A stretch of DNA of 64,000 bases from Candidatus Acidiferrales bacterium (GCA_035622155.1 DASPVW010000036.1:269890-333889), one strand, 5' to 3'. Positions 1 through 64,000 are shown, counted from the stretch's first letter. Program-made: numbers and translations. Notes: generated from the sequence alone by a model not told the origin.

Positions 1-18
1 GGCAAGCCGGTCCCTGCT

Positions 19-981
19 GTGGTTTTGAAAGGCACCGATGTTTATCTCCGAGAAGTATGTCGAGCCAAAATCATTGAAGCGTTTGTGCCGCCAGAAGCGC
101 GCGATTGGGCCGTCGCGCGCCTTTCCGCACGCGAGGCGAGCTGGGAGGACATTCTGGGTCGGGCGCAGACGGTGCCGATGCTGGCGCGACGACAGGTGGT
201 GATTGTCGAGGGCGCCGAATCGGTTGAGAAACTGGGTGAAAAATCGCGCGAGGAGGTTCTGAAGGCCTTGGAAGGGTACTTCGAATCGCCTGCGCCTTTC
301 ACCGTGCTGGTGATTGAGGTGGAGCAACTCGATGGTCGCCAGCGGTTCGCGAAGCTACTGCAAGGGAAAGGTCTCGTGGTCGAGCTGGCGATCGATGCCG
401 AATCGGCTCCACGCCTGGCGGAGCAGATAGCGCAAGACCTGGGCGCTGAGATCGATCGGGAGGCCGCCGTGCTGCTGGCTGAAATTTTGAGCGGGTCGCC
501 CGCGCTGATGCGCATCGAGCTTGCGAAGCTGGCCACCTATGCGCGCGGTCGTCGCATCGGCGCAGCGGACATCGAAGCGCTAGTCGTGGCGACGCGCAAG
601 ACGACGGTCTGGCAACTCGCCGACCTGTTGGCCAGCGGCCGTCGCGGCGACGCGCTGACCCTCCTCGATACTTTATGGCGCAACGGCGAGCAGCCGGCCG
701 GCATCATCGGTGCTTTGGCGTGGGTATATCGCAAGCTGGTCGAAGCTCGCGATCTCCCTTTACATACCGGAGGCTATCAGGCGGCGCGGCAATTGGGCAT
801 GAGACCTGAATCGGCCGAGGTGGCCGTTCGTCAAGCGCACCGGATCGAAAAGGCGGATCTATTAGCGGGCATCGTCGCGCTGGCGGAGGCCGACAGTCGG
901 CTGAAATCGGCCGATCCGAACCCCCGCGCAACGCTCGAATTCTTGATCACGCGGCTCACATCGACCGCCGGTTCGGCCTGA
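19..981 (+). CDS. holA: DNA polymerase III delta subunit (HolA), possibly 5'-truncated by window edge
   Basis: 320-aa ORF whose frame stays open back to nt 1. Size and layout fit HolA. It lies next to rpsT, a common holA neighbourhood. Confidence 0.7.
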   Translation: MVLKGTDVYLREVCRAKIIEAFVPPEARDWAVARLSAREASWEDILGRAQTVPMLARRQVVIVEGAESVEKLGEKSREEVLKALEGYFESPAPFTVLVIEVEQLDGRQRFAKLLQGKGLVVELAIDAESAPRLAEQIAQDLGAEIDREAAVLLAEILSGSPALMRIELAKLATYARGRRIGAADIEALVVATRKTTVWQLADLLASGRRGDALTLLDTLWRNGEQPAGIIGALAWVYRKLVEARDLPLHTGGYQAARQLGMRPESAEVAVRQAHRIEKADLLAGIVALAEADSRLKSADPNPRATLEFLITRLTSTAGSA

Positions 982-1042
982 GCCGGCACCAAGGACCCCG
1001 GGTGGAGTTCAAGCGGGATTGTTTCTTGCCGGTCGCGGAAGT

Positions 1043-1342
1043 CTACTTCTTCGCCCGAAGCGCGTTCATGGCCAGCGCCAGTCGCGATTTGTAGCGGTTG
1101 GCGGTGTTCTCAGAAAGAGTGCGCTTACGGACAGCCTTGTCGATTTCCGAAAATGTTGCCGAAGCCAGTTTCTCCGCGCTGGCGGAATCTGCCGAGCTGA
1201 GAGCCGCACGCATGCGGCGAATCGCGGTACGGACACGCGTTCGGTTCATGCGATTGATCGCCGCGCGCCGCTCCGTATGGCGAATATTCCTCAGAATGGA
1301 TTTCGTCTTCTTCCTGTGTTTTACGGGCGTACCCTGAGCCAT
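1043..1342 (-). CDS. rpsT: 30S ribosomal protein S20
   Basis: 99-aa highly basic protein (MAQGTPVKHRKKTKSILRNIRHTERRAAINR...) typical of S20. AGAAGGAG Shine-Dalgarno lies upstream of the ATG. Confidence 0.95.
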   Translation of the reverse strand: MAQGTPVKHRKKTKSILRNIRHTERRAAINRMNRTRVRTAIRRMRAALSSADSASAEKLASATFSEIDKAVRKRTLSENTANRYKSRLALAMNALRAKK

Positions 1343-1375
1343 TCATCGCTCCTTCTAAGTTATTTCGGATGAACC

Positions 1376-1404
1376 AGAATATCCGAGCTACGAAACTGTG
1401 TCAA
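1376..1404 (-). promoter_or_regulatory. sigma70-like promoter candidate for rpsT
   Basis: Read on the minus strand: TTGACA (1399-1404), a 17-nt spacer, then TATTCT (1376-1381). This sits about 35 nt upstream of the rpsT start and its AGAAGGAG SD. Confidence 0.45.
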
Positions 1405-1568
1405 TTTTGGCCGAAGTGTTCGACGCTCTCGACGACGGTGCCCCCGATTGTGGGGAAGGACGGCGAGGTGATCGCGGGTGTTGCAATGGGACGGCGACCG
1501 TAGGCGCCTTGCAAACAGGGCGCCAGCGGCTTACGCTGATTTGTCCGGAAGGGTCGCGGGGAGGCACA

Positions 1569-2468
1569 GTGGCAGCGAAAACGTCGGGCCCAACAGCAGG
1601 TGTCGATGCCGGCACGGGCTGCCTCTACGTCGTCGCGACGCCGATCGGCAATCTGGAAGATATTTCGATGCGCGCGCTGCGCATTCTCAAGGAAGCGGAC
1701 GTGATCGCTTGCGAGGATACACGGCAGACGCTGAAGCTACTGTCGCACTTTGGCATTTCGAAGCGGCTGGTGAGCTATCATGAACACAATGAAATGACGC
1801 GCGCAGCTGAAATCGTGATTGAGCTGGAGCAAGGCGCCAAGGTCGCGCTGGTCAGCGACGCGGGGACGCCTGCTATTTCCGATCCGGGCCACCGGCTGGT
1901 TAGCCTCTGTTTGCGGCACGGGATCCACGTCATACCCGTGCCGGGCGCGTCGGCATTCGTGGCGGTGCTAGCGGCTTCGGGGATGCCGATCGAGCAGTTC
2001 TCATTCATCGGCTTCCTGCCGCCGCGGCCCACCGAACGCCGCAAGGCCCTCCGCGCTCTCAGCTCTGACACACGAACGCTTGCGCTCTATGAGGCACCGC
2101 ACCGGTTGCTCGATACGCTCGAAGACGCACTGGAAATTCTCGGCAACCGCCCCGCCGTGATTGCGCGGGAAGTGACCAAGGTGCACGAGGAGTTCTTGCG
2201 CGGGCACCTGGAAGATCTGATCGCGGCCGCGAGGGAAAAAGCGCCACGCGGAGAAATCACGCTGCTCGTCGGCCCACCAGACGGACACGAAGCGCATGCT
2301 GCAGATGGCGGGGGCTCTCTTCAAGCGGCGCCGCTTGCCAGGCGTGTTGAGGAAATCATGCACGAGCGCGGAGTCGACCGCAAAACGGCGCTCAAGCAGG
2401 TGGCGCGCGAACGCGGGATCACGCGCCGTGAAGCCTATAAACAACTGCTGATGACCCGCGAGCCGTAG
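1569..2468 (+). CDS. rsmI: 16S rRNA (cytidine1402-2'-O)-methyltransferase RsmI
   Basis: Conserved N-terminus LYVVATPIGNLEDISMRALRILKEADVIACEDTR. The start was re-picked at GTG 1569, preceded by GGGGAGG. The tracked ORF start at 1398 lies inside the rpsT promoter region. Confidence 0.85.
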   Translation: MAAKTSGPTAGVDAGTGCLYVVATPIGNLEDISMRALRILKEADVIACEDTRQTLKLLSHFGISKRLVSYHEHNEMTRAAEIVIELEQGAKVALVSDAGTPAISDPGHRLVSLCLRHGIHVIPVPGASAFVAVLAASGMPIEQFSFIGFLPPRPTERRKALRALSSDTRTLALYEAPHRLLDTLEDALEILGNRPAVIAREVTKVHEEFLRGHLEDLIAAAREKAPRGEITLLVGPPDGHEAHAADGGGSLQAAPLARRVEEIMHERGVDRKTALKQVARERGITRREAYKQLLMTREP

Positions 2469-2476
2469 TATTCAAG

Positions 2477-3460
2477 CTAAGGGATGAGAGCAGCTGGCGA
2501 AAAGAAAGCATCGACGCGATCGAGAATTTCACGGGCCGTGTGCGAATGGTGAACTTGCTGGCGCAGTTCGCCGCCGTTGCGAACGCCGTGCGTAAACAGC
2601 GTCGCGAACTGCTTCATCTTGCCGATCGCATCCGGCATGTCGGTCTCCATCAAGCTGCGGAAGTAGTTCGACAATAAGCTGTAGCGATCGGATTCGGTTG
2701 GCTCCTCGTAGCGGCCAACCGAGAGATGGTCTGCAATCTGGCGGAAGATCCAAGGATTCGAGGAAGCCGCGCGGCCGATCATCACAGCATCGCAGCCCGT
2801 CTCCTCGATCATTCGCACGGCATCTTCGGGTTTGCGAACGTCGCCATTGCCGATCACAGGAATCCGCACGACCCGCTTCACGTCGCGGATGATTTTCCAG
2901 TCGGCACATCCGGCATAACCCTGCATTCGCGTGCGCGGATGAACAGCGATGGCTTCGATTCCAATCTGCTCAGCCATCCGCGCGACATCGACCGCGACAA
3001 GGCTGTGCTCATCCCACCCAGACCGGATCTTGATCGTCAGCGGGATTTCCACGGCGCTGCGAACAGCCCGCAAAAGTTTTTGAAGATGTGGTAGGTCACG
3101 CAGCAGGCCCGAGCCTCCGCATTTGACGACCTTCTTTACGGGGCAACCTAGGTTGATATCGGCTTGATCGAAACCCAAATCTTCGATCAGAGCGGCGGCG
3201 GATGCCATGACGTGCGGATCGGAGCCAAAAATCTGGCCCGCGATGGGATGCTCATCCTCGTCAAAATATAGATATTGCAGCGTGCGCGCGGATTTGCGCG
3301 TCAGGCCCTCGGCGCTGGTGAACTCCGTCATGATCAGGCCGCAGGCGCCGAGCGAGCGAATGACCCGCCGAAAGACGGTATCGGTGAGGCCGGCCATGGG
3401 TGCCAGAACAGTGGCCGGGCGGATCGCGAGGTTACCGATCTTGAGTTCGGCGGGAAACAT
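2477..3460 (-). CDS. dus: tRNA-dihydrouridine synthase (DusB-like)
   Basis: 327 aa with LAPMAGLTDTVFRR, NLGCPVKKV and AVHPRTR motifs typical of the Dus TIM-barrel flavoenzymes. Confidence 0.85.
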   Translation of the reverse strand: MFPAELKIGNLAIRPATVLAPMAGLTDTVFRRVIRSLGACGLIMTEFTSAEGLTRKSARTLQYLYFDEDEHPIAGQIFGSDPHVMASAAALIEDLGFDQADINLGCPVKKVVKCGGSGLLRDLPHLQKLLRAVRSAVEIPLTIKIRSGWDEHSLVAVDVARMAEQIGIEAIAVHPRTRMQGYAGCADWKIIRDVKRVVRIPVIGNGDVRKPEDAVRMIEETGCDAVMIGRAASSNPWIFRQIADHLSVGRYEEPTESDRYSLLSNYFRSLMETDMPDAIGKMKQFATLFTHGVRNGGELRQQVHHSHTAREILDRVDAFFSPAALIP

Positions 3461-3882
3461 TAGTCAAACCCGGCCGCGGGCCGCGTGGCACGGCTCGTTC
3501 GCTGTTCGCCTTCTTGTCGAGAGGTGTTTCGAGCCTCGGCAGCTGCATCGATCGCAACGCTCCCCTCGAGCTGTGCCAGGAGGGCCTCCTTCGAGCCACC
3601 GAAGAAATTCTCAAGGATTTGAGCAAGCGCCTGCGAACGCGCGTCCTCGGCGGCAAGTCTGGCACGGTATACATAGGCGCGGCCGGCCTTGCGGCGTTCG
3701 ACCACTCCTTTGCGTGCCAGGCGATCCATGATGGTCATGATTGTCGTGTACGCACGGGTGCGACGCGGGGTAAGCCGATCGCGGATCTCGCGGACAGTCG
3801 CTTCACCCAAGGGCCAGAGCATGTTCATGCACTCCAACTCGAGCGGGGCCAGATCGAGGAGCGAATGTCGTGGCGATGGCAT
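3460..3882 (-). CDS. BlaI/MecI/CopY-family transcriptional repressor
   Basis: Winged-helix LELECMNMLWPLGEATVREIRDRL...AYTTIMTIMDRLARKGVVERRKAGRAYVY pattern. The start was re-picked at ATG 3882, 18 nt after the stop of the upstream gene. Its TAA stop overlaps the dus ATG by 1 nt. Confidence 0.75.
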   Translation of the reverse strand: MPSPRHSLLDLAPLELECMNMLWPLGEATVREIRDRLTPRRTRAYTTIMTIMDRLARKGVVERRKAGRAYVYRARLAAEDARSQALAQILENFFGGSKEALLAQLEGSVAIDAAAEARNTSRQEGEQRTSRATRPAAGFD

Positions 3883-3899
3883 ACGGTCGCCCACGGGCG

Positions 3900-4937
3900 C
3901 TATTCCCTTCGTGTTCCAGCGGGCGCCGTTGGAATGGCTCCCGCCCCAGGTGATTCCAGAGCTTCGGGATGAGCCAGATAGCGGGTCGTGCGAAGCAAGG
4001 CGCGCCGCAGCGAGGGGTTGCGATCGGTCCAAGTTTCCTGTGAACTGTCGGCGGTAGCTGCGTCGAGCGTCGCCCGCATGCCAGCCATCTTGGAATCCAT
4101 ATCGTCGATGAAATGCAGCATCACCGCTTCGGGAATTTGCGGCAGGGAAGGCGATCCAAATTCATGCGTTCCGTGATGGCTGACAATCAGGTGTTCGACC
4201 AGTACAGCAAGCGGTTCGGGGAATCCCTCTATCGCTCTGCATTTCTCCCGAACGAGGCGAACGCCGATTATGATGTGCCCAAGCAGGCGGCCTTGGTCGG
4301 AATAATCAATGCGCCGGAGATAGCGAAGTTCGTCGAGCTTTCCGATATCGTGCAGGACGACTCCGGTAAGGAGCAGATCGGCGTCGAGTGCGGGGTAGTG
4401 CGCCGAGACGGCGGCCGCCAGACCCACGAGGCTTGCGATATGCTCAAGCAGGCCACCCAGGTACGCGTGGTGGATGGTCATGGCCGCGGGGGCGCGCTTC
4501 AGTCGAGGCACGATCACCGGGTCTTCGATGACCGACCAAAGCAGCTGTTTGAGCCAAGGGTTTTTCATTTCCGCAATGGCGGCCCTCACCGAGGCATACA
4601 GCTGTTCGAGGTCGTGTTTTGTGTGCGGCAGAAAATCGGCTAGATCGTAGTCGCTGTCGGATGTGGGAACAATCTGCTCAAGCGTCAACTCCTTCTGTCC
4701 GTTGTACATCTTCACGCGCCCCCGAACACGCACCACGTCGTCGCACTCGAAAGTCTTCGCCAGTGCTTCGAAGTTGTCCCACATCTTCGCGGGGATGCTG
4801 CCGGAGCGGTCCGTCAGATTGAGCTCGAGCCAAGACTTTCCCGAGCGCACGGAAGTTCGAATTTCCTTCTCACGCACAAGGAACAGAGAACAAACGAGCT
4901 GGCCATCAGCCAGGCCAGCAATGAACTGAGGTTTCAT
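3900..4937 (-). CDS. OB-fold + HD-domain phosphohydrolase, YhaM-like 3'-5' exoribonuclease family
   Basis: N-terminal OB-fold-like region (VCSLFLVREKEIRTSVRSGKSWLELNLTDRSG) followed by HD signatures (HHAYLGGLLEHI, VLHDIGK). Confidence 0.65.
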   Translation of the reverse strand: MKPQFIAGLADGQLVCSLFLVREKEIRTSVRSGKSWLELNLTDRSGSIPAKMWDNFEALAKTFECDDVVRVRGRVKMYNGQKELTLEQIVPTSDSDYDLADFLPHTKHDLEQLYASVRAAIAEMKNPWLKQLLWSVIEDPVIVPRLKRAPAAMTIHHAYLGGLLEHIASLVGLAAAVSAHYPALDADLLLTGVVLHDIGKLDELRYLRRIDYSDQGRLLGHIIIGVRLVREKCRAIEGFPEPLAVLVEHLIVSHHGTHEFGSPSLPQIPEAVMLHFIDDMDSKMAGMRATLDAATADSSQETWTDRNPSLRRALLRTTRYLAHPEALESPGAGAIPTAPAGTRRE

Positions 4938-6055
4938 CAGCTGTTGACTTTCGGGAGAGGTGTTTTCTTCTTGGACTTCTTTTTGTCCGCAGCATCCGGG
5001 GTCGGTGCGACTTCCTGAATGACGGTGGCTCCGGGGACCGCGGCCGTATCCGTATAGCCTGGTTTTACCTGTACGTAGCTTTCTTCGCGCAACTGCGCAA
5101 GATAGGTGCGCAGGGCCGGTTCCATCTTCTGTCGGTAGAGTACGTTCGTGATCTCACCCTCCACTTTATCAAGGGGCTGCAATCCGGCCTGAAAGTGGTC
5201 CTCCACCTTCAAGATCTCGAAACCCGTCTTGGTCTGAATGACATCGGTAAACTGACCTTTCTCGAGGCCAAAAACCGCATCTTCGAGCTGTTTTGCCAGT
5301 TGGCCCCGCTCGAATTCCCCGAGAGCGCCGCCCTCCTGTGCCGTAGAGCCCTGCGAATAGCGCTTGGCCAGGGCGGTGAAATCTTCTCCTTTGACCAGTC
5401 GGTTGTGTAGATCGTCGGCGCGTGTGCGCACCGCGGCGATCTCCTCAGGGCTCTTGTCCTCGGTGCTGAGGAAAATCTCGGCCAGTGCTACCTGTTCAGG
5501 GCGGTTGAAGTCCTGTTTGTGGGCTTCGTAGTACTTCTTCACCTCCTCGCTGCCGATGTCCAGGCGACCGCCGACTTCCCGGCGAATCACCTCCTGTGTC
5601 AGGATGTTGTTGCGCAATTGGTTTTTGTACTCTTCCCAGACCAAGCCCTGCCCCTCGACAGCCTTTTCGAGATCCTCCATCGTGGCGAGGTTATTCTGTT
5701 TGCGCACTTCATCGAGCCGCTTGACCAGTTCGGTCTCCACGTTGATGTCCATGTCCTTGGCTCGCTCAATCAGCAACTGCTGGTCAATCATGTCTCGCAA
5801 AAGGTTCTTGCGACGATCCGTCAATTCGGCGGCAATCTGCTGCTGCGTGCAATTCTGGCAATCCTGCTGGACCTCTTGCTGCAGGCCGGCTCCTGCCTTT
5901 TGATAGTCGGACAAGGTGATGATCTGGTTGTTCACGCGCGCAACGATTTCCTCGACGACGTTGGCTTTCGACTGTGCCCACGACGTCGCAGAAACCAGCA
6001 AAAATAGGGCGGCGAGGCCCAGAGCGGAAATCCCATCCAAGCGCCGTTTTCTCAT
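4937..6055 (-). CDS. SurA-like periplasmic peptidyl-prolyl isomerase/chaperone
   Basis: Signal peptide, a SurA N-terminal-like helical domain, then a parvulin domain (GGALGEFERGQLAKQLEDAVFGLEKGQFTDVIQTKTGFEILKV). Confidence 0.75.
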   Translation of the reverse strand: MRKRRLDGISALGLAALFLLVSATSWAQSKANVVEEIVARVNNQIITLSDYQKAGAGLQQEVQQDCQNCTQQQIAAELTDRRKNLLRDMIDQQLLIERAKDMDINVETELVKRLDEVRKQNNLATMEDLEKAVEGQGLVWEEYKNQLRNNILTQEVIRREVGGRLDIGSEEVKKYYEAHKQDFNRPEQVALAEIFLSTEDKSPEEIAAVRTRADDLHNRLVKGEDFTALAKRYSQGSTAQEGGALGEFERGQLAKQLEDAVFGLEKGQFTDVIQTKTGFEILKVEDHFQAGLQPLDKVEGEITNVLYRQKMEPALRTYLAQLREESYVQVKPGYTDTAAVPGATVIQEVAPTPDAADKKKSKKKTPLPKVNS

Positions 6056-6081
6056 GTAGGTACTCGAGCAGAAGTGTATCG

Positions 6082-9000
6082 CTACGATTGTAGTTGCTTC
6101 AACACGTTTCTCATTGCTTCCAGGGGTCCGCCTTTTCCGCTCTTCCAGGTGAGCCAGAGCACGCCAGCCGGATCCAGGCGCAGGTCTCGGCGCTTTCCAA
6201 TCAGTTTCACTAAGTGATCGGGGCCGAGCGGGGTATCCTCGTGAAATTTGATGGCGATCTGGTCGCCGCGACGGTCTGCCGTGGCCACCGCCAGCCCCTC
6301 GGCCAACGCCTTCAGCACGGCATAATCGAGGAGATGGAAGACAGGAAGCGGCAGAGGGCCGAACCGGTCCTCCAGTTCTCGCCGGACCTCTTCTCGCTCG
6401 CTCTCCGAAGTAACGCTCGCAATGCGCTTGTAGATGCGCAGGCGTAGGTTTTCGTCGTCGATGTATTCGGGCGGAATGCGGAGGTCCTGTCCGAGATTGA
6501 GCGTGGCCCGGCGTTCGGGTGCAATTGCTTCGCCTTTCCGTTCCTTAACGGCTCGCTCCATCATCTGGCAATACATATCGAACCCTACCGCCTCAATGTG
6601 TCCATGCTGCTCGCGTCCGAGCAAATTGCCCGCTCCGCGCAATTCCAGATCGAGCGCCGCGATGCGGAAGCCTGCGCCGAGTTCGCTAAATTCCTTGAGA
6701 GCCGCGAGCCGCTGCCGAGCGATAGGCGTGAGCGCGCCCTCGGGGGGAACCAGCAGGTATGCGTATGCACGCTGATTCGAGCGGCCGACTCGCCCACGGA
6801 GTTGATACAGCTCGGAAAGCCCCATGCGATCGGCGCGATTGATCAGAATTGTGTTCGCGCGAGGGATATCCAGTCCATTCTCAATGATCGTGGTCGAGAC
6901 GAGAACTTCGGCCTGATTGCGCACGAACTTCAGCATGACTTTCTCGAGTTCGCTTTCGCGCATCTGGCCGTGACCAACCACGACACGCGCGCGAGGCACG
7001 AGCCGCTGCACCAGGTTGGCGAGCGACGCAATCGATTCGACGCGGTTGTGTACGAAGAATACCTGCCCATGTCGCAGCAACTCTTCTTCGATGGCCCGTT
7101 GGATCAGCGTCTCCTGAAAGGGAGCCACAGTGGTCTGAATCGCGAGCCGGTCCCGGGGCGGCGTCTCAATCACGCTCATATCGCGAAGCCCCACGAGCGA
7201 CATATGAAGGGTGCGGGGAATGGGGGTCGCGGACATGGTCAGAACGTCGACATTCTTCCGCATTTCTTTCAGGCGCTCTTTGTGAGCCACGCCGAACCGC
7301 TGCTCCTCATCCACAATCAGCAGACCCAGGTCGGAGAACCGTACGTCCTTGGAAAGCAGGCGATGGGTTCCGATGACGATGTCGAGTTTACCCGCTTCGA
7401 GTTCCTCAAGCGTTTTCTCCTGTTCCCTGTCGGTGCGAAACCGACTCAGCATCTCCATGCGCATCGGAAACGCAGCAAAGCGGCGCCGGAACGTCTCCAG
7501 ATGCTGGAACGCAAGCACTGTCGTCGGGGCCAGAACGGCGACCTGTTTTCCGTCGGCGACTGCCTTGAAGGCCGCGCGCATGGCCACCTCCGTCTTGCCG
7601 TAGCCGACGTCGCCGCACAGGAGGCGATCCATCGGCAATGACGACTCCATGTCACGCTTTACGTCGTCAATGGCGCGCTGCTGGTCGGGTGTTTCTTCGA
7701 ACTCGAAGGCGTCCTCGAACTCTCGTTGCCAGTTGGAATCTGCCGAGAAGGCGTGGCCGGGCGCGGTTTTGCGCTCCGCATACAGCGCGAGAAGCTGATC
7801 GGCCATGTCTCTGACCGATTTGCGTACGCGTGACTTACGCGCCTCCCAGAGATTGGCGCCCAACCGATCCAAGGCGGGTTCGGCGCCGCCGAGCGACTGA
7901 TACTTCTGGACGAGATCGAGCCGGGCCAAAGGGACGTACAGCCGTGCATCACCTGCGTAGCGTAGAAGCATGAACTCGCCCTGCGCGCCGTCTACGGCGA
8001 CCTGGCGCAGCCCCTCGAACTGCCCAATACCATGGTCCACATGCACGACAAACTCGCCAGGCTTGAGGTCCGATAAATCGCTGAAGAAGCTCGCAGTCTT
8101 CGGCCGCGAGCGCATCCGCTGGACCGGAAGAAACTCGAACAGATCAGCGTTGCCATACAAGGCGATACGGGCTTCGCCAAAGACGACGCCTTCAGGAAGC
8201 GGCGCCTTCACCAGTCCCATGGCTGGGACGCCGCCGCCGCTGGATTCTTCGGCCAGCCGCGTGACGGTGGCGTCCTTTTCGAGCTCTCCCAGCCGATACG
8301 GAATCTCATACTCGTGGCAGATATCGGCAAGCCGTTCGAGTTCTCCTGTGCTCGCCGCCGAAACCATCACCTGCTCGCCCGCGCCGATCCGCCCGCGCAC
8401 TTCCGCCATGAACGAGCTGATGTTGCCGCGATAGCGCGTCGTAGGCTGTGTCTGAAGGACAAGATGAGTGCTTTCGGTGCCGGCCATTGCCAGATGCTCG
8501 ATCGCCAGGCGTGGGAAGAGTTGAAGCGCGAGGGACCACTCCTCGTCACTTAGAATGTAGCGGGCCGGAGGTTCGGCGAGAGGATCGGCTGTTTTGTCGA
8601 AGGCTTCTTCCAGCTGCGTGCGGTAGGATTCGACCGCCTGAGCAAGTTCGGAGGGCTCGTCGAGCACGACCGCCGGCTCGATTGCGAGGTCAAATACGAT
8701 TCCCGGCCGCTCGGCGGACGCCATCTCACGAAATTCCCATCCGGGGTGGAAACCGACCGCCACATCGTCGGCGCGTCCCGATGATCCCCGCGCCGTCCCG
8801 TTCGCACTATGGAACACCTCAGTCAGAGGCAAGAGCAGGGCACGCTCGACCGGATTCGTTGAACGTTGTGTGGCGGGATCGAACGCACGAATGGATTCGA
8901 TCGTGTCGCCCAGCAGTTCGATGCGGACGGGCTGCAGCGCCTCCGGCGGAAAGGCGTCGATGATGCCACCGCGCACTGCGTATTGCCCTGGCATCTCACA

Positions 9001-9534
9001 GCTAACTTGCTTTTCGTAACCGGCGCGCTCGAGGAAACCTATCAAGTCTTCGTGTGCGATCGATTGGTCACGGGCGACTTCGCGCGCTAGATCGCGGTAG
9101 AACGATGCCTCGCGCATGCGCCAGACCATCGCCTCGACCGGCGCGATCAACAGATCAAGCTCGCCCGTCGCCAAGCGCCACAGTGCAACCGCGCGCGCTT
9201 CCGCGATTTCCCCGTGCGGGGAGCGGTTTTCGTACGGCAACACTTCGTAGGCGGGAAGGTGCGCAACCCGGCTTCCCGGCTTTGCTGTGATTGCGCGATA
9301 GCACCAGCGTACGGCCTCCACGAGCACTTCGGCGCGCTCATTCGAGCTGACAATCAGAATCGTAGGGCGGCCAATCGCGGCGAAAACCGTCGGCACGACC
9401 AGGGCCTTGGCCGGATCGGTGAGTCCCGCGATGTGAATTTCACCGACGTTGCGCCGAAGCCGGTCGTACGCCTCCTCCATGGCTGGAAGCCGCGCAATCT
9501 GCCCAAGCACCTCGGAGACGAAAGGAAGGATCAT
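6082..9534 (-). CDS. mfd: Transcription-repair coupling factor Mfd
   Basis: 1150 aa. Contains a CarD/RID-like domain ([16 protein letters not shown]), superfamily 2 helicase motifs ([18 protein letters not shown]) and a TRG region. Confidence 0.95.
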
Positions 9535-9790
9535 GCGGGCCCTGCCAGAAGACGCTGTTTCAGCAGCGGAATCAGCATGGCAGGGTGGGAAAGCGCCGTC
9601 CTACCGAGCCTGGGGATCGCACCCTTTGGGCACACCCCTCCCTGGGCGTTGTGTTTCCACGTGCCCCGGTAGAAAATCAGCCCAGGTTGCAAAACAAACG
9701 GTCCCAAACTTCTGTCCCTCAGTCGATCCCAGCGGGCTCGACCGAGCAGATGATTTTAGCACGTGCGCCCCGGCAACAGCCGAGGCCATC

Positions 9791-11293
9791 ATGAAGCGAT
9801 GGGAAATCGTACTGGCGATCACGGGCTCGCTCGTGGTTGGGTTGAGCGCGTTGGCCATCCGCCGCACCGAACGACCGCATCGGGATTTCGTCCTGATGGC
9901 CGGCGGCTGCCGTATGCCGGTGACGATTCTCGAACCGGACAAGACGACTCGCGACAGCGTGCTTCTGTTTCATGGGCTGTCCGCCGATCGCCGAATCATG
10001 CAGAGTCTTGGGAACTATCTGGCAGGACAAACAGGCTTGCGCGTGTATCTGTTCGATTTACCGGGGCATGGGGACAACACGGACACCTTTTCGTTTTCAC
10101 GCGCCGATCTCTGCGCTCGGCTTGCCGTCGAATCGCTGATTCGCTCCGGCGAGATCGACCCGAAGCGGACGATTCTCGTCGGGCACTCGCTCGGGGGCGC
10201 GATTGCCATCCGGGTGGCGGATCGCGAACCGGTGGCGGCGACGATCGCGCTTTCGCCCGCTCCCATGCCTTTGCCGCGGCGGATGCCGGCGAACCTGCTC
10301 GTCTTCAGCGCGCAGTACGATCTACCGATCCTCCAGCGGGCAGCACGAACGCTGGGCCAGGCGGCCGGGGGCGAGCGCGGAGAGCCCGATGATTTTCGCC
10401 AAGCGCGGGCCTTTCATCTCGAGATCACATCGTTCTCCGACCACACGAGCCTGCTTACCGATCCACGGGTGTTCCGGCAAGCCGCTGATTGGATCGACCA
10501 CGTGCTGGGCGGCTACCGAGCTCACAATCCTTCCTGCCCATATCAGGATCTTCCCTCCTTCATCGGTTTGCTGGGGATTCTGTTGCTCTTCCCGTTTGCC
10601 GTAGCGGTGGCCGCGAAGGTCGCGGGTCCGCTCACTACCGACCAAGCGGCGGCGAGCCCTGCTGCCCTTGCCCTGGCTGAAGGGGCGGCGTGCTCCTTGG
10701 CGAGTGTCCTGATTTTGGCAGTCTGCGTTCCTCTGTCGTTGCTGCACCTGTACACGGGAGATTATCTCGCCTCCCTGCTTTTGATCGCAGGCGTTCTGCT
10801 TTTGGCGCTCAACGGAAAATCCGCGAAGCAGGCACTGCGTGTCGATCTCCGCGTCTTGTTTGCCGCTGCGCTCCTCGGATTCGCCGTTCTGCTTAGCCTT
10901 GGGGCTTGGCTCGACTGGCAGATCGCGGACTTGTGGCTGAACCTACCGCGCTGGCTCCGGTTTGTCGGGCTCCTCCCCGTGGTGTCGATTTTCTGTTTTG
11001 CCGAGGAAGTCGTGCTGGGGCCGGTCGGCAAGGGCCGGCTGCGCGCCTGGCGATTTGCCCTTTTCCTTGCTCTTCGGGCCGAACTTTGGCTGGCTTGTTT
11101 GTTCTCCTACTACGCACTGGCCAGTGGGCAGGTGCTCATTCTGATCCTGGGAGTTTCTCTGGCGCTATTTTCGCTGTTGCAGAGGTTAGCGACCGATGCG
11201 CTACGCCTGCGCACGGGCTCGGCGACAGCGGCCGCCGTCTTTGGTGCTATACTCGGCGCCTGGTTTATAGCAGCAATATTTCCACTGACCTGA
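9791..11293 (+). CDS. alpha/beta-hydrolase fused to a C-terminal polytopic membrane domain
   Basis: Start re-picked at ATG 9791 (MKRWEIVLAITGSLVV..., N-terminal TM). Hydrolase core with nucleophile elbow GHSLGG, followed by about 6 predicted TM helices. Confidence 0.6.
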   Translation: MKRWEIVLAITGSLVVGLSALAIRRTERPHRDFVLMAGGCRMPVTILEPDKTTRDSVLLFHGLSADRRIMQSLGNYLAGQTGLRVYLFDLPGHGDNTDTFSFSRADLCARLAVESLIRSGEIDPKRTILVGHSLGGAIAIRVADREPVAATIALSPAPMPLPRRMPANLLVFSAQYDLPILQRAARTLGQAAGGERGEPDDFRQARAFHLEITSFSDHTSLLTDPRVFRQAADWIDHVLGGYRAHNPSCPYQDLPSFIGLLGILLLFPFAVAVAAKVAGPLTTDQAAASPAALALAEGAACSLASVLILAVCVPLSLLHLYTGDYLASLLLIAGVLLLALNGKSAKQALRVDLRVLFAAALLGFAVLLSLGAWLDWQIADLWLNLPRWLRFVGLLPVVSIFCFAEEVVLGPVGKGRLRAWRFALFLALRAELWLACLFSYYALASGQVLILILGVSLALFSLLQRLATDALRLRTGSATAAAVFGAILGAWFIAAIFPLT

Positions 11294-11334
11294 TCCGGCG
11301 GAACCGGACAAGAAAAGAACACCGTAGGTTGGGG

Positions 11335-12525
11335 ATGAAAGAGATTGCCATCGTTGGGGCAGGCCCTGCCGGTTCGCGATGCGGCGAGCGGCTGGCCAAC
11401 CATGGATTCCGCGTCACCATTTTCGACGAACGTCTGGCCTGGGAAAAACCCTGTGGCGGCGGCTTGACGCACAAGGCGATTCAGGCGTACCCCTTCCTGC
11501 TCGACGGCTGCCATCCCAAGAGGGTCGTCCGGACAGCGGAGCTGATTTCCAGCAGCGGGCATCGCGCGCGCTTCGACATGAGCCAGCCCATCGTCATCTA
11601 TGCGCGGAAGGTTTTGAACGGCCTGCTGCTGGACCGCGCCGTTGCTGCGGGCTGCCGTACGATTTGCGCTCGCGTAACCAGCGTTGATACCCATGGCCCG
11701 CGCGTGCACTTGAGGGCCGGGGGCGAAGCATGTCAATCTGATTTCGTTGTTGTGGCAGCGGGCGCGCGGAACCGCTTGCTGCCCGAGACGACGGCGCTCA
11801 GTGCGCATGATTTGGAACTGACGCTCGGTTACTTCGTGCCCACCGAAGAGGATATCATCAAGGTAAAGTTTCTAAAGGAATTCGAAGGCTATTTGTGGTC
11901 GTTTCCGCGCGCCGATCATCTTTCCGTCGGCATCTGCGCCAAAATGGGCCAAGGACCGACGCTCGAGTTGCGCCAACACCTCGATCGGTTCGTCACCGAA
12001 GAAAACATACCGATGACCGGCGCGCGATTTTACAGCCACGTGTTGCCTTCGCCCCAGGCGCAGACGATTCGCGCGCGGCGCATCGCTGGAAAAAACTGGG
12101 CGATGGCAGGGGACGCAGCGGCCTGCGTCGATCCCATCACCGGAGAGGGGTTGTATTACGCGCTGCGCTCGGGCGATCTGCTGGCGCAAGCGTTGATCGA
12201 GGGCCAACTGCATTCTTACAGCGAACGTCTCCGCGCGGCGTTTTCCGCCGATCTGGAATTCGCAGCAGGCATCGCACGCAAACTGTTCCGGGGCACTTTT
12301 TTGGGCGGCGCGATCACCACGCGCATGGTGCAACTACTGAACTGCTCTCCAACGTTCCGCGACCTCATTCGCGATGTCTTCAGCGGCTCACAGGATTACC
12401 GCAGCCTTAAGAGAAGGCTTTTTAGCCAGGTCGGCACCACCATGCTGGAATTCATGCGTAGCTTTTTCGGCAGCGGCGTGATTCCTAGCCCCTCCTGCTG
12501 GAAACGCAGCAATCCCCTGTCATGA
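11335..12525 (+). CDS. FAD-dependent oxidoreductase, geranylgeranyl-reductase family
   Basis: Start re-picked at ATG 11335. Has the N-terminal Rossmann motif IAIVGAGPAGS and the family-typical EKPCGGG motif. Confidence 0.75.
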   Translation: MKEIAIVGAGPAGSRCGERLANHGFRVTIFDERLAWEKPCGGGLTHKAIQAYPFLLDGCHPKRVVRTAELISSSGHRARFDMSQPIVIYARKVLNGLLLDRAVAAGCRTICARVTSVDTHGPRVHLRAGGEACQSDFVVVAAGARNRLLPETTALSAHDLELTLGYFVPTEEDIIKVKFLKEFEGYLWSFPRADHLSVGICAKMGQGPTLELRQHLDRFVTEENIPMTGARFYSHVLPSPQAQTIRARRIAGKNWAMAGDAAACVDPITGEGLYYALRSGDLLAQALIEGQLHSYSERLRAAFSADLEFAAGIARKLFRGTFLGGAITTRMVQLLNCSPTFRDLIRDVFSGSQDYRSLKRRLFSQVGTTMLEFMRSFFGSGVIPSPSCWKRSNPLS

Positions 12526-12995
12526 AAAGACGCAAAGCTTCTCACCGAAGGCGCGGAGCCAATCGCGCGTCGGGACAAACAAAGCGACCGAGCACCCCGC
12601 TTCCGGACCCGCGCCCGCGGATTGGAGCGGAAGCTACCGTGGAGCGCGTCGTCGAACATCAATATACGATTCAGGCGTTTGACCCGAACTTGCCGGCGGT
12701 CTTCTCGACTCCGGCCATGATCGGATTGATGGAACACGCCAGCGCGCTGGCCGTCCGTCCCGACCTGCCTTCCGGGGTTATCACGGTCGGCACGCGGGTC
12801 GAGGTGGACCACCTAAAGGCGGTATCGCCCGGCGCAACCGTGCAGGCTCACGCCCGCTTCGTAAAGTACAAAGGCCGTTTTCTGGTCTTCGAGGTAGAGG
12901 CGCGCTCTGGGGAGCACGTCATTGGGCGCGGCCGCGTTTTTCGAGCGATGGTCGATCCCGAAAAACACGGAGCGAAGGCGCAGGCTCACGTGTAG
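12522..12995 (+). CDS. Hotdog-fold thioesterase (FlK-like thioesterase superfamily)
   Basis: VFSTPAMIGLMEHAS...VGTRVEVDHLKAV...FLVFEVEA pattern. Its ATG overlaps the upstream TGA (ATGA at 12522-12525). The very basic 40-aa N-terminus may or may not be translated. Confidence 0.7.
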   Translation: MKRRKASHRRRGANRASGQTKRPSTPLPDPRPRIGAEATVERVVEHQYTIQAFDPNLPAVFSTPAMIGLMEHASALAVRPDLPSGVITVGTRVEVDHLKAVSPGATVQAHARFVKYKGRFLVFEVEARSGEHVIGRGRVFRAMVDPEKHGAKAQAHV

Positions 12996-13017
12996 CAGTG
13001 GTGGTCGCAGAGGCACC

Positions 13018-13563
13018 TTACTTTTTCTCGGAGATGTCCACCGCGGCTCGTGTCGTTTCCCATTCCAAACGCAACGTGCAAGAATTGCCCGCCTGATCGA
13101 ACGCGATCGTGAAATTCTCAAGTGGCGACGGCAATTTCGAAACTTTCATCGGCACACGTGTGAAATCGTCCTGTTCGCCGGGATAGGGAACGCCCCATTC
13201 GCCGGTTTGTTTGCTGATGATCAGCGTCCAAGCGTCCGGATTGGGTAGAGCAAAAAGCGTGTAACTGCCCCGCGGTACGGTCCGGGTGCCTAGATTCACG
13301 TCGGTGTCAAGGATGAACGTGGTGGCCTCATTGGCTCCCGCCCGCCACACCTCGCCGTACGGCACGAGGCCACCGAAAATCTTGCGGCCCCTCGTGCGCG
13401 GGCTCGAATATTCGATGTGAATGCTTCTGCCGTCAGGAAACTTGCACTCGGTCTTGGCCGGAGGACTGGCAGCCTGGCCGCCCATTTGAGACGGAGCCGA
13501 ACGGGCCAGCACAATCAGAACAAGAATCACACCATACATCCCGCGTGCGATTTTTGGGGCCAT
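13018..13563 (-). CDS. Secreted DUF2911-family protein
   Basis: Signal peptide plus YSSP..RGRKIFGGLVPYGEVWRAGANEATTF...TVPRGSYTLF, characteristic of DUF2911. Confidence 0.7.
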   Translation of the reverse strand: MAPKIARGMYGVILVLIVLARSAPSQMGGQAASPPAKTECKFPDGRSIHIEYSSPRTRGRKIFGGLVPYGEVWRAGANEATTFILDTDVNLGTRTVPRGSYTLFALPNPDAWTLIISKQTGEWGVPYPGEQDDFTRVPMKVSKLPSPLENFTIAFDQAGNSCTLRLEWETTRAAVDISEKK

Positions 13564-13639
13564 CCGATCTCCTGTGCGCGCTCTGTGTGCTTAGACGCGT
13601 CGAAGCCACGATCCGATTCCTGACCCTCCCTTCGGTTTC

Positions 13640-15292
13640 CTAGATCCCAGGGCTTACCGTCTCCCACTGTCCGCGTTTAGCGCAGCGGCGAATGAAGTGG
13701 AGCAGGACCAGTGTTGCGCCCAGCAGTGTGAACCAGATCGCGGTCAATAGATCCACCAGCCAATCTGCCGCCTTTCCGACGCGCGCCAACAGAAACGGCA
13801 AGAAGTTGTACGTTGTGATATGCACGTAATCCCAAGGATCTTGCTTCATCGCGTCGTTGTTTAATCCCCACTGGTCCATTTTCCCCAGTGCGAACGCAAC
13901 AATGTTTTTGAGCCGCAGCGCAATCACGAAGGTCGGGTGCCCGAGCGTCTCCATTTGATAGATTTCAAGCGGGCACCAAAACATCACCGAAGCCAACTGC
14001 ACGACAACGCTTATCCCGACAAGCGCTAGCCCCCATCTCCAGATGGCCTCGCCCACATCGGTGCGATGGCGCATCAAGAGCGGCACCGAGAGGAATGCAA
14101 CCATCTCGCTCGACGTCGAAACGTAACGATCGCCCCAGGCAAAATCGCCGGCCCAGTCGGTGTATCGAGCGTAGAAGCTGATGTAGGCGAGCGTCAGAGC
14201 AGCAAACGCGACCAAGTACGCTCGAATCTCGGGCTGAAATCGCCTCCACGCGAACGTGGCGAGCAGCAGTGTGAGTATTAATAAGGGGTCGAACAGGAAG
14301 ATTGATTTTTCCGGTTTGAATAATGCACCGAAGAAGCCGACGTGGAAAGGAGTTTCAAATGGGAAAGCCGCAGGCAGTTCCGGGTGCAGCATTTTCTGCT
14401 CGCGCCCGAAGATTTGAAGGTATGTGGTGAAAAACGACCCGAACCGAGCATATTGATACGCCCGGTCGAGCGCAAAGAACAATACGTAGACAGGCAGCGC
14501 GATCCTGGCATATAAGGCGAAACGCGCGCGCAGCTCGCGTTTGCTTGCGCCCGAAAGACTCAAAGCCAATAAGTTAAAAAGTGCTACCGCCAGCAGGTCC
14601 ATGGCGGTCGTAAGCCGCGTTAGCAGATTCAGTCCGAGCGCACCTGAGCCCACCAGTAGTGCACGGCGACCGCCCGTGCGGAGCCATTGGTACTGGAAAC
14701 AGAGCCCGGTCAACGTGAGGAGCAGAATGTAGTTGTTTTCCATCATATTCTGCACGTAATGGAGAAATGTCGTGCAGAAGAGCAAGGCCAAGGCTCCTGC
14801 GATGCGCTGATTCGTTGTGAATCCTAACAGCCCCAGCAGCCTGTAGCACACGAGAATCGTCAGAACGCACACGATCGTATTCGTGCTGTAGCTAACGACA
14901 ATGCTACGTGGGCGTGGGTCGTCGTCATAGGTATTGAAAATGGATCGGTTCTCGACGTACGTACCAACAATATCGGCCGGAAGCATCAGCAGCGATTGGC
15001 CGATGCCATACCAAGCATAGAGCTTTCCGTTGCGGCCGTGGATCCCAAATTCCGGGTAGTTCTGCGGATCAACAGGCGGGTCCGACGTCCAGAATGAGTG
15101 CGTAGTCTCCAGTCGATGCGTTGTGTCGCTCGTGCCCAGTTCGCCCGATTGCACCACGAGGGCAGTGAGACATGCCGTGAAGCCGACAACAAACACGGGG
15201 TTATGGAAGAGACGGCGCAAGCATTCGATCATCGCGCCGATGCTAACCCGCGCCTGGGCTGCTTTCAAGGCAAGCCATTCAGCAAGGGACAT
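13640..15292 (-). CDS. Polytopic membrane protein, GT-C-type (ArnT/PMT-like) glycosyltransferase candidate
   Basis: 550 aa with at least 10 predicted TM helices and a first periplasmic loop, the general architecture of GT-C enzymes. No catalytic motif was confirmed by eye. Confidence 0.4.
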   Translation of the reverse strand: MSLAEWLALKAAQARVSIGAMIECLRRLFHNPVFVVGFTACLTALVVQSGELGTSDTTHRLETTHSFWTSDPPVDPQNYPEFGIHGRNGKLYAWYGIGQSLLMLPADIVGTYVENRSIFNTYDDDPRPRSIVVSYSTNTIVCVLTILVCYRLLGLLGFTTNQRIAGALALLFCTTFLHYVQNMMENNYILLLTLTGLCFQYQWLRTGGRRALLVGSGALGLNLLTRLTTAMDLLAVALFNLLALSLSGASKRELRARFALYARIALPVYVLFFALDRAYQYARFGSFFTTYLQIFGREQKMLHPELPAAFPFETPFHVGFFGALFKPEKSIFLFDPLLILTLLLATFAWRRFQPEIRAYLVAFAALTLAYISFYARYTDWAGDFAWGDRYVSTSSEMVAFLSVPLLMRHRTDVGEAIWRWGLALVGISVVVQLASVMFWCPLEIYQMETLGHPTFVIALRLKNIVAFALGKMDQWGLNNDAMKQDPWDYVHITTYNFLPFLLARVGKAADWLVDLLTAIWFTLLGATLVLLHFIRRCAKRGQWETVSPGI

Positions 15293-15431
15293 TTCTAACG
15301 AGTAAAAGAGCTACCACACTGAGTTCTTCGAGATTTGACACTGGCGGTGCGGCCAGCGTATGGTTTCCTCGCAAGGTAGTTCACATCCAAGGTTCGGCCC
15401 TACACTTCCGAGCGTCAAAAGGAGACTTCCA

Positions 15432-15896
15432 ATGCGCAAGCTGCTGGTATTACTCTCTGCACTCGGATTGGCTAGCGCTTTGTACGCAGCCGATTCATTC
15501 TCGGGAACCTGGAAGCTCAACCTCGCCAAATCGAAATACGAACCCGGTCCAGCTCCCAAAGAAACAATCGTTACGGTGCAAGAAGCGAAAGGCATAACCG
15601 ACGTGACCGCAACAGGAACAGACGAAAACGGGAAACCTTTCTCAACACACATGACGCATCCGACCGACGGGGGCCCGGTTAAGTTCGTGGAAGGGGGACC
15701 CACAGACGGCAGTACCGAAAGCGTCAAACAGGTCAATGCCAATACTCGCAACGTAACCGTCATGCAAGGTGGCAAGGTAGTTTCGACCGAGCACATCACA
15801 GTCAGCGCCGATGGCAAGACGATGCAGATCGTAGCGAAAGGTACGTCCCCCAATGGGAAGGCGTTTAGCAACGTAGAAGTCTTCGAAAAGCAGTAG
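15432..15896 (+). CDS. Small secreted beta-rich protein (lipocalin-like hypothetical)
   Basis: Start re-picked at ATG 15432 after AAAGGAGA. Signal peptide MRKLLVLLSALGLASALYA; the mature part is rich in alternating beta-strand pattern. Confidence 0.55.
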   Translation: MRKLLVLLSALGLASALYAADSFSGTWKLNLAKSKYEPGPAPKETIVTVQEAKGITDVTATGTDENGKPFSTHMTHPTDGGPVKFVEGGPTDGSTESVKQVNANTRNVTVMQGGKVVSTEHITVSADGKTMQIVAKGTSPNGKAFSNVEVFEKQ

Positions 15897-15924
15897 GGCT
15901 CAAACCCGAAGAAAAGCGCTTGCC

Positions 15925-15953
15925 TTGCAGTAACAGTATTGAACCGATAGACT
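15925..15953 (+). promoter_or_regulatory. sigma70-like promoter candidate for tRNA-Leu
   Basis: TTGCAG (15925-15930), a 17-nt spacer, then TAGACT (15948-15953), ending 12 nt before the mature tRNA 5' end. Confidence 0.3.
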
Positions 15954-15965
15954 TACAGGCACCGC

Positions 15966-16048
15966 GCCGGAGTGGCGGAATGGCAGACGCGGCGGACTCA
16001 AAATCCGCTGGCCGCAAGGTCGTGTGGGTTCGACTCCCTCCTCCGGCA
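15966..16048 (+). tRNA. tRNA-Leu (anticodon CAA)
   Basis: Hand-folded cloverleaf: acceptor GCCGGAG/CTCCGGC, anticodon stem GCGGA/TCCGC with loop CTCAAAA, long variable arm (type II) and a TTCGACT T-loop. There is one U-U mismatch in the T stem. CCA is not encoded. Confidence 0.85.
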
Positions 16049-16286
16049 GTTTTAAAATCGTCGGTTTTCTCAACCTTCAGACCTAGTGCAGCGTCCAAAC
16101 GTGACCGGGACCTGTACCACAACAGGATCTATCTCGATCAGGAACCCGGGGAATGTGCTACCGGGGGAGCCGCGCACCTCTTCTTGATGTGATGCCGGTC
16201 ACAGCCACAAGCGAGCCATGCGAGGAAAGTTCCAAGACCGCCGCCTGTCTACCTTTTGCAGGCCGATTCAAGGGAGGGAGCGTCGG

Positions 16287-16544
16287 TTGGTCCTCATCGT
16301 CGATTTTAATGGGTTTTGGGATTCGCCAACGAAGATCAGTATCGAGGGCGCCATCCGAAAATGCATCGCCGAGCCTCCTGAAGATGAACAGTGGATCGTA
16401 TCGCTCACTGCGGGTTTCGCTTTGCCGTATTGTGAAGTCCGGATCAGGACGCCGAACCAAACACGCTCGCGTCTATTCTTTGAGCCGCTCGGCAAGCTGC
16501 CTCAAGCCATCACCGATTGGATCAGGCTCTATCCGCTCCGCTGA
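16287..16544 (+). CDS. Hypothetical small protein
   Basis: The frame of the 16218..16544 ORF. A TTG at 16287 lies 6 nt after a strong GGGAGGGAG SD. No recognisable family. Confidence 0.35.
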   Translation: MVLIVDFNGFWDSPTKISIEGAIRKCIAEPPEDEQWIVSLTAGFALPYCEVRIRTPNQTRSRLFFEPLGKLPQAITDWIRLYPLR

Positions 16545-16679
16545 GTTCGCGGCACCCGGCGCTTGCTCTCGCTCTGCATCATTCCAAGAAGCGCCGAAGC
16601 TTGGCACCCACGCAGCAGCTCGGTGTGCAGAACTGTTGTAGACTTCTGCCGTCCTTGCAGGCCTTTTCAGGAGCGCACG

Positions 16680-17279
16680 ATGACCGACGAGATGATCGAA
16701 CGGCTCACGATTCGCGAGATGGTCGAAAACTGGGTTTTATGGCGCGACGCCAATCAGTGGCAGAAGTTCCGATCTCTGTGGCACGACGACGGCCGCATGA
16801 TGGCGACCTGGACACAGGGCACGGCCGATGAGTTCATCGAAATGAGCAAGTCAGGATTTGCCAAGGGAGTGCGCATCTTGCATTTCCTTGGTGGGAGCAC
16901 GATTGAGGTTCGTGGCAATCGCGCGACCGCCATTACGAAAATGACTATTTCGCAGCGCGCCAAGGTTCATGATGTGCTCTGTGATGTGGTTTGCACCGGC
17001 CGCTTCTGTGATTTTTTCGAGAGGCGGGCCGGGCGCTGGGGTCTGGTTTTGCGGCAGCCGATCTATGAAAAGGACCGCATGGATCCAGTCGATCCGGCAG
17101 CGAAACTTACCCTCGATCCGCAACTGCTGGCGAAGTTTCCCGAGGGCTATCGCCACCTCGCTTATCTGCAGTCACAAATCGGCTACAAAATTAAGCTCGA
17201 CATGCCTGGCCTGACCGGCCCAGAGGTCGAGGTGTTGTACGGTCGCCTCGACGGTTGGCTTGCGGGCCAACCCCTATAA
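16680..17279 (+). CDS. SnoaL-like / NTF2-family protein
   Basis: Start re-picked at ATG 16680 (MTDEMIERLTIREMVENWVLWRDANQW...). The pattern is typical of SnoaL_4/NTF2-like fold proteins. Confidence 0.6.
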   Translation: MTDEMIERLTIREMVENWVLWRDANQWQKFRSLWHDDGRMMATWTQGTADEFIEMSKSGFAKGVRILHFLGGSTIEVRGNRATAITKMTISQRAKVHDVLCDVVCTGRFCDFFERRAGRWGLVLRQPIYEKDRMDPVDPAAKLTLDPQLLAKFPEGYRHLAYLQSQIGYKIKLDMPGLTGPEVEVLYGRLDGWLAGQPL

Positions 17280-17304
17280 AATGCGCAGCGGCCTGGCTGG
17301 GGGG

Positions 17305-18108
17305 TTACGTTCCAATGTGAAGGGACTGGGTGAGGCTTTTCAGCGTCGCGATCGCTGAGAACGCCGCGAGCTGCGATGTCCGTGGGTTCGCTTTCGAGGG
17401 AACGTTTTCGACGCGCATCGAGAGGCGCCCAAACTCGCCGCGCACACCAATCTCGTGGACGTTCTCGTTTCCCCGCGGAACGGCGACCACGCGAACGCAC
17501 ACAGGCGCCGACGGTGCCACCACCAGCCGCAACGAGGCCGCCACGTTGGAAGTAGCCGGAAACGCGCGGGCCGCCTCTTCGGCCGAACCTTCAAAGATGA
17601 CGGTGTCCTCTCTCAGATCGTCGAGCTCAATGCCGCGATCGACCACGTATTGAGATCCTCGCAGCGCCTCCACGGGTTTCCGACTGGTCAGCTCGGCCGC
17701 TTCGATCCGCCCGATCGATGCGGATTTGATTCCATCGAGCCCGGCGATCGCCCCCGATGGCACATAGATCCGGCAGCCTTTCTCGTCCGCCTCTCGAAAC
17801 CACTCATAACGGCCCAGAAGACCGCCTACGCTCATGATCAGCATGTCCCGTCGGCACGCGAGCGCTTTGGGAACGAGCTCGGCGAGGGCCGCCTGACTCG
17901 CCGCTTCCACGACCAGGTCCGAGCGGTCGAGCATCTGTTCGATCGATACGACGGGTGGGCAGCTCCGAAGCTCCGCCGAGAGCCGAGCCGCACGCTCCGG
18001 TTCCTGATCGGCAAGCGCCACCAGATCCGCGAGCACCTGTTTTTGGTCGACCGCAGTAGCGATCGTTCGTCCGATCGCCCCGACGCCAAGAAGTCCGATT
18101 TTCAGCAT
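17305..18108 (-). CDS. nadX: L-aspartate dehydrogenase NadX
   Basis: Start re-picked at ATG 18108 (MLKIGLLGVGAIGRTI, Rossmann). The C-terminal part (PSGAIAGLDGIKSA...NPRTSQLAAFSAIATL) matches the aspartate dehydrogenase family. The 119-aa upstream extension in the track overlaps nadA. Confidence 0.85.
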   Translation of the reverse strand: MLKIGLLGVGAIGRTIATAVDQKQVLADLVALADQEPERAARLSAELRSCPPVVSIEQMLDRSDLVVEAASQAALAELVPKALACRRDMLIMSVGGLLGRYEWFREADEKGCRIYVPSGAIAGLDGIKSASIGRIEAAELTSRKPVEALRGSQYVVDRGIELDDLREDTVIFEGSAEEAARAFPATSNVAASLRLVVAPSAPVCVRVVAVPRGNENVHEIGVRGEFGRLSMRVENVPSKANPRTSQLAAFSAIATLKSLTQSLHIGT

Positions 18109-18119
18109 GCGCTCATGAC

Positions 18120-19148
18120 CTACGCGAGCTCGAGCATTCGATCGATGGCCCGCTTCGCCCGCACGGCGATGGCCTCGGGGACGCGAACCGGAGGCGTCAG
18201 CGTCTCGAGCGAATGAATGACTCGATCGAGCGTAATCGTCTTCATGAACGCACACGTCGCATCGGGATTGACGGGATAGAACGTTTTCGCCGGGAACTTC
18301 TTGTGCAGCTGGTGAAAAATTCCCATCTCTGTGCCGACGGCGAACTCGGTCGCCGGAGACTGGCCGATGTGCCGCAGCATGCCTTCGGTCGAGAGAAAAA
18401 ACGTGCGGTCTTGCGGCAGCGTGCCGTCGGCCGCCTTGGCCATGCACGAGCTGACGCATCCACATTCGGGGTGCAGCAGCAACTCGATGTCCGGATGATC
18501 CTCCATCAGGTTCACCACCTGCTCGGGCCGGATGGTTTTGTGAACATGGCAGTAGCCGGGATAGGCAACGATATTGCTTCGGCCGGTTTGTCGCGCCACA
18601 ACCTCCGCCAGGAATTTATCGGGGAGAAAAAGAATTGTCCGGTCAGGCGGAATCGCCCGCACGACATTGGCTGCGTTTGCCGACGTACAGCAGTAATCGC
18701 TCTCCGCCTTCACCGCCGCCGATGTATTGATGTAGGCGACCACCACGGCGTCGGGCAGCTTGGCCTTCCACTTTAGCAATTCTTCGGCCGTGATCGATGC
18801 CGCCAGCGAACATCCAGCGCGCAGATCAGGGAGCAAGACAATCTTCTTGGGCAGAAGAATCGCAGCCGTTTCTGCCATGAAATGCACGCCGCAGAAAACG
18901 ATCACGTCGGCGTTGGTTTTCGCCGCCGCTTGTGACAGCTTCAGCGAATCAGCGACAGCATCGGCCACCTCCTGTACTTCCGGACGTTGATAGTGGTGCG
19001 CTAGCAGGATGGCGTTTCGTTCGACGCAAAGTGCTCGGATACGCTCCTGCTTGCGGCGAATCTCCGACGTCGTATCCTTCACTTCCTCGATCGCCGGAAG
19101 CCTGTAACGTTCATCGAAGCTAATTTGCGTGGCAGCCGCACTCGACAT
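18120..19148 (-). CDS. nadA: Quinolinate synthase NadA
   Basis: 342 aa with AHHYQRPEVQEVAD, GVHFMAETA and HPECGC motifs. Confidence 0.95.
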   Translation of the reverse strand: MSSAAATQISFDERYRLPAIEEVKDTTSEIRRKQERIRALCVERNAILLAHHYQRPEVQEVADAVADSLKLSQAAAKTNADVIVFCGVHFMAETAAILLPKKIVLLPDLRAGCSLAASITAEELLKWKAKLPDAVVVAYINTSAAVKAESDYCCTSANAANVVRAIPPDRTILFLPDKFLAEVVARQTGRSNIVAYPGYCHVHKTIRPEQVVNLMEDHPDIELLLHPECGCVSSCMAKAADGTLPQDRTFFLSTEGMLRHIGQSPATEFAVGTEMGIFHQLHKKFPAKTFYPVNPDATCAFMKTITLDRVIHSLETLTPPVRVPEAIAVRAKRAIDRMLELA

Positions 19149-19172
19149 GGCGAATCCCCTTTGGGTGTTGGG

Positions 19173-20132
19173 TTAGGAAATCCTCAGACAGATGTCCAGC
19201 GCGCGAGCCGAATGAGTCAGCGCGCCCAGCGAAATCGCGTCTACGCCGCTCGCGGCATATCGCTCGATGTTTGTCTCCGAGATCCCGCCACTGGCTTCGA
19301 TGAGAACGTCGTTCCACAAGCCTTCTTGCTGCAACCTGTCTACAATCGTGCCGATCTGATCCGACGTCATGTTGTCCAGCAACAACAGGCAGGGATATTC
19401 CTCGGCCGCCCCTTCTAGGAGGCGCCGGAACGTTTGCGCGGCGGCGCGCGCCGCCGCAAGTTCTCGCACTTCGACTTCAATGAAAGCGGCCTCCCGGCGA
19501 GCCTTCCAGACCCGTTCGATGGCGAGCGGAACCGCCTCGAGTTCGGTCGGTGCGAGCAGCGCGAGATGGTTATTCTTAATCAGGATGGCGTCACCCAATC
19601 CGAGACGGTGAGTGCCCGCACCACCCAGATGCAAAGCGCGTTTGTCGAGCAAGCCCCAGGGCGTCTTGCGAGTGCCGACCACCCGCGCGTGGCCGCCGCG
19701 ACTTTGAGCGCGTTCCTGCAAGCACCGTGCCGTCGTGGCAACGCCGCTCATCCTCTGCAGAAGATTCAGGCCCACTCGTTCCAGCCCCAGCAACCTCACC
19801 TCCTGGCCTTCGACGAAGGCCAGGACGTCGCCTGGCGCCATGGCGTCGCCATCGCGCTTTTCGGGGAAGACTTGGAGTCTGCGCCGCGCGAGCAGAAAGC
19901 GAAACTCGTCCAACCCGGCTGCGATGCCGCCTTGCTGACTGATGACGGCGGCGCGGACAGTGCGTTTCGGGCTTCCGAGCGCCCTCGCGGTTTGGTCGGT
20001 CGGCGCAAGGTCCGCCTCAAGCAGGAGATCGGTTAGCGCGCGCACGGTGCGGCGGTAGCGCGCATTTCGAATTCTCAGGACATCGCCTCGAAATAGGGCG
20101 CGCAGGATGCGTTGTTCCCGTGTCAGTTTCAT
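19173..20132 (-). CDS. nadC: Nicotinate-nucleotide pyrophosphorylase (carboxylating) NadC
   Basis: QPRTase signatures (RKTPWGLLDKRALHLGGAGTHRLGLGDAILIKNNH, LLLDNM, EASGGI). Confidence 0.9.
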   Translation of the reverse strand: MKLTREQRILRALFRGDVLRIRNARYRRTVRALTDLLLEADLAPTDQTARALGSPKRTVRAAVISQQGGIAAGLDEFRFLLARRRLQVFPEKRDGDAMAPGDVLAFVEGQEVRLLGLERVGLNLLQRMSGVATTARCLQERAQSRGGHARVVGTRKTPWGLLDKRALHLGGAGTHRLGLGDAILIKNNHLALLAPTELEAVPLAIERVWKARREAAFIEVEVRELAAARAAAQTFRRLLEGAAEEYPCLLLLDNMTSDQIGTIVDRLQQEGLWNDVLIEASGGISETNIERYAASGVDAISLGALTHSARALDICLRIS

Positions 20133-20145
20133 TGCCCGCGTGTGC

Positions 20146-20721
20146 TCATTTCAGAAGGATGCCCTGCTTTCGCAATTCCGCTTTGGCGCGTGCAATCGCC
20201 TCGGGCCTGGAGGCTTCTACGGTGTGGAGGTGGACGCCGTCGGTCAAAGCAGACAGCAGGGTCGCCTTCGTCGCTCGCAGCTGTTCGAGAAAATCCTGCA
20301 CATCGGCTCGCGATCCAAGCATCAGGGAGCCGCGCAATTCCCCGTAGAGTGGATGCTCAACGATCACATCCAGCACCCGAACGCCGAAATCAACCAAAGT
20401 CTGCAGCTCTTGTTCGGTTTGCTCGGGCTTGTGGCGACATGCCAAAACGGCGCGATGGACTTGCTCTTGGGACTTGGGAATTTGATAGCCTCGCGGAGTA
20501 GCGATGATCTTTTCGCCGCTCGCACGCAAAACGGCCACATCCTGCACCAGGCATTGCCGGCTTACGCGGAAGCGCCTCGCCAGCTCGCTGCCGCGAATCG
20601 GATCGCCGTGCCCGCCCATCCACTCGAGTATCTGCCGGCGACGCTCTTCGCCCGAATCCGGCCCCACCTTTTTCGGTGACCCTTCCGTCGACCCCGTTCT
20701 CGTCGTGGGCTGTCTTGTCAC
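20146..20721 (-). CDS. niaR: NiaR (YrxA)-type transcriptional regulator of NAD metabolism (HTH + 3H domain)
   Basis: N-terminal HTH (RRRQILEWM...GSELARRFRVSRQCLVQDVAVLRASG). C-terminal 3H-like domain with conserved His residues (VEHPLYGEL...DGVHLHTV). It is the first gene of the nad operon. Confidence 0.8.
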   Translation of the reverse strand: MTRQPTTRTGSTEGSPKKVGPDSGEERRRQILEWMGGHGDPIRGSELARRFRVSRQCLVQDVAVLRASGEKIIATPRGYQIPKSQEQVHRAVLACRHKPEQTEQELQTLVDFGVRVLDVIVEHPLYGELRGSLMLGSRADVQDFLEQLRATKATLLSALTDGVHLHTVEASRPEAIARAKAELRKQGILLK

Positions 20722-20849
20722 CTATCTAGTCTACTGTTAAGTCTGAGAAAAAGCCAGAAACAGCGCTCTCCGGAGAAGACCGGTTACTTGAACGCCGCGT
20801 GCGATCGTTTTCAAGCTGCACAGCGATCGAGACTGCGCGATAGTCGATA

Positions 20850-21209
20850 GTGAGGAACAGCAAGAGGGCTGATTCTTTGGGGCAAACAGCGCAAAGACGT
20901 AGCGAGCGCGTGCTCATGGACTTGCCGATCATCGTCAGCGGTGAATCCACCGACCATAGCACGTTCCTTGAAGAGACGTTCACCGTCACGGTTAGCGCGC
21001 ACGGTGCCCTCGTGATGCTCGCGACGAAGGTCGCGATCGGACAAAAGCTCCTTCTAACGAATCCAGCCAATCACGGCCAGTGCGAAGCACGGGTCGCCTA
21101 TCTGGGCCATCCCCATGCGGGTTTGTCACAAGTGGGGGTCGAGTTTGCTCGACCCTCGCCCGAGTTCTGGCCGATCAGCTCACCCCCGCAAGATTGGCGG
21201 GTCAGCTAG
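20850..21209 (+). CDS. Stand-alone PilZ-domain protein
   Basis: RRSER (RxxxR) followed about 30 aa later by TVSAHG ([D/N]xSxxG-like, with T replacing D/N). GTG start. Confidence 0.6.
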   Translation: MRNSKRADSLGQTAQRRSERVLMDLPIIVSGESTDHSTFLEETFTVTVSAHGALVMLATKVAIGQKLLLTNPANHGQCEARVAYLGHPHAGLSQVGVEFARPSPEFWPISSPPQDWRVS

Positions 21210-21239
21210 CGAGCAACAAGAGCCCGCCCTTGCGATCCG

Positions 21240-21617
21240 TTAGGAACCGAGTTCGGCGAGCCAGGAATCCAGAATTTGCAACTGTTGAGATGGCATCTCT
21301 TCAAATGCGACGCCCATTCCCATCCCGCCCTGGACGTAGATGATTCGTCCCGAGCAAGCCAACGCACCCTGATCGCGGGAAATGCATAGTTGGATGGTGG
21401 TGCCCACGGGCAGCGTGTTGAGCAAGTCCACGTAACAGCCCTTGCGGCTGATTTCAGAGATGCGCCCTGCCATGCGAACGCCGCTGGCTGGCTCAACGAT
21501 TTCGGCAGCGGCAATCAACGTCGACCGCGGCACGGTGCGGCGCTCCCGATAGGGCGAGTCAGCTGACACGGGGTCGCCCGGTCCGCTCATCGTCGTGACG
21601 CTCCAATTCGCGGTCAC
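21240..21617 (-). CDS. Stand-alone PilZ-domain protein
   Basis: RRTVPR (RxxxR) followed by EISRKG ([D/N]xSxxG-like). Starts at GTG 21617 or alternatively ATG 21590. Confidence 0.6.
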   Translation of the reverse strand: MTANWSVTTMSGPGDPVSADSPYRERRTVPRSTLIAAAEIVEPASGVRMAGRISEISRKGCYVDLLNTLPVGTTIQLCISRDQGALACSGRIIYVQGGMGMGVAFEEMPSQQLQILDSWLAELGS

Positions 21618-21953
21618 ACAGTTCTCTGTGCAACGCTAGCCGGGCCCTTCACCGTCACCTCGTGGGAGACGGCGTCGGAGAATCAAGCCCCTCGACGGGC
21701 CTGCTGGAAGCATTCGTCGTGCATGAGCGTTGCAGAATATCTTTGGCAATTGCTTGGCACTGTAAGCAACGACGTACTAGAACTGGACCTTCACGGCATC
21801 CAAGGTTCTGCCGAGCGTCCAGAGATGACCGGCCACAGGACGTGCAAACTCAGTTGATTCCATAAACGAAAACCGATATGGTGATTCCAGGTCGGGAAGT
21901 CCTGCGATTCTGGCAAGTTCGATGTACTGAAATGAAGGTGACACGGGGCAGGA

Positions 21954-22757
21954 ATGCGTCCAGGCGAGCAGCTGAGGGAGCTCCGCAATCGTCTCGGGGT
22001 GACAACGCGCGAGGTCGAGGAATTTAGCCGGACGATCGCGGAAGATCGTCAAAACGAAGAGTTTTACATCTCGAATGCGTGGCTGACACAGCTGGAGAAT
22101 AAGAACTCGATCCCAAGCATCTATAAGCTGTATAGCCTCAGCGTCATTTATCGAACCAAGTTCAACGACCTGCTGGCCGTCTTCGGCATCGACTTAAATG
22201 CCACCTCGCGCTATCAACTCTCCCTTCCTCTCCAGCACACGCACTTAACCGATTTTGAAGCCGCCGATCCGGGGAAATCCATCACCTTTCCGGTACGTTT
22301 TGATAAAAGTTTCAACCTCGAGACAACCAGTTTGATTTCTCGTATGGTTGAACTCTGGGGAGAGATTCCCGTCGCGTTAATTCAAAAGCTCGATGTGCGC
22401 CGCTGCCAATATGGGTATATCGGCACCCAGGACTACACGATGTATCCACTCTTGCGCCCAGGGTCGTTCGTGCAGATTGAGAGCCACTCGATTCGCATGC
22501 AGGTCGCGGACTGGCGTACCGAATACGACCGGCCTATCTATTTCGTCGAATTGCGGGATGGCTATGCATGTTCTTGGTGCGAAATTCGCGGCTCCCAGCT
22601 AACGCTGGTTCCACATCCGCTTTCCGGCTGCACCATTCGGCAATTTGTCTATCCATCTGAGGCTGAGATCGTCGGGCAGGTAACGGGGATGGCTATGCGC
22701 TTGGTTGCGGCGGAGGCGAAGGGAGACGAGCTTCCAAGATTGCCAAGGCGATCTTGA
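21954..22757 (+). CDS. XRE-family HTH regulator with degenerate S24/LexA-like C-terminal domain
   Basis: N-terminal HTH (LRELRNRLGVTTREVEEFS...ISNAWLTQLENKNSIPSIYKLYSLS). The C-terminal beta-rich region has DYTMYPLLRPGSFV where LexA-type proteins have GDSMxPxxxxGDxV, and no matching catalytic Lys was seen. Confidence 0.7.
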   Translation: MRPGEQLRELRNRLGVTTREVEEFSRTIAEDRQNEEFYISNAWLTQLENKNSIPSIYKLYSLSVIYRTKFNDLLAVFGIDLNATSRYQLSLPLQHTHLTDFEAADPGKSITFPVRFDKSFNLETTSLISRMVELWGEIPVALIQKLDVRRCQYGYIGTQDYTMYPLLRPGSFVQIESHSIRMQVADWRTEYDRPIYFVELRDGYACSWCEIRGSQLTLVPHPLSGCTIRQFVYPSEAEIVGQVTGMAMRLVAAEAKGDELPRLPRRS

Positions 22758-23175
22758 AGCTGGAAAACAGCAGCTGAGCCGTCAGCGGGTCGGTCTCTAC
22801 GGGGACTGCGACCCGGTAGGGCTCGAGTTTTTTCCATGCCGCTACGAAATCCCGCGGGCTGGTGTGCGTAGAATCGATATACCCTTCCATCTGGCTCACC
22901 AGCTCGCGTAAAGAACAACCTACCAGTTGGCTGAACGCCTCGCGGTGGCAGTCGGCCAGCGCTTCGCAGGCAACTTCCTGGGTGAAGCGAGAAGCCAGGC
23001 CATCATGGTAGTAAAGACCCGTGTTGTAATCTCGCATCGAAGCCAAGTAGATCAACCGGTCAAGCGACCGTGGGATCTCGGCCAGAGTGCGGTTGCGAAG
23101 ATCGGTGGCGGCTTGCGCCACGTCGATTCGTCTTGTTGCCCGTGTCACCAACAGTCTCCTAGAGCGTCGCCGCAT
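22693..23175 (-). CDS. Hypothetical soluble protein, third gene of the membrane operon
   Basis: 160-aa ORF. Its start overlaps the upstream gene's stop by 17 nt; an alternative GTG at 23148 lies 10 nt downstream of that stop. No recognisable family. Confidence 0.45.
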   Translation of the reverse strand: MRRRSRRLLVTRATRRIDVAQAATDLRNRTLAEIPRSLDRLIYLASMRDYNTGLYYHDGLASRFTQEVACEALADCHREAFSQLVGCSLRELVSQMEGYIDSTHTSPRDFVAAWKKLEPYRVAVPVETDPLTAQLLFSSFKIALAILEARLPSPPPQPSA

Positions 23176-23737
23176 CGGTGGGCTGGCCGCCCAACGCGCC
23201 CAGTCGCGCTGTGTCCAGGAAGCTTAGCGACTGTTGAGAGATCTCGCAGGCGCGAGCTGCTACATTAGCTACCACAGAGACCATCCGAGGTGCCGCGTAG
23301 GGTCCAGCGATGTAAACCAGGGCCTGTAACGCCATGCACGCACCGGTCAGAGCGGCAAACGACATAGCCAGCTCCACTTCCAACCGCGGGTTCAGCCGGG
23401 CGTAGTGGCGCGCCGCGCCGCGGTGGAACCGCTGCAGACTGCGAATTTGGCTGCGAACCTCGGTCAGCCACAGCAAGGCGATGGCTTTGCGCTCGGCCAT
23501 GAAAAGCTCGTGGATCGATCGGGGGGTCTCCGCGCGCACGTACTCCCAATCCCGCTCGGCGAACACCCGTTTGACCAGGTCAAGCGGGAGCAGACCCGCC
23601 TGCAAGGTCTTCAGTGCCTGACGAGCTTCGACAAGGGCGCTGGAGCTCCCTTCGGGCCGCGTATTGCGGCGCGCCAGCAGGAACAGGGACAAAAACAGCA
23701 GCACCCCGACAAAGAGAAAAAAGATCAATGAAATCAT
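23159..23737 (-). CDS. Hypothetical membrane protein (N-terminal TM, helical domain, second hydrophobic segment)
   Basis: Start re-picked at ATG 23737 (MISLIFFLFVGVLLFLSLFLLA). It forms an ATGA overlap with the stop of the upstream 7-TM gene (23734-23737). Confidence 0.55.
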   Translation of the reverse strand: MISLIFFLFVGVLLFLSLFLLARRNTRPEGSSSALVEARQALKTLQAGLLPLDLVKRVFAERDWEYVRAETPRSIHELFMAERKAIALLWLTEVRSQIRSLQRFHRGAARHYARLNPRLEVELAMSFAALTGACMALQALVYIAGPYAAPRMVSVVANVAARACEISQQSLSFLDTARLGALGGQPTDAATL

Positions 23738-24489
23738 GTGCGCGCCGCCTTTCCTATATACGCGCGAATCGCGCCCATTACGCCTTTGGTTCTTGCAACT
23801 AACGCTCCGTAATCTTCCTCCAAATGGATCATATGATCCGGAGCAGGGTTCGGGCAATAGGACCAGAGTGCTATCAGCCATATAATCAGGGAAATATTGA
23901 AGGATAGGGGTTGGATCAGCCAGATCTGATCCAGTGGCTTACCCGCATAGGACCGGATGGTTAGGCTGAACAGGCTGGTCAGGATGTACAGACCGTAGCC
24001 CATAATCATGCCATTCATGTTCCTTCCGATGCCGATGCCGTAGTAAAAAACCACGGCCAGCAGGCTGCAGATGAAGATGGCCTGCACCGAACGTAAATCT
24101 CGCTCGAATTCGATGATGGTTCCCGGCGACCAGTGAGGTGCGATTAACGGTGAAACCAGAGCGAAACACAGGATCGCGCCAAATGCTCCTATTCCGCTGA
24201 AGCGCGCAAATCGCTCCGCGCCCGGATACGGCGCCAAAACATGGTTCAGGATCTCCAAGAGGATCCCGTAGCCGGTGATCAAGGTCCCCAGCTGCAAGGG
24301 CCAATACCAACGGTCGTAGAGGGCCGGTGCGGTCCCATTGAGAAGCATCGCCGCACCGGTGACAAATGTAACAGATGCAATGTATATATAAAAGAAATAA
24401 TAGCGCTGTATCAGGCGAGCCCGCAAACCTCGGATGAGCAGTAACAACTCCAGGAGGAGGCCCAACCCCATTATCAGCCAGATCGACAT
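23734..24489 (-). CDS. Hypothetical integral membrane protein, about 7 TM helices
   Basis: 251 aa with seven hydrophobic segments of 20-25 aa and a 35-aa charged C-terminal tail. No recognisable family. Confidence 0.6.
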   Translation of the reverse strand: MSIWLIMGLGLLLELLLLIRGLRARLIQRYYFFYIYIASVTFVTGAAMLLNGTAPALYDRWYWPLQLGTLITGYGILLEILNHVLAPYPGAERFARFSGIGAFGAILCFALVSPLIAPHWSPGTIIEFERDLRSVQAIFICSLLAVVFYYGIGIGRNMNGMIMGYGLYILTSLFSLTIRSYAGKPLDQIWLIQPLSFNISLIIWLIALWSYCPNPAPDHMIHLEEDYGALVARTKGVMGAIRAYIGKAART

Positions 24490-24605
24490 CCCGTCCGCCC
24501 TAAGGGGTGATCGGCCAGGATCATAACATGTAGCCCAAGGGCAGAGACGACTTTCCGCTCCCGGGCTACGTAAAGATCAAACCGACCTGGGTCTTGCCCG
24601 TAGGT

Positions 24606-24854
24606 CTACGCCTTGTGAGACGGACGCACTGGGCCATTCAGGGCGGCCACATGCGGGGGAGGTATGGGGCCGTCCATGGCCGCCACGTGCGGAGGAGGTA
24701 TAGGACCGTCCATCGCGGCCACGTGCGGAGGAGGAATGGGCCCGTCCATGGTGACGGGGTGGGTCAGCACAGAGGCTGAAGCAGGCGGTGCAGACGCAAA
24801 GACGGCAAGGACAATGATGGCCACCGCCAGCAGCCAAACATGGTTCAAATTCAT
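24606..24854 (-). CDS. Secreted mini-protein with 3 identical MDGPIPPPHVAA repeats
   Basis: AGGAGAGAG SD and a Sec-type signal peptide (MNLNHVWLLAVAIIVLAVFASAPPASA). These are followed by three perfect 12-aa repeats and a degenerate fourth (LNGPVRPSHKA). Confidence 0.65.
   Translation of the reverse strand: MNLNHVWLLAVAIIVLAVFASAPPASASVLTHPVTMDGPIPPPHVAAMDGPIPPPHVAAMDGPIPPPHVAALNGPVRPSHKA
24642..24749 (-). repeat. 3 x 36-nt tandem coding repeat
   Basis: Units lie at 24714-24749, 24678-24713 and 24642-24677. All encode MDGPIPPPHVAA. They differ only at third codon positions, in 7 of 12 codons. Confidence 0.9.
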
Positions 24855-25070
24855 CGCTCTCTCCTAGGCAGTTTTTAAAAGGGGGCTCGTGCCGCTCGGA
24901 AAGCTAGAACTAAGCCCCGCCTACCATACTGCAAACTTGGAACGCTCACCCCACCGAGCACGTCCGCAACGATAACTACAAAGTTATGTTTCGAGGAAGT
25001 CCCGTAACCGCCGCAGCTGTCGTCGGGAGCTGACGAGAATGGAAACCTCGCGGAACATACGTATGGAGAT

Positions 25071-25979
25071 TTGCGCAAGTTCGCGGTACTAAGGGATGTA
25101 GCCGGGTGGTGCAGGCACATCATGGTTGACACTAAATCCCCCCAAGCTGGCCCAGACCTACCTCCGCGGGCGTTCCATGAAGACTTGCGGAAACTCGACC
25201 GGCGCCAGTGGTGGCTGTGGTCATCGACAGTGCTCGTGCTCATCTTGCTCACGATTGCTGTGGCATCGTTTGCTTTTCCGGCCCTTCTTACCAGAGAAGA
25301 AGGGACTTATTCGTTCTATCTCAACCAGGCCGTACGCTCGCTCGTGGGGATCGTTCTTGTTTTTAGCGTCTATCTCGTTCACCAACAGCACACCATCATG
25401 CGCATGCGAAACCAGTTGGCCGAGCAGGTCCATTCCCTTGAAAAAGTTCAAGATTTGACCAACGAGGTATACAAGCTCGCCGCGCTGGATCCACTGACGG
25501 GACTTTACAACCGTCGCTCCGGCGAACAGCGGCTCACCGAAGAAATTAGCCGCGCTGTCCGCTACCAGCGCCCTCTCACAGTCCTGTTGATCGACCTCGA
25601 CGGATTGAAGCAAACCAACGACAAACTCGGCCACGCCGCCGGCGATATAGTACTGAAACAATTTGCGGAGCGGCTACAAAGAGCGATTCGCGGCTCCGAT
25701 CTGGCTGTCCGGCTCGGAGGCGATGAATTTATGGCGCTTCTCCCAGAATGCCGCACTGAAGAGGTCAGGCACGTCATCAACCGCATCGAGGGGCTTGAGG
25801 TTGACTACGAAGGGACCAAAATTCCGTGCCGCTTCTCTCGCGGCTGGACCGACTACCGGCCCGGGGAAACGACCGAGGAGTTGTTGAAGCGCGCCGATGG
25901 AGCTCTCTACTCAAACAAACGGGCTACGAAGGTGCCTGGTCCGTCCGATCCGGTGCCCATCCCGCAATCGGTTCACTAG
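25071..25979 (+). CDS. Membrane-anchored diguanylate cyclase (GGDEF)
   Basis: Two N-terminal TM segments and a coiled-coil linker. Intact GGDEF (RLGGDEFMALL) with an RxxD I-site (RGSD) five residues upstream. Alternative start at ATG 25122. Confidence 0.85.
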   Translation: MRKFAVLRDVAGWCRHIMVDTKSPQAGPDLPPRAFHEDLRKLDRRQWWLWSSTVLVLILLTIAVASFAFPALLTREEGTYSFYLNQAVRSLVGIVLVFSVYLVHQQHTIMRMRNQLAEQVHSLEKVQDLTNEVYKLAALDPLTGLYNRRSGEQRLTEEISRAVRYQRPLTVLLIDLDGLKQTNDKLGHAAGDIVLKQFAERLQRAIRGSDLAVRLGGDEFMALLPECRTEEVRHVINRIEGLEVDYEGTKIPCRFSRGWTDYRPGETTEELLKRADGALYSNKRATKVPGPSDPVPIPQSVH

Positions 25980-26114
25980 TTCCGAGGCGGTGTAGGGAAA
26001 ACTTGTAAGGGTGCGCCACACCAGCAGTCGAATCCCGCTCGGGAAAACCGCAAACAGATGATGTGGCATCAAAATGAGTTGCGCGAATTTCAAGCGCGGG
26101 AGCGTGCCGTGAAA

Positions 26115-27035
26115 ATGCGGATCGCAAAAACGGCAAAGCACAAGCTGTCGGTCCTTCGGGTTGTCTGGCTGCCGGCGCTGCTGTTCAGCCAAGCGGCGAT
26201 GGCCGACACTCTCGAATTGAGAACCGGCCAAATCGTTCAGGGAAAGTTCCTCGGCGGCTCAGCTGCGAAGATCCGCTTCGAGGTGAACGGCCAAGAACAG
26301 AGCTTCGCCACTCAGGACGTGCTGAACATAGGCTTCAGCGAGCAAAGCGACGCCTCACGCGCGTCGAATCTTGCGCCTGAGCCGCAACTGCCTCGCGCGG
26401 CCCCATCGGATACACAGGCGGGCTCGGCGCCGCCCGTGCCCTCGGCTGCGGCGGCACCCGCTTTGACCACCTCACCAGCGCCCCGGGTCGCTCCGGTAGC
26501 AGCAGGGCCCTCTGTTACCGTGCCGGCTGGCACGACGGTTTTCGTTCGGATGATCGACGGAGTCGATTCGTCACAAAACAGGATCGGCGACACGTTTCGA
26601 GCCAGCCTGGAAAGCGCCCTGGTTGTCGGCGACATGGTAGTTGCTCCAAGGGGAGCCGACGCGTACGGCAAGCTCACACAGGTCAAAGCAGCGGGAAACA
26701 TTTCGGGCAGCGCCGAATTGACGCTTGAGCTCACGGGAATTCGCATCGGCGACAACATCGTTCCCTTGGACTCAACTGACTACGATGTGGCGGGCAAAAG
26801 CCGAGGGACTCAGAGTGCGCAACGGATTGGCGGCGCGGCAGTCATCGGGACAATCATCGGAGCGCTCGCGGGCGGCGGAAAGGGCGCCGTCATCGGTGGA
26901 GTGGCCGGCGCAGGCGCCGGAACGGCCGCGCAGGTCATGACCCACGGCCAGCAGGTCCGCGTTCCCAGCGAAACCCTGCTCGAATTTAGGCTGCAAGGGG
27001 ACGTTTCGGCGCCGCTGCCGCATGGATCGAACTAG
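26115..27035 (+). CDS. Secreted protein with Pro/Ala-rich linker and C-terminal glycine-zipper
   Basis: Start re-picked at ATG 26115 (signal peptide MRIAKTAKHKLSVLRVVWLPALLFSQAAMA). C-terminal GGAAVIGTIIGALAGGGKGAVIGGVAGAGAG glycine zipper. Confidence 0.55.
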   Translation: MRIAKTAKHKLSVLRVVWLPALLFSQAAMADTLELRTGQIVQGKFLGGSAAKIRFEVNGQEQSFATQDVLNIGFSEQSDASRASNLAPEPQLPRAAPSDTQAGSAPPVPSAAAAPALTTSPAPRVAPVAAGPSVTVPAGTTVFVRMIDGVDSSQNRIGDTFRASLESALVVGDMVVAPRGADAYGKLTQVKAAGNISGSAELTLELTGIRIGDNIVPLDSTDYDVAGKSRGTQSAQRIGGAAVIGTIIGALAGGGKGAVIGGVAGAGAGTAAQVMTHGQQVRVPSETLLEFRLQGDVSAPLPHGSN

Positions 27036-27159
27036 AAGGCGGCAGGTATCGGCAAGGTTCCCATCAGGAAACACAGCTTCCGGATTCCCTTGCACCGGCC
27101 GAAGGGTGACTCGTAAGATACCGCCTGTTGACACCGACCATACCCTCAAGGAAAGAGCG

Positions 27160-27588
27160 ATGCCCAAAGAAAAACCGAAGGTAAATATTGGCGAGGTGAT
27201 CCGCTCTTACCGCAGCGACCGCGGCCTCTCGCAGGGCGATATCGAGCGACGCACGGGTCTATTACGTTGCTATCTTTCTCGCGTTGAGAACGGCCACACC
27301 GTACCCTCGCTTGAAACGCTGGCGAAAATCGCCGAAGCCATGGAGATCAACTTGGCCGATTTTTTCCCCGGCACGGACACCCCGCAGGATCGCGAGACGC
27401 GCAAGATTCTCGGGGAGCTATCTGACGAAGAGATCCGTTTCTTGGCCGAAATCAAGCGCTACTCGACGAGCCTTTCTGACGACGATAAACGGCTTGTGCT
27501 GGCCATGATTCGCAAAATGGCCACGATCGTGCCCCCTCCGCGCAACGGCAAGTCTTCGCAGCAGTCAGGTCATCGCGCCGAAGCGTGA
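27160..27588 (+). CDS. XRE-family HTH transcriptional regulator
   Basis: Start re-picked at ATG 27160. HTH: [48 protein letters not shown]. Confidence 0.7.
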
Positions 27589-27707
27589 TCGATTTCCGCG
27601 TCGCCATTCCGAGCCATGTCCGGGATTTTGGCATTGTTCCCGCCGGATTTTTCTCTCCGTTCCCCGATCGTTTCGGCTGCGATACAATAGTGGAGGAAAC
27701 ACGGTTC

Positions 27708-29000
27708 ATGGAAAAGCGCCACAGAACGGTCGGGGTGAAGATCGGCAAAATCCAGGTCGGTGGTGGGGCACCCATCGTTGTACAGTCGATGACCAATACG
27801 GACACGGTCGATGCTGCCTCGACCGCACAGCAGTGCCTCGAACTGGCGCAGGCGGGCTCGGAGCTTGTGCGCGTGACGGTGAACGTGCCTGGAGCCGCTG
27901 CTGCTGTCCCGGAAATCAAGAAGCGGCTGCTCGACGCGGGTGCCGATATTCCCCTGATCGGGGACTTTCATTACAACGGCCATGTCCTGCTGACAAAATA
28001 TCCCGACTGTGCTCGGGCTCTCGATAAATATCGCATCAATCCCGGAAACGTCGGCCACGGCCAGCGCCGCGATGAGCAGTTCGCCACGATTTGCAAGGTC
28101 GCGCGCGACCAGGGCAAGCCTGTGCGGATCGGCGTCAACGGCGGCTCGCTCAATCAAGAGCTCGTCATGCGCAAAATGCAGGAAAATACGGACCGCGATC
28201 TCGGAAGAACCTCAGAAGAGATTATCAACCAGTGTATGGTTCTCTCGGCTTTGGAATCGACCGAGCTCGCGCTGGAAACCGGCCTTCGCCAAGACCAGAT
28301 CATCATCTCCTGCAAGGTGTCCCGCCCGCGCGATCTGCTGGAAATCTACCGTGACCTGGCCCGGAAGACCGAGCAGCCGCTGCATCTCGGGCTCACCGAA
28401 GCCGGTATGGGCGCCAAAGGCCTGGTCTGGTCATCCGCCTCCATGAGTATTTTGCTAGCGGAGGGGATCGGCGATACGATTCGCGTTTCCCTTACGCCGC
28501 GCCCCGGCGGCGATCGCCGCGAGGAAGTGTACGCCGCTTGCGAGCTGTTGCAGTCGCTCGGCCTGCGTACGTTTGCTCCTAGCGTCACGGCGTGCCCCGG
28601 CTGCGGTCGCACGACCAGCTCGACGTTCCAGGAACTCGCTGAAAGCATCCAGGGCTATATCCGCGACAAGATGCCGGAATGGAAGCGCGAATACGAAGGC
28701 GTCGAACAGCTAAAGCTTGCCGTGATGGGCTGCATCGTCAATGGCCCTGGAGAATCGAAGGCGGCGAACATTGGCATCAGCTTGCCCGGCACCGGCGAAG
28801 CACCCCGCTGCCCGGTTTACATCGACGGCCAGAAATTCACCACTCTCGAGGGCACCTACGACGAGCTATCGCGAGCGTTTCAGGCGCTCGTCAACGATTA
28901 TGTCGCCACACGATACGCCAAGCGTGAAACTCCTCTCACGCAAGCGGCCATGCCTTCTACGACGGCCACGCCCAAGCCACCCCTGGGCATCCTCGCTTAA
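27708..29000 (+). CDS. ispG: 4-hydroxy-3-methylbut-2-en-1-yl diphosphate synthase IspG
   Basis: Start re-picked at ATG 27708 ([33 protein letters not shown]). Fe-S ligand region CPGCGRT...GCIVNGPGE. Confidence 0.95.
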
Positions 29001-29126
29001 ACGATCAGCTCTTCTCATCCCCCCGCGGCAAGTCGCTCGAGAATAGTTCGCCTGACTTTCCGCGCCGCGTTCTAAGATTAGGCCAGCCCACGCGAGGAAC
29101 AGCGTTAACAACGATAAAACCTAGAT

Positions 29127-32100
29127 ATGACGGAAAACTCCCACCCTTCGGCCCGGGTCCAGCTCCCGCCTCGCGACTGGCGGCGCGGTTTCTGGAGCCT
29201 CATCGTCACGCAGTTTCAGACGGGCTTCAACGACAATGGGCTGAAGTTCCTGGTCACCTACATCGTGATCGGGATGAATCTTCCGCAGGCCGAACGCGAT
29301 CGCCTGGTGCCCATCGTAGGTGCGCTGTTCGCGATCCCGTTCATTCTGTTCTCCATGACGGGAGGTTACTTTGCCGACCGTTACAGCAAGCGCTGCGTCA
29401 CCATCGGCACGAAAATCTTCGAAATCGCTGTGATGCTGTTTTTCATCGCGAGCTTGGCTCTGCGCAATCTGCCCATGCAATGCGCCGGCGTCTTCTTGAT
29501 GAGCACAGAGGGCGCTCTGTTCGGTCCCTCCAAATACGGTTTGCTGCCCGAGCTGTTGCCGGAACCGAAGCTCTCCTGGGGCAATGGCATCATTGAGTTC
29601 GGGACTTTTTTAGCGGGCATCGGCGGAACGATCGCGGCGGGCGAGCTCGCCGAACGCTATCGCGGACGCGAAGTCGTTGCCGGATTCCTCCTGACGGGCT
29701 GCTCATTCATCGGTTTGATCGCGAGTCTGGGGATATCGCGCGTACCGGCTGCCAACCCGGGGAAGAAGTTTCGTTGGAACCCTCTCGGAGATTTCTTTGC
29801 GCAAATGAAGACGATCACGGCGGATCGTGTCCTCGGCTGGGCCGTTTTTGGCAACACGTACTTATTCTTCCTCGCGGCGCTGTTGCAACTGGCGGTCATC
29901 ATTTACGGTCACGACGTGCTGCACATCGACGAAAGGCACATCACCTACCTGCAAGCCGCCATCGCTGTCGGAATCGGTTTAGGCAGTATTGCCGCTGGAT
30001 ATCTCTCTCGAGGAAAAATTGAGTATGGATTGATTCCCCTGGGCGCCATGGGGATGACGCTGTTTGGGGGACTGCTTTACTTTCGCGCTCCGGCGGAGTT
30101 CTTGGCTGGATGGTTCGACGCTTTCTCGCAAGCTTCCAGGGCTGCTTACTCTGTCGCATCGCTGGGGGCGACCTGGGCGCGCCTTCGCGTTTTTGACCTC
30201 GGACTGCTTGGTGTTTTCGGCGGACTGTTTGCCGTGCCTCTGGGTGCGCTGATTCAGCACCGCCCGCGGCCAGAGCAAAAAGGCGGTGTGATCGCCGCAG
30301 CGAACCTGGTCTCGTTCGTCGGCATCGCCTTTGCTTCGCTTGCCTACTACGTCTTCACGAACTGGTTTCATCAGACGGCAGCAGGAATCTTTCTCGACGG
30401 CGCGATTCTGACTTTGGTCACCACAGTTTTTTCGATTTGGCTGCTCCCGGATTCGCTCCTGCGTTTCGTGCTGTGGGCGGCGACTTCTTCGATCTACCGG
30501 ATTCGCGTCGAGGGTCGCGGAAACATTCCCGAAACTGGCGGTGCACTGTTCGTTTCGAATCACGTGTCGTTCGTCGATGCCCTCTTGCTGATCGCCTCGA
30601 CGGACCGGTCCATCCGCTTCCTGCTGTTCCAAGACATCTACGACCTGCCTTACGTCAAACCGTTTGCGAAGATGATCGGCGCGATTCCCATCTCCTCCGA
30701 GCAGCGACCGCGCGAAATGATTCATTCGCTGCGCGAAGCGACCAACGCCCTTCAGAGAGGAGACGTTGTCTGCATCTTCGCCGAAGGGCAGATCACACGC
30801 ACCGGGCAGCTGCTCCCGTTCCGCCGTGGCATGGAGCGCATTGTGAAAGGGGTCGATGTGCCGATTGTCCCGGTTAGCATTGATGGGGCCTGGGGCAGTA
30901 TCTTCAGCTTCGAACGCGGCCGTTTTCTCTGGAAGCTGCCGCGCACCATTCCTTATCCCGTGACCATCAGCTTTGGTACGCCATTGCCGCCGACGGCGGC
31001 GCCCTTTGAAGTGCGCCGGGCCGTACAGGCCTTGCAGAGCGAAGCCTATGGCCATCGCAGAACCTGCTTGCATACGCTCCATCGCTCCTTGGTCCGTGCG
31101 GCTCATCGCCACCCATTTCGCTTCGCCATGGGCGACAAGCGACGCCCGCATGTGGTCACTGGCCAGGTGTTGCTCGGCGCGATCTTTCTAGCCCGCCGTC
31201 TGCGGCGAACCTGGGCCGGCCAGGAAACGGTTGGGGTTCTGCTGCCTCCTTCCGTCCCCGGCGCCCTCGTCAATTTTGCCGCCACGCTATCGGGAAAGAT
31301 TCCTGTAAATCTCAACTACACAGCATCGGATCAGATGCTGGCCTCGTGCGTGGCTCAGTGCAACATTCAGACGATCATCACGACGAGGCTGCTTTTGGAA
31401 AAAATTCCGCTGAAACTACCTGGAAGGGTTCTGCTGCTGGAAGAAATCGCCGCCGGTCACAGTCTGGCAGAACGGATCGCGGCACTTCTTCTTTGGTTTC
31501 TGCCGAGCGCGCGGCTCGAACAGAGGCTAGGCGACGGGAGAACGCGCCGTCTGGATGACCTCGCCACCATCATCTTCTCCAGCGGCAGCACAGGAGATCC
31601 CAAGGGCGTGATGCTGACGCACTACAACATCGCATCCAACATCGAACAGATGGGCCAGACCTTCCTGCTCGGCCGCAAAGACGTCTTACTCGGCGTCCTG
31701 CCATTTTTTCACTCCTTCGGTTTTACGGTGACGCTCTGGCTGCCGCCTGTTCTCGGCGTCGGCGCCGTCTACCACCCGAGTCCGCTCGATCTGGCTGCCA
31801 TCGGAGAACTGGTGCGCCACTATCGCGTGACGTTTCTGTTGGCCACGCCGACATTCCTGGAGGCTTATCTGCGACGCTGTTCGCCGGAGGATTTCGGCAG
31901 CCTCGAATTTGTTCTCGTGGGAGCGGAGAAATTGTCCGAACACTTGGCACTCCGGTTCGAGGAACGCTTTGGCATCCGTCCCCTGGAAGGCTATGGCACA
32001 ACGGAATGCTCGCCTGTGGTGGCGGTGAACACGAAGGACTTTCGCGCGCCCGGCTTCCGCCAGGTGGGCGCCAAGCGTGGCTCCATAGGTCAGCCCCTCC

Positions 32101-32672
32101 CTGGCATCAGCGTGCGCATCGTGGATCCAGAGACCAGCGAGCCGGTTCGGCAAGGCCAACCCGGTTTGCTCGTCGTGCGAGGACCGAATGTAATGCAAGG
32201 TTATTTAGGTAAGCCCGAGCAAACCAAAGAGGTCTTGCGGGAGGGTTGGTACAGCACGGGCGATGTGGCTATGGAGGACGAGGATGGTTTTCTGACCATC
32301 ACTGATCGGCTGAGCCGATTCAGCAAAATCGGCGGCGAGATGGTACCGCACATCCAGGTTGAAGAACAGCTGCATCGCCTCGCGGGTGCGAGCGAGCAAA
32401 AATTGGTCGTGACGGCCGTACCGGACGCGAAAAAAGGCGAACGACTCGTCGTGCTTCACACCCTGGAGGGGAACGAACTGAAACCCGTGTTCGAAAATCT
32501 ATCACACTCGGGTCTGCCGAACCTCTGGATTCCCCGTCCCAACCAGTTTTTCTTTGTCGAGGAGCTTCCCCACCTCGGCACAGGCAAGCTGGACCTGCGC
32601 CGCATCCGTGAGCTCGCCCTGGGATTTTCTTCTGGCGAGAAAAACGATGGCCCGTCAAATGCGCCCCGCTAG
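29127..32672 (+). CDS. aas: Tri-functional fusion: LplT-like MFS lysophospholipid transporter + PlsC-type acyltransferase + acyl-ACP synthetase (Aas)
   Basis: 1181 aa. About 430 aa of MFS with 12 TM, then an acyltransferase HxxxxD box (NHVSFVD), then an AMP-binding domain (IIFSSGSTGDPKGV, GYGTTE, TGD...D, GGEM). Confidence 0.85.
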   Translation: MTENSHPSARVQLPPRDWRRGFWSLIVTQFQTGFNDNGLKFLVTYIVIGMNLPQAERDRLVPIVGALFAIPFILFSMTGGYFADRYSKRCVTIGTKIFEIAVMLFFIASLALRNLPMQCAGVFLMSTEGALFGPSKYGLLPELLPEPKLSWGNGIIEFGTFLAGIGGTIAAGELAERYRGREVVAGFLLTGCSFIGLIASLGISRVPAANPGKKFRWNPLGDFFAQMKTITADRVLGWAVFGNTYLFFLAALLQLAVIIYGHDVLHIDERHITYLQAAIAVGIGLGSIAAGYLSRGKIEYGLIPLGAMGMTLFGGLLYFRAPAEFLAGWFDAFSQASRAAYSVASLGATWARLRVFDLGLLGVFGGLFAVPLGALIQHRPRPEQKGGVIAAANLVSFVGIAFASLAYYVFTNWFHQTAAGIFLDGAILTLVTTVFSIWLLPDSLLRFVLWAATSSIYRIRVEGRGNIPETGGALFVSNHVSFVDALLLIASTDRSIRFLLFQDIYDLPYVKPFAKMIGAIPISSEQRPREMIHSLREATNALQRGDVVCIFAEGQITRTGQLLPFRRGMERIVKGVDVPIVPVSIDGAWGSIFSFERGRFLWKLPRTIPYPVTISFGTPLPPTAAPFEVRRAVQALQSEAYGHRRTCLHTLHRSLVRAAHRHPFRFAMGDKRRPHVVTGQVLLGAIFLARRLRRTWAGQETVGVLLPPSVPGALVNFAATLSGKIPVNLNYTASDQMLASCVAQCNIQTIITTRLLLEKIPLKLPGRVLLLEEIAAGHSLAERIAALLLWFLPSARLEQRLGDGRTRRLDDLATIIFSSGSTGDPKGVMLTHYNIASNIEQMGQTFLLGRKDVLLGVLPFFHSFGFTVTLWLPPVLGVGAVYHPSPLDLAAIGELVRHYRVTFLLATPTFLEAYLRRCSPEDFGSLEFVLVGAEKLSEHLALRFEERFGIRPLEGYGTTECSPVVAVNTKDFRAPGFRQVGAKRGSIGQPLPGISVRIVDPETSEPVRQGQPGLLVVRGPNVMQGYLGKPEQTKEVLREGWYSTGDVAMEDEDGFLTITDRLSRFSKIGGEMVPHIQVEEQLHRLAGASEQKLVVTAVPDAKKGERLVVLHTLEGNELKPVFENLSHSGLPNLWIPRPNQFFFVEELPHLGTGKLDLRRIRELALGFSSGEKNDGPSNAPR

Positions 32673-33742
32673 AAAAGCCCCATCTTGATGTGGAGGAATT
32701 TCTTCGGGTTCTGACGGAAATCGTTGATCAGCAAGCGCATATCGCCGGTCAGTCCTGTCAAATTGTCGTAAAGCTGGGGATCGTTGAAGAATTTTCCCAT
32801 CGTGCCCTGATTGGAATTGAGCTTGGCGGTAGCGTCGCGGATGTTGGCCGAGGCATCCCGCAGATTCGCGTAGAGCGTGTCATCGGTGACAAGCTTACCG
32901 AGCGTCCCTTTGCCTCCGCGTACGTCGCCCAGCAGTCCATTGCTTTTTTGCGCGACGCCTTTGATCTCGTCATACGCGCTCGGGTCGTAAATGAGCTTCC
33001 CAAGCGAGCCTTTTTGCTGGCGGACAGCCGTGGTCACGTCATGGACGTCACCGATCGTCGCGTCCACCTTCTGGTAAAGCTCATCAGAGCGGAGAAGCTT
33101 GCCGGCCGTTCCTTGCCCTTGCTGGACCGACGTCATGATCGCGTTGAGTTTCGCCGCCGTGTCGTTGAGATTGTTATAGATCGACGGATCGCTTATGAGT
33201 TTGCCGAGCGTGCCATGGCCGTTCTCGATCTGATTCACGACCTGCTGCACGTCCCCAGTGAGCTCGTTGAGTCTTTGCATAAGGTCGGCGCTTCCCTCGA
33301 CGACTTGCTGGATGGCCTTCGGTTCTGCGCTCTTAATTTCTCCGTTGGCGGGAATCACCGACCCGGTGATGCCGCGACTGATGGTCACGTAGCGGTCTCC
33401 CAGGAGCCCCTGTGTGGCCAGACTCGCGGTGGAATCGGTCCGGATCTCGTTTTGGTACCGTTTGTCAATCTGAAGAGCCATCGTGACGCTGTGCATGCGG
33501 TCTTTGGCATTACGATTCAGGCTGAGTGACTGGACGTTACCGATCTCGATGCCGTCGAGGTCGACCGGCGCTCCCGACTTGAGTGACTCCACCTCAGGCA
33601 GATACACATACAACCGGTACTTCGGTCCAAGAAACCCCACGCCGGTCACATAGAACGTCGCCACCATGATCAAGAAGAGAGATGCCAGCACGAACACTCC
33701 CACTCGCAGCTCTGCCCACGTCAATTGTTTGCGTTGCGCCAT
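32669..33742 (-). CDS. mlaD: MlaD/MCE-family lipid transport substrate-binding protein with long repeat-containing C-terminus
   Basis: N-terminal TM plus an MCE domain (YRLYVYLPEVESLKSGAPVDLDGIEIGNV), then five tandem 34-aa repeats. Confidence 0.8.
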   Translation of the reverse strand: MAQRKQLTWAELRVGVFVLASLFLIMVATFYVTGVGFLGPKYRLYVYLPEVESLKSGAPVDLDGIEIGNVQSLSLNRNAKDRMHSVTMALQIDKRYQNEIRTDSTASLATQGLLGDRYVTISRGITGSVIPANGEIKSAEPKAIQQVVEGSADLMQRLNELTGDVQQVVNQIENGHGTLGKLISDPSIYNNLNDTAAKLNAIMTSVQQGQGTAGKLLRSDELYQKVDATIGDVHDVTTAVRQQKGSLGKLIYDPSAYDEIKGVAQKSNGLLGDVRGGKGTLGKLVTDDTLYANLRDASANIRDATAKLNSNQGTMGKFFNDPQLYDNLTGLTGDMRLLINDFRQNPKKFLHIKMGLF

Positions 33743-33778
33743 CGCCTTTGCTCCTCCGTCGTGCCGTAGTCGAGAATG

Positions 33779-34669
33779 TCACTCCGCAGATGCCAAAAAC
33801 GTTTTCAGATAGTTGTCCGGGGAATACAGAAACTGCTCCGACGTTCCCTCAAAATAAATTTGTCCCTCACGAAGGACCAGGAGGTTGGTCGGCGGGGGGC
33901 TCGAGCCTTCGCCATGGCGCTCCCGAATCCCGGAGGAGGGACTGGTTGGATCGAGGCGTAGGACGCGGCCAGTCTGGCTGTCGAAGCAAAAGCGCGCCAG
34001 GCCAAAGGCATCCTGAACGCGTTGCGTGGCGAGCATCGACGTCACACCCTGCAAGTCGCGTCCCCGCAAGATCAGCGTGATGATGGTTTGCGAGGTCACT
34101 GGATCAAGACCTGCCGTCGGCGAATCATAAAACACGAGCGGGGGCCGGTCCACCAAGGCGCGTGCGATCGAAACGCGCCGGCGCATGCCACCGGAGAGCT
34201 CGCCCGGATACTTCTCGATCGCTGGTTCCATTTCGACAAAGTGCAAGGCCTCGCGCACGCGCGTCTGGATTTCTCGCTCTTCGGTGTGTTCTTCTCGCAG
34301 ACGAAAGGCCACATTTTCGGCGACGGTGAGTGAATCAAACAGCGCACTCTCTTGAAACACAAACCCGATGTGTCGTCGGAAATCCAGCAGCTCTGTTTCC
34401 GACATGGCCCCGAGATCCTGTCCCATCACCCAGATGCGGCCCTCGTCCGGGCGGAGCAGGCCGGCGGCCAGTTTCATGATCAACGTCTTGCCCGAGCCAC
34501 TCTCTCCTAGCAGAATCTTGGTTTCCGCCGGCCAGACTTCAAAGGAAATTCCGGCGAGCACGTCTCCGGTGTCGAAGCCGATGTGGACATCTTTAAAGGT
34601 AATGAGCGGTTCGCCCGGAACAAGCGTCGCGGTTTTTCGCGGCGGCGCCAGGCGGGCCAGAGACGTCAT
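33779..34669 (-). CDS. mlaF: ABC transporter ATP-binding protein MlaF-like
   Basis: Walker A GESGSGKT, signature LSGGMRRR and Walker B LVFYDSPT. Has a C-terminal extension of about 50 aa. Confidence 0.85.
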   Translation of the reverse strand: MTSLARLAPPRKTATLVPGEPLITFKDVHIGFDTGDVLAGISFEVWPAETKILLGESGSGKTLIMKLAAGLLRPDEGRIWVMGQDLGAMSETELLDFRRHIGFVFQESALFDSLTVAENVAFRLREEHTEEREIQTRVREALHFVEMEPAIEKYPGELSGGMRRRVSIARALVDRPPLVFYDSPTAGLDPVTSQTIITLILRGRDLQGVTSMLATQRVQDAFGLARFCFDSQTGRVLRLDPTSPSSGIRERHGEGSSPPPTNLLVLREGQIYFEGTSEQFLYSPDNYLKTFLASAE

Positions 34670-34733
34670 GCCCGGATTATAGATGGAAAGTGGGACGAGG
34701 CAGAGAGCACGTTTGGGGGGACATCGAGGCCCA

Positions 34734-35594
34734 TCACTTTTGGAAAAGGTAGAGCAAGATCTTCGCGAGGAAAAGATCGATGATGAGCATCCACACCGAT
34801 GAGACCACGACGGCCGAAGTCGTCGCTCTGCCCACGCCCTCGGTCCCGCCCGTTACCCGCAACCCTTTGTAACAGGCAATCGTGGAAATGATAAAACCGA
34901 AGATCAGCGGCTTCACGGTTCCCTGTACCAGATCCCCGAAATCGAGAACGTTGATCGCACGCGTCCAGAACTGAACGGCGCCGAGCCGCAGTGTGAAATA
35001 GGCCACAATGAAACCACCAACCAGTCCCACGAAGTCGGCCACAGCGACCAACAGCGGCATCACCAAAACCATCGCCACGACGCGCGGCGTAACCAGTTTA
35101 CGGGTGGGATCGGTGCCCAAGGCGCGCATCGCGTCCACCTGCTCGGTGACGATCATCGAGCCGATTTCCGAGGCGATTCCCGACGCGTTGCGTCCGGCAA
35201 CCAGCAGCGCCGTGATGGCCGGCCCCAGCTCGCGGACCAGCGCCAACGACACGGCATCTCCTGTTGTCGCCGTTTCACCGAAACGTTGAAACTCCGCCGC
35301 CGTTTGCAGCACCAGGACGCCGCCAATCGAAAGGAAGGCCACGACGACGATCAGCAGCGAACCGACGCCAATTAAGTCCATCTGCTCCAGGGTGTCGGAC
35401 CAGTAGGTGGGAGGGGTGACGATGTTGGCGACGGCCTGCGCCGAAAGCAACGCGTACTGCTGTACACCTAGGACTTGGCGTTTGAGGCCGTCCCCGATAG
35501 CCGACAGGAGCGATGGAGTTTCGCTGGGATCAGGCATCGTTGCGACGCGGACCACCGAGGACGAACCGCATCGTGGAAAGCGTAGCGTTCGCAT
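34734..35594 (-). CDS. mlaE: ABC transporter permease MlaE-like
   Basis: Typical MlaE/YrbE pattern (GVGSLLIVV..., REL.PAITALLVAGRNASGIASEIGSM.VTEQVDAM). Alternative start at ATG 35537. Confidence 0.85.
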   Translation of the reverse strand: MRTLRFPRCGSSSVVRVATMPDPSETPSLLSAIGDGLKRQVLGVQQYALLSAQAVANIVTPPTYWSDTLEQMDLIGVGSLLIVVVAFLSIGGVLVLQTAAEFQRFGETATTGDAVSLALVRELGPAITALLVAGRNASGIASEIGSMIVTEQVDAMRALGTDPTRKLVTPRVVAMVLVMPLLVAVADFVGLVGGFIVAYFTLRLGAVQFWTRAINVLDFGDLVQGTVKPLIFGFIISTIACYKGLRVTGGTEGVGRATTSAVVVSSVWMLIIDLFLAKILLYLFQK

Positions 35595-35717
35595 TGTATC
35601 GCGTCAAGCCGACCTGAAAAGCACTTTCGCGAAAGCCAAACCGCTCGCGGCCTTTACGGGTAGGGAGGTGTCCGGTAAAATCCTTCGTTTGTCCCGAAGC
35701 ACCAGGCGCCAACCAGC

Positions 35718-36890
35718 ATGCTGCGATTCGTCACGGCCGGGGAGTCCCATGGACAGGCGCTGGTGGCTTGGCTCTCGGGGCTGCCGGCCGGGATTCCGAT
35801 CGATCTCGATTTTGTTGGGCGCGAGTTGCATCGCCGGCAATTAGGGTACGGACGCGGTGGACGTCAGCGTATTGAAAAGGACCAAGCCGAATTTCTCGCG
35901 GGAGTTCGTCACGGGAGAACCATCGGTGCTCCCATCGCGCTCCGAATCGAAAATCGAGACTGGAAGAATTGGGAGCAGGCGCTCCCCGTGGAGGATAGCG
36001 AAGGCGCCGAAGATCAACGGCGCCGCTTGACGGCTCCTAGACCGGGGCACGCGGATCTAGCCGGGGCGCAAAAGTTCAATTTTCACGACGCCCGCTACGT
36101 GTTGGAGCGAGCCTCAGCCCGCGAAACGGCCGCGCGCGTGGCCGCTGGGGCGCTCGCCAAGCTTTTTCTAAGTGAGTTCGGTGTCACGGTTTTAAGCCAT
36201 ACGCTTGCAGTGGGCCATGTGCGGTTGGCGCGCGCCGCCACATGGGACGAGATTGTGGCGGTCTGCGAGAATCTCGAGTCGCCGTTGCGTTGCGTCGATC
36301 CAGGCACGGAAGCCAAAATGAAGGCGGAGGTGGACGGTGCGTTGCGGGCGGGCGATTCGGTCGGCGGAATTTTTGAGGTGATCGCTCGTGGGGTTCCTCC
36401 GGGGTTGGGCAACCATAGCCAATGGGACGAAAAGCTGGACGGGAGGCTCGCACGCGCCGTGATCTCGATTCAAGCCGTGAAGGCTGTCGAAATCGGAACC
36501 GGTGTCGAGAACTCGCAAAGCTACGGCTCCGAGGTACAGGATGAGATTCGTTACGACGGGTCGCTTAAGAGGTTTGACCGCTCGTCGAATCGCGCGGGCG
36601 GGCTGGAAGGCGGCATTACGAATGGCCAAGATATCGTGGTGCGAGGATATCTGAAGCCGATTTCCACGTTGCGCCGGCCACTGTTGACGGCGGATCTGAA
36701 CACGAAAGAAGCCGTGAAGGCAGCCTACGAGCGCTCTGATGTGTGTGTCGTGCCCGCCGCGGGCGTCGCTGGCGAAGCCATGGTGGCGATCGAGGTGGCG
36801 GGCGCGTTTTTGGAAAAATTCGGCGGAGACTCTCTCGAAGAGACACGCCGAAATTTCCAAGGCTACGAGCAGCAACTGGACACCTTTTAG
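35718..36890 (+). CDS. aroC: Chorismate synthase
   Basis: MLRFVTAGESHGQALV... and RPGHAD motifs. 390 aa. Confidence 0.95.
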   Translation: MLRFVTAGESHGQALVAWLSGLPAGIPIDLDFVGRELHRRQLGYGRGGRQRIEKDQAEFLAGVRHGRTIGAPIALRIENRDWKNWEQALPVEDSEGAEDQRRRLTAPRPGHADLAGAQKFNFHDARYVLERASARETAARVAAGALAKLFLSEFGVTVLSHTLAVGHVRLARAATWDEIVAVCENLESPLRCVDPGTEAKMKAEVDGALRAGDSVGGIFEVIARGVPPGLGNHSQWDEKLDGRLARAVISIQAVKAVEIGTGVENSQSYGSEVQDEIRYDGSLKRFDRSSNRAGGLEGGITNGQDIVVRGYLKPISTLRRPLLTADLNTKEAVKAAYERSDVCVVPAAGVAGEAMVAIEVAGAFLEKFGGDSLEETRRNFQGYEQQLDTF

Positions 36891-36910
36891 CGGATTCGAC
36901 CAGGCGTACG

Positions 36911-37420
36911 ATGATTCATCCGATTGTGAAATACGGAAGTTCGGTGCTCGAAACACCCACCCAGCGGGTGGAGACGTTCGACGAGGCATTGCAGACGCTC
37001 GTCGCGGATATGTTCGAATCGATGTACGCCGCCAATGGCGTAGGGCTCGCGGCGCCCCAGATCGGCATCGGAAAGCGGCTGACGGTGATCGACGTCAGCA
37101 ATGGAAAGAATCCGGAGGCCAGGATCGTCTGCGCGAACCCGGAAATTGTGCACTCGGAAGGCGAGCAACGCGAGGAAGAAGGGTGTCTGTCGCTGCCCGG
37201 CTTCCGCGGACACGTCCTCCGGCCTCAATTTGTGACGATCCGTGCACAGGACGCTACGGGAAAGGAGTTCGAAATGCGTGGGGAAGGGCTGCTGGCCCGT
37301 GCTTTCTGCCACGAGATCGACCACCTCAATGGAGTCCTTTTTCTTGCGCATCTCAGCCTGCTCAAGCGCGACCTCATCAAGAGAAAAATCCGCAAGATGA
37401 AAAAAGCCGGCGAGTGGTAG
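36911..37420 (+). CDS. def: Peptide deformylase
   Basis: Start re-picked at ATG 36911. Motifs GVGLAAPQIG, EGCLS and HEIDHLNG. Confidence 0.95.
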   Translation: MIHPIVKYGSSVLETPTQRVETFDEALQTLVADMFESMYAANGVGLAAPQIGIGKRLTVIDVSNGKNPEARIVCANPEIVHSEGEQREEEGCLSLPGFRGHVLRPQFVTIRAQDATGKEFEMRGEGLLARAFCHEIDHLNGVLFLAHLSLLKRDLIKRKIRKMKKAGEW

Positions 37421-37427
37421 GAGGACC

Positions 37428-38399
37428 GTGGCGTTGCGAACTGTCTTTTGCGGCACGCCGGCGTTTGCCGTTCCTTCGTTCGAGTCAGTGCGGAAGGAGC
37501 CGGATTTTCAGATCGTCGGAGTTGTCACTCAACCGGATCGGCCCCGGGGGCGCGGCCAACAGGTGCACAGCTCACCGGTGAAGGAGGCGGCGCTCGCCGC
37601 CGCTATTCCCGTCTACCAGCCCCAGAAAATCAAGTCGGACGAAGCGTACGAGCATTTTACGCACCTTCGGCCGGACGTGGTCGTCATCATCGCCTACGGC
37701 CAGATCATACCGCCGCGCCTGATTGCGATTCCGCGCTTCGGCTGGATCAATCTACATGCCTCGTTGCTTCCGAAATATCGCGGCGCCGCCCCCATCAACT
37801 GGGCGATCTTGAACGGTGAAGACGTGACCGGTGTCACTACGATGCAAATCGACACGGGACTCGACACAGGGCCCACGCTGTTGGAGCAGGTGGTTGAAAT
37901 CGGGAAAGACGAGACTGCCCCCGAGCTGGCCGAGCGCCTGGCCCGAGCCGGCGCCACCCTGATGGTGCGAACGCTGCGAAAGCTTGCGAGCGGCGAGATC
38001 ACCCCGGCACCCCAAGATCACTTGAAGGCGACATTTGCGCCGCCACTGAAGAAGGAGGACGGGCGCATCGATTGGTCGCGACCCCCTCTCCACACCTACA
38101 ACCAGATTCGGGGACTTCAACCCTGGCCCGGGGCGTTTACGACCTTTCGCGGCCAGAGGTGCCAGATTTGGGCCCGGCCGGTTCCGCGTACCGAGCTGCG
38201 ATGGTCAGGCCCTTCGAGGGCCCGCCAGTTTTCGCCGCCCGGCACCCTTGAGCTCTTACCATCGGAAGTGCTGGTTCGTTCGGGCGAAAGCGAAGCGCTG
38301 CGTCTGGAGTTCGTTCAGATGGAAGGGCGCAAACGCATCACAGCGCGGGAATTTGTAAACGGCGCGCGCCTGGCACCCGGCGAACGTTTCAACGGCTAG
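37428..38399 (+). CDS. fmt: Methionyl-tRNA formyltransferase
   Basis: FCGTPAFAVPS, INLHASLLPKYRGAAPINWAI and a C-terminal OB-like domain. Confidence 0.95.
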   Translation: MALRTVFCGTPAFAVPSFESVRKEPDFQIVGVVTQPDRPRGRGQQVHSSPVKEAALAAAIPVYQPQKIKSDEAYEHFTHLRPDVVVIIAYGQIIPPRLIAIPRFGWINLHASLLPKYRGAAPINWAILNGEDVTGVTTMQIDTGLDTGPTLLEQVVEIGKDETAPELAERLARAGATLMVRTLRKLASGEITPAPQDHLKATFAPPLKKEDGRIDWSRPPLHTYNQIRGLQPWPGAFTTFRGQRCQIWARPVPRTELRWSGPSRARQFSPPGTLELLPSEVLVRSGESEALRLEFVQMEGRKRITAREFVNGARLAPGERFNG

Positions 38400-38411
38400 C
38401 AGGGAGCGGCG

Positions 38412-39791
38412 ATGACCGTTTCTCCCGCAAGACGGATTGCCTACCAGGTGTTGCGCCAGGTCGAGGCGGAGCGAGCCTATGCCAGTGACGTGCTCCACGA
38501 AGCGCTCGATGTGCGCGTAAAGCCGGCCGACGCTGCGCTGGCAACGGAAATCACGCTGGGAGTTCTTCGCTGGCGGCGCCTGCTTGATTTTCTCCTCAAT
38601 CGGCATCTGCAGAAAACGATCGAAAGACTTGATCTGGCTGTCGCGCTCGCGCTGCGAATTGGTCTTTATCAGCTTCGTTTCCTCGAGAGGATTCCAACGC
38701 GAGCAGCGGTGAATGAATCGGTTGAGCTCGTGAAGATGGCGCGCAAGACCTCGGCTGCGTCACTGGTAAACGCCGTGCTGCACAAGGCTGCAGCTGAAGC
38801 CGCATCTCCCGTCGAGCAATTCCTGGGTGCGAACCTTCCGCACACAGAGCGGCTCGCGATCCTTCATTCTCACCCGACCTGGATGGTCGAGCGCTGGGTT
38901 TCGCGGCTGGGAGAAGCTCTCGCGATTCGAACCATGACCGCCAACAACGAAAGACCACGACTAAGCTGCGTGCTGGAAGGCGGCGATTTCCGTGAGGAGG
39001 TTCAAAGCGAGCTGGCACGCGCCGGTCTGCACATAGAGCCTGGACTGCTGCTGGAAAATGCGTTTGCTGCGACCGGCGGTAGCCCGAGACAAACGGAAGC
39101 CTTTCGCGCCGGCCTGCTTGCGATCCAAGACGAAGCTTCGCAAGCGGTGCCACTGCTATTGGGCGTCGAGCCCGGTGACTGGGTCATCGATCTTTGCGGC
39201 GCGCCCGGCGGGAAGACGCCTGCCTTGGCGCGAGCCTCCGGGACCACAGGCTTGGTCATCGCGGCCGACCGCTACTGGCACCGCCTGCGGGCCATGCGCG
39301 CGCACTTCAAGCGGCTCCGGCTTGCTGGCGTGTACCTGGTTGAGTTGAATGCGGAGCAACCGCTTCCGTTTCGCGAAACGTTCGACCGGATCCTTTTGGA
39401 CGCGCCCTGCTCTGGCACGGGCACGCTCGCGCGGCATCCCGAAATTCGCTGGCGGTTACGGCCGGAACAGCTTCCGGCGTTTCATCAATTGCAAGTTCGT
39501 CTGCTCGGGAACGCCATTCCCGCTCTCAAGCCGGGAGGACAGATGGTCTACTCGACCTGCTCGATGGAGCCAGAGGAAAACGAGCAAGTCGTCGCCAAGG
39601 TTCTCGACGCGGAGCCTTCGATTCGGCGCCTGGGGGCGCGCACGGTTATCGAGCGACTCCGACCCCATCTCAGAAAGGGGGTCGATGCAGAAACGTTTTT
39701 TGCAGGCGACGGCTACTTTCGCTCGTCTCCGGCAGCGCAGCACACCGACGGCTTTTTCGCCGCTACCCTGGAGCGCTCCCAATCGTGTTAG
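38412..39791 (+). CDS. rsmB: 16S rRNA (cytosine967-C5)-methyltransferase RsmB
   Basis: NusB-like N-terminus and a SAM methyltransferase core (DLCGAPGGKT, DAPCSGTG, YSTCS). Confidence 0.9.
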   Translation: MTVSPARRIAYQVLRQVEAERAYASDVLHEALDVRVKPADAALATEITLGVLRWRRLLDFLLNRHLQKTIERLDLAVALALRIGLYQLRFLERIPTRAAVNESVELVKMARKTSAASLVNAVLHKAAAEAASPVEQFLGANLPHTERLAILHSHPTWMVERWVSRLGEALAIRTMTANNERPRLSCVLEGGDFREEVQSELARAGLHIEPGLLLENAFAATGGSPRQTEAFRAGLLAIQDEASQAVPLLLGVEPGDWVIDLCGAPGGKTPALARASGTTGLVIAADRYWHRLRAMRAHFKRLRLAGVYLVELNAEQPLPFRETFDRILLDAPCSGTGTLARHPEIRWRLRPEQLPAFHQLQVRLLGNAIPALKPGGQMVYSTCSMEPEENEQVVAKVLDAEPSIRRLGARTVIERLRPHLRKGVDAETFFAGDGYFRSSPAAQHTDGFFAATLERSQSC

Positions 39792-39815
39792 GCTCACAGA
39801 AGAGGGTATGGGGAG

Positions 39816-40541
39816 TTGACTCTACGCGAGCGGCTTCAATGGATTCTGCGGATGGGATTACTGCTGTTCATCCTTTCGTCGGTAGGATTCCTGAGCGCGC
39901 TGACTGCGATGCGATTAGCGATCCAAGGTCGCCAGGTGACCATGCCGGATGTCGTCGGTGCGGGCGCCAACCAAGCCCAACAGCTTCTCCACAGCCGCAG
40001 CCTGGGCATGAAAGTGGAGGATCGCGTCTATAGCAATCTCGCCGTTGACGCTGTCGTCCGACAGAGCCCTCCTCCCAACACGCGGGTGAAAACGGGCCAA
40101 TATGCACACGTGGTGCTGAGCCTTGGTCCGCAGAGGGTATCGATTCCTGAGGTCAAGGATGTGAGTCTGCGTGCAGCGCAAGTCGAGCTACTGCGCAGCG
40201 GCATGCAAATCGGTGAAGTCTCTAACCTATATTCGCCCGACGCCGTTGCAGATACTGTGATCCTGCAAGATCCCGCCCCAGGTACAACGAACGTGCAAAG
40301 CCCCCGCGTCAACCTACTCGTCTCTCTGGGTCCGCGGCTGCCCGCCTTCGCCATGCCGGACCTTTCCGGTCTTACCGCTGCCGAAGCGGCGTCGAAATTG
40401 GGGATGGCAGGGTTGAAAATCACTAAGATCACGCCAGTTACGACCCTCGGGGTGACGGCTGGGACTGTCATCGGCCAGACCCCATCGCGGGGACAGCGTG
40501 TCGATGGCGGAACCCCGATTGAGCTCGAGGTCGCGCAGTAG
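39816..40541 (+). CDS. Membrane-anchored protein with three PASTA domains and no kinase or PBP domain
   Basis: N-terminal TM (GLLLFILSSVGFLSALTAM). Three units of about 65 aa each start V/F-x-(M/I)-P-(D/E)-(V/L) and end L-(S/E)-(L/V)-(G/A), which is the PASTA pattern. TTG start at 39816, or ATG at 39852. Confidence 0.75.
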   Translation: MTLRERLQWILRMGLLLFILSSVGFLSALTAMRLAIQGRQVTMPDVVGAGANQAQQLLHSRSLGMKVEDRVYSNLAVDAVVRQSPPPNTRVKTGQYAHVVLSLGPQRVSIPEVKDVSLRAAQVELLRSGMQIGEVSNLYSPDAVADTVILQDPAPGTTNVQSPRVNLLVSLGPRLPAFAMPDLSGLTAAEAASKLGMAGLKITKITPVTTLGVTAGTVIGQTPSRGQRVDGGTPIELEVAQ

Positions 40542-40577
40542 CGAACCTTTCCGGCTGTGCTAGTATCGAGGGGCTCG

Positions 40578-41264
40578 ATGCCACACGCAAGAATCGAACT
40601 CGCACCGTCGATCCTGGCTTGCAACTTCTCGAAGCTTGGCGACGAAGTTCGCGCCGTCGAGCAGGGGGGCGCGGATGTGATCCACGTCGACGTGATGGAC
40701 GGCCGCTTTGTTCCTAACATCACGATCGGGATTCCGGTGGTTGAATCCCTGCGGAAGACAACCCGATTGCCTCTCGACGTGCATCTCATGATCGACCGCC
40801 CCGAACAGTATGTGGAGGAATTCGTGCGCGCGGGTGCAAGCCGAGTACTGGTCCACGAGGAGGCGACCCCGCACCTTGACCGGGCGCTTGCGTTGATTCG
40901 CGAATCGGGAGCCGAGGCCGGCGCAGCAATCAACCCGGCGACACCGGTGATGATGCTGACGGAGGTTCTGGACAAGGTAGATACGGTGCTGGTGATGTCC
41001 GTCAATCCCGGTTTCGGAGGGCAGAAGTTCATCCCCGGAGCCTTTGAGAAAATTCGGCAGCTTGATCAGTGGCGTACGCGCTATAATGGCACGTTTCGAA
41101 TTCAGGTAGATGGTGGCGTGGAGGTCGAAAACGTAGGGGAGCTGGCGCAGGCCGGCGCCAATACCTTCGTGGCGGGGACGTCGGTCTTCCACACACCCGA
41201 TCCGGCAGCGGCCACGCGACAGCTGCGTAAACTTGCAACCGAGGCTCTCAGTCAGAAGGTCTGA
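40578..41264 (+). CDS. rpe: Ribulose-phosphate 3-epimerase
   Basis: Start re-picked at ATG 40578. Motifs IELAPSILACNF, HVDVMDGRFVPN and MSVNPGFGGQKF. Confidence 0.95.
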   Translation: MPHARIELAPSILACNFSKLGDEVRAVEQGGADVIHVDVMDGRFVPNITIGIPVVESLRKTTRLPLDVHLMIDRPEQYVEEFVRAGASRVLVHEEATPHLDRALALIRESGAEAGAAINPATPVMMLTEVLDKVDTVLVMSVNPGFGGQKFIPGAFEKIRQLDQWRTRYNGTFRIQVDGGVEVENVGELAQAGANTFVAGTSVFHTPDPAAATRQLRKLATEALSQKV

Positions 41265-41267
41265 TTC

Positions 41268-42773
41268 GTGCGCGAATTTCCTCTCACAATGGACCGTCGT
41301 TTGATCGTGGTTCTTGCCCTGTTTCTCGCCGGGCTCGGGTCCCCTGCGACGTACGGACAGAAACCCCACGTCACCAAGGTTAAGCCCACGAAGACGCCCG
41401 ATACCACCCAGACGGCCGAACCCGACAAGGTACTCTACGATCGCGCTATGGCCGACTTGAAACACACGAAGTATACCGAGGCGCGTTTAGACCTCCAGAC
41501 CCTCATCAACACCTACCCGGATAGCGAGTATCTCGCCAAGGCCAAGCTGGGGATCGCCGATTCGTTTTACAAAGAGGGCGGCACTTCGAACCTCACTCAG
41601 GCGGTCGACGAATACAAGAATTTCATTGTTTTTTTCCCTTTCCTGGATGAGGCCGCCTACGCGCAGATGCAAGTGGCGATGTGCCATTATCGAATGATGG
41701 AGAAGGCGGATCGCGACAACAGCCAGGCTCAATCTGCCGAGGATGAGTTTCGGACGTTTCTGCTGAAATTTCCGCAAAGCCCGCTGTTGCCGCGTGCCGA
41801 ACAGGACTTGCGCAATGTGCAAGAAGTCTTGGCCGATGGCGAATACAGGATTGCCCATTTCTACTACGTGAAGCAGGATTATCGCGCTTCGGCGGCGCGC
41901 CTGGTGGAACTAACCGGCAGATACCCGCTGTATAGCCAGAGCGACGTAGCGCTCTGGATGCTCGGCAACATCTACCAGCGCGCCAAACAGGCCTCGAAGA
42001 ACGAGGACGACAAAAACCACTGGGGCGACTTAGCCGCGCAATGCTACAACCGGATCGTCAAAGATTATCCACTCTCGAAGCTGGCGCCAGACGCCAAAGC
42101 TCACCTGACCGCGATGGGGATGCCGGTTCCCAAGGCTGATCCGGAGGCCTTGGCGCGAATGCAAAAGCAGCAATTGTTTGAGAAGGAACACCACCCCAAT
42201 CCTGTGACGGCGACCACCGTGGGGATGGTGAAAGCCAATCCCGATGTCCACCTGGCCGCACAAGTGGGCCAACCGAATTTGAACCCGCCCGACGACTCCG
42301 TCTCGGCGACCGAGGTTTTAAGCCAGGGCGCGGCGGGCCCGAGGTTTAATCTCGCTGCGGGCGTGGCCTCCTCGAGATCGGATTCGGCGTCCAGCGATAC
42401 CGAATCGGTGGAGTCGTCTTCGCCTGACACCTCCACGGCATCAGCCGGCGCCCAGATCATTGCGGCGCCAACGACGGCGGCAGCCGCCGATCCTGCGGCG
42501 CAGCCTGCCCCGTCAACGATGACCAGCTTACCTACGGCACCGACGACCGCACCGCAGGCTGTCAGTGAGAATTCGGCTGCGCCAGCAAGCGCGGCCGTGA
42601 ATTCTCCAACCCCGCCCCCTGGATCCTCGCAGGCTGTGGCAACTCCCCCCGCCAGTGGAGGTTCGAATCCCTCTTCTGCGCAGTCCTCAAGCCAGTCTGC
42701 GAACAACCAGGACGACTCCAAGAACGAATCCAGCAGCAAGAAAAAGAAGGGCCTGCACAAGCTGATTCCGTAG
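41268..42773 (+). CDS. bamD: Outer-membrane assembly lipoprotein BamD (YfiO) with about 200-aa Ser/Ala/Pro-rich C-terminal tail
   Basis: Signal peptide and a TPR-like BamD core (LYDRAMADLKHTKYTEARLDLQTLINTYPDSEYLAKAKL...YRIAHFYYVKQDYRASAARL). The low-complexity tail begins around aa 300. Confidence 0.75.
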   Translation: MREFPLTMDRRLIVVLALFLAGLGSPATYGQKPHVTKVKPTKTPDTTQTAEPDKVLYDRAMADLKHTKYTEARLDLQTLINTYPDSEYLAKAKLGIADSFYKEGGTSNLTQAVDEYKNFIVFFPFLDEAAYAQMQVAMCHYRMMEKADRDNSQAQSAEDEFRTFLLKFPQSPLLPRAEQDLRNVQEVLADGEYRIAHFYYVKQDYRASAARLVELTGRYPLYSQSDVALWMLGNIYQRAKQASKNEDDKNHWGDLAAQCYNRIVKDYPLSKLAPDAKAHLTAMGMPVPKADPEALARMQKQQLFEKEHHPNPVTATTVGMVKANPDVHLAAQVGQPNLNPPDDSVSATEVLSQGAAGPRFNLAAGVASSRSDSASSDTESVESSSPDTSTASAGAQIIAAPTTAAAADPAAQPAPSTMTSLPTAPTTAPQAVSENSAAPASAAVNSPTPPPGSSQAVATPPASGGSNPSSAQSSSQSANNQDDSKNESSSKKKKGLHKLIP

Positions 42774-42884
42774 CGTTGCCCCGGTGTACCCCCTACTAAC
42801 AACTGTAGCACCCTGCTTGCTCTACTCCGTTGACGGCCTCTCTCGGTAATGCTGCAATAGTCTTTACGCGAGGCGGATGGCGCA

Positions 42885-44858
42885 GTGCCGGGAGTGCGCG
42901 TCCCGAGGGAACCCCCAGTGCCCAAAATCTTGGTCGCGGACGATAATGCCAACATTCAAAAGATGGTCGCGCTGTCGTTTGAAGACCGTGGTGTCGCAGT
43001 CGTCTCGGTCGGCAACGGCGAGGCGGCTGTGCGGCGCATCCCCGATCTGAAGCCGGACCTGGTGCTCGCAGACATTTTCATGCCTGTGCGCAACGGCTAC
43101 GAAGTCTGCGAGTTCGTCAAAAAAGACGAGCGATTCTCGCATGTGCCCGTCATTTTGCTTGTCGGCGCTTTTGATCCCCTCGATGAAAAAGAGGCGCGGC
43201 GCGTGGGTGCCGATGGCGTTCTAAAGAAACCCTTCGTTCCGCCCGATCCGCTGATCGCTATGGTGATGTCCGCGCTAGAAAAGAATCCCAAGGTCGCCGC
43301 CGAGTTGGCCAAGGCGCGAGAAGCCAAAGAAGCGCCGCCGATGGTGATTGAATCGATTCCTGAACCCGCGACTTCCGCGCGTGCGGAGCTCAAACCACTG
43401 CCTGATTTTCCAGAGCCCACTCCGGAGGAAGCGGCTCTCGTGTACGGCTTCGGGACCGGCCGCCGGGCGCTGGACGACGCGCCGTCGGAGGCCGAGATGT
43501 CGAACGAGCCGAAGCCACCGGTCGCTGAGTCGGAAGAAGTGGCCGAGGACGACTTCGACGAATCATCCACGGCGCGCGACTGGCGTCGCAACGCCATGGA
43601 GATTGAGATTCCCCCGGAAGCCGTCAACAAGCCGGCATTCGCAACCGACCTCGATTCGTCCCAGTTTCCTTCTGAGCGCGAGGTGCCTCCCCGTCGCGTT
43701 CCCTTCCCCAAAGAAGAAGAGGTGGAGAACACAAATTCGCTCGCGACCTTCGAAGCTCCGACGCCGGCTGAGCCGATGTCGGCTGAGGTGCCTGAGCCCG
43801 CCTCGGCGAGTGCTCCCGGGCCGGATTTCTTTGCGCCAACTGACCCGACCCCCGTCGTGGAAGCAGAAGCCACGGTGGCCCACCCAGCTCCCTTTGAACC
43901 GGAGCCCGCGCCTGACGTGGAGACTGCGCCGCAGTCGGGCCCCTCTCACTGGATGGACCAACTGGCGCAGGGTTCCTCCGATCATCCGGCGGCCGATTGG
44001 ATGAGCGTCCTGTCGGAGCAGACGGCAAACGATACAAGTTTCGTGTCTCCGGAACCTGAGGGCGAGGGTCGGTATGCGCCGCCCGCCCCTGCCACCGAGA
44101 CCCCTCAAAGCGAGCCCGACGCACCTTTCGATTCCGACGTGCGGACTACCCCCAGCGTCGAAGCAGCCGAGGAATCCTTCTTTGCGGACGAAGCGCCCCC
44201 GAGTGCGTCCTGGTCTTATCCGGTTGAGCACGTCACGCCAGCGCCGACAGAAACCGCGGCGGAAACCATCGAGGCCCAGACCGCTGAACCGCTGCCGCTT
44301 GCTAGTTCGAAAACCGACGAGAGTTTTCAGGCGGACTCGAAACCCGAGCTGGCAGCCGGCTATCAGGACCCGGATCTGATGCAGCCGCCGGCCGTTCACG
44401 TTACGCCCGAGCCCCTGCTGGTGGAAGACGACTTGCAGGGTACGTCGCACTACGAGGTCGCTCAACAGGACTTAGAGCCGACGCACTTATTCACGCCGCC
44501 GGTCGCTCCAGCACCTCCAGTCGAAGAGCCTCCGTCGCCAGAAGCCCTCGGCAGTGCCGAGGAGCCTTTGTCCTTGCTCGAAACCAAGACCACCGAGGTC
44601 GAGGGGAACGAGCGCATTCCGACTGGCCCGCCGCCCAGCCGCGAGGCCCTCGCCGAGATTCCTTTCCTAACGCCTCCTCCGGATTTTCGCACGCAGCCTC
44701 AGGAACAGGCTACCGCCGATCCAGGGACAGTCGATGCTGTCGTGCAGAAAGTGCTTGAAAAGCTCCAACCCCAGCTCCACGATCTGCTTTCGCAGGGCGT
44801 TCTGAAACCGCTGGTCGAAAACCTCCTGCAGAACGAAACGGCCAAAAAAGAGAAGTGA
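42885..44858 (+). CDS. Response-regulator receiver domain fused to about 520 aa acidic/Pro-rich disordered region
   Basis: REC: KILVADDN...DLVLADIFMP...VLKKPF. The remainder is low-complexity (E/P/A/S/T-rich), except for a conserved-looking C-terminal amphipathic helix (VDAVVQKVLEKLQPQLHDLLSQGVLKPLVENLL). Confidence 0.7.
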   Translation: MPGVRVPREPPVPKILVADDNANIQKMVALSFEDRGVAVVSVGNGEAAVRRIPDLKPDLVLADIFMPVRNGYEVCEFVKKDERFSHVPVILLVGAFDPLDEKEARRVGADGVLKKPFVPPDPLIAMVMSALEKNPKVAAELAKAREAKEAPPMVIESIPEPATSARAELKPLPDFPEPTPEEAALVYGFGTGRRALDDAPSEAEMSNEPKPPVAESEEVAEDDFDESSTARDWRRNAMEIEIPPEAVNKPAFATDLDSSQFPSEREVPPRRVPFPKEEEVENTNSLATFEAPTPAEPMSAEVPEPASASAPGPDFFAPTDPTPVVEAEATVAHPAPFEPEPAPDVETAPQSGPSHWMDQLAQGSSDHPAADWMSVLSEQTANDTSFVSPEPEGEGRYAPPAPATETPQSEPDAPFDSDVRTTPSVEAAEESFFADEAPPSASWSYPVEHVTPAPTETAAETIEAQTAEPLPLASSKTDESFQADSKPELAAGYQDPDLMQPPAVHVTPEPLLVEDDLQGTSHYEVAQQDLEPTHLFTPPVAPAPPVEEPPSPEALGSAEEPLSLLETKTTEVEGNERIPTGPPPSREALAEIPFLTPPPDFRTQPQEQATADPGTVDAVVQKVLEKLQPQLHDLLSQGVLKPLVENLLQNETAKKEK

Positions 44859-44929
44859 CGAACCGGACCGATTTTGATCTCGCGATCTGATGAAGATGGT
44901 TCGGTAGAGTCTTCGTCGACGTTCGCGAT

Positions 44930-44959
44930 TTGACGCGCTCCGCACACGCCCCTTATATT
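44930..44959 (+). promoter_or_regulatory. sigma70-like promoter candidate for valS
   Basis: TTGACG (44930-44935), an 18-nt spacer, then TATATT (44954-44959), about 43 nt upstream of the valS ATG. Confidence 0.4.
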
Positions 44960-45001
44960 GGCCTTTTGGCATCTCGAAGAAATTCAATCCATTAGGGAAT
45001 C

Positions 45002-47770
45002 ATGCCCCCGGAAATTCCCAAGGCTTACGAGCCACAGGAGATCGAAGAGCGCTGGGCGAAGACCTGGTTTGAGGAAAAGCTATTCCGCGTCGAAAATTCC
45101 GGTGGTGGTCCCGTGTTTTCCATCGTGCTGCCGCCGCCGAATGTCACCGGCTCGATCCATATTGGCCACATGCTCGAGCATACGCAGATCGACATGCTCG
45201 TTCGCTGGCATCGCATGAGGGGCGATCGCACGCTTTGGCTGCCGGGCATGGATCACGCCGGCATAGCCACACAATATGTGGTCGAGAGGAAGCTGGCAGA
45301 GCAAGGCATTCGCCGCCAGGACCTGGGTCGCGACGAGTTCGAGCGGCGGGTTTGGCAATGGAAGGCGGAAAGCGGTGGCGTGATCAAGGAGCAGATGATT
45401 CGCCTCGGCGCTTCCTGCGATTGGACCCGCGAGCGCTTTACCCTCGAGCCAAAGCTGTATCGCGCCGTCCTTGAGGCTTTTCTGCGCCTTTATCGCGAAA
45501 GCCTCATTTATCGCGGCCGCTATATGGTCAATTGGTGTCCGCGGTGCCAGACAGCGATCAGCGATCTCGAAGTGGTCCACGTTGAGGGCGCAGGAAAGCT
45601 TTGGTATCTCCGCTATCCGATCGTCGGATCGAAGGAGTTTCTTGTGGTCGCGACCACTCGTCCGGAAACGATGCTTGGCGACACAGCCGTCGCCGTTCAT
45701 CCCGACGACGAACGCTACCTGCGCTTGGTCGGCAACAGTGTGATGCTGCCGCTTATGAATCGCCAGATTCCGGTGATTGCGGACGGCTACGTCGACCGCC
45801 AATTTGGCACAGGCGTCGTCAAAATCACGCCCGCGCATGATCTGAATGACTTTGAAGTCGGCAGGCGGCACAACCTACCGGAAATCGACGTGATGACCAA
45901 CGACGGCCACATGAGTGAAGCCGCGGGCCCCTATGCTGGGCTGGATCGGTTCGAGGCGCGCGAGCGCGTCGTCGGAGACCTCATGGCCTTGGGACTGCTC
46001 GAACGCGTCGAGGACATCTCTCATTCGGTCGGCGTTTGCGATCGTTGCAAATCCGAAATTGAGCCGCGCCTTTCGACGCAATGGTTCCTGAGAATGAAGC
46101 CGCTCGCCGAACCGGCCAAGCAGGTCGTGATCGATGGCCTCATCGAAGTCGTGCCCGATAACCAGCGCACCATCTTGCTGCAATGGTTCGACAATATCCG
46201 TGACTGGTGTATCTCGCGGCAGCTCTGGTGGGGCCATCGCATCCCCATCTGGCATTGTGACGATTGCAAAGAAATGATCCCCGCGGCCGATTCGCGCGTT
46301 GAAATTATAGAAGGGCACGCACGCGCGGCCAGCGTGCCGACCGTCTGCCCGAAGTGCGGCAGCTCGAAATTGACGCAAGACCCCGACGTTCTCGACACTT
46401 GGTTCAGCTCCGCGCTGTGGCCGTTTTCAACCCTCGGCTGGCCGGACGACACGCCCGAGCTCCAGGCGTTTTATCCAACCAGCCTGCTGATTAGTGGCTA
46501 CGACATTTTGTTCTTCTGGGACGCCCGCATGATCATGATGGGTCTGCATTTGACAGACCGGCCCGAACCGCACCAAACCGACAATCGGAACCGCATCCCC
46601 TTCCGCCGCCTGTACTTGCATTCGCTGGTCCGCACTTCCGAGGGCGCGAAGATGTCGAAAACGAAGGGCACGGGCGTCGATCCGCTCCAGTTGACTCTGC
46701 AATATGGCACCGACGCGCTCCGCTATATGCTCGCCAGCATGGCCGCCCCTGGTACCGACATCATTTTGAGCGAAGATCGTATTTTGGGTGCTCGTGCCTT
46801 CGCCAATAAGATCTGGAACGCCGCGCGATTTCTCTTCGTCAACCTCGAGAAGATCAAGGTGGGCGGCCTGCGGCTTGAGGACTTGGCTGCACCGGACATT
46901 CGCACCCAGGCGCCGTATTGGGTGGCCGGCGAAGGAGCGCTCCCCCACCGCTGGATTTTTTCGCGCCTTGCGGCTGTTGCCGAGCAGGTCAACGATGCGC
47001 TGGAGCACTTCCGCTTCCACGAAGCCTGCCAGACCATTTACCAATTTTTCTGGGGCGACTTCTGTGATTGGTATATCGAGTGGGTCAAACCACAACTGGC
47101 GGCAACCGGTCCCGACGTTGTTCTGGCGGCATGGCAGAATATTTTCGCCGCGCTGGACGCGGCCCTGCGCCTGTTGCATCCCGTCATGCCGTTTCTTACC
47201 GAAGAGCTGTGGCACCGCCTACCCCAGCGACCTGGCGCACGTTCGATCGCGCTCGAGCGTTTTCCCGATCCGCGCACCGGATGTGCCGATGCTTCGGTTG
47301 ACGAAGCCATGGCGACGCTTCAGGAAATTATCGTCGGAGCGCGCCAGATCCGCGCCGAAATGAAGCTAGATCCCAAGCGCAAGGTGCCAGCCGATTTTTC
47401 GACCGAAAATCCGAACCTGCGCAGGCTGGTGGAGGAAAATGTGGATGCTGTTCTGCGCCTGGCTACGCTCTCCGAGTTGCGAATCTCAGCGGGCCACCTT
47501 GACACCACAGGCGCGGCGATCCGCTCCACCGCGCAATTTGACCTGCGGATCGCCTATGGGGAAGCCATCGACAAAGCAGCCGAAGCCACGCGTCTCGACA
47601 AGGAGATCGATCGCCTGGAGAAGGACATCGCATCGAAGCAGGGTCGCCTCGCTGATGAAGAGTTTGCGTCGAAGGCACCGGCGAACGTCGTGGCGGGCCT
47701 GCGCAAGACGCTCGCCGAACGACGGGCGGAGCTCGAGAAGCTCAAAGAGCGACGCAAGCCGCTTCGCTAA
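45002..47770 (+). CDS. valS: Valine--tRNA ligase
   Basis: 922 aa with HIGH (PPPNVTGSIHIGH), KMSKS (KMSKTKG), a CP1 editing domain and a C-terminal coiled coil. Confidence 0.97.
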   Translation: MPPEIPKAYEPQEIEERWAKTWFEEKLFRVENSGGGPVFSIVLPPPNVTGSIHIGHMLEHTQIDMLVRWHRMRGDRTLWLPGMDHAGIATQYVVERKLAEQGIRRQDLGRDEFERRVWQWKAESGGVIKEQMIRLGASCDWTRERFTLEPKLYRAVLEAFLRLYRESLIYRGRYMVNWCPRCQTAISDLEVVHVEGAGKLWYLRYPIVGSKEFLVVATTRPETMLGDTAVAVHPDDERYLRLVGNSVMLPLMNRQIPVIADGYVDRQFGTGVVKITPAHDLNDFEVGRRHNLPEIDVMTNDGHMSEAAGPYAGLDRFEARERVVGDLMALGLLERVEDISHSVGVCDRCKSEIEPRLSTQWFLRMKPLAEPAKQVVIDGLIEVVPDNQRTILLQWFDNIRDWCISRQLWWGHRIPIWHCDDCKEMIPAADSRVEIIEGHARAASVPTVCPKCGSSKLTQDPDVLDTWFSSALWPFSTLGWPDDTPELQAFYPTSLLISGYDILFFWDARMIMMGLHLTDRPEPHQTDNRNRIPFRRLYLHSLVRTSEGAKMSKTKGTGVDPLQLTLQYGTDALRYMLASMAAPGTDIILSEDRILGARAFANKIWNAARFLFVNLEKIKVGGLRLEDLAAPDIRTQAPYWVAGEGALPHRWIFSRLAAVAEQVNDALEHFRFHEACQTIYQFFWGDFCDWYIEWVKPQLAATGPDVVLAAWQNIFAALDAALRLLHPVMPFLTEELWHRLPQRPGARSIALERFPDPRTGCADASVDEAMATLQEIIVGARQIRAEMKLDPKRKVPADFSTENPNLRRLVEENVDAVLRLATLSELRISAGHLDTTGAAIRSTAQFDLRIAYGEAIDKAAEATRLDKEIDRLEKDIASKQGRLADEEFASKAPANVVAGLRKTLAERRAELEKLKERRKPLR

Positions 47771-47874
47771 CTCCCTAGCTTGACCGATGGTAAGTCCTAC
47801 GGATCGATGGGCGACAGCTGGGGCGCCAACTTGTGGGCTCCGGCCCCGTCGAGTATGCTTCGTGGTTTCCACGT

Positions 47875-48891
47875 ATGGCAACCAAGAGAATAGCTGGCCT
47901 GCCAGGCACAACCGACCGGCGCATCGACGCGCTGCTAACGCTGCTCGCCGAAAATTCAACGATCGTCATCAGCGGCGCCAAAATCGCCAAGGAAATCGGC
48001 ACCACGCGGCAGCAAGTTTGGAGCTGGATCGAGCGGCTGCGCGCTCTCGGCGTGCGTGTCAAAGGCCATCCTCGGACTGGGTATCATATTGAGCGCGTGC
48101 CCGACCTACTGATTCCGCAGATGCTAAGCCACCGTCTATACGGCACCGTGTTCGCGCGCCGCATTTTTCATTTTTTCAAGGTCGACTCGACCAATTCTGT
48201 AGCCATGCGGTTGGGGGAATCCGGCGAACCCCATGGCACGATTGTCGTCGCCGAAGAGCAGACTGCCGGTCGGGGTCGTGCAGGCCGCTTCTGGACTTCG
48301 GAGAAGTCCGTGGGGATCTACACGAGCATTCTCCTACGGCCGTCGATTCCCCCAGCCCACGCACCGTTGCTCACGCTGGTCGCCGGACTGGCGGCGCGGG
48401 ATGCCGCTGCCGATGATCTCGATGCACAGCCCGATCTCCGTTGGCCCAACGATTTGCTCGTGGGCGGCCGCAAGTTTGGCGGAATCCTCACTGAAATGCA
48501 CGCCGAACCCGATCGCATCCACCACGCGGTCGTCGGCATCGGCATGAATGTGAATCAAACCAAGATGCCCAACGAGCTGGCCGATCGCGCGACATCGTTG
48601 CGCATCGAGACCCACCGAGCCCATTCGCGATTGGAACTTCTGATCCGGTTGCTGGGGTGCTTCAACCGCTACTACAATCAATTCCTGTCGGAGGGAGCCA
48701 CGCCCATTCTCCGGCGTTTCGCTGAGGTGTCGACCTACTTCAAGGGTAAGCACGTTCGGGTTACCACCGCTACCGAGAGCTTTACGGGCACGACGGCCGG
48801 ACTCGAGCCCAGCGGTGTTTTGCGCGTGACGCGCGACGACGGGCATGGGGTCGTTCCGATTCTCTCAGGCGACGTCGCGGAGGCTTCCTGA
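47875..48891 (+). CDS. birA: Bifunctional biotin--[acetyl-CoA-carboxylase] ligase / biotin operon repressor BirA
   Basis: Start re-picked at ATG 47875. N-terminal wHTH ([28 protein letters not shown]) and a ligase core ([20 protein letters not shown]-like RWPNDLLV). Confidence 0.9.
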
Positions 48892-49712
48892 TGCTTCTGG
48901 CCATGGATGTGGGCAATACGAACACCGTGTTAGGGGTTTTTCGTCAGAGAGATCTCGTGGCACATTGGCGCCTGACCACCGCACGCGACCAGACCATTGA
49001 TGAATACGGTATCCTGACCCGCGACCTGTTTACGCTGGCGGGGTTCGAGCCCCGCGAAATCGGCGGCGTGATCATCAGCTCGGTCGTCCCACCGCTCAAC
49101 TCCACACTGGCCGGCATGTCGGATCGCTATTTCGGGCGCAAAGCGCTTTTCGTCGAGCCTGGCGTTAAGACCGGGATGCCCATTCACTATGACAACCCAC
49201 AGGAGGTCGGAGCGGACCGTATCGTCAATAGCGTCGCGGCCTTCACGAAGTACGGCGGCCCTTGCATCATTGTGGATTTCGGCACAGCCATCAATTTCGA
49301 TGCCGTCTCGCCGCGCGGCGAGTATCTCGGCGGCGTGCTCGCACCGGGAATCGGCATTTCGGCCGATGCACTGTTTGCGCGGGCCGCGCGCCTTTTTCGA
49401 GTGGAAATCAAGGACCCGGGGAAAATCATCGGCACTAACACAATCGCATCGATGCAGTCGGGCCTGTTTTACGGCTACACCGATCTGGTGGACGGGATTC
49501 TCGACCGCATGAAGAAGGTGATGGGCGCGAAGACGAAAGTGATCGCGACCGGTGGCCAGGCCTCCTTGATTGGCGGTGCCTCCCGTCACATCGAAACGGT
49601 CGATGAGTTCCTTACTCTCGATGGCCTGCGCATTATCTGGGAACGCAATCAAGCAGCCGGGGAAGATCGCGCTGCTGTGAAGAGGAGGGCGCCCGGCCGG
49701 GCGACTGATTGA
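48891..49712 (+). CDS. coaX: Type III pantothenate kinase
   Basis: [24 protein letters not shown] and IIVDFGTA motifs. The ATG overlaps the birA TGA by 1 nt. Confidence 0.9.
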
Positions 49713-49759
49713 TTTCAGCCGCTGGGTAGCCACCGTTCCGCTGTGGCGTTTTTAAATCC

Positions 49760-50488
49760 ATGTCGTCGTTCAACTACTTTAACTATTTCACGGAAATCGA
49801 AGAATACTTCTGGCACAAGCGCGGCGCGCACCTGCTGGTCTCGCCGCTCGATTGGGCCATCGTTGAGACCTGGCAAAAGGCCGGGATTCCGCTGGGCGCC
49901 GTTCTCAAAGGAATCGATCGGGCATTTGAGAGTTGGGGTCGTTCCCGCCGGGCCGCTGACGGACGCCCTCTTAAGAGTCTCGCCTACTGTGTCGACGCAG
50001 TACTCGATGCCGCCAGCCAAGCGCAGGAGGCCGCTCGAGGCAGCGGTCCGGAAGTCCAAGCGGCGCGCCCGGCCGAGGAGCCATTTTCGCGCGACGAGCT
50101 GAAGCAGTACTTCGAGCGTAACAGGGCGCGCCTTCTTCTAGGCGCTGAAAAACATCGCGCCGCGCACAACCGCATCTCGTCTGGCCTCGGTGACGTCGCC
50201 CAACGGCTCGAACAGATGGCTCCGCTCACCGACTCACCCGGCCCAATCGACCTCGAGGATCTCGAGCGCCGCCTTACCATCCTCGAAGAGAAACTCACTG
50301 CCGCGCTTTGGGCCGATGCCGACGAAGAAACGCTGCTGGCCATCCGCCGCGAAATGGACCGCGCGCTCCGGCCGTATCGCCCCAAAATGTCGGCGGAACA
50401 ACTGGTTCAACTTGAGCGTCAGTACATGCAGAAGCGTCTTTTCGAGCGATTCGGTGTGCCCCGGCTCAGCCTCTTCTATCTCACTTGA
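49760..50488 (+). CDS. Hypothetical protein with DnaD-like (DnaB_2) N-terminal motif
   Basis: 242 aa. The N-terminus FTEIEEYFWHKRGAHLLVSPLDWAIVETWQKAGIPLGAVLKGIDRAF resembles the DnaD/DnaB_2 helical repeat pattern. The rest is predicted helical and charged. Confidence 0.45.
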   Translation: MSSFNYFNYFTEIEEYFWHKRGAHLLVSPLDWAIVETWQKAGIPLGAVLKGIDRAFESWGRSRRAADGRPLKSLAYCVDAVLDAASQAQEAARGSGPEVQAARPAEEPFSRDELKQYFERNRARLLLGAEKHRAAHNRISSGLGDVAQRLEQMAPLTDSPGPIDLEDLERRLTILEEKLTAALWADADEETLLAIRREMDRALRPYRPKMSAEQLVQLERQYMQKRLFERFGVPRLSLFYLT

Positions 50489-50514
50489 ATCGGCAGGGCT
50501 CTGCAGTCGACATC

Positions 50515-51789
50515 ATGGACATCACCATTGAAAAGCTCGTGTATGGCGGCGACGGCCTCGCGCATCACGAGGGTGCGACGGTCTTCGTGCCCTTTGTTCT
50601 GCCCGCCGAGCGCGTCAGAGCCGCAGCTGTCGAACGTAACAAGAAGTTCGTGCGTGCGCGCGTCGAGCGCCTGCTCGAAGCCGCCCCCGAGCGCGCCGCG
50701 ACTCGATGCCCGCATTACGGCGTTTGCGGCGGATGTCATTACCAGCACATTCCCTACCAAGCGCAACTCACATTCAAGACGGAAATTCTGCGCGAAACGC
50801 TGCATAGACTCGGTCGGATCGACTGGCCCGGAGAGATCACTCTCCATCGGTCACCGCCCTGGGGCTATCGCAACCGGGCGCAGTGGAAAATTCGCGGCTC
50901 ATCAAAAGCGGACACCTCGAGCCTCGGCATCGGATATTTTCGCGCCCATTCGACCACATTCTGCCCGGTCGAGCAATGCGCGGTTCTCTCCCCGCTGTTG
51001 TGTAAGACCTTGGACGCGCTGCGCTTGGCTCTGGCCGAAAAGCAGCTCGCACCGGAGTTACGCGAGATCGAAGCATTCGCCGGTGCGAACGATACCCAAC
51101 TGCTGTTAACGGCTACGTTTGCCGGTCTTCCGTCCCGCCACCAAGAACTGGTGGATACCCTCCGACACGCCGTGCCAGAAATCCAGAGTCTGTTGTTTCA
51201 CGATCCCGCCCGTGAGCGGATGGAGCTTGACGGTCCGGGTTACGTGGAAGCGGAGGCTGCGGGCTTGAACTATCGTGTTGGCCACCTGTCGTTTTTTCAA
51301 GTGAACCGCTTCCTTGCAGGCGAACTTGCCGGCGAGGTTAGTGAGAGTGCTGACGGCGGCCGGTTGGCGCTCGACCTTTTTGCGGGTGTGGGTCTTTTGA
51401 CCGTGCCCCTAGCAAGACGCTTTGAGCGGGTTGTGGCCGTCGAATCGAACCCCGCAGCAGCCCGCGATCTCGAATCCAACACCGCCGGGCAGGGGCGAAT
51501 CGAAATCCGGAACGCAGATGTCGGAAAGTTTCTCGAAAAATGCCGTGACACCCCCGAACGGGTGGTACTCGATCCCCCGCGCGCCGGGCTCACAAAGGAG
51601 GTGATCGGCCAACTTGCCCGCATCGCTGCCCCGGCCATCACCTACGTTTCTTGCGAGCCGCCCACGCTGGCGCGCGATTTGGCCGCGCTGAGAAAGGCCG
51701 GGTACGAAGTCACACGGGTCCATCTGTTCGACCTGTTCCCGCAGACATTTCACATCGAGTCGGTGGTGTGCCTGAGCCGCCGCCCCTGA
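50515..51789 (+). CDS. rlmD: 23S rRNA (uracil-C5)-methyltransferase, RlmD/RumA family
   Basis: TRAM-like N-terminus, Fe-S Cys cluster (CPHYGVCGGCHYQH) and a SAM methyltransferase core (LDLFAGVG, DPPRAG, YVSCEP). Alternative TTG start at 50485. Confidence 0.85.
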   Translation: MDITIEKLVYGGDGLAHHEGATVFVPFVLPAERVRAAAVERNKKFVRARVERLLEAAPERAATRCPHYGVCGGCHYQHIPYQAQLTFKTEILRETLHRLGRIDWPGEITLHRSPPWGYRNRAQWKIRGSSKADTSSLGIGYFRAHSTTFCPVEQCAVLSPLLCKTLDALRLALAEKQLAPELREIEAFAGANDTQLLLTATFAGLPSRHQELVDTLRHAVPEIQSLLFHDPARERMELDGPGYVEAEAAGLNYRVGHLSFFQVNRFLAGELAGEVSESADGGRLALDLFAGVGLLTVPLARRFERVVAVESNPAAARDLESNTAGQGRIEIRNADVGKFLEKCRDTPERVVLDPPRAGLTKEVIGQLARIAAPAITYVSCEPPTLARDLAALRKAGYEVTRVHLFDLFPQTFHIESVVCLSRRP

Positions 51790-51835
51790 AATGGGGTACT
51801 CGGAACGGCAGCTTGGAGCTGCCATGGGCCGAGCT

Positions 51836-52831
51836 TCACCATCCAATTGGAGATTTGTAGGGCAGCACGAGCTGCACTCCTTCGATCTGGCGAATTGTGC
51901 CGCCCTCAATTTTGAAAAACTCCGCCACCTCAACACTGAATGGCCTGAGCGCCGACGCCGGCATGGGAATTCTGCCGACACCGGGAACGTCTGCTTCCTT
52001 CACAGTTCCCGGGTGATTGAACATGAAAAAGCCGAAAACAATGCCCATTTTTTCGTCCACCATCACGAATCGTCGTGGATCAACCGACTGGATATACGCC
52101 CAAATTTTCGTGTTCATATTCTCGCGGCAGCCGAGCGCCGCAGGATTGAAGGTTCCGTTCGCCCAACCCTCGTTGTAGGAAGGATTGTTCGTGTCCTGCA
52201 TGCCATCCAGGATGCGATTGCATTTTTCATCGAACGGAACGATGTCACCCGAAAGATGCACGATGCCCTCGAAGTATTGATTGGCATCATGAAGCATCGT
52301 GGCGCGCGGGGTGCGCTCGGCAGCTGTGACGGGCTCAAGCCAGACGCGATTGGGCTGGCCGAACTGTTCCAATTTTTGGGCGGGCTCTGCGCCGCGCCGG
52401 ACGACCGTCTCCACCTCGGTGATTGTTCGCTCCACCACCTTTAGTCGCACGACCAGGATCGCAGGCGTACCATTTTCGCGGATCGTGCATTCGCACCCAA
52501 CTTGGCCCGTTGACGGGTCAGCGAAATAGATTTTGTAGGTGCCCAGGCTGCTGATCGTGCCCCACAAGGCGTCGGGAAGCTTCAGCGGTATGGTGTTTTC
52601 CGTGAACTTGACCGCAGCGGCTAGGGGGAGCCGGCTTGGATCATGAGCGACCAGAGCGCTCAGATACTGATCGAGCAGGCCGCGGAGACACGCCTCATCG
52701 CATTTTGCCGAGGAGGCCGTTTGTTCCTGGCCGCCAGGACGGGCCGCTCGACTCCCACGATGAGGGTTGGCAAACGACAATCCTGCCACGAGCCCTATGG
52801 CCAAGATCTTGCGGCTTGTTCGCATGTTCAC
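51836..52831 (-). CDS. Secreted hypothetical protein
   Basis: 331 aa with an N-terminal signal-like segment (MNMRTSRKILAIGLVAGLSFA) and coding-like composition. Family not recognised. Confidence 0.5.
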   Translation of the reverse strand: MNMRTSRKILAIGLVAGLSFANPHRGSRAARPGGQEQTASSAKCDEACLRGLLDQYLSALVAHDPSRLPLAAAVKFTENTIPLKLPDALWGTISSLGTYKIYFADPSTGQVGCECTIRENGTPAILVVRLKVVERTITEVETVVRRGAEPAQKLEQFGQPNRVWLEPVTAAERTPRATMLHDANQYFEGIVHLSGDIVPFDEKCNRILDGMQDTNNPSYNEGWANGTFNPAALGCRENMNTKIWAYIQSVDPRRFVMVDEKMGIVFGFFMFNHPGTVKEADVPGVGRIPMPASALRPFSVEVAEFFKIEGGTIRQIEGVQLVLPYKSPIGW

Positions 52832-52939
52832 GACCTCCGCCGGGAAGGAAGGTAAAGGTTAGCCCTCCTTCGCGACAGCCAGCCCGAGTACTATTGATCT
52901 TCTCTGTGCGGGGGTTCATCATGTTTTCTATCGGCCACT

Positions 52940-53209
52940 ATGGAACCCCTTCGAGATAGCTGTGACGCAACCCCGAGCCAGGCAGAAATCGACGAAGAAA
53001 GTAGACGCATCCGGCGCCTGCGGATTCTAGTGCATCTGACTCTGCAGGAGATTGCAGCGGGCGACTTGAGCGCCGAAGAAGCCGCCGGAATGATCGCGGC
53101 GACCAGGCGCGCGGCGCTCGAGATGTTTCCGGGCAAAGAAAACGCCTTCGATCTCATCTACAAGCCCCAGTTTCAGCGCATGATGAATGCCGTGTACCGC
53201 CTGCAGTAA
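52940..53209 (+). CDS. Small hypothetical protein
   Basis: 89-aa ORF with coding-like, helical sequence. No family recognised. Confidence 0.4.
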   Translation: MEPLRDSCDATPSQAEIDEESRRIRRLRILVHLTLQEIAAGDLSAEEAAGMIAATRRAALEMFPGKENAFDLIYKPQFQRMMNAVYRLQ

Positions 53210-53225
53210 GTCTCAGCCGCCCCCG

Positions 53226-53822
53226 TCAGTATCCGAACAGCGCTCGAAGCCACATCCGCAGCCAAATGGCTGCTAGTCCGGCGATGGTTCCTAGCAAGGC
53301 TTGGTACTCGCGGTTCCGCCGATACTGCAGCCATGAAAATCGGCTCCCCTCCTGCCCTTCGCTCCTGGCACGGGAAAAGCGCGGAACGAACAGCGGCACG
53401 TGGCGTGCGTACTCGTCAAAAGCGGCACCGAAGCGTTCGCGTACGTCTCTTTCTTCGCTGCGCATCACGGCATAGTAAAAAGTCGCGAAATAGACCGCAA
53501 CGATCGCGCCGGCCGTCCAGGAATGCCCGGCCACCACAAACCCGGCGGCAAGAAAGGCGCTTCCAAAATAGAGAGGATTCCGCGTGGCCCCATAGGGACC
53601 GGTTGTGGCCAGAGTCTCGTCCTTGCGCAAATGACCGGAAGCGAATCCCCGAACGACCAACCCAAACGCGGCGAAGACCGCGCCCGTCAGGATCGACCAC
53701 AACGTCGGCGCTGCCAGCAGCCAGTACATGGCGGCGACGACATAGCCAGCGCGCACGCGCCAGCGCGCCCAGAATTTTCTGGGTTGGTTGAGCGTTACCT
53801 CCGAGTCGACCGGCACAAGCAC
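53226..53822 (-). CDS. Isoprenylcysteine carboxyl / phospholipid methyltransferase-family membrane protein
   Basis: 4-5 TM segments. TTGPYGATRNPLYFG...E(x)FGAAFDEYARHVP, typical of the ICMT/PEMT family. Confidence 0.75.
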   Translation of the reverse strand: MLVPVDSEVTLNQPRKFWARWRVRAGYVVAAMYWLLAAPTLWSILTGAVFAAFGLVVRGFASGHLRKDETLATTGPYGATRNPLYFGSAFLAAGFVVAGHSWTAGAIVAVYFATFYYAVMRSEERDVRERFGAAFDEYARHVPLFVPRFSRARSEGQEGSRFSWLQYRRNREYQALLGTIAGLAAIWLRMWLRALFGY

Positions 53823-53904
53823 CGCGGAAAACTAGCATAGCGTGGTCGCGGCCCGCAATGCGCACGGCACCCGCGGATTTCCGTTTCGCCTCCGGAGGCT
53901 TCCG

Positions 53905-54915
53905 TTAATCGTAGTCGGCGCGTGGCCGCGACGCGACCTTCCTCATAATCGCCTGCCAGAGTTGGTCCGCCTCCTGCACCTGAAGCGAACTTCGCAAGTA
54001 GTAGATGGGGATCCCCTGCCAGACGATGCCAGCCAGATTGAATACATCCTTTTCGGTGCACAAGAGTGCCTCTGCGCCTGCTGGACCTGCCGCCGCCTCG
54101 AGTCGGCGAACATCCCGCTCGTCGTACCGGTGGTGGTCGCGAAAGAAACGCTGACCGACGACGTCGAACCCGGCGCTCTTGAGATCGGCAAGAAACGCAG
54201 TAGGATTCCCAATTCCGCAGAAGACGAAGAAATGCCGCGGGCGAGCATGCCGGTCTTCGACGCCAGGGTATTTCCCGCTCCAAACGCAGACCGAATCGAG
54301 GTGTGTTCGCGCATAAAAGATCGGCGAGGTGGACTCGCGGCGGATAACGGCCTCAAGCTCCGGAGCGTGGCTGCTGCGCGTGATGACAATGATGTCAGCG
54401 CGCGCCAATGCCGATGGGGGCTCCCGCAGGCGGCCCGCCGGAAGGAGATGGCCGCCGCCGAAGGGGCTCGTTGCGTCGATGAGAACGATGTTGACGTCCC
54501 GAGCGAGCTGGAGATGCTGAAAGCCGTCATCGAGGATGAACCACTGGACCCCGCGGGAGGCGAGGTCGCGGGCCCGGGCCCAGCGATTGGCGCCGACACC
54601 CATGGTCACACGGTCGCCCAGTCGCTCGCCGAGCAACTGGGCTTCGTCGCTGGTCGCGCCACTCCCAGACGGGTGGCCGCGATAGCCGCGCGTAAGGATG
54701 CCGATCTTTTCTCCTTGGGCGATGAGACGCTCGGCAATCCACAGAACCATTGGCGTCTTGCCTGTGCCGCCTACGGTGAGGTTGCCCACGCTGATGACGA
54801 TGCCATCGACGCGCCGCTGCCGGAAAATACCGTTCTGGTAAGCCCGCGCGCGAAGGCGCACGGCGGCACCGAAGGGAAGCGTTAACGGCCAGAGCAGCGT
54901 TTGGGAAAAATTCAC
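53905..54915 (-). CDS. lpxK: Tetraacyldisaccharide 4'-kinase LpxK
   Basis: P-loop VGNLTVGGTGKTP. The GTG start at 54915 overlaps the waaA TGA (GTGA). The 423-aa ORF in the track is over-extended into waaA. Confidence 0.85.
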   Translation of the reverse strand: MNFSQTLLWPLTLPFGAAVRLRARAYQNGIFRQRRVDGIVISVGNLTVGGTGKTPMVLWIAERLIAQGEKIGILTRGYRGHPSGSGATSDEAQLLGERLGDRVTMGVGANRWARARDLASRGVQWFILDDGFQHLQLARDVNIVLIDATSPFGGGHLLPAGRLREPPSALARADIIVITRSSHAPELEAVIRRESTSPIFYARTHLDSVCVWSGKYPGVEDRHARPRHFFVFCGIGNPTAFLADLKSAGFDVVGQRFFRDHHRYDERDVRRLEAAAGPAGAEALLCTEKDVFNLAGIVWQGIPIYYLRSSLQVQEADQLWQAIMRKVASRPRADYD

Positions 54916-56255
54916 ACCGACTGCTCCCCTTGACTGAGCACAGCAGCGATGCGCGCAACCGAACGAACCGTGGCGCCGCGGTTGCGTTCGGAAAGCTCGC
55001 GAGCAGCGCGGCCCATTTGCTCGCGCAGCCCGCTGTCTTCGACCAGCTGGACCCAGACCTTCCCCAACTGCTGGCCACTTGCGACTTGAATGGCGGCGCG
55101 GGCCCTGAGGAATTGCGTTGCCATGTCGCGAAAATTTTCCATCGATGGGCCGAACACCGGGGGTTTTGCGAACCAAGCCGGTTCGAGGATGTTGTGGCCG
55201 CCGGCCGAAACGAGCGATCCTCCGATGAATACCGCGTCGGCGAGCAGATACAGACCGGCCAGTTCGCCGATCGTATCGAGCATGAGAACGTCAGCAGTCT
55301 CATCGAGCGGGGCATCCAGATTCAGGCGACTGCGGCGGACCACGTTCCAGCCGCCGGCTTCGACGGCCGCGGCCGCAGTGTCAAATCGATCTGGCTTGCG
55401 CGGGGCCAGAATCAGTAACGCGCGGCGCCAGCGACGCTGCACGATATCGTAGCCGGCCAGCACAGCTTCCTCCTCGTCCGCTACCACGCTTCCTGCCACG
55501 ATGACGGGCCAGCGCTCCTGACGCTGGATTTCTCCCGCAAGCCAGGCGCCGAAAGGGCTTGTCTTCGGCGGCTCGCTGTCGTATTTCAGGTTGCCGGTGA
55601 CCGCAATGCGCTCCTGTGGTGCGCCCATTTCTTCCAGACGCGTGGCATCATCCGGCGTCTGCGCAAGAAACAGTTCCGCATTCGCCAGAGCGCGCGAATA
55701 GAGCGGCTCGACCATGAATCGCCAGCGTTGGTAGCGGGCAAACGATCTGTCCGAGATTCGTGCATTCGCAAAGATCACCGGAACCTTTTGGCGATGCGCC
55801 TCACACAGGAAATTTGGCCAAATTTCGGTTTCCATCACGATCACCAAGGCAGGACAAATTGCACGAAGTGCCCGGCGAACCGGCGGAACCCAGTCGATGG
55901 GAAAATAGAAAATGCCATCGACGAATGCCAAGCGTTCGCGTGCCAGTCGCTGGCCAGTTTCTGTCGTCGTAGAAACCAGCACGGTGCGCGAGCCGAACCG
56001 ATGCCGGAGCTGTTCGGCGAGAGGTCTTGCAGCCAGAACCTCGCCCACCGAAACAGCATGAATCCAGATCGCCCCGGGTTTCGATCTTCTTGCCGCGGCG
56101 TCTGCTGGCGCGCGCCCGGCAATCGCGGGCGGAATGCAACCCCAGCGCTCGCCCAAGGCGCCAACGGTCTCGCCGTGGCGCCAGGCTCGGAGCGCATAAT
56201 AGGGCGCCAGAAAGATCATGCTGAAGGCTGTGAGGATGCGATAGATGAAGTACAT
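54912..56255 (-). CDS. waaA: 3-deoxy-D-manno-octulosonic acid (Kdo) transferase WaaA/KdtA
   Basis: 447 aa. N-terminal membrane helix, IWIHAVSVGE motif and a GT30-like C-terminal half. Confidence 0.9.
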   Translation of the reverse strand: MYFIYRILTAFSMIFLAPYYALRAWRHGETVGALGERWGCIPPAIAGRAPADAAARRSKPGAIWIHAVSVGEVLAARPLAEQLRHRFGSRTVLVSTTTETGQRLARERLAFVDGIFYFPIDWVPPVRRALRAICPALVIVMETEIWPNFLCEAHRQKVPVIFANARISDRSFARYQRWRFMVEPLYSRALANAELFLAQTPDDATRLEEMGAPQERIAVTGNLKYDSEPPKTSPFGAWLAGEIQRQERWPVIVAGSVVADEEEAVLAGYDIVQRRWRRALLILAPRKPDRFDTAAAAVEAGGWNVVRRSRLNLDAPLDETADVLMLDTIGELAGLYLLADAVFIGGSLVSAGGHNILEPAWFAKPPVFGPSMENFRDMATQFLRARAAIQVASGQQLGKVWVQLVEDSGLREQMGRAARELSERNRGATVRSVARIAAVLSQGEQSV

Positions 56256-56360
56256 TCGGAAGGCGGAGCGCGGCCGCGAACCCCGAGCAAGCCAGCGATT
56301 ATAGCGCGGTTGGCCGGCACAAGCTTCTCCGCCGGCAGGAAGAATATGGCTTGGCCCGAT

Positions 56361-57941
56361 CTACGCTCCCGGGTTGCGCATCCGCTTGGGCCAGATCCCG
56401 GACTTGCCTGGCGAGAGGATTCCGTTGGGGTCGACAGCGTCCTTGATCGTTTCGTGGAGGCGTCGCAAGGCGTGATCGTTGTAGGAATAGACGTCTGACA
56501 CCGTGTCCATCATCGTCGTGTGCGTGCGATATTCGCCCCACCCGTGCGCGGCGGCCACTTCGACCAGGCGTTTAAAAACTTCGCGCGTCTTTCTATTTTT
56601 TCCCACGTCGTGCTCGATGGGAAAACCGAAAAGAAGAACGAATGCGCGCGGGAAAAACGCCCAAGGAAGAACAAAAAACTGGTTTCGCGGTTCCACGCCG
56701 AGCTCTGCGTAAGCCTTCCCAAACACTTGGAGGACCTCGAAGACCGCTTCTCCGGTCATCGGAATGATGGGCGAGAAGTCCATGTGCCCTTGAGCTCCCA
56801 CGATCCGTCCGAAGACGGAGAGATTCGGGATGCCCAGCGCAACACGCGGTGCGTCGTCGGTTTCTGTGAGCTCCAGCGGAAACCTGTAGTGCCTGCCGTC
56901 TTGGAAGGTAGCGCCGGGAATCGCGGAAAACTTCTCCTTCGTATACTCCCACTGCGCGTCGATGACCTTCTCGGGACCCCAGAAATGCAGCTCGGCGCCC
57001 CAGTAAGGAAGATTCTTCTCCTGGGCGAGTTTTTCCAATTCCGCCACCGACGGCCCGCCCGGCATGTCGAGGACTCCGCCGCCCTGCGACATGCGGTAAT
57101 CGAGCAGAGGGCTGTCGAGCAGCATCGTTCCTCGCACAATGTCGGAATTCATCAAATAGGAGAGCGTCTGGACGAAAGGAATCAGATCATCGTGTTTGGG
57201 CACCATCACGGTGCCATCGCGATACGCCTCCGGCGACGGCATCAGCCACAGACCTATCTTAGTGACGACGCCAAAATTGGATTGTGAAAAAATCCCATCA
57301 AGATACGGGCCGAAGCCATACCGATATTGCTGCCAGGTTTGGGAGCCTGGCAGCGCACCCATACCGGTGCGCACCACCTCGCCGTTAGCGAGCACCACCT
57401 CCATCCCGCACACGGATTGAAAGTGATCGCGCATCGGCGTCCGCCCGCCGCCACGCTCGAGCGAGTTTCCCATCGGGCTGCCCCAGCCAGGATCGGGTGG
57501 ATCGATCCAAACTTGTAGCTTGTTCTCCTGAATGTAGCGATAGAGATCAAAGTAGCTGACGCCCGGCTCGACCAGCGCATAGTGGTTCTTGTCACTGACC
57601 TCGATGATTTTGTTCATGCGCTTCAGGTCTAAGACAACGCTTCCCGATAAAACCGGCGCCGAACCACCGTAGGCGAGATTCTTGCCGGTAGAGATCGTCC
57701 AGAGAGGGATCTTAAAGTGATTGGCAATCCTGACAACTGCCTGCACCTGTTCGAGGTTCTCAGGCGCGACGGCGGCAGAAGCGACGCGTTCACCCGCTTC
57801 ATGCCAGTAAGGGGAGTACGAATCGCGATAGAGATCGACGTCTTCCTCAGAGGTAAACACCCACTGCTTGCCGACGACGGCGTCAAATTGCGCCAGGGCC
57901 GCTGCAAAGTCGTCCGAGCTTACACCGGGAGGAACTCGCAT
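56361..57941 (-). CDS. VAO/PCMH-family flavoprotein (4-alkylphenol dehydrogenase/oxidase-like), paralog F1
   Basis: Start re-picked at ATG 57941 (MRVPPGV...), giving 526 aa. FAD_binding_4-type region (PLWTISTGKNLAYGGSAP), GHMDFSPI and a C-terminal GWGEYRTH...AVDPNGILSPGK very like vanillyl-alcohol oxidase / eugenol oxidase / PchF. Confidence 0.85.
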   Translation of the reverse strand: MRVPPGVSSDDFAAALAQFDAVVGKQWVFTSEEDVDLYRDSYSPYWHEAGERVASAAVAPENLEQVQAVVRIANHFKIPLWTISTGKNLAYGGSAPVLSGSVVLDLKRMNKIIEVSDKNHYALVEPGVSYFDLYRYIQENKLQVWIDPPDPGWGSPMGNSLERGGGRTPMRDHFQSVCGMEVVLANGEVVRTGMGALPGSQTWQQYRYGFGPYLDGIFSQSNFGVVTKIGLWLMPSPEAYRDGTVMVPKHDDLIPFVQTLSYLMNSDIVRGTMLLDSPLLDYRMSQGGGVLDMPGGPSVAELEKLAQEKNLPYWGAELHFWGPEKVIDAQWEYTKEKFSAIPGATFQDGRHYRFPLELTETDDAPRVALGIPNLSVFGRIVGAQGHMDFSPIIPMTGEAVFEVLQVFGKAYAELGVEPRNQFFVLPWAFFPRAFVLLFGFPIEHDVGKNRKTREVFKRLVEVAAAHGWGEYRTHTTMMDTVSDVYSYNDHALRRLHETIKDAVDPNGILSPGKSGIWPKRMRNPGA

Positions 57942-57945
57942 AGAG

Positions 57946-58290
57946 CTAGGGCTTGTTGTTCCGGGTGAGATAGGCCGCAATTGCGTCGAGATCGGCGTCG
58001 CTGATCTCCGTCTTGCGAAATATAGGCATGAACAGGACACCCTGACGCACAAAGGTCTTGATCATGGGGGCGGTAAGGTCGGTGCGCTCCTCCAGCACGG
58101 CGGGTTTTTGACCGCGCGCCGCCAGCGAATCGGTCCCAGGCTTTCCGGTACCGGTGCCGTGGCAGGGGAAGCACCACTTGTCGTAGACCTTGTGCCCCCG
58201 TTCGATCTGAGCCTGGTCGGGTGCGGCAGGGGTTGAGGCTGCCACCGCGATACCTAGGGCGATAAAAAAAACGGCCTTGGTGCTTTTCAT
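57946..58290 (-). CDS. Mono-haem cytochrome c (PchC-like subunit), Ca
   Basis: 114 aa with a signal peptide, a single CFPCH haem motif and a distal Met candidate in MPIFRKTE. The ATG overlaps the F2 stop (ATGA at 58287-58290). Confidence 0.85.
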   Translation of the reverse strand: MKSTKAVFFIALGIAVAASTPAAPDQAQIERGHKVYDKWCFPCHGTGTGKPGTDSLAARGQKPAVLEERTDLTAPMIKTFVRQGVLFMPIFRKTEISDADLDAIAAYLTRNNKP

Positions 58291-59882
58291 CCTTGTGCCT
58301 TCCGCATCCGTTTGGGCCAGACCCCGCAGCGACCCGGCGAAAGGATTCCGTTCGGATCGACCGCATCCTTGATCGTTCCGTGAAACCGCCGCAGGGAATG
58401 GTCATTGTAGGAATAGACGTCGGAAACCGTGTCCATAAAGGCTGTGTGCGTGCGATATTCGCCCCAACCGTGTTCGGCGGCGGCCTTTACTAAGCCTTTG
58501 AACACTTCCCGGCTTCTCTGGTTTTTCTCGATATCATGGTAGATCGGGAAACCGCACAAGATTACGAATGATCGCGGGAAGAACGACGACGGGAATACAA
58601 AGATCTGATTGATGGCGGGCACACCCATGTCGTGATAGGCCTGCCCAAACACCCTTTGCGCCTCGAACACTGCCTCCCCCGTCATGGGAATGATCGGCGA
58701 AAACCACATGTGGCCTTCACTGCGACCCATCATTCCGAAGATCGTAAGGCTCGGTATGCCGAACTGCCGCTTGGGCAGTTTGTCCACATAGCTGGGATCG
58801 ACCGGAAGCTTATACGTTTCGCCTTCTACAAACAGGGCCCCGGGGATCGCCGCGTACTTTTCCTTTGCGTACTCCCATTGGGCCTCAACCACTTTGGGCG
58901 GCCCGTAGAAATTCATTTCGCAGGTCCAGTAGGCCAGATTCTGATCGCGCCCAATCTTCTCCAGCTCCTCGATCGAAGGCCCCCCTGGCGTCATGACCAG
59001 CGCCGAGCCCCCGCCGCTAGCGCTTCGCGCAGCGCGGGACATCAGTAGCGGGCTTCCGATGGTCGTGGTGCCCTGCACGAGGTTCGAGTTCATCAAGTAA
59101 TTCAGCGTTTCGACCAGCGGCACAAGATCATCGTGCCTAGGGACCTGGACGGTTCCAGACTTGAAGCCTTCCGGCTCCGGCAATAACCAGAAACCCATCT
59201 TGGTCACAACACCAAAGTTAGATTGCGAAAAAATCCCATCAAGATACGGGCCGAAGCCGTACCGATATTGCTGCCAAGTCTGGGAGCCTGGCAGCGCACC
59301 CATGCCCGTGCGTATGATTTCGCCGTTGGCCAGAACGACTTCCATTCCGCAGTGCGCGTCGAAGTGGTCCCGCAGCGGCGTGTAACCGCCACCGCGATCG
59401 AGTGCATTGCCGATCAAGCTCCCCCACCCAGGATCGGGAACGTCAATCCAGACTTTCAGGCCCCGATCCTGAATGTAGCGGTACAGATCGAAATAGCTAA
59501 CGCCGGGTTCGACCAGTGCGTAGTGGTTTTTGTCATTCACCTCGAGGATGCGGTCCATGCGCTTTAAATCCAGCACCACACTGCCGCCCAGCAGTGGCGC
59601 CGAGCCGCCGTAGCCGAGGTTCTTGCCGGTAGAGATTGTCCACAGAGGAATTCTGTAGGCATTGGCAATTTTGACAGCCGCTTGTACCTGCTCCACGCGA
59701 TCGGGAGCAATGGCAGCGGACGGAATCGGTTCTAGATCTTCGTGCCAAAAGGGTGAATAGGAGTCGCGGTACAGATTCACATCGTCGTCCGACGTGAACA
59801 CCCAATCGTTACCAAGCGCCTGCCGCCACTGCGTGATGGCGTCGGAAAAATCCTGTGGTGTTACGCCCGGTGGAACTCTCAT
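58287..59882 (-). CDS. VAO/PCMH-family flavoprotein, paralog F2
   Basis: Start re-picked at ATG 59882 (MRVPPGV...), giving 531 aa. By eye about 70% identical to F1. Same motifs (GHMWFSPI, GWGEYRTH). Confidence 0.85.
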   Translation of the reverse strand: MRVPPGVTPQDFSDAITQWRQALGNDWVFTSDDDVNLYRDSYSPFWHEDLEPIPSAAIAPDRVEQVQAAVKIANAYRIPLWTISTGKNLGYGGSAPLLGGSVVLDLKRMDRILEVNDKNHYALVEPGVSYFDLYRYIQDRGLKVWIDVPDPGWGSLIGNALDRGGGYTPLRDHFDAHCGMEVVLANGEIIRTGMGALPGSQTWQQYRYGFGPYLDGIFSQSNFGVVTKMGFWLLPEPEGFKSGTVQVPRHDDLVPLVETLNYLMNSNLVQGTTTIGSPLLMSRAARSASGGGSALVMTPGGPSIEELEKIGRDQNLAYWTCEMNFYGPPKVVEAQWEYAKEKYAAIPGALFVEGETYKLPVDPSYVDKLPKRQFGIPSLTIFGMMGRSEGHMWFSPIIPMTGEAVFEAQRVFGQAYHDMGVPAINQIFVFPSSFFPRSFVILCGFPIYHDIEKNQRSREVFKGLVKAAAEHGWGEYRTHTAFMDTVSDVYSYNDHSLRRFHGTIKDAVDPNGILSPGRCGVWPKRMRKAQG

Positions 59883-59899
59883 CCCCAGCTCCTGTCCCT

Positions 59900-60295
59900 T
59901 TACGGCTTGTTGTTGCGCGTCAGGTACAGAGCGATCGCATCCAATTCGGCATCGCTGATTTCTGTCTTGCGAAAAAACGGCATGATGGAGATGCCATTGC
60001 GAACGTAGGTCTTGACCAGCTCCGGCGTCAGATCGGTGCGCTGGTCCAGAAGCGCCGGCTCCGAGCCCTTGTATTTCGCCTCCAGTGCCATGGTGCCGGG
60101 TCGGCCGACCCCTGCGCCGTGGCACGCCGAACAGTACTTTTGATATTCCACGTACCCACGCGGCTGACCCTGGCCCGAGACGGTCGTGGTGGTCCACGAC
60201 GACGGGATTCTCTGCCCCTGGTCTTGCGCCGCGCCGCTAGAGGTCCCGAGGATCGCAGCAAGTGCGATCACCCCAAACATGCCCACGTGGTTCAT
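59900..60295 (-). CDS. Mono-haem cytochrome c (PchC-like subunit), Cb
   Basis: Start re-picked at ATG 60295 (MNHVGMFGVIALAAILG, signal peptide), giving 131 aa. Single CSACH and MPFFRKTE. The ATG overlaps the F3 stop (ATGA at 60292-60295). Confidence 0.8.
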   Translation of the reverse strand: MNHVGMFGVIALAAILGTSSGAAQDQGQRIPSSWTTTTVSGQGQPRGYVEYQKYCSACHGAGVGRPGTMALEAKYKGSEPALLDQRTDLTPELVKTYVRNGISIMPFFRKTEISDAELDAIALYLTRNNKP

Positions 60296-61959
60296 GCCTG
60301 ACTCTTTCTGAGTTGCTTGGGCCAGATGCCGTAGCGGCCCGCGGAAAGGATTCCGTTTGGATCGACCGCGTCCTTCAGAGTTTCGTGAAACCGCAAAAGC
60401 GAATGATTGTTGTAGGAATAGGTGTTCATGATGTCGCTCTGATACGCCGGTGCGGTGCGATATTCGCCCCAGCCATGTTCCGCCGCGATCTGGACCAGCT
60501 GGCGAAAGGCCGCGCGATTCTTCTGATTCGTTTCTTTGTCGCGGGTTACCGGGAACGCAAAAATGAAAATGAAGGCTCGCTCCCAGTAACAGGAAGGAAG
60601 GCTGAAGGCCAGCGCTGGAATCCCATACTTCTTCGCGGCTTGGCTGAACACACGGTTCGCTTCGAAGATGGCCTCGCCGGTCCGCGGAATGATTGGCGAG
60701 AACCACATATGGCCGTTGGTGGGATCGGGATTGGTCCGTGATCGGGCGCCGATCGAGAACATCGCCAGGCTCGGTATGCCGAATTGCGGCTTGTGAACCT
60801 TTTCGCGCTCCTCAGCAGTCAGCGGGAGCTTGTAGGACTCATTTTCGACACACTTCGTACCCGGAATCGCGGAGAATTTCTCCTTTGCGAATTCCCAGTT
60901 GGCCTCGTTCGCTTTGGGAGCACCATAGAAGCTCAGCTTGCAGCTCCAGTAACTGATGCCCTGCTTCAGTGCGTATTGCTCGAGTTCGGTCGAATAGCCC
61001 CCCTCCGATTTGGCGAGCAGCGCCGCCAGCTCGGGCTGGGGAGGTGGCGGACCATCCCCGCGGTTCCAAGCGTCTATCTCCGAAATCATCGGAATCTGCA
61101 GCAGGGGACTGCCCAGGTCCGGCATGCCGTTGGTGACGCGTGTGTTCTCCAGATAGTTCAGAATCTTGACCAAAGGAATCAGGTCCGCATGCCTGGGCAC
61201 GTAGATGGTTCCGGCGAGATAGGCATCCGGTTCCGGCATCAGCCAGAAACCCATCTTGGTTACCACTCCGAAGTTGGACTGAGAAAAAATGCCATCCACC
61301 CAAGGACCAAAGCCAGTCTTGTAATTCTGCCAAGTCCTAGCTCCGGGCATCGCGCCCATGCCCGTGCGGATGATGTCGCCGTTCGCCAGCACTACTTCCA
61401 TTCCGCAATGCGAATCAAAATGATTGCGAAACTGGGCCATCAAGTATCCGCCGCCTCGATCGAGCGCGTTGCCGACCGGACTGCCCCAGCCAGGATCCGG
61501 GACATCGATCCAGAGCTTCAGTCCCTTCTCCTGAATGTAGCGATACAGGTCGAAATAGCTGACACCGGGCTCAACCAGAGCGTAGGCATTCTCTTCGTTC
61601 ACTTCGATCACGCGATTCATTCTCTTCAGATCGAGAACCACGCTCCCGGAAAGGACCGGCGCGGATCCACCGTATCCGAGATTTTTGCCCGTCGACACTG
61701 GGTAGATCGGAATATTGTATTCGTTGGCGATGCGGACGACTTTCTGGACCTGCTCGACGTCATCGGGAGCAACCGCAGCGGAGGCAAAAAGCTCGTCCGG
61801 TTCCCCTAGAAAAGGGGAGTAGGGATCTCGATAAAGAGCGACATCCTCATCCGCGGTGAAAACCCATGGCTTGCCCACGACTTCTTCGAATTTGTTGATC
61901 GCTTTTGCGAAATCACTCGGACTCACGCCAGGGGGAACTTTCATTCCGAGACTCCCCAA
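60292..61959 (-). CDS. VAO/PCMH-family flavoprotein, paralog F3 (most divergent)
   Basis: 555 aa from ATG 61959, or 550 aa from ATG 61944 (MKVPPGV..., matching F1/F2). Motifs GHMWFSPI and GWGEYRTA. Confidence 0.85.
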   Translation of the reverse strand: MGSLGMKVPPGVSPSDFAKAINKFEEVVGKPWVFTADEDVALYRDPYSPFLGEPDELFASAAVAPDDVEQVQKVVRIANEYNIPIYPVSTGKNLGYGGSAPVLSGSVVLDLKRMNRVIEVNEENAYALVEPGVSYFDLYRYIQEKGLKLWIDVPDPGWGSPVGNALDRGGGYLMAQFRNHFDSHCGMEVVLANGDIIRTGMGAMPGARTWQNYKTGFGPWVDGIFSQSNFGVVTKMGFWLMPEPDAYLAGTIYVPRHADLIPLVKILNYLENTRVTNGMPDLGSPLLQIPMISEIDAWNRGDGPPPPQPELAALLAKSEGGYSTELEQYALKQGISYWSCKLSFYGAPKANEANWEFAKEKFSAIPGTKCVENESYKLPLTAEEREKVHKPQFGIPSLAMFSIGARSRTNPDPTNGHMWFSPIIPRTGEAIFEANRVFSQAAKKYGIPALAFSLPSCYWERAFIFIFAFPVTRDKETNQKNRAAFRQLVQIAAEHGWGEYRTAPAYQSDIMNTYSYNNHSLLRFHETLKDAVDPNGILSAGRYGIWPKQLRKSQA

Positions 61960-61975
61960 CGAACAAACGGCTCCA

Positions 61976-62578
61976 TCAGACCTGCAGGGGCGCGATCAAC
62001 CAGGAGATGAGATGTTCCGGATCATCGGCGTGTCGGACCGTAGGCCCAATCACATTGGCTAACGACAGCGGTGTTCGGCTCGCCGGGCACCGAGTCAGCA
62101 AGCCTGCCATTTCGAACGACCAGCTTGTCTCGTGGCTCAGTCCTACCGCCTGCCTCAACATGGGAGTGGGCCCAGAGAGCGCATGCTCGATTAAGCCATC
62201 GGCCAGATAACGATGATCGGCTCGGAAAACGACGCGCATGCGCTGATCCCAAGCCAGCCTCTCCAGGCAGAAGATGGCTCCGTGCTCAGTCATTCCGGCA
62301 ATGGCTGCCGGCCCCTGTTTCCAGCGTGCATACAGATCGTGGTACCACAATTCTGTCATGTCTCCCCGAATCGGGTGAACGGAAACGCCCAGTCTCTCGG
62401 CCTCCTCTGCAAAAGCACGACTCGAGCTGAACCGCTGATCGAAAACCATCTTGTACAGGGGTGTCGCCGAGGGTTCGCCGTCGGCGAGGGAAGTGGCCGG
62501 TGAAAGAGAGGTGTGCGAGGAAATCGGCAAAGCCAGCGCCGCCACTCCCATCTGAAGAAATTCTCTCCTACTCGCCAT
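61976..62578 (-). CDS. Tat-signal protein of unknown function, first gene of the flavocytochrome operon
   Basis: Start re-picked at ATG 62578 (MASRREFLQMGVAALALPISS...SLA|DG). It has a twin-arginine SRREFL motif and no CxxCH or other cofactor motif. It stops 16 nt before the F3 start. Confidence 0.6.
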   Translation of the reverse strand: MASRREFLQMGVAALALPISSHTSLSPATSLADGEPSATPLYKMVFDQRFSSSRAFAEEAERLGVSVHPIRGDMTELWYHDLYARWKQGPAAIAGMTEHGAIFCLERLAWDQRMRVVFRADHRYLADGLIEHALSGPTPMLRQAVGLSHETSWSFEMAGLLTRCPASRTPLSLANVIGPTVRHADDPEHLISWLIAPLQV

Positions 62579-62780
62579 CTTGTCGTCTCCTGCGTTTGCT
62601 AGGGATCTGGGCGGGGCGAAGTTTGCACGCGAGAACCCCCCTGTCAAGGGCTTTTTGCGTCGAACCAGCAGGCTGCGGCCCGACAGGCTCCGATGAGTCC
62701 GAGTTCTTCAACGTAAGGTATAGTGGCTGCGCACAACTTCCGGCCCCACGCCGGCATCCGATGAAGCGTTCCGGAGACGA

Positions 62781-63428
62781 ATGAAAAATCTGCTGCGTCT
62801 CGCCTTATGGGTTGTACTCGTCGCGCTTGCCGGGCGCATGACTGGCGCGCAATCCAGCACGCCGGCCGGCGGATCGGCACATCCTGCGGATTCAATTCCA
62901 CGAGACCAGCATGAGGGGTTGACCATCGCGGCCGATTCCTACAGCGATCCGGGCCGCGCGAGGGAAAAGTTTGGCAAGGCGGATCCGGTTGCTGTGGGAA
63001 TCCTGCCTGTGGAAGTGTTTCTGATCAACGCGACGCCCCAAGCGATCCGGATTGACGTCGAGACCGTCCAGCTCGACGTTCGCTTCGAAAGTGGGCAGCA
63101 CCAGAACGTCGATTGGCTGCCGGTGGGCGAAGTCGCAAGAAAGGTCGCGCATCCCAACGGGCCGTCCAATCCGCACCCGCCTCGAATTCCTGTCGGCGTG
63201 GACACGGGCGCGGACGCTAAAACGGACAAGATCATAGAGATCCTGCGGCCATTCGCACTCGACGTAAGTGTCGTCCCTCCGATGGCCACGCTTCACGGTT
63301 TCCTGTTTTTCGATCTGAGTCACAAGATGTCGCTGGCCGAACGCGCCAGCCTCTACGTGCCCGACGTGACCAACGTGCCCGAGAAGAAGCCCCTCATGTT
63401 CTTCGAAGTGGCTCTCGGAAAGACCTGA
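62781..63428 (+). CDS. Secreted hypothetical protein
   Basis: 215 aa with signal peptide MKNLLRLALWVVLVALAGRMTGA. Beta-rich mature part; no family recognised. Confidence 0.5.
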   Translation: MKNLLRLALWVVLVALAGRMTGAQSSTPAGGSAHPADSIPRDQHEGLTIAADSYSDPGRAREKFGKADPVAVGILPVEVFLINATPQAIRIDVETVQLDVRFESGQHQNVDWLPVGEVARKVAHPNGPSNPHPPRIPVGVDTGADAKTDKIIEILRPFALDVSVVPPMATLHGFLFFDLSHKMSLAERASLYVPDVTNVPEKKPLMFFEVALGKT

Positions 63429-63556
63429 TGGCGTCGCGGTCGCTCGAGCGCATATCCGAGGTCAAGTGGGGCAGCAGGCGGCCTTCGATGGGCGCTCACC
63501 AGGCCACCGAGGCGCGATTTGCCTGCGGCCAGGCAAGCGGGTATGATGGATTTCCC

Positions 63557-64000
63557 ATGCCTACCGCGCCGTGGAAGCTGTTTTTGGTGGTTGTTGCCCT
63601 CCTGCTCGCCGTCTCCCGGCCAGCCCGATCCGCGGACCAGTCCACGATGACGCTTGCTGTCAGCGACATCCAGCCCGGGATGAGGGGTGTCGTCTATACC
63701 ATTTTCGAAGGAGATACGGTCGAACCCGTTGATCTCGAGGTGATTGGCGTTCTGCACAACGCCATTGGACCCAAGCTCGATGTCATCCTAGTCCGACTGT
63801 TGGGCAATCGGGTGCAACAGACGGGCGTGGTCGCCGGGATGAGTGGGAGTCCGGTCTATATCGACGGCAAGCTTGTTGGCGCGCTGGCACTTAAACTAGG
63901 CAGCTTCACGAAAGAGGCTATCGGCGGTGTCACGCCCATAGCCGATATGCTCGAAGTCGAGCAGTCCTCACCGTCTGCTGCGCCGAAAGCTACTGCCATC
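63557..64000 (+). CDS. SpoIVB-type (peptidase S55) serine protease-like protein, 3'-truncated by window edge
   Basis: ATG at 63557 with the frame open to the window end (148 codons). Signal peptide MPTAPWKLFLVVVALLLAVSRPARSA and the S55-type serine motif VVAGMSGSPVYIDGKLVGA. Confidence 0.6.
   Translation, partial: MPTAPWKLFLVVVALLLAVSRPARSADQSTMTLAVSDIQPGMRGVVYTIFEGDTVEPVDLEVIGVLHNAIGPKLDVILVRLLGNRVQQTGVVAGMSGSPVYIDGKLVGALALKLGSFTKEAIGGVTPIADMLEVEQSSPSAAPKATAI

Follow-up and report, generated by a model that had tools for sequence, protein, structure and literature searches.

PchCF of Pseudomonas putida (PDB 1DII/1DIQ) and the eugenol hydroxylase EhyAB are composed of a flavoprotein and a small monohaem cytochrome c, with an export signal on the cytochrome and none on the flavoprotein, and both carry out water-dependent, O2-free hydroxylation of 4-alkylphenols. 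The pch genes form one pair in the order cytochrome-(pchX)-flavoprotein, where pchX is an unassigned gene between pchC and pchF, and PchF has a Tyr-linked FAD with Ala-Pro at the flavin N5 position. More than one flavoprotein isoform occurs together with cytochrome c in the p-cresol methylhydroxylase (PCMH) of Geobacter metallireducens (PcmI/PcmJ/PcmG), an enzyme of the Tyr-linked PCMH type that is membrane-associated via a bc1-like complex and was reportedly described by Johannes et al. in 2008 as alpha-alpha'-beta2. PCMH is periplasmic, as cited in a 2025 preprint, in which PchF, PcmI and BpfA are without signals and export is ascribed to the Sec signal of the cytochrome.

Two further systems are relevant. 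Within the VAO/PCMH family, the vanillyl-alcohol dehydrogenase (VAD) clade is represented by Marinicaulis flavus VAD (PDB 8S7N-8S7W; Guerriere et al. 2025, PMC7617285), in which a proline at the flavin N5 contact (P151) leads to dehydrogenase behaviour, a single residue deciding between oxidase and dehydrogenase. In the VAD signature, Pro151 is preceded by Asp150, and His387 forms the 8-alpha-N3-histidyl-FAD link (PMC7617285, Table 1); the paper is silent on gene context, cytochrome partner and export. In the FAD-glucose dehydrogenase (FAD-GDH) of Burkholderia cepacia, and likewise in the fructose/gluconate dehydrogenases, a twin-arginine (RR) small subunit is combined with a signal-less flavoprotein and a cytochrome c. 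The FAD-GDH gamma subunit is a hitchhiker that takes the flavoprotein through Tat (PMC6719666).

The locus analysed here lies in a 64,000-nt stretch of soil-acidobacterium DNA (the window), in which six minus-strand ORFs form a packed, co-directional array spanning positions 56361-62578. The ORFs and their motifs, all on the minus strand, are as follows.

61976-62578, minus strand: T, 200 aa, first gene of the array, protein with a twin-arginine signal from an uncharacterised family
62552-62572, minus strand: twin-arginine motif SRREFLQ, T residues 3-9, with a hydrophobic h-region and a putative SLA/D cleavage site after it
60292-61944, minus strand: F3, 550 aa, VAO/PCMH 4-phenol dehydrogenase (predicted), F3-type clade, without signal peptide
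61483-61500, 60694-60714 and 60454-60468, minus strand: F3 sequence motifs PDPGWG, GHMWFSP and GEYRT
59900-60295, minus strand: Cb, 131 aa, monohaem c-type cytochrome with Sec-type signal, start overlapping the F3 stop (ATGA)
60119-60133 and 59972-59983, minus strand: Cb sequence motifs CSACH and MPFF
58287-59882, minus strand: F2, 531 aa, VAO/PCMH 4-phenol dehydrogenase (predicted), F2-type clade, without signal peptide
59421-59438 and 58695-58715, minus strand: F2 sequence motifs PDPGWG and GHMWFSP
57946-58290, minus strand: Ca, 114 aa, monohaem c-type cytochrome with Sec-type signal, start overlapping the F2 stop (ATGA)
58159-58173 and 58018-58029, minus strand: Ca sequence motifs CFPCH and MPIF
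56361-57941, minus strand: F1, 526 aa, VAO/PCMH 4-phenol dehydrogenase (predicted), F1-type clade
57480-57497 and 56769-56789, minus strand: F1 sequence motifs PDPGWG and GHMDFSP

An earlier sequence-only reading had placed the six ORFs at these coordinates apart from the start of F3, which it left at either TTG 61959 or ATG 61944. The latter is adopted because a GGGGAG site lies 7 nt upstream of ATG 61944, all homologues begin M[KR]xPPGV and a separate gene call on the source contig also gives F3 as 550 aa. The T/F3 gap is therefore 31 nt rather than the 16 nt first proposed; the remaining junctions are -4 (ATGA) for F3/Cb, 17 nt for Cb/F2, -4 (ATGA) for F2/Ca and 4 nt for Ca/F1. The motifs named in that reading (M[RK]VPPGV, GWGEYRT and AVDPNGIL in the flavoproteins, one CxxCH per cytochrome and a common cytochrome C-terminus) were all seen. 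Its description of one translationally coupled unit holds as far as a tightly packed co-directional array is concerned; operon status is read from spacing and conservation only, and the six genes probably form a single operon. A promoter and terminator scan returned counts at chance level, and no aldehyde dehydrogenase or ring-cleavage genes were found near the array. The array itself stands far above chance in domain E-values, PDB homologues and recurring gene order.

Profile and PDB searches placed all three flavoproteins inside the VAO/PCMH family, as had been proposed. FAD_binding_4 (Pfam) was matched by F3 (E 7.6e-33), F2 (E 1.1e-29) and F1 (E 4.1e-30), the last also matching FAD-oxidase_C (E 2e-6). 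The best PDB match was 9h40_A, to which F3 is the closest of the three (E 6.6e-231, 771 bits), with F2 at E 5e-189 and F1 at E 1.8e-173; a literature search found no source or publication for 9H40, which is deposited as 'p-cresol methylhydroxylase'. VAD (8S7P) matched F1-F3 at E about 1e-134 to 1e-143 (451-481 bits; F2, E 5e-143), and EUGO, VAO and PchF scored below both 9H40 and VAD, PchF being more distant at E 1e-87 to 1e-100. The PDB alignments span residues 3 to about 523-547, the full length of F1-F3.

The phenolate-binding triad of the family is Tyr108, Tyr503 and Arg504 in VAO, corresponding to Tyr91 and the C-terminal Tyr-Arg in VAD and EUGO. Both [AG]YGGS and GEYRT, which hold this triad, were found in each of F1-F3, together with PDPGWG and GHM[DW]FSP, which hold the Asp150-Pro151 and His387 of VAD-type dehydrogenases. 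Every one of 160 array flavoproteins has Tyr91, Asp150, Pro151, His387 and the C-terminal Arg (VAD numbering), and 159 of them also have the C-terminal Tyr. F1-F3 are thus predicted to be full-length VAO/PCMH 4-phenol oxidoreductases with the VAD-clade dehydrogenase signature, and they resemble VAD further in having no signal peptide and in a predicted reliance on an endogenous cytochrome c. They differ from it in that a single array combines three paralogues that have diverged, two of them with translationally coupled cytochromes, and carries a Tat-signal protein at its head.

The features of PCMH in the strict sense, namely Tyr384 with 8-alpha-O-tyrosyl-FAD, no His and Ala-Pro at N5, are absent from F1-F3, whereas the PCMH-type sequences of pNL2 and Sulfuricurvum in the same alignment read GGSMWFAP and CPAPSAIA. 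Orthology of F1-F3 with PchF was rejected on the same grounds, His and Asp-Pro standing in place of the Tyr-linked FAD and Ala-Pro. Gene order differs as well: the window has an array in which flavoprotein precedes cytochrome with overlapping codons, and pch has one pair with the cytochrome first.

Cytochrome_CBB3 was matched by Cb (E 3.7e-15) and Ca (E 1e-14), and Ca weakly matched PchC (1dii_C, E 0.0028). As in class I monohaem c-type cytochromes, each of the two proteins combines an export signal, read directly from the sequence, with one CxxCH and a region for the distal Met ligand; across the array cytochromes, a single CxxCH is present in 118/118 and MPxF in 110/118. Ca and Cb are accordingly classed as predicted Sec-exported monohaem cytochromes c, in agreement with what had been claimed for them.

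The analysis of 80 related genomes showed that stop and start codons overlap at 92 of 105 flavoprotein-to-cytochrome junctions and at 2 of 71 cytochrome-to-flavoprotein junctions. F3-type genes are followed by Cb-type genes in 49 loci and F2-type by Ca-type in 40, whereas the F1 clade, present once per locus, is followed by a cytochrome gene in none of 33. A flavoprotein gene and the cytochrome gene after it form a unit that is conserved and translationally coupled, with F3-Cb and F2-Ca as cognate pairs; in the window, the ATGA overlaps at F3/Cb and F2/Ca couple each pair genetically, and F1 is without a cytochrome gene of its own. The opposite pairing suggested earlier (Cb with F2, Ca with F1 and F3 with T) was rejected on these junction counts, and it is F1, not F3, that lacks its own cytochrome.

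These results bear on whether F1-F3 could be cytoplasmic oxidases like VAO and EUGO, with the cytochromes and T as mere neighbours and no physical flavocytochrome complexes. The proteins do carry the oxidase-typical His and Asp, have no signal peptides and are of the kind that metagenome studies usually annotate as vanillyl-alcohol oxidase (AA4). However, the N5-site Pro is invariant in the array flavoproteins, the residue in oxidases being Leu, Ile or Val, the flavoproteins overlap and have co-diversified with their cytochromes, and three actinobacterial oxidase-type loci contain neither a cytochrome nor an RR protein. We regard the oxidase reading as very improbable and retain that of cytochrome-linked dehydrogenases.

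The three flavoproteins might also have arisen by recent duplication and be redundant, or reflect a faulty assembly, without having differentiated in function, as a tandem paralogue array and a short F1/F2 stretch of 93% nucleotide identity could be taken to mean. Yet F1-F3 are only 58-68% identical, and the array flavoproteins form three clades, which occur in 33-54 genomes each and have cytochrome partners specific to the clade. The contig and gene calls are identical in the public assembly, and the T gene and its upstream neighbour recur in a second dataset. Recent redundant duplication was rejected in view of the divergence and the three widespread clades, and this explanation as a whole is judged a shade less credible even than the oxidase reading. 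The 93% stretch suggests exchange between copies. Identity among the paralogues reaches its minimum in three stretches within the C-terminal half, which may reflect divergence of the cap domain.

A search for the same synteny, as the sequence-only reading had proposed, showed that the identical gene order recurs in other genomes. Triads of T, flavoprotein and cytochrome occur in Acidobacteriota, Alpha- and Gammaproteobacteria and further metagenome contigs. For Acidobacteriota and Proteobacteria this triad forms the basal module, which Acidoferrales expand to at least six flavoproteins. The 1:3:2 (T:flavoprotein:cytochrome) form of the window is the commonest expansion in Acidoferrales (14/81 arrays), so the interleaved 3:2 array is not the rarity it had seemed; the literature search found no paper describing it or any other such T-headed flavocytochrome array. 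T is always single copy, lies directly upstream of a flavoprotein gene at 61 junctions and leads the array in all loci but one (L074), where a cytochrome gene precedes it. In Sphingobium, pNL1 and Caballeronia, T accompanies a flavoprotein and no cytochrome is present. T is not strictly tied to the flavoproteins: in about 16 of 80 T loci (13 from Gammaproteobacteria MAGs) a VAO/PCMH gene is missing within 10 kb, with the cytochrome present or absent. In about 10 of the Gammaproteobacteria loci, T occurs with a cytochrome c and adjoins a PQQ dehydrogenase with a cytochrome c domain.

The Tat signal predicted for T proved genuine when its sequence was compared with the consensus: SRREFLQ followed by MGVAALALPI fits S/T-R-R-x-F-L-K plus a hydrophobic stretch. 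Residues S3, R4, R5, E6, F7, L8 and Q9 are invariant in 20 homologues, and R4 and R5 in 56 diverse members. T has 620 close homologues, all annotated hypothetical, and its family comprises about 1,680 clusters at 50% identity. No Pfam or NCBIfam match at E below 0.01 and no PDB sequence match were found for T. The AF2 model has a (beta-alpha)3 core with parallel strands and pLDDT mostly 84-97 per 10-residue block (one block at 75); Foldseek returned no significant PDB match (best E 0.011, TM 0.23). The conserved residues of T are Asp47, Asp73, Thr75, Thr97, Arg115, His122 and His132.

Searches of Pfam, NCBIfam, PDB and Foldseek found no sequence or fold likeness of T to known hitchhiker small subunits (FAD-GDH gamma/Gluconate_2-dh3). 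T may act like these subunits but belongs outside their family. The systems differ further in that the FAD-GDH-type flavoprotein is GMC, not VAO/PCMH, and in that one putative escort precedes several cargo genes in the window. From its genetic association, T is proposed as a Tat escort or small subunit for the flavoproteins. Against an escort role stand the T loci that lack a flavoprotein gene and the missing likeness to known hitchhiker subunits. A single T gene would also have three different flavoproteins to serve here, and six or more in other arrays, and the conserved Asp, His and Arg may point to ligand binding or catalysis by T itself.

Twin-arginine proteins were also observed in other loci of the family. 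In proteobacterial plasmid loci with a signal-less dehydrogenase-type flavoprotein, an adjacent RR-motif protein is present in 11/11, and on a Sulfuricurvum plasmid an RR-signal protein occupies the pchX position, between the cytochrome and flavoprotein genes. The Sulfuricurvum protein could not be shown to be a T homologue: only its signal region matched T in BLASTP, and the hhalign probability of 37% with signals fell to 0.9% with signals trimmed. Its AF2 model is poor (pLDDT 49.5), and the order and spacing of its N-terminal beta-alpha-beta-alpha-beta-alpha-beta elements bear a resemblance to the T core that is suggestive only. No likeness to T was found for the RR proteins of pNL2, Massilia, Rhizobium and S. 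yanoikuyae. The RR proteins of PCMH-type loci are thus not demonstrably homologous to T by sequence comparison, and homologue searches with those of Sulfuricurvum and pNL2 gave narrow unnamed families with no link to pchX by name.

T could instead be a periplasmic accessory with a job of its own, for example in binding a ligand or substrate, in sensing, or as a subunit that works with the cytochrome in redox or scaffolding. Its export by Tat would follow from folding, or binding of something, in the cytoplasm, and the flavoproteins would leave by another route. The flavoprotein-free loci with T, a cytochrome c and a PQQ dehydrogenase fit this explanation, and so may the modelled position of several conserved residues at the C-terminal ends of the parallel strands, the ligand site of Rossmann-like folds. 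The top Foldseek matches were periplasmic-binding-protein and LysR effector domains, but these weak matches fall short of significance (E at least 0.011, TM about 0.23), T has no cofactor motif, and it also occurs with a flavoprotein and no cytochrome. Nor does an accessory role account for the export of signal-less FAD-loaded flavoproteins, and the unrelated-looking RR proteins at the equivalent place in other PCMH loci fit a common export role better than a common binding site. We consider the accessory role unlikely and prefer that of an escort.

Our favoured interpretation, which we hold to be fairly probable, is that the array encodes a periplasmic, oxygen-independent 4-alkylphenol dehydrogenase battery in which T is the Tat hitchhiking escort of the flavoproteins. 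F1-F3 would each hold FAD covalently via histidine and oxidise a 4-alkylphenol or 4-hydroxybenzyl alcohol, substrates suggested by inference, via a quinone methide that takes up water. Because the proline blocks the flavin N5 side, the two electrons would pass to a small monohaem cytochrome c rather than O2, from F3 to Cb and from F2 to Ca. F1, without its own cytochrome, presumably relies on a borrowed one or associates with a second flavoprotein; the Geobacter PCMH is a precedent for cooperating paralogous flavoproteins and, by analogy, possibly for such an association. Ca and Cb would exit via Sec, and the signal-less F1-F3 would have to fold with FAD in the cytoplasm. As the sole twin-arginine protein of the array, T most likely binds the flavoproteins and carries them through Tat by hitchhiking, and it may stay bound as a small subunit. 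The periplasmic location of F1-F3 is inferred from their cytochrome partners and from Pseudomonas PCMH. A periplasmic battery for para-substituted phenols, as first suggested for this locus, is the most reasonable reading.

More tentatively, and with slightly less than even confidence, we propose that the T family and the analogous RR proteins are the missing Tat export factor for periplasmic VAO/PCMH flavocytochromes. They would bind folded, FAD-loaded flavoproteins, one escort serving many Acidoferrales paralogues (three here and at least six elsewhere). If true, this would account for the passage across the membrane of PchF-type subunits, which have no signal but have been known as periplasmic proteins since the 1980s-90s. 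Export through the cytochrome's Sec signal is hard to square with a folded FAD-bearing protein, and a conserved twin-arginine neighbour offers a simple hypothesis. T also defines a sizeable unannotated protein family.

The window flavoproteins should not be filed as PchF orthologues. The 'vanillyl-alcohol oxidase' label used in metagenome surveys implies a need for O2, whereas the signature residues and coupled cytochromes point to water-derived oxygen and to electrons delivered to the respiratory chain. The three deep paralogue clades, whose arrays can reach six or more enzymes, would be a natural 4-phenol dehydrogenase library with matched cytochromes for biocatalysis. If our interpretation is true, the many genes annotated as 'vanillyl-alcohol oxidase (AA4)' in peat and soil Acidobacteria would be oxygen-independent respiratory dehydrogenases, with a bearing on the removal of phenolics in low-oxygen peat and soil.

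All six minus-strand ORFs described by the sequence-only reading were present, and the array was confirmed with the following gene calls (window positions).

62578-61976, minus strand: T, Tat-signal protein, 200 aa
61944-60292, minus strand: F3, VAO/PCMH flavoprotein, 550 aa
60295-59900, minus strand: Cb, cytochrome c, 131 aa
59882-58287, minus strand: F2, VAO/PCMH flavoprotein, 531 aa
58290-57946, minus strand: Ca, cytochrome c, 114 aa
57941-56361, minus strand: F1, VAO/PCMH flavoprotein, 526 aa

The junctions are, in order, +31, -4 (ATGA), +17, -4 (ATGA) and +4 nt. Two starts had been offered for F3; the ATG at 61944 was kept and 61959 was set aside, based on GGGGAG 7 nt upstream and the M[KR]xPPGV start in every homologue. 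A public metagenome contig of 391 kb (ENA ERZ27251333, k141_1304643) carries a gene for an identical T protein, and all six calls were reproduced there by an independent gene caller. The array is flanked by housekeeping or unrelated genes, namely an RND efflux pump upstream and waaA, lpxK and a PEMT-family gene downstream, and no genes for later catabolic steps adjoin it. Scanning of the array for promoters and terminators gave nothing above chance, so its operon status rests on spacing and conservation. A TTGACA hexamer ~60 nt upstream of the T start (62625-62645, minus strand) and an AGGAG 8 nt before the T ATG may represent the array promoter and ribosome-binding site, with no promoter called there by the consensus scan. 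About 3.5 kb beyond F1 (51836-52831, minus strand) lies a gene for a signal-peptide-bearing DUF8021 (PF26061) protein, and a DUF8021 gene also directly follows a T-F-C triad on an unrelated metagenome contig (L092, 7668-8669), which may reflect coincidence or a loose functional link.

F1, F2 and F3 matched FAD_binding_4 (E 4e-30 to 8e-33) and, in a PDB sequence search, aligned end to end with solved 4-phenol oxidoreductases. The top match of each was 9H40, deposited as 'p-cresol methylhydroxylase' (F3, 771 bits; F2, 633 bits; F1, 581 bits), followed by the vanillyl-alcohol dehydrogenase (VAD) of Marinicaulis flavus (8S7P and relatives, 451-481 bits) and, below it, 4-allyl syringol oxidase, EUGO, VAO and P. 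putida PchF. Three signature sets in VAO/PCMH enzymes were defined by Guerriere et al. (PMC7617285): oxidases bind FAD covalently via His with Asp/Glu-Leu at the N5 contact, PCMH/EUGH dehydrogenases bind it via Tyr at a non-homologous site with a small residue then Pro/Ile at N5, and the VAD clade binds it via His with Asp-Pro at N5. Exchange of this Pro for Leu in VAD creates an oxidase. F1-F3 contain the PDPGWG and GHM[DW]FSP motifs of the VAD-type signature and the Tyr/Tyr/Arg phenolate triad. The earlier VAO/PCMH assignment was thus right at the level of family and is refined by the Asp-Pro and His signature to the VAD type, not the PchF type. Tyr91, Asp150, Pro151, His387 (VAD numbering) and the C-terminal Arg occur in every one of 160 full-length flavoproteins of related arrays, and the C-terminal Tyr in all but one (159).

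No signal peptide was found in F1, F2 or F3; their N-termini are matched to residue 2 in the 9H40 chain and to residue 5 in VAD. The three proteins share 58-68% pairwise identity, with minima in three stretches of the C-terminal half; these stretches are read as probable divergence of the cap (substrate) domain. A tract of ~120 nt (F1 57267-57389, F2 59208-59330; residues ~185-225) is 93% identical in DNA between F1 and F2, with third codon positions 80% identical against a background of 30-45%; a short gene conversion between the paralogues may account for it.

Both cytochromes matched Cytochrome_CBB3 (E about 1e-15), and each has a hydrophobic N-terminal signal, a single CxxCH and an MP[IF]F Met region. 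Ca and Cb are 55% identical, and Ca matched PchC weakly (1dii_C, E 0.0028).

The pairing of flavoproteins with cytochromes was analyzed by mapping T, F and C genes at 80 loci from species-representative genomes encoding a T homologue. A start codon overlapping the upstream stop was available at 92 of 105 F-to-C junctions versus 2 of 71 C-to-F junctions (upstream gene first); the corresponding counts were 4/61 for T-to-F and 9/45 for F-to-F. Average-linkage clustering separated the flavoproteins into three deep clades. A cytochrome gene comes next for 57 of the 68 F3-type sequences, 40 of the 57 F2-type sequences and none of the 33 F1-type sequences (one per locus). The combination of an F3-type gene with a Cb-type cytochrome occurred 49 times and that of F2-type with Ca-type 40 times, and in rearranged arrays, such as T-F3-Cb-F1-F2-Ca, the F-C pairs shift as blocks and F1 shifts alone, indicating that the units are F3-Cb and F2-Ca. 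The cytochrome-then-flavoprotein order considered previously, pairing Cb with F2, Ca with F1 and F3 with T, is contradicted by the overlaps, the clade partnerships and the block movement alike. F1 is the flavoprotein that lacks a cytochrome of its own.

T is always single-copy and stands first in the array at all loci except L074, where a cytochrome gene lies ahead of it. The gene counts varied among arrays as follows.

Gene counts (T:F:C) over 81 arrays, the window included.
1:1:1, 19 arrays
1:3:2, 14 arrays, the window among them
1:4:2, 8 arrays
1:4:3, 5 arrays
1:5:x, 3 arrays
at least 1:6:2 (lower bound, the array reaching the edge of the examined flank), 6 arrays

T-F-C was also found in Bryobacterales, Steroidobacteraceae, one alphaproteobacterial MAG, plasmids of Roseomonas mucosa and Novosphingobium pentaromativorans (pLA3 of strain US6-1), and three more metagenome contigs. 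The six-gene array is a common, undescribed Acidoferrales architecture and an expansion of a widespread T-F-C module. T homologues beside a flavoprotein without a nearby cytochrome occur in Caballeronia (hhalign probability 98.7%) and in Sphingobium fuliginis KK22 and N. aromaticivorans pNL1 (hmmsearch E 7e-15 and 6e-12). At about 16 of 80 T loci, T occurs with or without a cytochrome and with no VAO/PCMH gene within 10 kb; 13 are Gammaproteobacteria MAGs (L050-L054, L059-L061, L063, L065, L067, L069 and L070, around 10001-13000), in which a cytochrome c often accompanies T. The neighbours of T there include a PQQ dehydrogenase bearing a cytochrome c domain at its N-terminus, a gentisate-dioxygenase-like cupin, an FAD_binding_3 monooxygenase, a protein of metallo-beta-lactamase fold and a PBP2_Ca3427-like protein that lacks a signal. 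At another comparison locus, L058, the gene just upstream of T (8333-9916) encodes an FAD_binding_4 protein of 527 aa that carries an RR signal itself (NRREFLK). The flavoprotein gene after T is broken there into frameshifted pieces (10471-12133), which makes it a pseudogene or else the product of long-read misassembly.

T starts with MASRREFLQ followed by a hydrophobic stretch; residues S3 to Q9 are invariant in 20 homologues, and the twin arginines in 56 diverse family members. No match to T was found in Pfam, NCBIfam or PDB sequences. Its AlphaFold model, confident over the mature domain (pTM 0.75; from residue 41, most 10-residue blocks at pLDDT 84-97 and one at 75), has a beta-alpha-beta-alpha-beta-alpha-beta core followed by further strands and helices, and a Foldseek search of the model against the PDB gave nothing significant (best E 0.011, TM 0.23). 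All 620 close homologues, mostly from Candidatus Acidoferrales, are labelled 'hypothetical', and scanning the full set of 1.84 billion representatives with an HMM gave 1,680 clusters with E no higher than 1e-3. The T family is large but unannotated. A short T of about 139-148 aa, reduced to the N-terminal core plus the LISWVIAP strand at the C-terminus, still heads T-F-C triads at L072-L081 (Bryobacterales) and L090.

Small proteins with a twin-arginine (RR) signal also adjoin flavoproteins on proteobacterial plasmids. At 11/11 proteobacterial plasmid loci inspected, a flavoprotein without a signal peptide and without an oxidase-type Leu/Ile/Val at the N5 site (Pro 8, Ser 2, Ala 1) adjoins a 124-218 aa protein with an N-terminal RR motif; three actinobacterial loci, where the residues are of the oxidase type (Asp-Leu, Asp-Ile, Asp-Val), lack both a cytochrome and an RR protein. 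Two loci with the Tyr-linked signature carry RR proteins with no detectable homology to T.

L084, 3389-3967: Sulfuricurvum kujiense pSULKU01, narrow unnamed family of 34 clusters, pchX-like location, flanked by the cytochrome and flavoprotein genes
L083, 3216-3590: N. aromaticivorans pNL2, narrow unnamed family of 14 clusters

The Sulfuricurvum plasmid, one of the 11, has the order cytochrome, RR protein, flavoprotein, which is that of pchC-pchX-pchF, and the model of its RR protein resembles T in N-terminal secondary-structure order. Only some of these RR proteins are demonstrable T homologues; the rest, compared with T after signal trimming, showed no significant similarity. The S. yanoikuyae bpf cluster is likewise among the 11. 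On plasmid pF1 of Sphingobium yanoikuyae SJTF8, a 189-aa RR-motif 'hypothetical protein' (L099, 4919-5488) directly follows F and cytochrome c genes resembling bpfA and bpfB, and the cluster has the look of the bpf (bisphenol-F) cluster reported for strain DN12. No mention of RR proteins adjoining these flavoproteins was found in the literature searched, and the preprint on strain DN12 passes over the protein seen at L099.

Flavoproteins with covalent FAD fold in the cytoplasm and would thus need Tat to reach periplasmic cytochromes. In the array, the Tat motif is on T only and the cytochromes are Sec-type; the synteny of the T-F-C module is conserved across phyla. The 2025 preprint on BpfAB of strain DN12 describes BpfA, PchF and PcmI as lacking signals and PCMH as periplasmic, and credits flavoprotein export to the Sec signal of the cytochrome. 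Proteins that lack a signal can pass through Tat when bound to a subunit that has one, as with the gamma subunit of FAD-glucose dehydrogenase (PMC6719666). Together with this precedent, the dehydrogenase signature, the coupled F-C pairs, the T-only Tat motif and the synteny suggest that T is most likely a Tat escort for F1-F3. T would carry the three flavoproteins through Tat to the periplasm and possibly stay on as a small subunit, with electrons passing from FAD via haem c into the respiratory chain. A single T would then have to serve several cargoes, and its conserved Asp, His and Arg may point to another function. The array matters mainly for this testable Tat-escort hypothesis and for a re-reading of acidobacterial 'vanillyl-alcohol oxidases' as oxygen-independent dehydrogenases.
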